From: Cyanobacteria bacterium J06635_1 | GTDB lineage: Bacteria; Cyanobacteriota; Cyanobacteriia; Phormidesmidales; Phormidesmidaceae | Reading direction: 5' to 3' | DNA length: 24,000 nt | Assembly: GCA_039820425.1 (NCBI GenBank) | Contig: JBCBQD010000032.1 | Coordinates: forward strand, 8,637 to 32,636 | Shown here: piece after piece, positions 1-24,000 of the stretch | Layout of the letters: each line of letters starts with the position of its first letter | How positions within the stretch are numbered: the first letter of the stretch is position 1 | Position numbers and translations under genes: made by a program | Notes under the pieces: model-generated | The model's database searches: none | What the model saw: only the letters and a program-made list of their open reading frames with translations | What the model was told of the DNA's origin: nothing

Positions 1-580
1 CGGCGGCCTCGTCACTGTTGCGATCGCGATTAAACTGCTCCACATCTAACCCAATTTGCTCAGCTAGCTCTGCATAATAGTCTTCGCCCAGACGATCTTG
101 ATAGGCAAACAGGCCATCGTGGTAGAGCCAAAACTGCCCCTGCTGCTGTGCAGCCCAGGTGGCTTTGGCCGCAGGCGTCGCCTCGGGATGGATACTATTG
201 AGGGGAAAGTGCTTGTAGACGTAAAGTACATCTTCCCGACCGTCCATAAAGGTTTTCATATCAGCCGATGCCACAGCACAATAGGGGCATTGAAAATCAG
301 AGAACTTAAATAGCACCACCTCGGCGTCCGGTGACCCCTTAGTGGGGGAGCCCCCAATCAGCTCAGCCCGAGATTGCTTACCCATCACAGCAGCAATATG
401 CTGCTGCCGAGCTTCCCACTCCGCCCGCGCATCCGCCTCCGGCGATTCAGACACCTCGGGGCTAGCCCCCGACGCATCGGCCTCCTCGGGCGGAGCAACC
501 CCTTGAGCACAGCCCAGTAAACTCAGGCAGAGCACCATCGTTAAACTAACAAAGCGGGGCTTAGATAGGGTTGCTTTCAT
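1..580 (-). CDS. DsbA/thioredoxin-fold thiol:disulfide oxidoreductase, predicted lipoprotein (3' end beyond window edge)
   Basis: Absent from the ORF track because it stays open to the left edge. Reverse translation from ATG (complement of 578-580) gives MKATLSKPRFVSLTMVLCLSLLGCAQG..., a signal peptide with an LLGC lipobox. It continues ...VVLFKFSDFQCPYCAVASADMKTF (CPYC redox motif in a DsbA-like context) and ...HFPLNSIHPEA...QGQFWLYHDGLF. Confidence 0.75.
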   Translation of the reverse strand, partial: MKATLSKPRFVSLTMVLCLSLLGCAQGVAPPEEADASGASPEVSESPEADARAEWEARQQHIAAVMGKQSRAELIGGSPTKGSPDAEVVLFKFSDFQCPYCAVASADMKTFMDGREDVLYVYKHFPLNSIHPEATPAAKATWAAQQQGQFWLYHDGLFAYQDRLGEDYYAELAEQIGLDVEQFNRDRNSDEAA

Positions 581-625
581 ATCAAGGGCAGCACATTAGT
601 GTATAGCGACCTAGTCTAGCGTCTC

Positions 626-661
626 TAAAATATCTCGAACACTTAAAATATCTCGAACACT
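626..661. repeat. Perfect tandem duplication of an 18-nt unit (TAAAATATCTCGAACACT x2) between the mnmG stop and the DsbA-like start
   Basis: Read directly: 626-643 and 644-661 are identical. It lies 46-81 nt upstream of the minus-strand ATG at 580. Confidence 0.9.
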
Positions 662-684
662 CAGAAATCACAGCGCGTTGAATT

Positions 685-2622
685 CTATGAACGAATCGGA
701 TTTTTGTTCTCTGTTTTGTTCTCAAAGATGTTTTGTTTGCGATCGCATACCTCCAAATACACCAGCAGCGCATTAATATCGGCTGGGTTCACCCCACCAA
801 TGCGCGTTGCCTGTCCCACCGTCAGGGGTTTAACCGAATTCAACTTCTCCCTCGACTCTTTAGACAGAGTGCCAATGGTCATATAGTCGAGATCCTGGGG
901 CAGCGATCGGTTAGTCTGTTTTGAGACCTGCTCAATCTGCTTAACCTGTCGTTGGATATAGCCGGAATACTTAATGTCAATCTCGGCTCCCTCTTTCTCT
1001 GCCCGTGCCAGATCAGGGTTATCCAAACCATAGTGTTCTAGGCTGGCATAATGAAAGCCCGGACGCCGCAACAGATCTGCCAGGGTAATCGCATCTTTAA
1101 TCCGCTGGCCCGTATCCGCCATAATTTTTTGCCCAACTGGCTCATGGGCCTTCACACGGGTTTCATGCAATCTCTCTTTCTCAGCGGCAATCTTCTCCTG
1201 TTTATGGGTGTATAACGCCCAGCGGCGATCGTCGATTAGGCCAATCTCTCGCCCTAGCGGCGTCAACCGCTGATCCGCATTATCAGAGCGTAAAAGCAGA
1301 CGATATTCCGAACGCGAGGTGAGCATACGATAGGGTTCTCTCAAATCTTTAGTACACAGATCGTCAATCAGCGTCCCGATATAACTCCCTTCTCTTGGGA
1401 AGATAATCATCTCCTCGCTTCGTACAAACCGCACCGCATTGACACCCGCCACAAATCCCTGGGCGGCGGCTTCTTCGTAGCCAGTGGTGCCGTTGATTTG
1501 TCCGGCGCAAAACAGCCCTTCTATCTTTTTTGTCATCAGCGTAGGGTAACACTGGGTCGCAGGCAGAAAGTCATACTCCACCGCATAGGCCGGTCGCAGC
1601 ATGTCACAGTGCTCTAGCCCCGGCAGACTGCGCAGCATCGCCAGTTGGATTTTCTCCGACAGCCCTGTTGAGAACCCCTGCACATAGATTTCAGGGATCG
1701 TGCGGCCTTCTGGCTCTAAGAAAATCTGGTGGCTCTCTTTATCTGCAAAGCGGACAATCTTGTCTTCGATACTGGGGCAGTAGCGGGGCCCCTTAGACTC
1801 AACCCAGCCGCCATAAATCGGGGACAGGTGCAGATTTTCTTGGATAATCCGGTGGGTTTCAGCCGTGGTACGGGTGAGATGACAATCCATCGGTTCGCGC
1901 TCAACCCACACCTCGGGGTCAAAGCTAAACCAGCGCACATCCGGGTCACTGGGCTGTCGCTCTAGCACGTCAAAGTTAATTGAGCGGCGATCCACCCGCG
2001 CCGGGGTGCCTGTCTTCAGGCGTCCGGTTTCAAACCCAAGTTTATTCAGCGTCTCGGTCAGACCCACCGCTGCAAACTCCCCCGCTCGCCCGGCTGGCAT
2101 AGACTTGTTGCCCACCCAAATAATGCCCCCCAGGAAAGTCCCGGTGGTGAGGATCACGGCTTTGCAGCCAAAGGCCACCCCAAAATAGGTTTCAACCCCG
2201 ATGACTTCATCATTTTCCCCCAGCACCAAATCCGTCGCCATGCCTTCGCGCAGCACCAGGTTTTCCTGGTTCTCGACGATGGTTTTCATGATGGTCGCAT
2301 ATTCGCGCTTATCGGTTTGCGCCCGCAGTGCCCAAACCGCTGGCCCCCGCGAGCTATTCAGGACCCGCTTTTGCAAATAGGTGCGATCGGCCATTTTACC
2401 GATCTCGCCCCCCAGGGCATCCACCTCATGGGTGAGCTGAGATTTGGCCGGTCCCCCTACTGCCGGGTTACAAGGCTGCCAGGCAATCCGGTCTAAGTTT
2501 AGGGTCAGCAGCAACGTCCGGCAGCCGAGCCGAGCCGAGGCCAGCGCCGCTTCACAGCCAGAATGACCCGCCCCAACGACGACGACATCAAATTCATCTA
2601 AAAAATCTACAGCTGCACTCAT
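685..2622 (-). CDS. mnmG: tRNA uridine 5-carboxymethylaminomethyl modification enzyme MnmG (GidA)
   Basis: 645-aa ORF. N-terminal FAD-binding motif [14 protein letters not shown]. Family-typical blocks: [48 protein letters not shown] and the C-terminal [15 protein letters not shown]. Confidence 0.97.
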
Positions 2623-2782
2623 GGGCGTTGAAAAGGAACTGAACTCAGTCTATTCTAGGGCGTCTAACTGAAGCTGAGAAATCCAGTTGGGAGCAAGGGG
2701 GCGGTAGAGCAGCGGAGCAGCCTCTACAGATAGCCAATCAGATGCCATATACTTGAAGCAATTTTGGGCCTTATTGCGGTCG

Positions 2783-3167
2783 ATGACTATGGTTACGCTA
2801 CAACTGCGTCAGTTAGATGTGCCACCTGGGCAACGATTGCTGCTCCGGGATGTCAGCTGGGCTGCTTTTGAAGCTATCTTGGCAGAGTTGGGAGAAAATC
2901 GCGGGACGCGCATCACCTATGACAATCACCGCTCACACCCATCCAGAAACCTACGCAGCGCTGGGGGTGCCAGAGCTGTGGCAGACCATTCGCATCTATC
3001 AGCTGCAAGCAGGGCAGTCTGTAGAAGTTGCCGATAGCCCAACCTTTCCAGGCTGGGCATTGCAGGCTGAGATCCCTGAATATGTAAGACAAAGCCAGGT
3101 CAAGGGACGCAATCGGGCCATGCGCTCATTTCGGCAGTGGGGCAAGAGCCGGTTACAATGCTCCTGA
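2783..3167 (+). pseudogene. Decayed Uma2-family (DUF820, PD-(D/E)XK) endonuclease gene with an internal deletion and frameshift
   Basis: Frame 1 (ORF 2753..3037) has the typical Uma2 N-terminus: MVTLQLRQLDVPPGQRLLLRDVSWAAFEAILAELGENRGTRITYDN. The family C-terminus continues in another frame (ORF 2817..3167): ...THPETYAALGVPELW...IYQLQAGQSVEVADSPTFPGWALQAEIPEYVRQSQVKGRNRAMRSFRQW. The central catalytic core, roughly 100 aa in intact members, is missing at about 2925-2935. Confidence 0.7.
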
Positions 3168-3271
3168 GCCTTTCTCTTAAAACGCTTGTAGCTCCTAGGC
3201 TGGGGTTGAGGCACGTAGCCTGATTCCCGCAGGGTAATCTAGCAGAGTTTTTTTGGGGCGTTAGATTGAAT

Positions 3272-3281
3272 AGAACGTTCT
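3272..3281. promoter_or_regulatory. Perfect 10-bp palindrome AGAACGTTCT nested in TAGAA-N6-TTCTA, upstream of the HAD-like gene
   Basis: Read directly in an otherwise non-coding 320-nt spacer. A regulatory function is only inferred. Confidence 0.25.
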
Positions 3282-3486
3282 TTCTAGATCCGATGCAGTA
3301 AATCGTTGATTTTGCGTGAATCCGGTAGCTGCCTATACCAAAGTGATAAATAATCCTACGAAATGATACTCTTCAAGGTTTTTTGATATAGAGTGTGGGT
3401 GGGGTTTGGAATCAGGGTTTCTACCCCATTGCCCTGCGAGGTCGATGCGATCGCGCAGGGTTCGTTTTGGGCACACGCCACGTTTT

Positions 3487-4278
3487 ATGAAATCCCCCGA
3501 TGTTATTGCCTTTGACTTTGACGGCGTCATCTGCGACGGCCTGATCGAATATTTTCAAACCGCCTGGCAAGCCTACTGTCAGCTTCTCTCTCCAGCCAAT
3601 CCAACTCCCCCCGAGGGCCTGGCGGCACGGTTTTACAAACTGCGGCCGGTGATCGAAACAGGCTGGGAAATGCCAATGATACTTAAGGCGGTTTTAGACG
3701 GGTATTCCGATGCCGACATTATTGATCAGTGGCCTGAGATGGCCAAGCCCTGGTTAACCGCAGCGAACCTATCCCCGAAAACTGTGGCCAATGCGGTAGA
3801 CGGGGTGCGCGATCGCTGGATTCAAGCTGATTTGGATGGCTGGTTGGGGCAGCACCAGTTTTATTCGGGTCTGTTGGGGGTGCTAAAAGGTGCCATCTCA
3901 ACCCTTCCTACTTATATAGTCAGCACGAAAGAAAGCCGCTTCATCCAAAAGCTGTTGCACCAACATGGCGTAGATATCGACCCCCGACAGATTTTTGGCA
4001 AAGACGTCAAACGCCCTAAATACGAAACCCTCAGGCTGCTACTCGAGCAACATGCCGCCTCAGCCCCCCCGACCCTATGGTTTATCGAAGATCGCATCAA
4101 AGCACTCCAAGCCGTTAAACAACAGCCTGATCTGACCGACGTAAACCTTTTTCTTGCCGACTGGGGCTATAACCTTGAGTCTGATCGGCAAACTGCCCGT
4201 GAAGATAATCGAATCCATCTGCTATCGTTAGAACGAGTAGTACAAGAGTTCGAGTTTTGGGTAGAGGGTAAAGAGTAG
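3487..4278 (+). CDS. HAD-superfamily hydrolase-like protein
   Basis: I place the start at ATG 3487 (MKSPDVIAFDFDGVICDG...) rather than the track start 3406. HAD motif I is DFDGV. A later STKESR block fits the motif II Ser/Thr, and FIEDR fits the acidic motif IV. The upstream 27 codons of the track ORF look non-coding. Confidence 0.72.
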   Translation: MKSPDVIAFDFDGVICDGLIEYFQTAWQAYCQLLSPANPTPPEGLAARFYKLRPVIETGWEMPMILKAVLDGYSDADIIDQWPEMAKPWLTAANLSPKTVANAVDGVRDRWIQADLDGWLGQHQFYSGLLGVLKGAISTLPTYIVSTKESRFIQKLLHQHGVDIDPRQIFGKDVKRPKYETLRLLLEQHAASAPPTLWFIEDRIKALQAVKQQPDLTDVNLFLADWGYNLESDRQTAREDNRIHLLSLERVVQEFEFWVEGKE

Positions 4279-4410
4279 AGATTTTGATAGAGGGAAGATG
4301 GGGAAGATGGAGTAGGCGGACACGGAAATAGGGAGACGCAGGGACGCGGAGAGGTAGGGGCTGGCCCAGTGCGGCGGCTCGGCTGAGCTCGCAGAAGACC
4401 TACCATCTCT
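4279..4410 (+). repeat. Post-stop purine-arm/pyrimidine-arm element (HAD-like gene 3' flank)
   Basis: Begins right after the stop at 4276-4278. Contains the tandem GGGAAGATG x2. The left arm AGATGGAGTAGG (4305-4316) is near-complementary to CCTACCATCTCT (4399-4410). Confidence 0.55.
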
Positions 4411-4475
4411 GAAGTCAGTTAAATACGGAGAAACACCCTATAGGGCAAGCATTTCGCCTGCCAGAGGAAAGATCG

Positions 4476-5849
4476 ATGCTGGATCTAACTAAACTAGCTA
4501 TCCAAATGCAGGGCATCAGCAAGCATCTTGCCAAGGAAGCTGAGGCAGCCCAGCGGCGCATCAAAATTGCCCATACCCTGTTGCAACAAGCCACCCCTCG
4601 TCATGCTGAGCTAATCGAGCAGCTTTACGACTATCGCCCCCAGCTAGGCTTTACCGTTGCTGAACCGATCGAGCCGCTGGATACACGCATTGCTCTCTCC
4701 CCAGCCCCTGAGACCCACACCGTTCTCGCCACCGATGGTTCGCAAATCAACCCCAGCCACCACGAGATTGCCTACTGCTATCTGCTCAACGTCGGTCGTG
4801 TCATCTTGCACTACGGCCAGAGTCGCTACCCGCTGCTCGATAGCCTACCCGAGGTGATCTATCGCCCCGAAGATCTCTACGCCTCACGGCAATGGGGCAT
4901 TCGCACCGAAGAGTGGATGGGATATCGGCGGACAGTGGCAGAGGCTGTGGTGTTGGCGGAGATGGCGCAGGAGATAGGAGATAGGAGTCAGGAGTCAGGA
5001 GAGGGGAAAGGGCGAAAGGCGAAGGGGGAAGGGCGAAAGGGAGCAGAGGGGGCAGAGGGGGCAGAGGGGGCAGAGGGGGCAGAGGGTCTCCTGTCTGCCC
5101 AAGCCACCAGTATTGATAAGAGAAATTCGGTACTCACCCGTCCCCACCTCCCCACCTCCCCACCTCCCCACTCAAAATCCAAAATCCCCTCCCTCGCCAT
5201 GACGGATGGCTCCTTGATCTACTGGTTCCTCGACCAGATGCCTGCCGCGGCGAGGGACTGCATCCTGGAGCCCATACTCGCTGCGTGGGATCAGCTTAGG
5301 CAAGCACAGGTGCCGATTGTGGGCTATATCAGTGCGTCGCGCAGTGGTGAGGCGCTGAACTTTTTGCGATTGCAGAGCTGCCCTTTTGATGGCCCAGACT
5401 GTGCCACGCACTGCGAGGGGCAAACGGACGGTGCGCCCTGTCAGGTGTTTTCGCCGCTGCGGGATGTGACACTGTGGTCAGCGTTGCTGCAGCCAGGGGA
5501 AAGGGGACCGATCTTCAAAAGCTCAGCGGATATTTTGCAGCTTTACGGGGAAAATGCCATCTATTTTTGTTATGTGCATGTGGGTTCAGAGATAGCACGG
5601 GTTGAGTTTCCTCAATGGGTGACAGAAGACACTGTTCTGTTGGACACGGCCCTGGGGTTAACCCTGACTCAAGTTCAAAAGGGATATGGGTACCCGGTGG
5701 CGCTGGCAGAGTCGCACAATCAGGCGGTGGTGAGAGGGGGCGATCGCAACCGCTTCTTTGCCCTACTTGAGCAACAAATGATTAAAGCGGGTTTGCAAAA
5801 TGTCGGCACCTCTTATAAAGAGGCACGCAAGCGGGGCAGCATTGCCTAG
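4476..5849 (+). CDS. NurA-domain-like nuclease (conserved cyanobacterial protein) carrying an in-frame repeat insertion
   Basis: 457-aa ORF. The blocks VLATDGSQINPSHHEIAYCYLLNVG and AMTDGSLIYWFLD, plus GYGYPVALAESHNQAVVRGGDR, match my recollection of NurA-type (RNase H-like fold) proteins. aa 166-240 are low-complexity sequence encoded by the repeat cassette. Confidence 0.6.
   Translation: MLDLTKLAIQMQGISKHLAKEAEAAQRRIKIAHTLLQQATPRHAELIEQLYDYRPQLGFTVAEPIEPLDTRIALSPAPETHTVLATDGSQINPSHHEIAYCYLLNVGRVILHYGQSRYPLLDSLPEVIYRPEDLYASRQWGIRTEEWMGYRRTVAEAVVLAEMAQEIGDRSQESGEGKGRKAKGEGRKGAEGAEGAEGAEGAEGLLSAQATSIDKRNSVLTRPHLPTSPPPHSKSKIPSLAMTDGSLIYWFLDQMPAAARDCILEPILAAWDQLRQAQVPIVGYISASRSGEALNFLRLQSCPFDGPDCATHCEGQTDGAPCQVFSPLRDVTLWSALLQPGERGPIFKSSADILQLYGENAIYFCYVHVGSEIARVEFPQWVTEDTVLLDTALGLTLTQVQKGYGYPVALAESHNQAVVRGGDRNRFFALLEQQMIKAGLQNVGTSYKEARKRGSIA
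4971..5195 (+). repeat. Composite short-tandem-repeat cassette inside the NurA-like ORF
   Basis: Read directly. The modules in order are (GGAGATA)x2, (GGAGTCA)x2, GGGCGAAAGG-type G-rich modules, a 9-nt unit GCAGAGGGG x5 (5043-5086), about 50 nt of unique sequence, (CCCCACCT)x3 (5142-5169), (CAAAATC)x2, and CCCCTCCCTCGCC. The length is 225 nt, or 75 codons. Confidence 0.9.
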
Positions 5850-5889
5850 GGCCAAAAATTCTGTACAGGTGTGTATATAAAAGTTTTCT

Positions 5890-5908
5890 ATCAAAAATAT
5901 TTTTTGAT
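5890..5908. promoter_or_regulatory. AT-rich inverted repeat ATCAAAAA-N3-TTTTTGAT
   Basis: Read directly in the 407-nt spacer upstream of the PstS-like gene. Function is inferred only. Confidence 0.2.
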
Positions 5909-5965
5909 CACGAAAAAACCTTTGAAAGGTATAGATGACAAGGTTTTTGACACAAAATGACAACT

Positions 5966-5985
5966 TTTGGCAAATATCTGCCAAA
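5966..5985. promoter_or_regulatory. Perfect inverted repeat TTTGGCA-N6-TGCCAAA (candidate operator)
   Basis: Read directly, about 270 nt upstream of the ATG at 6257. I could not match it to a known cyanobacterial regulator consensus. Confidence 0.25.
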
Positions 5986-6256
5986 TTTGAATTAATCCTT
6001 AAGACAGGGGTACTATCTCCGTAATTTCCTCGAAAATACCAGGGAGGTTACTTTTTTGACTCCGGCTCGTACCGTACTCTAAACCGTGTGGTATTGTTCT
6101 TGCGGTTTATTTGAGCCCTTCTGGACCTGATGCGTGAGGCGTGAGCGCTGTCTGAATACCTCGGTGTCTGTTATCGAGATAACTCAGGACTAGCGGACTA
6201 AAGCACTATGCTCAGGGTGAAATCACCGAATCCTTAGTAGGCCCCTTTAGATACCT

Positions 6257-8584
6257 ATGTTAAGAAACCACAACACTCGCTTTAGAAGACTCAAAACCTA
6301 CGTACCGTTAGCCATTGCCCCGGCGCTGCTGCTGAGTGCTACGGTGCAGGCTGATCGGCTGATGGCCCAGTCTGCTGCCACTGAGTTTACGATGCCTGAC
6401 TCGGTGCCTGACGGTACGGCCATTAAGATCGATGGCGATAACAGCATGGCTGCCATCAACGCCGCCCTGACTGAGCAGTTTGCTCAGACGTTCAATGGCA
6501 CCGAGGTCACCGCTGAGACCTCTGGCACTGGGCCAGCCCTGCAAGCGGTACTCGATGGCGGTATTGACCTGGCTGCAATTGGCCGACCTCTCACAGACGA
6601 AGAAAAAGCCCAAGGTCTGGTTGAAATAGCCATTGCCCGTCACAAAATTGCTATTTTTGTCGACCCAGAGAATCCCTACGCTGACGACCTCAAAATTGCC
6701 CAATTTGGTCAAATCTTTCGCGGCGAAGTCACTGACTGGTCAGAATTAGGGGGGACTGCCGGGCCGATCCGATTTGTCGATCGCCCAGACACCAGTGATA
6801 CTCGCAGTGCATTCCGCAACTATCCGGTTTTCAAATCAGCCCCCTTCGAAACCGGGGCAACGGCGGATCCAGTTGCTGAAGACACTACCGATGCGGTTGT
6901 CGAAGCCCTGGGCACAGAGGGGGTTGGTTATGCCATCGCTGACCAGGTGACCGAACGCTCAGATGTGCGCATTTTGTCGATGCACAGCGTCATGCCCACT
7001 GACCAGCGCTATCCGTTCTCACAGCCGCTGGCCTACGTTTATAAAGGCCCTGAGCCTAACCCCGCGGTGCAGGCATTTTTGGGCTATGCGACGGCTCCTG
7101 AAAATGAAGGGATTGTGGAAGAAGCGCGGAAACTGGCTGCGACAGGTGCACCGGTTGTGGCTGCCCAGTCGACCACAACCCCCACTACAGAAGCAGATCC
7201 GGCCCAAGCAGATCCGGCCCAAGCAGATCCTGATGTTGTGCTGGCCCCTGCTGACGGTGCTCCGGCGGAACCGGCTGAAGTCCCTGTCGAGGAGGCTCCC
7301 GCTGATGGAGGTGCAACTGACGGTCGCGGTGCGGCTGGCTGGTGGCCCTGGCTACTGATTCCGGTAGCCGGTGGCCTACTTTGGTGGCTTTTGGGCAGAG
7401 GCGGTGGTGGGGCCGCTGGTGGGGCCGCCGCTGGAAGTGCTGCTGCCGGGGCGATCTCGCCAGTTGTCGGTGAGGATGCCAGCCGTTTAATTATGACCCC
7501 CCGCAATAGTCGAGATGGCTATGCCTACTGGGAGCTTAACGATCGCGATCGCAACCGGCTACGCCAGGCTGACAGTCCCCAGCTACGCCTCTATGAGGTC
7601 AATCCAGGTAGCACGCCCAAGCGTCCTTCTCTGAAAATGGTCCAGCAAGTTAGCTGCGACGTCGACGCCCAAGATCAGCATATTTCGATCTCAACAGATA
7701 ACAAAGCGTATCTGACCGAGTTGGGCTACGAAGCTGACGGTCGTTGGCATATGGTGGCGCGTTCAAAGCCGGTCCATGTCCCCTCAGCAGGGGCTGTCAA
7801 TGGGGAGCGTGTTGGTTTGGGGCAGGCGGCTCCGGCCACTGGTGGACGTGGACTTGGCCTCGCCGCTGGTGCCGCTGGTCTAGGGGGGCTTGCCGCTGGG
7901 GCCGCCGCCGCTGCCTCATCAGCCACCGCTAAGACGACCCAGTCTGCCACTAATCTGGCCGGGGATGTCACTAACCGGGTCAGCACCACCACAGCCGATA
8001 TCACCAACCGGGTGGGGTCTACCAAAGCGGATGCGACCAAGCAAATGGGGACGACCGCTAAGCAGATGGGCTCGACCGCTAAGCAAATGGGCTCGACCGC
8101 TAAGCAAATGGGCACAGCCACCGGTGATACCACCCAACGATTTGGTGCCAACCTCGCTGGCAAAGCTGCCGCCGTCGGCGGAGCTGCTGCTGGGGCCGCC
8201 ACTGCTGGCGGAGCCTGGTTGCGCCGCGATCGCTCTAAATTGGCGGGCGTACGACCTGATTTAGCTGAGGACGATCGGATTATCCTGGTGCCCCGTAACT
8301 CCCAGGATGCTTACGCCTATTGGGAAGTCTCGGAGGCTCACAAAAAGGCTCTGAGAGATGCGGGTGGCAAGGTGCTCAAACTCCGCATCCAAGACGTGAC
8401 CGGCATCGACATCGACCACCAGCCCCCCTTTAGCACCCAGGAATACATCTGCGAAGAAACCGCCCAAGACAGACATGTGCCGATTTTAGTTCGCGATCGC
8501 GACTACATTGCTGACCTGGGCTACGAAACCGAAGACGGCAGATGGCTGCGACTGATCCGCTCGTTCCACATAAGAGTGGGGTAA
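6257..8584 (+). CDS. Fusion protein: signal peptide + PstS-like periplasmic binding domain + TM helix + two DUF4912 domains
   Basis: 775-aa ORF. N-terminal signal (...PALLLSATVQA). The PBP/PstS-like block is IKIDGDNSMAAINAALTEQF...ETSGTGPALQAVLDGGIDLAAIGRPLTDEE...IAIFV...FRGEVTDWSELGG...DTSDTRSAF. A hydrophobic segment WWPWLLIPVAGGLLWWLLG lies at 7340-7396. There are two DUF4912-like modules: LIMTPRNSRDGYAYWEL... (about 7484-7783) and IILVPRNSQDAYAYWEV...DRDYIADLGYETEDGRWLRLIRS (about 8275-8581). Confidence 0.85.
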   Translation: MLRNHNTRFRRLKTYVPLAIAPALLLSATVQADRLMAQSAATEFTMPDSVPDGTAIKIDGDNSMAAINAALTEQFAQTFNGTEVTAETSGTGPALQAVLDGGIDLAAIGRPLTDEEKAQGLVEIAIARHKIAIFVDPENPYADDLKIAQFGQIFRGEVTDWSELGGTAGPIRFVDRPDTSDTRSAFRNYPVFKSAPFETGATADPVAEDTTDAVVEALGTEGVGYAIADQVTERSDVRILSMHSVMPTDQRYPFSQPLAYVYKGPEPNPAVQAFLGYATAPENEGIVEEARKLAATGAPVVAAQSTTTPTTEADPAQADPAQADPDVVLAPADGAPAEPAEVPVEEAPADGGATDGRGAAGWWPWLLIPVAGGLLWWLLGRGGGGAAGGAAAGSAAAGAISPVVGEDASRLIMTPRNSRDGYAYWELNDRDRNRLRQADSPQLRLYEVNPGSTPKRPSLKMVQQVSCDVDAQDQHISISTDNKAYLTELGYEADGRWHMVARSKPVHVPSAGAVNGERVGLGQAAPATGGRGLGLAAGAAGLGGLAAGAAAAASSATAKTTQSATNLAGDVTNRVSTTTADITNRVGSTKADATKQMGTTAKQMGSTAKQMGSTAKQMGTATGDTTQRFGANLAGKAAAVGGAAAGAATAGGAWLRRDRSKLAGVRPDLAEDDRIILVPRNSQDAYAYWEVSEAHKKALRDAGGKVLKLRIQDVTGIDIDHQPPFSTQEYICEETAQDRHVPILVRDRDYIADLGYETEDGRWLRLIRSFHIRVG
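7193..7230 (+). repeat. 15-nt coding tandem repeat GCAGATCCGGCCCAA x2.5 (ADPAQ)
   Basis: Read directly in the Pro/Ala/acidic linker between the PBP domain and the TM helix. Confidence 0.85.
8036..8119 (+). repeat. 21-nt coding tandem repeat x4 (T[A/K]KQMG[S/T])
   Basis: Read directly: ACCAAGCAAATGGGGACG / ACCGCTAAGCAGATGGGCTCG / ACCGCTAAGCAAATGGGCTCG / ACCGCTAAGCAAATGGGCACA. Translated: TKQMGTTAKQMGSTAKQMGSTAKQMGT. Confidence 0.9.
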
Positions 8585-8611
8585 GTCATGTCGGCTGAGT
8601 AGCGAACATAC

Positions 8612-8806
8612 GGGATGAGATGGGGCGAAGGGCGCTAGCGTCAGCCATGCCCGCAGGGCTATAAGGGGAAGGGCGAAAGGGACAGAGCACCCAAGGCTAA
8701 TCGAGAGCTCAACCACAAGGGACGCCCCCTACGAATAACCCATATTCAATCCAAAATCGCCAATCCAAAATCCAAAATCTCCCCTGCCCCTTGACCCCTT
8801 CGCCCA
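8612..8806 (+). repeat. Post-stop purine-arm/pyrimidine-arm element (between the DUF4912 and DUF937 genes)
   Basis: G-rich arms are GGGATGAGATGGGGCGAAGGGCG and GGGGAAGGGCGAAAGGGA (8665-8682). The downstream part is CAAAATC repeats followed by the C-rich arm CCCCTGCCCCTTGACCCCTTCGCCC. GGGCGAAGGG and CCCTTCGCCC are complementary. Confidence 0.7.
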
Positions 8807-8855
8807 AATTCCAGAACTTTATATCCATTTTTCAGAACCTTTAGGAGATCAAATA

Positions 8856-9368
8856 ATGAGTCTTTTCTTTGAAGTATTGAGCTCTATCAACAACCCTGAA
8901 CAATCAGGTAGCATTGGCGATTTGGAAAACATTACCAAGTCCATTCAGCAGGTTTCGACTCAGTATGGTGTCCAGCCCAGCCAAATGCAGTCATTGATGG
9001 GTAGTTTAGGTCCAGCGTTAGGGCCTGCCCTCAAACAGCAGGGCAATATCGGCAACCTCGCTGGCCTGTTAGGCAAAGCCACCGGCGGCGGTGGGGCAGC
9101 TTCGCTGCAATCTCTACTGCCTGCTCAAGCCCAGCAGCAAATTGCTCAAACCGTGGCCAAGCAAGCCGGGCTCAACGCTGGGACAGTCCAGGGCATGCTC
9201 CCCACGCTGCTGCCTGCGGTGATGGGTCTGCTCAACATGGGCTCCAGCAAATCCGGCGGGATGCCTGGCATGAATCCTCTGCTCACCGCATTTTTGGGTG
9301 GCCACAAGGGTGGCAATGACCTAGGCAGCGTGATGAAGTTTGCCAGCCGTTTTTTGCAACCGTCTTAG
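8856..9368 (+). CDS. DUF937-family protein
   Basis: 170-aa ORF preceded by AGGAGA. The N-terminus MSLFFEVLSSINNPEQSGSIGDLENITKSIQQV and the Gly/Gln/Leu-rich body with the C-terminal DLGSVMKFASRFL match my recollection of DUF937 proteins. Confidence 0.7.
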   Translation: MSLFFEVLSSINNPEQSGSIGDLENITKSIQQVSTQYGVQPSQMQSLMGSLGPALGPALKQQGNIGNLAGLLGKATGGGGAASLQSLLPAQAQQQIAQTVAKQAGLNAGTVQGMLPTLLPAVMGLLNMGSSKSGGMPGMNPLLTAFLGGHKGGNDLGSVMKFASRFLQPS

Positions 9369-9447
9369 TAATACGGCAGTTTTAAGCTTTGGGTTTTGAG
9401 TCAAAAATTCAACGCTCTAACTCAACACTGAAAATTGCGCATTCAAG

Positions 9448-9485
9448 AGGTCCGTTGAGTCGCCAAAGCTCAACGGACCTTTTTG
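9448..9485 (+). terminator. Rho-independent terminator of the DUF937 gene
   Basis: Perfect 12-bp stem AGGTCCGTTGAG (9448-9459) / CTCAACGGACCT (9469-9480), with a 9-nt loop, followed by TTTTT. Confidence 0.85.
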
Positions 9486-9657
9486 CTTGCTGACTACCAA
9501 GATCGCCCCCCACTCACCTACTCACCCACTCACCCAGTACCAAACCATAGACATCTCAACCGAACCCCACATCTAATATCCACTCAACCACCAGAGATGA
9601 AGTCCTTGAGATATCATTAGCGTGATTCTTACCTAGGGCCCTCTCCCCCGACTAACT

Positions 9658-10401
9658 GTGACTCAGCAAAACCCTTTTCTTGGTGTCTGGCAAAGAAGCT
9701 ACATTCGATTTGACAATGGCCCTTGTGAAACTCGCCAAACAGTTTTGTGGATACAGGCTGAAACACTATTTGCAGATGTCCGCAGCAGTCTAGCCAAAAA
9801 CCCATTGACCCCAGAAACATATTCCCAGCTCAGCTGGAAAGAGGCTTTCACGAGTTACATCGGCTTTAGCGGTACATTTAGCTGGCAAAACACGGCGGAA
9901 ACCGAGGGTGAGCAAAAGGCCCACTGCCAGTGGCTGAGCGACATCAGCATTTTTCCGACCGAGGACGCTGACGAAGGGGAGTGCCACTGGATTGCCCCAG
10001 ATAGTTTCATCGAAATTGGTACGTATACGGATGACCAGGGACAAGCCCACACTTATGAAGAACGGTGGCAGCGCCTGAGTAAAGCCCGACCTAAGATTTT
10101 TGAAATGCAGATCGCTGATCAACGAGGTCGCTGTCTGTTGGCAGGGGGGTGGGCCGTGGTGGTCCATGATTGGCGACCCACTACCGTGACCCCATTGGCA
10201 GACAGCAGTGCTTTTGCGGCCTTTTCTGCCACTGCTTGGCAATCTAAAGGTGCTTTATGGATTCCGCGATTTAGCACCCAGCCGTTACTTGGATCGACCT
10301 CGCCTTGGACGCCTGCCCAGATTCTCAAGTCAAATGATTGGCAAATCATACAGCCTCCCAGGGGCACATCAACAACACAGCCTTTGCTCAGCTACTATTA
10401 G
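9658..10401 (+). CDS. Hypothetical Trp-rich protein (GTG start)
   Basis: 247-aa ORF that is longer and more protein-like than the opposing 150-aa ORF at 9790..10242. I recognise no family motif. The start codon is uncertain. Confidence 0.55.
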   Translation: MTQQNPFLGVWQRSYIRFDNGPCETRQTVLWIQAETLFADVRSSLAKNPLTPETYSQLSWKEAFTSYIGFSGTFSWQNTAETEGEQKAHCQWLSDISIFPTEDADEGECHWIAPDSFIEIGTYTDDQGQAHTYEERWQRLSKARPKIFEMQIADQRGRCLLAGGWAVVVHDWRPTTVTPLADSSAFAAFSATAWQSKGALWIPRFSTQPLLGSTSPWTPAQILKSNDWQIIQPPRGTSTTQPLLSYY

Positions 10402-10432
10402 GGGTAGTTGTGATTAAAATTTTGAGGTCTCT

Positions 10433-10672
10433 ATGGAAACCCTCGCACTGACCGAAGTAAACGTTGAGAAAGTACTGGATGAGCTGCGCCCTTATCTGCT
10501 AGCCGACGGCGGCAACGTTGAGTTGGTAGATATTGACGGCCCCATCGTCAAACTACGCCTGCAAGGGGCCTGCGGCTCTTGTCCCAGCTCTGCCATGACC
10601 CTACGCATGGGGATTGAGCGCCGCCTCCGCGAGTTTATTCCGGAAATTTCGGAAATCGAACAGGTTTTTTAG
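10433..10672 (+). CDS. nfu: NifU-like Fe-S cluster scaffold/carrier protein (Nfu)
   Basis: 79-aa ORF with [44 protein letters not shown], the Nfu C-terminal domain with its CxxC motif. Confidence 0.9.
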
Positions 10673-10784
10673 GAGATGGGTGATAGGTGTTAGAGGCTAT
10701 CAAAGCATTTAAGGTCAATGCCCAAGACCTAAAGCCCAAGCCCTAGAATCTAGAACCTAACACCTAAAATCTCCCCCCCACCCT
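10672..10784 (+). repeat. Post-stop hairpin element with a degenerate heptamer array (nfu 3' flank)
   Basis: The left arm overlaps the stop codon: GGAGAT...AGGTGTTAG (10672-10693). Its complement is CTAACACCT...ATCTCC (10757-10774). The interior and right arm read in 7-nt register: CCCAAGA/CCTAAAG/CCCAAGC/CCTAGAA/TCTAGAA/CCTAACA/CCTAAAA/TCTCCCC (10721-10776). Confidence 0.7.
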
Positions 10785-10843
10785 GCTATCCTGATTTACT
10801 GGCAAGGCGATTTGCTGAGGAAATGATTGGCTGAGGAAATACA

Positions 10844-12121
10844 GTGCTCGATCTAAAGCAGATTCGACAAAACTCTGATCATGTGGTGGCAGCCCTCGCT
10901 AAGCGAGGGGACTATGATTTACAAGCTTTGTTAGGGCTGGATGCCCAGCAACGCGAAATTGAGAGTCAGCGATCGCAACTCCAGGCCCGCAGTAATGAAA
11001 TTGGTAAAGCGGTGGGTCAAAAAATCAAAGCCGGGGCCGATCCCAAAGGGGATGAGCTCCAGACGTTGCGAGGCGAAGGCAACCAGGTCAAGCAGCAGCT
11101 CAGTGAGCTAGAGCCCCGAGAAAAAGACCTCAAAGAGCAGATCCAGACGATTTTGCTCACCCTGCCCAACCTGCCCAGTGACTCCACCCCCCTGGGCGAC
11201 GACGAAACTGAAAATGTCGAAGTGCGCCGCTGGGGCGATCAGCATATCCGCCGAGGCAAGGATCTGCTGCCCCACTACGAGATTGGCGAAAAGCTCGGCA
11301 TCATGAACTTTGAGCGGTCAGTCAAGATCGCCCAGAGTCGTTTTGTCACCTTAATTGGGGCCGGCGCTGCCCTGGAGCGTGCCTTGATTAGCTTTATGCT
11401 GAGCCGCCATACCCAGGCAGGCTACACCGAGGTTTTGCCACCGATCTTGGTCAATACGGCTTCCCTACAGGGGTCAGGTCAGCTGCCCAAGTTTGCCGAC
11501 GAAAGCTTTAAGTGCGATCGAGATGACCTATGGCTCGTCCCCACCGCCGAGGTCCCCCTCACCAACCTGCATCGGGGCGAAATTTTATCCGCTGACGAGC
11601 TACCAATTAACTACTGTGCTTACACCCCCTGCTTTCGACGCGAAGCCGGTAGTTACGGGCGTGACACCCGAGGGCTGATCCGGCTACACCAGTTCAATAA
11701 AGTCGAAATGTACAAATTTGTACATCCCGACACTTCCTTTGACGATCTCGAAGCCCTCGTTAGAGATGCCGAAGACATTTTGCAGCAGCTCAAGCTGCCC
11801 TACCGGCTGATTGAACTCTGCACTGGCGATTTGGGCTTCTCAGCCACCAAAACCTACGATCTTGAAGTGTGGATGCCCTCCGCCGACTGCTATCGCGAAA
11901 TCTCCAGCTGCTCCAACTGCGTTGACTTCCAGGCCCGTCGCGCCGATATTCGCTTCAAAGCACCCGGCCAAAAAGGCACCCAGTATGTCCACACCCTCAA
12001 CGGCTCCGGCCTTGCCATTGGCCGCACCATGGCCGCCTTACTGGAAACCTATCAGCAGCCCGACGGCAGTGTGAAGGTGCCGGAGGTTTTAGTACCGTTT
12101 TTGGGACGGGAGGTTTTGTAG
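10844..12121 (+). CDS. serS: Seryl-tRNA synthetase
   Basis: 425-aa ORF with a GTG start. Coiled-coil N-terminal arm. Class II blocks: [87 protein letters not shown]. Confidence 0.97.
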
Positions 12122-12243
12122 GGCAAGAGTGTAGTGGGTAGTGGGTCACTGGCCTGGAGACACAACATTTGCCAAAAGGAAGTCCACATAGCATCACTCT
12201 CCACCCTCTACCCTCTACTCACTACCTCCTGCTTCCCCTCACC
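12122..12243 (+). repeat. Post-stop purine-arm/pyrimidine-arm element (serS 3' flank)
   Basis: Starts at the base after the stop. The left arm GAGTGTAGTGGGTAGTGGGT contains TAGTGGG x2. The right arm CACTCTCCACCCTCTACCCTCTACTCACTACC contains CCCTCTA x2. The arms are imperfectly complementary. Confidence 0.6.
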
Positions 12244-12296
12244 AGAACGGTAGAATAAGAAAAGTATCTGAAAACACTTATCTGTAATTTGGCGCT

Positions 12297-13385
12297 ATGT
12301 CCGTACTGGCCGCGATCGCAGTTTTAGCCCTCCTGATTTTTGTCCATGAGCTCGGCCACTTTTTAGCCGCCCGACTCCAGGGGATCCACGTCAATCGGTT
12401 TTCGATTGGGTTTGGCCCCATTCTGTGGAAATTTCAAGGTCCCCAGACAGAATATGCCCTGAGGGGGATCCCGCTGGGAGGGTTTGTGGGTTTTCCAGAC
12501 GATGATCCCGATAGTGAGATTCCGGCGGATGATCCTGACTTGCTACGCAATCGCCCCGTCCTAGATCGGGCTATTGTGATCAGCGCTGGCGTAATCGCCA
12601 ATTTGCTCTTTGCCTATCTGGTTTTTGTCACCCAGTTTGTCAGCGTTGGCATTCCCCAGGAGTTTGTCCCTCAGCCAGGGGTGATGGTGCCCCAGGTGCT
12701 TTCTGAGAGCAGCCCCGCGGCCCAATCTGGCATCAAATCAGGAGACATCATTGTTGCAGTCAACGGTGAGTCACTGACCGATGACGAAAGCACGGTCAAA
12801 AATTTGATTGAGGTGATTCAAAACAGCCCTGATAAACCTGTAGAGCTTACCCTACAGAGGGTCAACCGGACCTTAGACGTAACCGTTACCCCCGAGCTCA
12901 AAGACGGTAAAGCCGTCATCGGGGTGCAATTACAACCCAACGGCACCATCGACTATCGTCGCCCTAACAACCCTATCGAAGTGTTAACCTTGGCGGCCCG
13001 TGAGTTTCAAAACATGCTCGTGCGCACGGTGGAAGGATTTGCCAGTCTATTCACGAATTTTTCGGAAATGGCAGGTCAGGTGGGGGGGCCAGTTAGAATT
13101 GTGGAGCAGGGCGCTGGCCTAGCGCAGCGAGATGCTCTCACCCTATTTCCCTTTACCGCCATCATTAGCATTAACCTGGCGATCATTAATATTCTGCCCC
13201 TACCAGCCTTAGACGGTGGGCAGCTGGCCTTTTTGCTGGTTGAGGCGCTACGGGGCAAACCCTTACCCCTGCGGCTCCAAGAAAACGTCATGCAAACCGG
13301 TCTGTTTTTGCTGCTGGGCCTGGGCATTTTCTTAATCGTGCGGGACTTTACCCAGCTAGAAGTCTTCCAAAACTTCTCCCAATAA
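12297..13385 (+). CDS. rseP: RseP-type site-2 protease (M50 zinc metalloprotease with PDZ domain)
   Basis: 362-aa ORF. HELGH zinc motif at aa 17-21. Central PDZ-like block (AAQSGIKSGDIIVAVNGE). Second catalytic motif NLAIINILPLPALDGG. Multiple hydrophobic helices. Confidence 0.9.
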   Translation: MSVLAAIAVLALLIFVHELGHFLAARLQGIHVNRFSIGFGPILWKFQGPQTEYALRGIPLGGFVGFPDDDPDSEIPADDPDLLRNRPVLDRAIVISAGVIANLLFAYLVFVTQFVSVGIPQEFVPQPGVMVPQVLSESSPAAQSGIKSGDIIVAVNGESLTDDESTVKNLIEVIQNSPDKPVELTLQRVNRTLDVTVTPELKDGKAVIGVQLQPNGTIDYRRPNNPIEVLTLAAREFQNMLVRTVEGFASLFTNFSEMAGQVGGPVRIVEQGAGLAQRDALTLFPFTAIISINLAIINILPLPALDGGQLAFLLVEALRGKPLPLRLQENVMQTGLFLLLGLGIFLIVRDFTQLEVFQNFSQ

Positions 13386-13394
13386 GTAAGCCCC

Positions 13395-14159
13395 GTGAGT
13401 ACATCCCCACCAATTTCTGATATCCCTTCAGAAAAGCCCTCCCCAAAACGCCTGACGAAAAAGCAAAAAGCCCTTGAGATCCTGGCCAGGCTCAAGCGGC
13501 TTTATCCTGATGCACGTTGCTCTCTGGACTATGAGACGCCACTACAGCTATTAATTGCCACCATGCTCTCGGCCCAGTGCACCGATGAGCGGGTTAACAA
13601 GGTGACGCCTGCCTTATTCGACCAGTTTCCCACTGTGCATGCCTTTGCCGAGGCTGAGGTGACCGAGATCGAAGCCCTGGTCAAGTCCACTGGGTTTTAT
13701 CGCAACAAGGCCAAAAATATTCACGGGGCTTGCTGCAAAATTATCGCCGACTTTGGGGGTGAGGTCCCCCAGAGTATGGCAGAGCTGCTGCAGCTGCCGG
13801 GGGTGGCCCGTAAGACGGCGAATGTGGTCCTGGCCCATGCCTTTGGCATTAACGCTGGAGTCACCGTCGATACCCATGTCAAGCGACTCACCAACCGATT
13901 GGGCCTGACTAAACATGAGGTGCCCACCAAGATCGAGCAAGACTTAATTAAACTGCTGCCCCAGCCGGATTGGGAAAATTGGTCAATCCGATTGATTTAT
14001 CACGGGCGAGCCGTATGCGACGCCCGCAAGCCCGCTTGCGATCGCTGTGAGCTGAGCGACCTGTGCCCATCAGGGCCTAAAATCCTGAAAGCCAACACTC
14101 AAAAAGCGACCTTGTCTCAATCCTCCCAGACTGTGTCAAAGCCCAAGCGCAGTCGGTAG
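13395..14159 (+). CDS. nth: Endonuclease III (DNA glycosylase/AP lyase)
   Basis: 254-aa ORF with a GTG start. Motifs: [17 protein letters not shown], the HhH-GPD block [21 protein letters not shown], and the 4Fe-4S ligands C-X6-C-X2-C-X5-C ([17 protein letters not shown]). It has short basic N- and C-terminal extensions. The exact start is uncertain. Confidence 0.92.
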
Positions 14160-14269
14160 GATGGAGGTTGTTCAGGCTCTACCTGCTCGGCCAGCTCTTT
14201 ACAGGAATCCTTTTGAGCCACTACAATAGGAGACCGTGGCTAATAAAATATAGGACAAAGCAAGCTCAG

Positions 14270-14572
14270 ATGGCTAAGAAGAGCATGGTAGCGCGCCAGC
14301 GCAAACGTGAAAAAACAGTTGCTAAGTACGCAGAGAAACGTCAGGCACTGTTAGACGCCTTCCATAAGGCACCCAATCAGGCAGAAAAGTTAGCAATCCA
14401 CCGCAAGATTCAACAGCTTCCCCGCAATAGTGCGCCAACCCGTTTACACAACCGCTGCTGGTTAACCGGGCGTCCCCATGCTTACTACCGCGATTTTGGG
14501 CTATGCCGCAACGCCCTGCGCGAGATGGCCCACCAGGGGCTGCTCCCCGGCGTGGTCAAATCTAGCTGGTAA
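14270..14572 (+). CDS. rpsN: 30S ribosomal protein S14
   Basis: I place the start at ATG 14270, which gives [27 protein letters not shown]...[41 protein letters not shown] (100 aa). The 34 upstream codons of the track ORF are not S14-like. Confidence 0.95.
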
Positions 14573-14854
14573 GCTCTTTAAGCCGCCATAGCGCTTAGCC
14601 AACAAAAAAATCATTTCCCAAAATCTGACACTTTTATAGCAGGTAAGGCTTTACGAGGTCTGTTTGCCTGAGGGGTCAGATTTTTTGTGGTCAAAATTCA
14701 CGCTAGCGCTTAAATTACACGCCTTTTTTGTCCTAACTTCCTTCGTCAGATGATGTATTTACCATCTTTTTGATAAATAAGATGAGAATCCCCGCTATGT
14801 TTGCTACGATTGCCCCTATGCTGCTTGCTTCAGTTTCTGACACACGTACTGAAT

Positions 14855-17104
14855 ATGGACTATTGGGAGTTTCTTATCCAGCAAGAAGGCGACCAGACCT
14901 GGTTACCCCTTGAAACAAAACAGGTAGAAATTTTGGAAGGGCGGTACCGCATCGCCGCCCATACCAGCCATATCAGTGCCCCTGTCGATATCAGAGTCAG
15001 CCAGCTGATGACCACTGAGATGCCGCCTCGACGACGGGTGCGCAAGCGTCGCGGTCAAACAAATGATCATGGACTGATCATTATCTTTCCATACATGCAG
15101 CTCCAGGCAGGACACTGGGAAGTCACCTGCAGCACGGTCAACGTCATGGATGACCTGCTGGGCGGGGGATGGCAATATCACGTGCATCTGCAAGTCTTAC
15201 CCCGCGCCGAAGATGACTGGGACCCAAACTGGTCCAATTCTGAAAAAGCCCTCGGCAAGGCACCAGACGAGGAACCTGGTCTGGAAGCCCAGCAGGTGGC
15301 CGAGTCAATCTCCCAACAAATGGTCGAGGGTCTGTTCCAGGAAATTGACGAGGAAATAGATACGGTTGTGGCTTCAACCACAGCGCCAAGTCCAGAGACA
15401 GCGGCCCCTCGCTACTACGAAGTCCATCTGCAGCAACAAGCCTACATGGCTGAGCACGACCAGACCCTGGACCTTACAGGCCAAGTCTTATCTCCCAACA
15501 CTGAACCCCCCAAGGAGGTTGATGGCGAGCTGTGGGTACAGCTTCGAGATCCCCAAACCGCATACGTCGTCTTTGAGGTTCAGCAACCGCTCCAAATTGC
15601 GCCTCAACCCACAGACTTTACCTTTGAGTTAACGCTGCCTGACTATATTCAAGATGTTCAAACCCGTGTTTTAGTTGGGGAGTTAGCCGTTTTTGATCGT
15701 CACGATCCGATCGCGGCGTTGGCCTCAACTACGTTTACGCTTACCCTGGGGTTAACCCAGCTGCTAGATCGACTAGCTAACACGACAAACGATACGTCTG
15801 CCGAACTCCTAGGAGAAACCTTCGAGGAGGAGGTCTCTGTTTATCCAGGTTCGACCGAGCCCTTCAGCAAGCCCCCGGAGAATCCCGCTACGCTCATTTC
15901 TCCTGATTTGCCGCTGCCCCCCTCTAAGGTAAAAGTGCTCGTACCCTCCTTGGGACTCACCCTGCCACCCCAAATCCATCAGTCAGACAGCGAGACAATA
16001 CCATCCGATCGCACCCCAACGCTACCCAGCTTCCCGCCGCAAAACAAGCCCCCTGGACCTGCCCCGAGCATCGCTGAAGCCGCTGCAGATATGCCCGCCC
16101 CCCCGGTCCAAGCGGGGGAGGCGCGGCTTGATGACGAGCCCACCGCCACCCTGCCCAATTTAGACATCGAGACAGCCGCAGCCAGCGATCTCCCCCATCA
16201 CTCCCTGACTGACTTACCCACCGACAGCGACGCACTCCAAATGCCAGCGCTGTTCGAGAGTCATGGCATTGATGATGATGACCTCGAGGCTGATTTGGTT
16301 GCTGCGGTCTTAGACGACGAGGGTTTGGAGACCTCCTTCGAGCCTGAAGAGGTAGACCCTGAGCTAGAGCCCCCAGATTTGTTCTTTGAAGAAGAAGAGA
16401 GTTATCAGCAACCGGTCCAGGAAGATCAGCTGACGGCCTCTTTTCAGTCACTCAAGCTGCAAGAGCGGTTTTGGCAAAAGCTGACCTCGCTCACCTTGGA
16501 AGATCATCAGAAAGCCGCGGACTTAAAAGCAGGCATGCAGGCGGCTGGGGTCGCCGAGACTCAGACTGCTTCCCAGCCCACCGCCCAGGTCAAGGAGACC
16601 GTGCCCCAGACAGCAGCGCCAGACAGTGAACGCGCTGACTTGTCAGCCCAAGAAGTCGTGATCTACGAAGAAAATCCCCCCGCGGCTCCCCCGATTAACC
16701 CCGCAGCCCTATCGTCTGTTCCTCAAGACTTGGCAGAGCTGCCCATTTTACCCACACCCACCTTAGAGGTACCCAATCGGGAACTGACCGCAGGGGAAAC
16801 GATCTCGATTGGGATTCGGCTGGCCCCCACTAGCAATCGTCCTTACGTTAAGGTTTGGATGAACGACCTGCAAACTCGAACCCTGATTGAGGAGCCCCGC
16901 TTACTCATGCATCTCACCCCAAACGATCGGGGAGAGCTTGAAACCTACATGCGAGTTAGAGTGCCACGGGGCTGTCTGGATTTACAAATTGCTGCGATCG
17001 CAGTCGATATGACCACCCTGCAAGAAAGCCGCAAGAGTGTTGCCAACCGCCGGGTTATCCCAGCGAATATGCCGAGTCTGTCCTGGGATGAGTTTGAGGT
17101 GTAG
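14855..17104 (+). CDS. Large hypothetical protein with beta-rich terminal modules and an acidic/proline-rich disordered centre
   Basis: I place the start at ATG 14855 (MDYWEFLIQQEGDQTWLPLE...), giving 749 aa. Folded-looking N-terminal (aa about 1-130) and C-terminal (about last 130 aa) parts flank long D/E/P/Q-rich stretches. I recognise no family motif. Confidence 0.7.
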   Translation: MDYWEFLIQQEGDQTWLPLETKQVEILEGRYRIAAHTSHISAPVDIRVSQLMTTEMPPRRRVRKRRGQTNDHGLIIIFPYMQLQAGHWEVTCSTVNVMDDLLGGGWQYHVHLQVLPRAEDDWDPNWSNSEKALGKAPDEEPGLEAQQVAESISQQMVEGLFQEIDEEIDTVVASTTAPSPETAAPRYYEVHLQQQAYMAEHDQTLDLTGQVLSPNTEPPKEVDGELWVQLRDPQTAYVVFEVQQPLQIAPQPTDFTFELTLPDYIQDVQTRVLVGELAVFDRHDPIAALASTTFTLTLGLTQLLDRLANTTNDTSAELLGETFEEEVSVYPGSTEPFSKPPENPATLISPDLPLPPSKVKVLVPSLGLTLPPQIHQSDSETIPSDRTPTLPSFPPQNKPPGPAPSIAEAAADMPAPPVQAGEARLDDEPTATLPNLDIETAAASDLPHHSLTDLPTDSDALQMPALFESHGIDDDDLEADLVAAVLDDEGLETSFEPEEVDPELEPPDLFFEEEESYQQPVQEDQLTASFQSLKLQERFWQKLTSLTLEDHQKAADLKAGMQAAGVAETQTASQPTAQVKETVPQTAAPDSERADLSAQEVVIYEENPPAAPPINPAALSSVPQDLAELPILPTPTLEVPNRELTAGETISIGIRLAPTSNRPYVKVWMNDLQTRTLIEEPRLLMHLTPNDRGELETYMRVRVPRGCLDLQIAAIAVDMTTLQESRKSVANRRVIPANMPSLSWDEFEV

Positions 17105-17142
17105 TCCCCGCGAAAAGTCTTTTCAAAATTAGTCTTCGCAAA

Positions 17143-17156
17143 ATTTGTATACAAAT
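17143..17156. promoter_or_regulatory. Perfect 14-bp palindrome ATTTGTATACAAAT
   Basis: Read directly, about 95 nt upstream of the small ORF at 17251. Function is inferred only. Confidence 0.2.
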
Positions 17157-17250
17157 GCCATATGGTATCCCAATTCACAGTAGGCTTATGTAATTAAGTC
17201 TTAACCATCGTTAAGGCAGTAGACGTTAATCTGGAGCACTCAGAACTTAT

Positions 17251-17358
17251 ATGGATACATCGCTTTTGCCACAGGTTATGGTCCCCATCGTCGCCATCCA
17301 TGCCTTTGCTTTTATGATTGCTATGTTCCTATATGTGGAGCAAGAAGAAACCACTTAA
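17251..17358 (+). CDS. Candidate small membrane protein (35 aa)
   Basis: Not in the track because it is too short. ATG at 17251 gives MDTSLLPQVMVPIVAIHAFAFMIAMFLYVEQEETT, then a stop. It has one hydrophobic helix and an acidic tail, and a strong terminator follows 10 nt later. I recognise no homology. Confidence 0.35.
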   Translation: MDTSLLPQVMVPIVAIHAFAFMIAMFLYVEQEETT

Positions 17359-17368
17359 TCCAACATCC

Positions 17369-17422
17369 AAATAAAAGCAGCAAAGGCTCGGCAGCTTTGC
17401 CGAGCCTTTGCTGCTTTTATTT
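17369..17422. terminator. Bidirectional rho-independent terminator (shared by the small + strand ORF and psbJ)
   Basis: Perfect 25-bp inverted repeat AAATAAAAGCAGCAAAGGCTCGGCA / TGCCGAGCCTTTGCTGCTTTTATTT with a 4-nt loop. The GC core has A/T-rich ends, which gives a U-tract in both directions. Confidence 0.85.
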
Positions 17423-17447
17423 GCTTAAATCACCAACCGATCTAGCC

Positions 17448-17567
17448 CTAAACGGCAGACCCAACGCCAGCATAAGCACCATAGAAAAAGAGCCCGACCA
17501 CAACCAGCACACCTGTGCCTGCTACGGTAGCCACAATCCATAGGGGAATCCGGCCATTTTGAAACAT
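17448..17567 (-). CDS. psbJ: Photosystem II protein PsbJ
   Basis: Too short for the track. Reverse translation gives [39 protein letters not shown] (39 aa), which matches the PsbJ consensus. Confidence 0.93.
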
Positions 17568-17693
17568 TGATTTATCTCCTAATCACCAAAAGCGTTCTAT
17601 TCTCAGACATCAACCCATTCGTGCCAGAGTTGGCTAACGAAACTGCATCCCATTCGAAAACTCAGGTGAGTGCTTTCTGGATGCAGGTAGACT

Positions 17694-17813
17694 TTAGTTA
17701 AAGAAGTAGCTGGAAAACAAAAGACCCGTTACAAAAATCAGCAACAGCCCCAGAAACAGGGAGGTGCGATTAAGTTCAACAGGTTGCTTATTCGGGTTTG
17801 GGGTTCTATCCAC
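17694..17813 (-). CDS. psbL: Photosystem II protein PsbL (GTG start)
   Basis: Reverse translation gives (V/M)[38 protein letters not shown] (39 aa). GGAG lies 6 nt upstream of the GTG, and there is no in-frame ATG. Confidence 0.93.
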
Positions 17814-17822
17814 AGATATCTC

Positions 17823-17957
17823 CTAGCGTTGAATAAATTGCATAGCGGCGATCGCGCCCAAAAAGAAAACGGAAGGCACTGCCAGGGCATGTACCGACAG
17901 CCAGCGCACCGTAAAAATCGGGTAAACGATAGGTTCGTTTGGGTTTTGACTGGTCAT
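17823..17957 (-). CDS. psbF: Cytochrome b559 beta subunit
   Basis: Reverse translation gives [44 protein letters not shown] (44 aa), including the haem-ligand His. Confidence 0.95.
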
Positions 17958-18012
17958 AGGGTGACTCCAAATTCAAATCAGTGGCATCAAATAAAAACGA
18001 AAGCGGCAACGG

Positions 18013-18261
18013 CTATTTAGCCAAAAACTCATCGATCTGCTGCTTCGCTTCGAAGCGTTCTTGCAAAATCGGCGTGTTTGCCTGGTTGTTGGGAAAATAT
18101 TCGTTGGGGCGAGGGGTCCCAAACGCATCATAGGCAAGGCCAGTCGACACAAATAGCCAACCCGCAATAAATAGCGCCGGAATGGTGATGCTGTGGATAA
18201 TCCAGTAGCGAATACTGGTAATGATATCGGAAAAGGGTCTTTCGCCAGTTGTACCTGCCAT
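18013..18261 (-). CDS. psbE: Cytochrome b559 alpha subunit
   Basis: 82-aa ORF: [56 protein letters not shown]... AGGAG lies upstream. Confidence 0.97.
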
Positions 18262-18391
18262 GTCACAGTCTCCTCTTTAACAGCAAATTAAGCTTTGTAT
18301 CTATCATAGGCAACAGGGGATATCCCTCACAAGCAAAACAGTTGGTAAACTCACCACAATCTCTGATTTGCCCTGATGTCTATTCACGACA

Positions 18392-19408
18392 TCAGACGAC
18401 TGGCTCAGCCGCCTCGCCTTTGTAGCGCAGCAGGTAGCCCCGCTGCCCTAAGACAAAACCCTGATCTGGGCTCAAAAATTTAATCCGGTACAAATTTGTG
18501 GGTACCTCAGAGATAGGTTCATCTCTGAGCCAGGTTTCTCCCCCGTCAAAGCTAGCAAGCAGGTTACCGCTACCCCCAGTTACCCAAACTTCATCAGGGG
18601 TCCGATAGGCCATGTCTAGCAAGCCCCAGCTCGTAGACACCTCTGGATTGATCGGTTCACCCCAGGCCTCGTAATCACTAGCGGATTCGCCAAACTGCAT
18701 CTGTCCGCCCCGAGCCAGCAGCCACAGCGTACCGTCCTTGGCAAAGCCCATATTCTGGAGGCGCTTTGAGTTTTCACGATTGTGGGGTTGCCAGGTGCGC
18801 TGCCCAGGTACCCAGGTAGAGTAAAAATTACCGCGAGATGAAACCGCCACATAGCGACCATCCTCGTTGCGCAGCATATTACGCACCACACCCACAGCGG
18901 CTTCCACCATAGCTTTCCAGTTGCGTCCGCCGTCTTCGGTGAGGTAAATCGCACCAATATCGGTCGCTAGCTCTGCCTTATCTTCACCCAGGGCGGTCAC
19001 CAATAGCGGCGACCCGGGCAGATCGGCACTCAGGGGAATATTAGACCAGGACTGACCGCCATCGGTGGTGTGTAAAAGCACGCTCGGAAGCCCCGCGACC
19101 CAGCCATCGTTACCGCTAAAGCTAACCGAGGTAAAGGTGAACTTTTGATCATCTACATCAAGGGTGCGGGCCTCCCAAGAGTGGCCCCCGTCAACGGTCT
19201 CTAAAAGCGTGTTCTGACTGCCCACAACCCAACCGTGGTCAAGGTCAATCATGGCGATATCCGATAGGGCTGCGTCCGACTCTAGCGAGATCACCTCCCA
19301 CGGATTACGCTCCAGCGATGGCAAAAAAACGCCACTGCAGCTAGCTGCAAAAATTGCGATCGCAATCAGAATCACAACTTTTCTCAAAGGGGCTAAAACC
19401 GTTCCCAT
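18392..19408 (-). CDS. ycf48: Photosystem II assembly factor Ycf48 (HCF136 homologue), beta-propeller lipoprotein
   Basis: Track ORF 18392..19465. I prefer Met20 (19408) as the start: MGTVLAPLRKVVILIAIAIFAASCSG is a signal with a lipobox-like Cys. Repeated propeller blades (TxDGGxSW / DGGRNW / DGGETW). Conserved position between rubA and psbE. Confidence 0.92.
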   Translation of the reverse strand: MGTVLAPLRKVVILIAIAIFAASCSGVFLPSLERNPWEVISLESDAALSDIAMIDLDHGWVVGSQNTLLETVDGGHSWEARTLDVDDQKFTFTSVSFSGNDGWVAGLPSVLLHTTDGGQSWSNIPLSADLPGSPLLVTALGEDKAELATDIGAIYLTEDGGRNWKAMVEAAVGVVRNMLRNEDGRYVAVSSRGNFYSTWVPGQRTWQPHNRENSKRLQNMGFAKDGTLWLLARGGQMQFGESASDYEAWGEPINPEVSTSWGLLDMAYRTPDEVWVTGGSGNLLASFDGGETWLRDEPISEVPTNLYRIKFLSPDQGFVLGQRGYLLRYKGEAAEPVV

Positions 19409-19480
19409 GACTATATCCATCCAGGCTGAATCAGTTAAACATCGAAAAGAGCGAAAAAGAGGCACAGGCCCGCTAAGCCT

Positions 19481-19915
19481 TTAACGCAGACCATACAGAC
19501 TCATAAAGAACAAAAACGCGATGCCCAGAGCCCCAAAAATTAGAATATTTTTTTGACCCGGTGTCAGGGTATTGACGCCCAACCCATAGCCCAGGTTTTC
19601 CTTAAAACCTGACGGAGTCCCCTTGGGGCCAACATTGCTAAATTGGCGCTTACGCGCACCGCAGACCGGGCACCGCCAATCATCCTCCAGGTCCTCAAAG
19701 GGAACCCCCGCCGCAATCCCACCCTGGGAATCCCCTTTGGCCGGTTCATAGACATAGCCACAGGCACGACACTCGTGGCGATCCATTTCTTGGGGCGTTA
19801 AGGGCTTTTCGGGTGTTTCAGCATCGGGCGAGGTTGTCTCAACCAGCTCAGCCTGGGCAATTTCAGCGGCCGACTCACCAGCGTCAAGTTTAGAAGGATC
19901 TGACTCGATATTCAT
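19481..19915 (-). CDS. rubA: Membrane-anchored rubredoxin RubA
   Basis: Rubredoxin core with [10 protein letters not shown]...[13 protein letters not shown] (two CxxC pairs) and a C-terminal TM helix [20 protein letters not shown]. The acidic N-terminal 43 aa may not be translated. An alternative start is Met44 at 19786. Confidence 0.9.
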
Positions 19916-20186
19916 TGGAATCTATGGGATGCGGTCTTTGAGGTGCAGGGTTACAGCCATGAGTAAATCCCAGGACGGGACTATTCTCAATGGGTTCAAT
20001 TTCGAATCCTTATTCGGTTACTCACAAGCAACCTATCTAAAGCCTGCTGTGTTCTACTAGAATAGTAACGTTGTAAACAATTATTACATAAGCCGTCCCC
20101 CTTTCTCATTTTGATGGGCCTGTCCTCTGGGTTAGGATGAGCCTTGGCAAGACGATTACAATAAATCGAGTAGGTTAAGGTTTAAC

Positions 20187-20549
20187 GTGTTTGTTTTAAG
20201 TGGCTACGAGTATTTCCTGGTCTTTTTATTGATATGCAGCTCGATCCCTATCCTGGCACTCACCGCCTCAAAGCTTTTGAGGCCCGTGGGGACAGGGGCT
20301 GCCCGACGCACAACGTATGAATCTGGCATGGAGCCCATTGGCGGTGCCTGGATTCAGTTCAATATTCGGTATTACATGTTTGCCCTGGTCTTCGTCATTT
20401 TCGACGTGGAGACCGTTTTTCTATACCCCTGGGCAGTCGCTTTCAGTAAACTCGGCCTGTTAGCCTTCGTCGAAGCCCTAATTTTTATTGCAATTCTTGT
20501 GGTTGGTCTAGTCTACGCCTGGCGTAAAGGAGCATTGGAATGGTCATGA
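20187..20549 (+). CDS. ndhC: NAD(P)H-quinone oxidoreductase subunit 3 (NdhC)
   Basis: 120-aa ORF with a GTG start. Motifs: [40 protein letters not shown]. Confidence 0.95.
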
Positions 20550-21277
20550 ACCCCACCTCGAGCAGCCCATTGGTCGGGTCCGATGAGCGGATTATGAATC
20601 CGACGGCTCCGCCCACGGTGACCCAGGACCTGTCTGAAAACGTCATTCTCACCACCGTTGACGATCTTTACAACTGGACCCGGCTGTCTAGCTTGTTCCC
20701 GCTGCTTTATGGCACGGCTTGTTGCTTTATCGAATTTGCGGCGCTGCTGGGCTCTCGCTTTGACTTTGATCGCTTTGGTTTAGCGCCCCGGTCGAGCCCC
20801 CGTCAGGCCGACCTGATTATCACAGCGGGCACCATCACCATGAAAATGGCCCCGGCCCTGGTGCGCCTTTATGAGCAAATGCCCGAGCCCAAGTACGTGA
20901 TTGCCATGGGCGCTTGCACCATCACTGGCGGCATGTTTAGTGTTGACTCTCCGTCTGCGGTGCGGGGCGTGGATAAGCTGATTCCGGTGGATGTCTATAT
21001 TCCTGGCTGCCCGCCCCGACCCGAGGCGATCTTTGACGCCGTCATCAAGCTGCGCAAAAAGATTGCCAACGAGTCGATGCAAGAGCGCGGTGCCCTACAG
21101 CAGGTCCATCGCTACTACACCCGTGACCACAAGATGAAGGCCGTCGAGCCCATTTTGACCGGGAAGTATCTCAACTCAGGCACCTGGGCAGCGCCCCCTA
21201 AGGAACTCACCGAAGCCATGGGCATGCCTGTCAACCCTGCTTTGGACGAGGTCAAGGAGGAAGTCACCAATGGCTGA
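20540..21277 (+). CDS. ndhK: NAD(P)H-quinone oxidoreductase subunit K (NdhK)
   Basis: 245-aa ORF with the Fe-S ligand blocks [20 protein letters not shown] and [10 protein letters not shown]. The start is either ATG 20540 or ATG 20546. The second gives an ATGA overlap with the ndhC stop. Confidence 0.95.
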
Positions 21278-21824
21278 AGAAGACGTCAAGCCAAACTCAG
21301 AGCCGACTAATGAGGCAGCAAACTCGGACGAGGCCAGCGCCATTGTCGAAGCAGGCCCGGTCTCAAGCTGGCTCAGCGAACAGGGATTTAGCCACGAAAC
21401 CCTGGAACCTGACCACCTTGGTCAAGAAGTCCTAAAAGTCGAGCCCGCCTTCTTAATTCCCTTTTGTACGGCGCTCTATGCCTACGGATTTAACTACTTG
21501 CAATGCCAGGGGGCCTATGACGCTGGCCCGGGGCAGCCATTGGTGAGCTTTTACCACCTGATCAAAGTCAGCGACAACGCCGACACCCCTGCCGAAGTCC
21601 GCATCAAGGTCTTTTTGCCCAGAGATAATCCCAGGGTGCCCTCGGTCTATTGGATCTGGAAGTCCGCCGACTGGCAAGAACGTGAAAGCTTTGACATGTA
21701 TGGCATCTATTACGAAGGCCATCCTAATCTTAAGCGCCTGCTCATGCCCGAAGACTGGGTAGGCTGGCCCCTGCGAAAAGACTACATTTCGCCTGACTTT
21801 TACGAGTTGCAAGACGCGTATTGA
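21270..21824 (+). CDS. ndhJ: NAD(P)H-quinone oxidoreductase subunit J (NdhJ)
   Basis: 184-aa ORF overlapping the ndhK stop by 8 nt (ATGGCTGA). Motifs: [32 protein letters not shown]. Confidence 0.95.
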
Positions 21825-22012
<188 letters not shown>

Positions 22013-22191
22013 AATTTTGTACTTTTGTTGCGTTTCGCAAAGTAACTTAAAGCGCTTCCCCTTTTCACTTAACAAAATTGTTGCATTCAAAATGTGGCGA
22101 CTGGATTTATGCGATTATTGGACGCAGTGAAATATTAAGACTTCCCAGTCTTACGGGCTGTCCAATCTTAAATAGGAAAAAGGACGTTCTC

Positions 22192-22683
22192 ATGGTGACC
22201 AATTTTATGACGGCGACTGAAGACCCTCAAGTGGGTAATCTCGCCACCCCGTTGAATTCTTCTGCAGCAACTAGAACCTACATTAATAATTTGCCTGCTT
22301 ACCGCGAGGGCCTCTCCCCTTTTAGTCGCGGTCTTGAGGTAGGTGTCGCCCACGGCTATTGGTTTTATGGGCCTTTTGCTGTATTGGGTCCTCTGCGGGC
22401 GACTGATTATGGCCCTATTGCTGGCGCGATTGCTGCCGTGAGCTTTGTATTTATCTTGACTATAGCCATGTCTATCTACAACGCAGCTGGGCCTGGTGGG
22501 GCAACCAAGACGTTGACCACACCCAATCCTCCAGAGGCCTTTAGCACCCGTGAAGGGTGGAGCAACTTTGCCAGCGGTTTCTTAATCGGTGGGTGCAGTG
22601 GTGCGTTCTTTGCGTATCTGCTTTGCCAGACGCCTCACCTGCTACCGTTGCAAAACATTGCAAGTGGCGTTTGGTCCTCGTAA
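22192..22683 (+). CDS. psaL: Photosystem I reaction centre subunit XI (PsaL)
   Basis: I place the start at ATG 22192, after AGGAAAAAGGA. Motifs: NLATPLNSS...YINNLPAYREGLSPFSRGLEVGVAHGYWFYGPFAVLGPLR...GWSNFASGFLIGGCSGAFFAY. The upstream 38 codons of the track ORF are not PsaL-like. Confidence 0.9.
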   Translation: MVTNFMTATEDPQVGNLATPLNSSAATRTYINNLPAYREGLSPFSRGLEVGVAHGYWFYGPFAVLGPLRATDYGPIAGAIAAVSFVFILTIAMSIYNAAGPGGATKTLTTPNPPEAFSTREGWSNFASGFLIGGCSGAFFAYLLCQTPHLLPLQNIASGVWSS

Positions 22684-22757
22684 TTACTGAGTGAGTAGTT
22701 GTTAAGTCATCTCTGCTTAGCAATGACAACCTGACAAATTCATAGAACGTGTAACTT

Positions 22758-22786
22758 AGCACTCTCTCCGTAGAGTGCTTTTTCTT
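22758..22786 (+). terminator. Rho-independent terminator of psaL
   Basis: 8-bp stem AGCACTCT (22758-22765) / AGAGTGCT (22772-22779), followed by TTTTTCTTT. Confidence 0.8.
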
Positions 22787-22797
22787 TATTTCGAGCT

Positions 22798-24000
22798 GTG
22801 GACCTCTTTGATCACCATCGACAAAGGCAAATTGAGCAAGAAGCCCCGCTAGCGGCACGGATGCGGCCTCAAACCCTGGACGATTATGTCGGCCAGGAAG
22901 GTATCTTGGGACCGGGGCGACTGCTGCGCCGGGCGATTCAGGCGGATCAACTGTCGTCTTTAATCTTTTATGGTCCGCCGGGAACGGGCAAAACCACCCT
23001 GGCGCGGGTAATCGCTAACACCACAAAAGCGCACTTCATCTCGATTAATGCGGTGCTGGCAGGGGTTAAAGAGATTCGGGGTGCGATCGCAACCGCCCAA
23101 GACCAGCGCGGCCAGTTTCAACAGCGCACTATCTTGTTTGTCGACGAGGTTCACCGCTTTAACAAAGCCCAACAAGATGCCCTGCTACCCTGGGTCGAAA
23201 ACGGCACCGTGATTTTGATCGGGGCCACCACCGAAAACCCCTACTTCGAAGTCAACAAGGCCCTGGTCAGCCGCTCTCGGGTATTTCAACTCAAACCGCT
23301 GACAGACGAGGATTTACGCACAATTATCGACCATACCCTGAGCGATACCCAGCGAGGCTATGGCGCTCTCACCGTACAACTCGATAAAGACGCCATTGAC
23401 CATTTAGTGAATGTCGCCAACGGCGATGCTCGGGCGTTGCTTAATGCCCTGGAGCTGGCGATCGAGACCACCCCACCAGATGAGACCGACACGATTCGCA
23501 TCACCCTGGCCGTGGCGGAGGAGTCTATCCAACAGCGGGCAGTGCTCTACGACAAAGAAGGCGACGCCCACTTTGACACCATCAGCGCCTTTATCAAAAG
23601 TATGCGCGGCTCGGACCCCGATGCTACCCTCTACTGGCTGGCCCGCATGGTCTATGCGGGCGAAGACCCGCGCTTTATCTTTCGGCGAATGCTGATTTTG
23701 GCTGGAGAAGACGTGGGCATGGCCGACCCCCAGGCGGTGGTGGTGGTCAACAGCTGTGCCCAGGCGTTTGATCGGGTCGGCATGCCCGAGGGGCGCTATC
23801 CCCTGGCCCAGGCAGCGCTGTATCTCGCAACTTGTCCGAAATCAAATAGCGTCATGGGCTTTTACGATGCCCTTGCCGCGGTCGAAAAAGAACGGGAGGC
23901 TGAGGTGCCCAACCCGATGAAAGATGCCAACCGCGATAGCAAGAGCTTTGGCCACGGCAAGGGCTATCTCTATCCCCACGCCTATCGCGACCACTGGGTT
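22798..24000 (+). CDS. rarA: Replication-associated recombination protein A (RarA/MgsA AAA+ ATPase), 3' end beyond window
   Basis: Not in the track because it is open to the right edge. GTG at 22798 gives (M)DLFDHHRQRQIEQEAPLAARMRPQTLDDYVGQ... Walker A is FYGPPGTGKTTLA and Walker B is ILFVDEVHRFNKAQQD. Further blocks: GATTENPYFEVNKALVSRSR, DAHFDTISAFIKSMRGSDPDA, YWLARM..GEDPRFIFRR. Confidence 0.9.
   Translation, partial: MDLFDHHRQRQIEQEAPLAARMRPQTLDDYVGQEGILGPGRLLRRAIQADQLSSLIFYGPPGTGKTTLARVIANTTKAHFISINAVLAGVKEIRGAIATAQDQRGQFQQRTILFVDEVHRFNKAQQDALLPWVENGTVILIGATTENPYFEVNKALVSRSRVFQLKPLTDEDLRTIIDHTLSDTQRGYGALTVQLDKDAIDHLVNVANGDARALLNALELAIETTPPDETDTIRITLAVAEESIQQRAVLYDKEGDAHFDTISAFIKSMRGSDPDATLYWLARMVYAGEDPRFIFRRMLILAGEDVGMADPQAVVVVNSCAQAFDRVGMPEGRYPLAQAALYLATCPKSNSVMGFYDALAAVEKEREAEVPNPMKDANRDSKSFGHGKGYLYPHAYRDHWV

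Follow-up and report, generated by a model that had tools for sequence, protein, structure and literature searches.

Short tandemly repeated repetitive (STRR) arrays of cyanobacteria consist of tandem 7-nt units, abound in gene-adjoining spacers and are tolerated where an otherwise conserved functional gene varies; Vioque is said to have reported such heptanucleotide arrays in 1997 within the gene for RNase P RNA. In Nostoc, small dispersed repeats (SDR) were reportedly described by Elhai et al. in 2008. G4-forming, G-rich heptamer repeats of Nostoc and Xanthomonas, with a sizeable intragenic fraction in Nostoc, have about 4–5 G-tract units and are located close to stop codons, on the sense strand; some form pairs that converge from opposite strands (Rehm et al. 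2015; PMC4692102). Rickettsia palindromic elements (RPE) and the BRE, BOX/RUP/SPRITE and ERIC elements (PMC3184786, PMC10969869) are ~100–200 nt pieces of intergenic-type DNA that occur in frame in conserved genes and are compatible with the fold, and cyanobacterial MITEs (Nezha, MaeMITE; PMC3184786) are characterized by comparable size, intergenic abundance and inverted-repeat character. The repeat cassettes described here share many of these sequence features, and one of them lies in frame within a NurA-family nuclease gene of the window, which is the whole 24-kb stretch of DNA that was analysed. This insert is real and is a variant of a known, STRR-like kind of repeat. It is probably a translated and tolerated passenger in a loop of NurA that is remodelled by slippage and probable exchange, with its reading frame kept by selection.

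The NurA gene and the anatomy of its insert

The host of the cassette is the ORF at 4476..5849 (+ strand), which encodes a NurA-family nuclease of 457 aa. Its product matches PF09376 (E 3e-41, 142 bits against a gathering cutoff of 21) in a single stretch that pairs residues 81-419 with profile positions 1-254. The top PDB match in a fold comparison is NurA (2ygk), and orthologues that are 60-85% identical to the product bear NurA annotation. Acidic residues D87, E156 and D244, which stand on both sides of the insert, are invariant or nearly so among 121 close and 38 distant homologues. NurA is called a DNA-repair nuclease and its gene is essential-looking. All relatives are cyanobacterial, with the best genome match 85% identical; together with 15 HIP1 sites in the window, this identifies the phylum. 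A HerA ATPase gene adjoining NurA is the usual archaeal operon; in the window, NurA is flanked instead by genes for a HAD-like hydrolase and for a PBP_like_2/DUF4912 protein, and HerA is absent among the 10 window ORFs scanned.

The preliminary description, made from the sequence, reported an in-frame repeat block in a NurA-like ORF at 4971-5195 (codons 166-240), and the block, its translation and the assignment of its host all proved correct. Its limits need a small shift: the variable block spans ~4962/4971-5186 (72-75 codons, probably translated), so the reported block lies 9 nt rightward of 4962..5186 at each end. The statement that it consists entirely of tandem repeats does not hold, because 5087-5140 is a unique core of 54 nt and 5187-5195 are conserved host codons for Pro-Ser-Leu. 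The cassette runs from purine-rich 7-/9-nt repeats through the core to pyrimidine-rich 8-/7-nt repeats, with arrays detected by Tandem Repeats Finder and our own repeat scan:

4962..5186, + strand: hypervariable segment, the in-frame repeat cassette (codons 163-237), delimited by orthologue alignment and an AlphaFold2 model
4969-4987, + strand: heptamer array AGGAGAT x2.7
4983-5001, + strand: heptamer array AGGAGTC x2.7
~5002..5042, + strand: GGGCGAA-type purine-rich module that holds the 18-mer GGGGAAGGGCGAAAGGGA
5043..5086, + strand: 9-mer array GCAGAGGGG x4.9
5087..5140, + strand: non-repetitive 54-nt core that encodes LLSAQATSIDKRNSVLTR, homologous to the core of relative L001
5141..5171, + strand: 8-mer array TCCCCACC x3.9
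5173..5186, + strand: heptamer CAAAATC x2, equal to 8766-8779
5187..5213, + strand: conserved host codons P-S-L-A-M-T-D-G-S, where the NurA fold resumes (strand 239-244, invariant D244)

Core homology is based on pairwise DNA alignment with L001 and on the protein sequences P0001 and P0123. Immediately after the cassette, P238 and L240 are nearly invariant. Canonical G4 motifs (at least four G-tracts of at least three G, with short loops) occur on the sense strand at 5024-5052 and 5057-5086, and a further motif occurs on the antisense strand at 5137-5161.

AlphaFold2 predicts a helix at residues 144-175, no secondary structure at 176-238 and a strand at 239-244, with pLDDT <50 across residues 189-233. 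The helix is predicted to reach into the first 10 insert residues. Most of the insert (176-238) therefore models as an unstructured loop between the long helix and the D244 strand, which agrees with the surface loop that had been proposed for structural checking.

Orthologues, reading frame and age of the insert

The spacing between E156 and D244 is 89 residues in the window protein, compared with 21-42 in 36 distant family representatives, of which 35 have 21-29 (family value ~24); the distant set includes a Gemmatimonadota homologue and a hot-spring Synechococcus. These alignments support reading the segment as an insertion relative to the family ground state. A gene-fusion origin, with a spacer trapped between two former genes, was rejected because the distant homologues are single proteins with a ~24-residue link. 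Of 81 cyanobacterial species, 72 have >15 aa at exactly this position (the other 9 have ≤15). Across these species the segment is 10-102 aa long (median 34). It is found in several cyanobacterial orders, in the same loop, and the layout is often the same, purine to pyrimidine, with different repeat units. Purine-then-pyrimidine polarity occurs in 26 of 53 long inserts and the reverse in none. Complete genomes that have long inserts include Leptothermofonsia ETS-13, Leptolyngbya BL-A-14, Egbenema FJBBOT and Aliinostoc HNIBRCY26. A homologous, conserved segment in orthologues of other genera had been named as counter-evidence, and this applies by half: a segment with conserved architecture does occur across genera, but its sequence is unconserved. 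Long and short loops are interleaved in the NJ leaf order, which does not discriminate between one origin followed by losses and several gains.

In relatives L001 and L003, whose proteins are 85% and 80% identical to that of the window, a homologous cassette has the same start, ATGGCGCAGGAG(A/T)TAGGAGA, and other units in the same layout. DNA identity to them is 0.59 and 0.47 in the segment versus 0.87-0.88 in the flanks. The cassette is thus not a recent landing in this genome. Assembly error, in which collapsed or chimeric repeats were mis-joined inside the gene, would fit the many database NurA entries that are partial and break at the cassette (e.g., P0126, which starts at AMTDGS). It is extremely improbable, however, given that in-frame cassettes occur at the same codon in independent MAGs (P01_G01_bin.38, P01_F01_bin.4, P01_D01_bin.44) and in complete genomes from other genera.

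The earlier observation that the cassette keeps the frame open extends to 81 of 81 species. The inserts have no in-frame stop in 7.3 kb, where ~95 would be expected from the density of 12-14 per kb in the other two frames. That off-frame density equals the density in flanking coding DNA, and a robustness that leaves the repeats open in all frames was rejected on this basis. An intron, intein or known structured RNA is likewise without support, with no Rfam family and no in-frame stop over the same 7.3 kb; an intein would also need more than 75 aa. The repeat units are 7 and 8 nt long, neither a multiple of three, and intraspecific change is fast, which could suggest a phase-variable contingency locus where gain or loss of a unit shifts the frame and turns NurA off until a second slip restores it. 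One natural variant, the metagenome sequence L082, has a TAG inside the insert, with a second ORF that restarts at the conserved Met of LAMTDGS, and is called as genes of 196 + 216 aa. This variant is the sole anecdote for the suggestion that the gene is effectively split. Its lesion is a point nonsense change and not a slip, frameshifts occur in 0 of 81 species genomes and in none of the full-length cluster members, and the arrays are short (2-5 units), so that phase variation is very improbable.

Insert peptides vary even among proteins that are >90% mutually identical, which differ in QNPKSK-type inserts and in total length (407-417 aa), and no peptide is conserved. These observations bear on whether the insert is a selected protein linker, that is, a flexible, charged-then-proline-rich tether whose length or charge affects NurA oligomerisation or partner binding, with the repeats as its growth route. 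Such a linker would account for the frame being open in every species, for recurrence of an E/G/K/R then P/S/L/H composition and for extension of the predicted helix into the insert. We rate it as quite unlikely, because the length range is wide, near-identical proteins differ in sequence at the insert, and the distant family and several cyanobacteria, among them Synechococcus PCC 7335 with 7 aa, manage with a ~7-aa linker. Moreover, the composition follows from DNA that is purine-rich and then pyrimidine-rich, as also seen in non-coding cassettes.

Intergenic cassettes and a probable common pool of repeat units

Three exact strings recur outside the NurA gene, as had been reported: the 18-mer GGGGAAGGGCGAAAGGGA at 5025-5042 equals 8665-8682, the 18-mer at 4983-5000 equals 21904-21921 (and occurs also at 21911), and the 14-mer at 5173-5186 equals 8766-8779. 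The chance expectation for each is 0.00 in 100 dinucleotide shuffles. The AGGAGTC array of the insert is also present in an intergenic element at 21901-21933. Five related cassettes lie in or next to spacers of the window:

4244..4420, + strand: related cassette in the spacer upstream of NurA, starting inside the 3' end of the HAD-like ORF, with GATTTTG (the complement of CAAAATC) and GGGACGCGG units
8620..8806, + strand: intergenic purine-to-pyrimidine cassette, 36 nt past the stop of ORF 6257..8584, with arms GGGCGAAGGG.../...CCCTTCGCCC and CAAAATC heptamers
10672..10790, + strand: intergenic cassette after a small NifU-like ORF, with inverted arms GGAGATGGGTGATAGGTGTTAG / CTAACACCTAAAATCTCC read from the sequence
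12122..12250, + strand: intergenic cassette directly after the seryl-tRNA synthetase stop, with GTAGTGG repeats on the left and CTCTACC on the right
21823..22013, + strand: intergenic cassette from the NdhJ stop codon, with arms GGCGAAAGGGCGAAGGGGGAG / CTTCGCCCTTCCCCTTTCGCC and GTCAGGA x4.7

The insert and the 3'-flank intergenic elements have common modules, a purine-then-pyrimidine layout and G4 motifs on both strands. Within the window, the insert and the intergenic cassettes share only modules of 12-18 nt. Intergenic copies have GGGCGAAGGG/CCCTTCGCCC arms, while the insert is without the right-hand arm; it has generic purine/pyrimidine complementarity and no terminal inverted repeats common to the copies. 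The element at 21823-22013, folded over 21818-22018, lies far below its shuffles (z -4.4). Repeat units of the relatives' NurA inserts occur in the intergenic cassettes of the window, and CAAAAYY heptamers turn up in NurA inserts of many genera. A ~26-nt hairpin module (CTCTAGC..GCGCTA) breaks a CAAAACT heptamer array in the NurA inserts of L036 and L018 and in an intergenic cassette of L028.

The preliminary description took the block for a chimeric copy of the 3'-flank elements that had landed in the gene. Kinship with intergenic elements of the same genome is upheld by modules, layout and G4 motifs; landing in this genome is not, as L001 and L003 have homologous cassettes. That a MITE-like 3'-flank element recently transposed into the NurA gene here is accordingly a largely refuted reading and very unlikely, even though exact 14-18 nt strings are common to the insert and two intergenic elements of the window and its size (~215 nt) and imperfect arm complementarity resemble those of MITEs. 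The homologous cassettes of the relatives lie at the same codon, the boundary inverted repeat is only 12 nt at 83% and includes host codons, and terminal inverted repeats are undefined. Direct reading of 4962-4971 against 5186-5198 gave no direct repeat that could be a target-site duplication, and the copies share modules without an alignable full-length consensus. A metagenome scan with the 18-mer GGGGAAGGGCGAAAGGGA gave 43 single, non-cyanobacterial matches, which is about chance level and does not mark a dispersed family.

Inserts share 4.61 12-mers per 20 kb with the flanks of their own genome versus 1.11 ± 0.5 when permuted, which is about four times the sharing with other genomes; none of 20,000 permutations reaches the observed value. 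NurA is a strongly preferred coding host of such arrays: 1.29 Mb contain 106 perfect 7/8-nt arrays, 24 of them in the NurA loop and only 5 in all other long ORFs. G4 motifs are ~23x denser in inserts than elsewhere in the loci (15 inserts with sense and 15 with antisense G4 in 9.8 kb, versus 199 motifs in 1.29 Mb overall). This density counts against a pure-passenger reading, and persistence in one loop across several orders together with one-way polarity is more order than a pure passenger needs.

A functional nucleic-acid element, in which a G4 or a long purine/pyrimidine hairpin slows transcription or translation or marks the mRNA, and thus tunes NurA expression or co-translational folding of the two halves, is unlikely. 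In its favour, besides G4 density and a polarity that is never reversed, both the window insert and the element at 8656-8805 have canonical G4 motifs in each half, sense-strand ones in the 5' half and antisense-strand ones in the 3' half. In several genera, cassettes also adjoin NurA directly on its upstream and downstream sides, and G-rich heptamer arrays near Nostoc gene ends form G4 in vitro (PMC4692102). However, the arms do not co-vary (matched versus mismatched pairing -0.303 versus -0.295 kcal/mol per nt, p 0.19), and the window insert folds with a z value of only -0.9. The site holds ≤15 aa in nine species, and G4 motifs or polarity are missing from half of the long inserts. A specific conserved hairpin was rejected, since matched and mismatched arms pair equally and whole-insert folds are no better than shuffles (z -0.9 and -2.0). 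Rfam gave nothing above gathering score in the insert, only chance miRNA-like matches (E 0.36-0.7), and no intrinsic terminator was found in the insert or in element 8620-8806. The AGGAG repeats were also considered as an internal ribosome-binding site and rejected: ~200 nt separate them from the next ATG, which no Shine-Dalgarno-like sequence precedes.

A tolerated, translated cassette would have arisen as follows. The insert was probably acquired within crown cyanobacteria, and this organism and its 80-85% relatives would have inherited the cassette from their common ancestor. The pattern of variation suggests fast turnover by replication slippage of 7-, 8- and 9-nt units. The insert appears to share a unit pool with the purine-to-pyrimidine cassettes found after stop codons elsewhere in its own genome, and the shared strings suggest gene conversion or re-insertion of small modules between cassettes. 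Purifying selection on the catalytic C-terminal half of NurA would purge frame-breaking variants, so that translation would always pass through the cassette and yield a disordered linker, rich in E/G/K/R at first and in P/S/L/H after that. In our view, the cassette is a passenger that does nothing specific for the enzyme. There is a slight chance instead that purine-to-pyrimidine cassettes are an undescribed active repeat system of filamentous cyanobacteria, with the NurA copy and its flanking cassettes functionally tied to the end-resection nuclease. Units would then be exchanged or regenerated genome-wide to yield genome-specific pools, and G4s or hairpins could, for example, control NurA expression, or the nuclease, by acting on such structures, could turn its own gene into a hotspot.

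Significance and comparison with described repeat systems

Intergenic-type tandem-repeat DNA can persist over long evolutionary periods inside an essential-looking enzyme gene, where it would be translated into a disordered loop and is remodelled so fast that near-identical NurA proteins differ at the insert. The NurA loop is a phylum-wide marker for the spread and homogenisation of repeat units, for tolerance of loop insertions and for whether G4-prone DNA in coding regions carries a cost. The cassette breaks short-read assemblies, which leads to ‘partial’ NurA annotations; strain typing is a possible use of the locus.

The insert differs from STRRs in that it lies in a protein-coding gene, is kept in frame and has units of 7, 8 and 9 nt. 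It is also composite, with purine-to-pyrimidine polarity and a unique core, and canonical STRR1-3 units are absent from the window (no tandem CCCCAGT, CCCCAAT, TTGGTCA or CAACAGT). In the Aliinostoc orthologue L056, the insert uses CCCCAAT/CCCCAGT units, which we take to be the STRR1 consensus. The ~26-nt hairpin module of L036, L018 and L028 resembles the very small mobile SDR repeats that are nested in repeats, but no such module was identified in the insert of the window itself. Compared with the G-rich heptamers of PMC4692102, which have GGGGA(C/T)T units, the insert has GCAGAGGGG and GGTGGGGA-type units and its G4s are predicted motifs; that study describes no in-frame site that several genera conserve in a single protein family. 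The cassettes differ from MITEs (PMC3184786) in having no target-site duplication, shared terminal inverted repeats or alignable consensus, and apparently no linked transposase. Like RPE-type elements (PMC3184786, PMC10969869), the insert lies in frame at a point where, judging from alignment and structural modelling, the fold of a conserved protein permits it. RPE families encode a conserved peptide and insert into many genes, whereas the NurA insert conserves its layout only and is inherited at one site, where it is remodelled by unit turnover.

NurA-family host and make-up of the insert

The block lies in a NurA-family open reading frame (ORF) of 457 aa (4476-5849, + strand), whose match to Pfam PF09376 (E 3e-41) is unbroken over residues 81-419, insert included. 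Close protein relatives are cyanobacterial without exception, the 24-kb window has 15 HIP1 sites (GCGATCGC), and the scan of window ORFs turned up no HerA gene. The features of the block, taken from ORF translation (first line) and repeat scans (arrays and heptamers), are as follows.

4971-5195, + strand: block as first flagged, codons 166-240
4969-5001, + strand: heptamers AGGAGAT and AGGAGTC
~5002-5042, + strand: purine tract, GGGCGAA-type
5043-5086, + strand: GCAGAGGGG x4.9 array
5087-5140, + strand: non-repetitive core, 54 nt
5141-5171, + strand: TCCCCACC x3.9 array
5173-5186, + strand: CAAAATC x2

The feature is real and essentially as given in the preliminary description, although the core contradicts the claim that it consists wholly of short tandem repeats, and the final 9 nt, which encode Pro-Ser-Leu, belong to the conserved host coding sequence, so that the feature stops short of 5195. 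Three exact strings said to recur do so at 8665-8682, 21904-21921 (also 21911) and 8766-8779, each with 0.00 occurrences expected from dinucleotide shuffles.

An AlphaFold2 model (121 sequences; mean pLDDT 75.8, pTM 0.76) has a helix at residues 144-175, no secondary structure at 176-238 and a strand at 239-244 that leads into a well-modelled C-terminal half; pLDDT is <50 across residues 189-233. Because of this arrangement, residues 176-238, which are most of the insert, are predicted to be a disordered excursion joining two secondary-structure elements, consistent with orthologues that span the gap with ~7 residues. The top PDB match, S. solfataricus NurA (2ygk), is weak (E 0.026). Residues 91-107 are conserved, yet modelled with pLDDT <50. 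This NurA family also has a 50-residue N-terminal helix (residues 4-56; 4485-4643) and invariant or nearly invariant cysteines C302, C309, C313 and C322 (CPx4PDCx3Cx8PC; 5379-5441).

Reading frame, origin and tempo of change

A protein search with the window NurA returned 2,534 relatives at E ≤1e-10, and the top 120 of these have 372-458 aa and 57-85% identity outside the block. Their flanks are strongly conserved, and the interval from ~E162 to P238 is unalignable and length-variable. The suggested comparison with orthologues shows a segment present at this position whose sequence is not conserved: in 81 species (the window plus NurA loci of 80 cyanobacterial species from a genome scan) the segment spans 10-102 aa (median 34; ≤15 aa in nine). 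All 81 segments are in frame, and 7.3 kb of inserts contain no frame-0 stop, compared with 12-14 stops per kb in the other two frames, a density equal to that of flanking coding DNA. The segment is therefore under selection for read-through, which argues against an intron, intein or bypassed element. Phase variation is not visible, with no species frameshifted. A split gene has a single anecdote in its favour: in a related NurA (L082; ENA scaffold BRYA16-1...scaffold_1604, 3440-3700), AAG has become TAG within the insert and gene calling gives two ORFs of 196 and 216 aa, the second of which begins with the conserved LAMTDGS Met. Partial NurA proteins that start or stop at the cassette are numerous in databases (clusters of relatives P0003, P0086 and P0055), P0126 for instance beginning at AMTDGS; this repeat is a frequent break point of short-read assemblies. 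Misassembly is rejected for the cassette itself, as independent assemblies are concordant.

Many inserts share one DNA layout with other units, in which purine-rich 7/8/9-mers, often CAAAAYY heptamers, precede pyrimidine-rich 7/8-mers. Examples come from Stenomitos, Leptothermofonsia, Lyngbya HA4199, Leptolyngbya BL-A-14, Chroococcidiopsis, Egbenema and Nostocales; units in Aliinostoc are CCCCAAT/CCCCAGT. Strong purine-then-pyrimidine polarity marks 26 of 53 inserts of ≥30 aa, and the opposite polarity is seen in none.

A profile search over 1.84 billion representatives gave 1,708 family members, mostly of 385-410 aa. The distance between invariant residues E156 and D244, which flank the insert, is 21-29 residues in 36 sampled distant members (one at 42), whose clusters' named members include hot-spring Synechococcus and Gemmatimonadota. 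Because the window's distance is 89, the cassette is an insertion relative to the NurA family, gained within crown cyanobacteria. The closest relatives, L001 (a MAG, 85% protein identity) and L003 (80%), retain the same segment start, and L001 also the core and terminal CAAAATC x2. Their arrays differ from those of the window (GGACGCGG x4 and CCCATTC x3.4 in L001; CACCCCT and CCACTCAC in L003), and DNA identity in the segment is 0.59 and 0.47, respectively, compared with 0.87-0.88 in flanking NurA coding sequence. Five members of one 90%-identity protein cluster have five distinct inserts, all made of CAAAATC-type heptamers in differing reading registers; on this ground, an RPE-like family encoding one conserved peptide is rejected. 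The cassette is inherited in the window's lineage and undergoes quick remodelling. The preliminary reading was half right: kinship to intergenic cassettes and insertion relative to the family stand, but the cassette is ancestral, shared with L001 and L003, rather than a recent landing.

Intergenic cassettes and a shared repeat pool

At least five window spacers hold cassettes of the same build, each at or just past the stop of a gene on the + strand, and roughly half of the short spacers behind such genes carry purine-then-pyrimidine cassettes. Canonical G-quadruplex (G4) motifs in the 24 kb are confined to the NurA insert, element 8656-8805 and one further place.

4244-4420, + strand: cassette starting within the 3' end of a HAD-like ORF; a 26-mer x1.9 covers the stop at 4276-4278
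8620-8806, + strand: cassette
10672-10790, + strand: cassette
12122-12250, + strand: cassette
21823-22013, + strand: cassette
near 9385-9540: weaker cassette
5024-5086, sense: G4 motif(s), NurA insert 5' arm
5137-5161, antisense: G4 motif, NurA insert 3' arm
8656-8681, sense: G4 motif, element 8656-8805, 5' arm
8781-8805, antisense: G4 motif, element 8656-8805, 3' arm
16676-16709: G4 motif, other site

Given the same-build spacer cassettes and matching G4 arrangement, the proposed kinship of the block to 3'-flank elements is upheld. Folding tests rejected a specific hairpin in the insert, which has neither a match to a known RNA family nor a terminator-like site; a bona fide MITE is rejected for want of shared terminal repeats, target duplication and consensus. 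ORF 6257..8584 (PBP_like_2 + DUF4912) has in-frame tandem repeats at 7191-7230 and 8039-8113, but its 15-nt (ADPAQ) and 21-nt (AKQMGST) units are multiples of three, unlike the 7/8-nt units of the cassettes.

Inserts share 4.61 12-mers per 20 kb with the 10 kb on either side of their own gene, compared with 1.11 ± 0.5 in permutations, and none of 20,000 genome permutations reached the observed sharing. Insert units of relatives recur among the window's intergenic cassettes, and the L001 unit ATTACCC is the complement of a GGGTAAT array that lies just upstream of NurA in L001. Such sharing could arise by gene conversion, by small modules being re-inserted or from a generator specific to each genome. 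A ~26-nt hairpin module (CTCTAGC..GGCGC..GCGCTA) that breaks CAAAACT arrays in two NurA inserts (L036 ~10603-10660; L018 ~6210-6262) and in an intergenic cassette of a related genus (L028 2478-2645) hints at a very small nested element.

In 1.3 Mb, purine-to-pyrimidine tract pairs outnumber the reverse by 31 to 7; the NurA loop accounts for 12 of the 31, and the remaining 19 are mostly intergenic. Perfect 7/8-nt arrays of ≥3 units (n = 106) include 24 in the NurA loop and five in all other long ORFs. NurA is the main protein host of such arrays and not the sole one, because heptamer arrays occur in other long ORFs (370-894 aa) near three NurA loci.

L062 13773-13808: TCCAAAA x5.1, CAAAAYY-type
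L058 11118-11157: GAGTTTT x5.7, CAAAAYY-type
L030 13886-13912: CCTCAAC x3.9

In several genera, like cassettes also lie directly up- or downstream of the NurA gene, besides the internal one.

L025: 9711-9936
L028: 9794-9973, 11376-11472
L036: 9831-10006
L046: 9844-10000
L062: 11285-11664
L039: 11348-11440
L001: 840-900

A chance 18-mer match on a metagenome contig (L104, Ga0105237_10004465, ~14060-14200; 43% GC), apparently from an unrelated organism, sits in a purine-then-pyrimidine hairpin right behind a TGA stop; 3'-flank cassettes of this type may also occur beyond the cyanobacteria.

Comparison with known repeat families

The unexplained polarity, G4 enrichment and preference for NurA leave a slim chance of something more interesting. 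[quoted passage not shown] Intergenic repeat elements that live in frame in proteins are also known, namely RPE, BRE, BOX and ERIC (PMC3184786, PMC10969869), as are G4-forming G-rich heptamers near gene ends, partly intragenic, in Nostoc (PMC4692102). What appears to be new is that one loop of one conserved enzyme houses such a cassette over much of a phylum with fixed polarity, and that the NurA cassette follows the pool of repeat units in its own genome.
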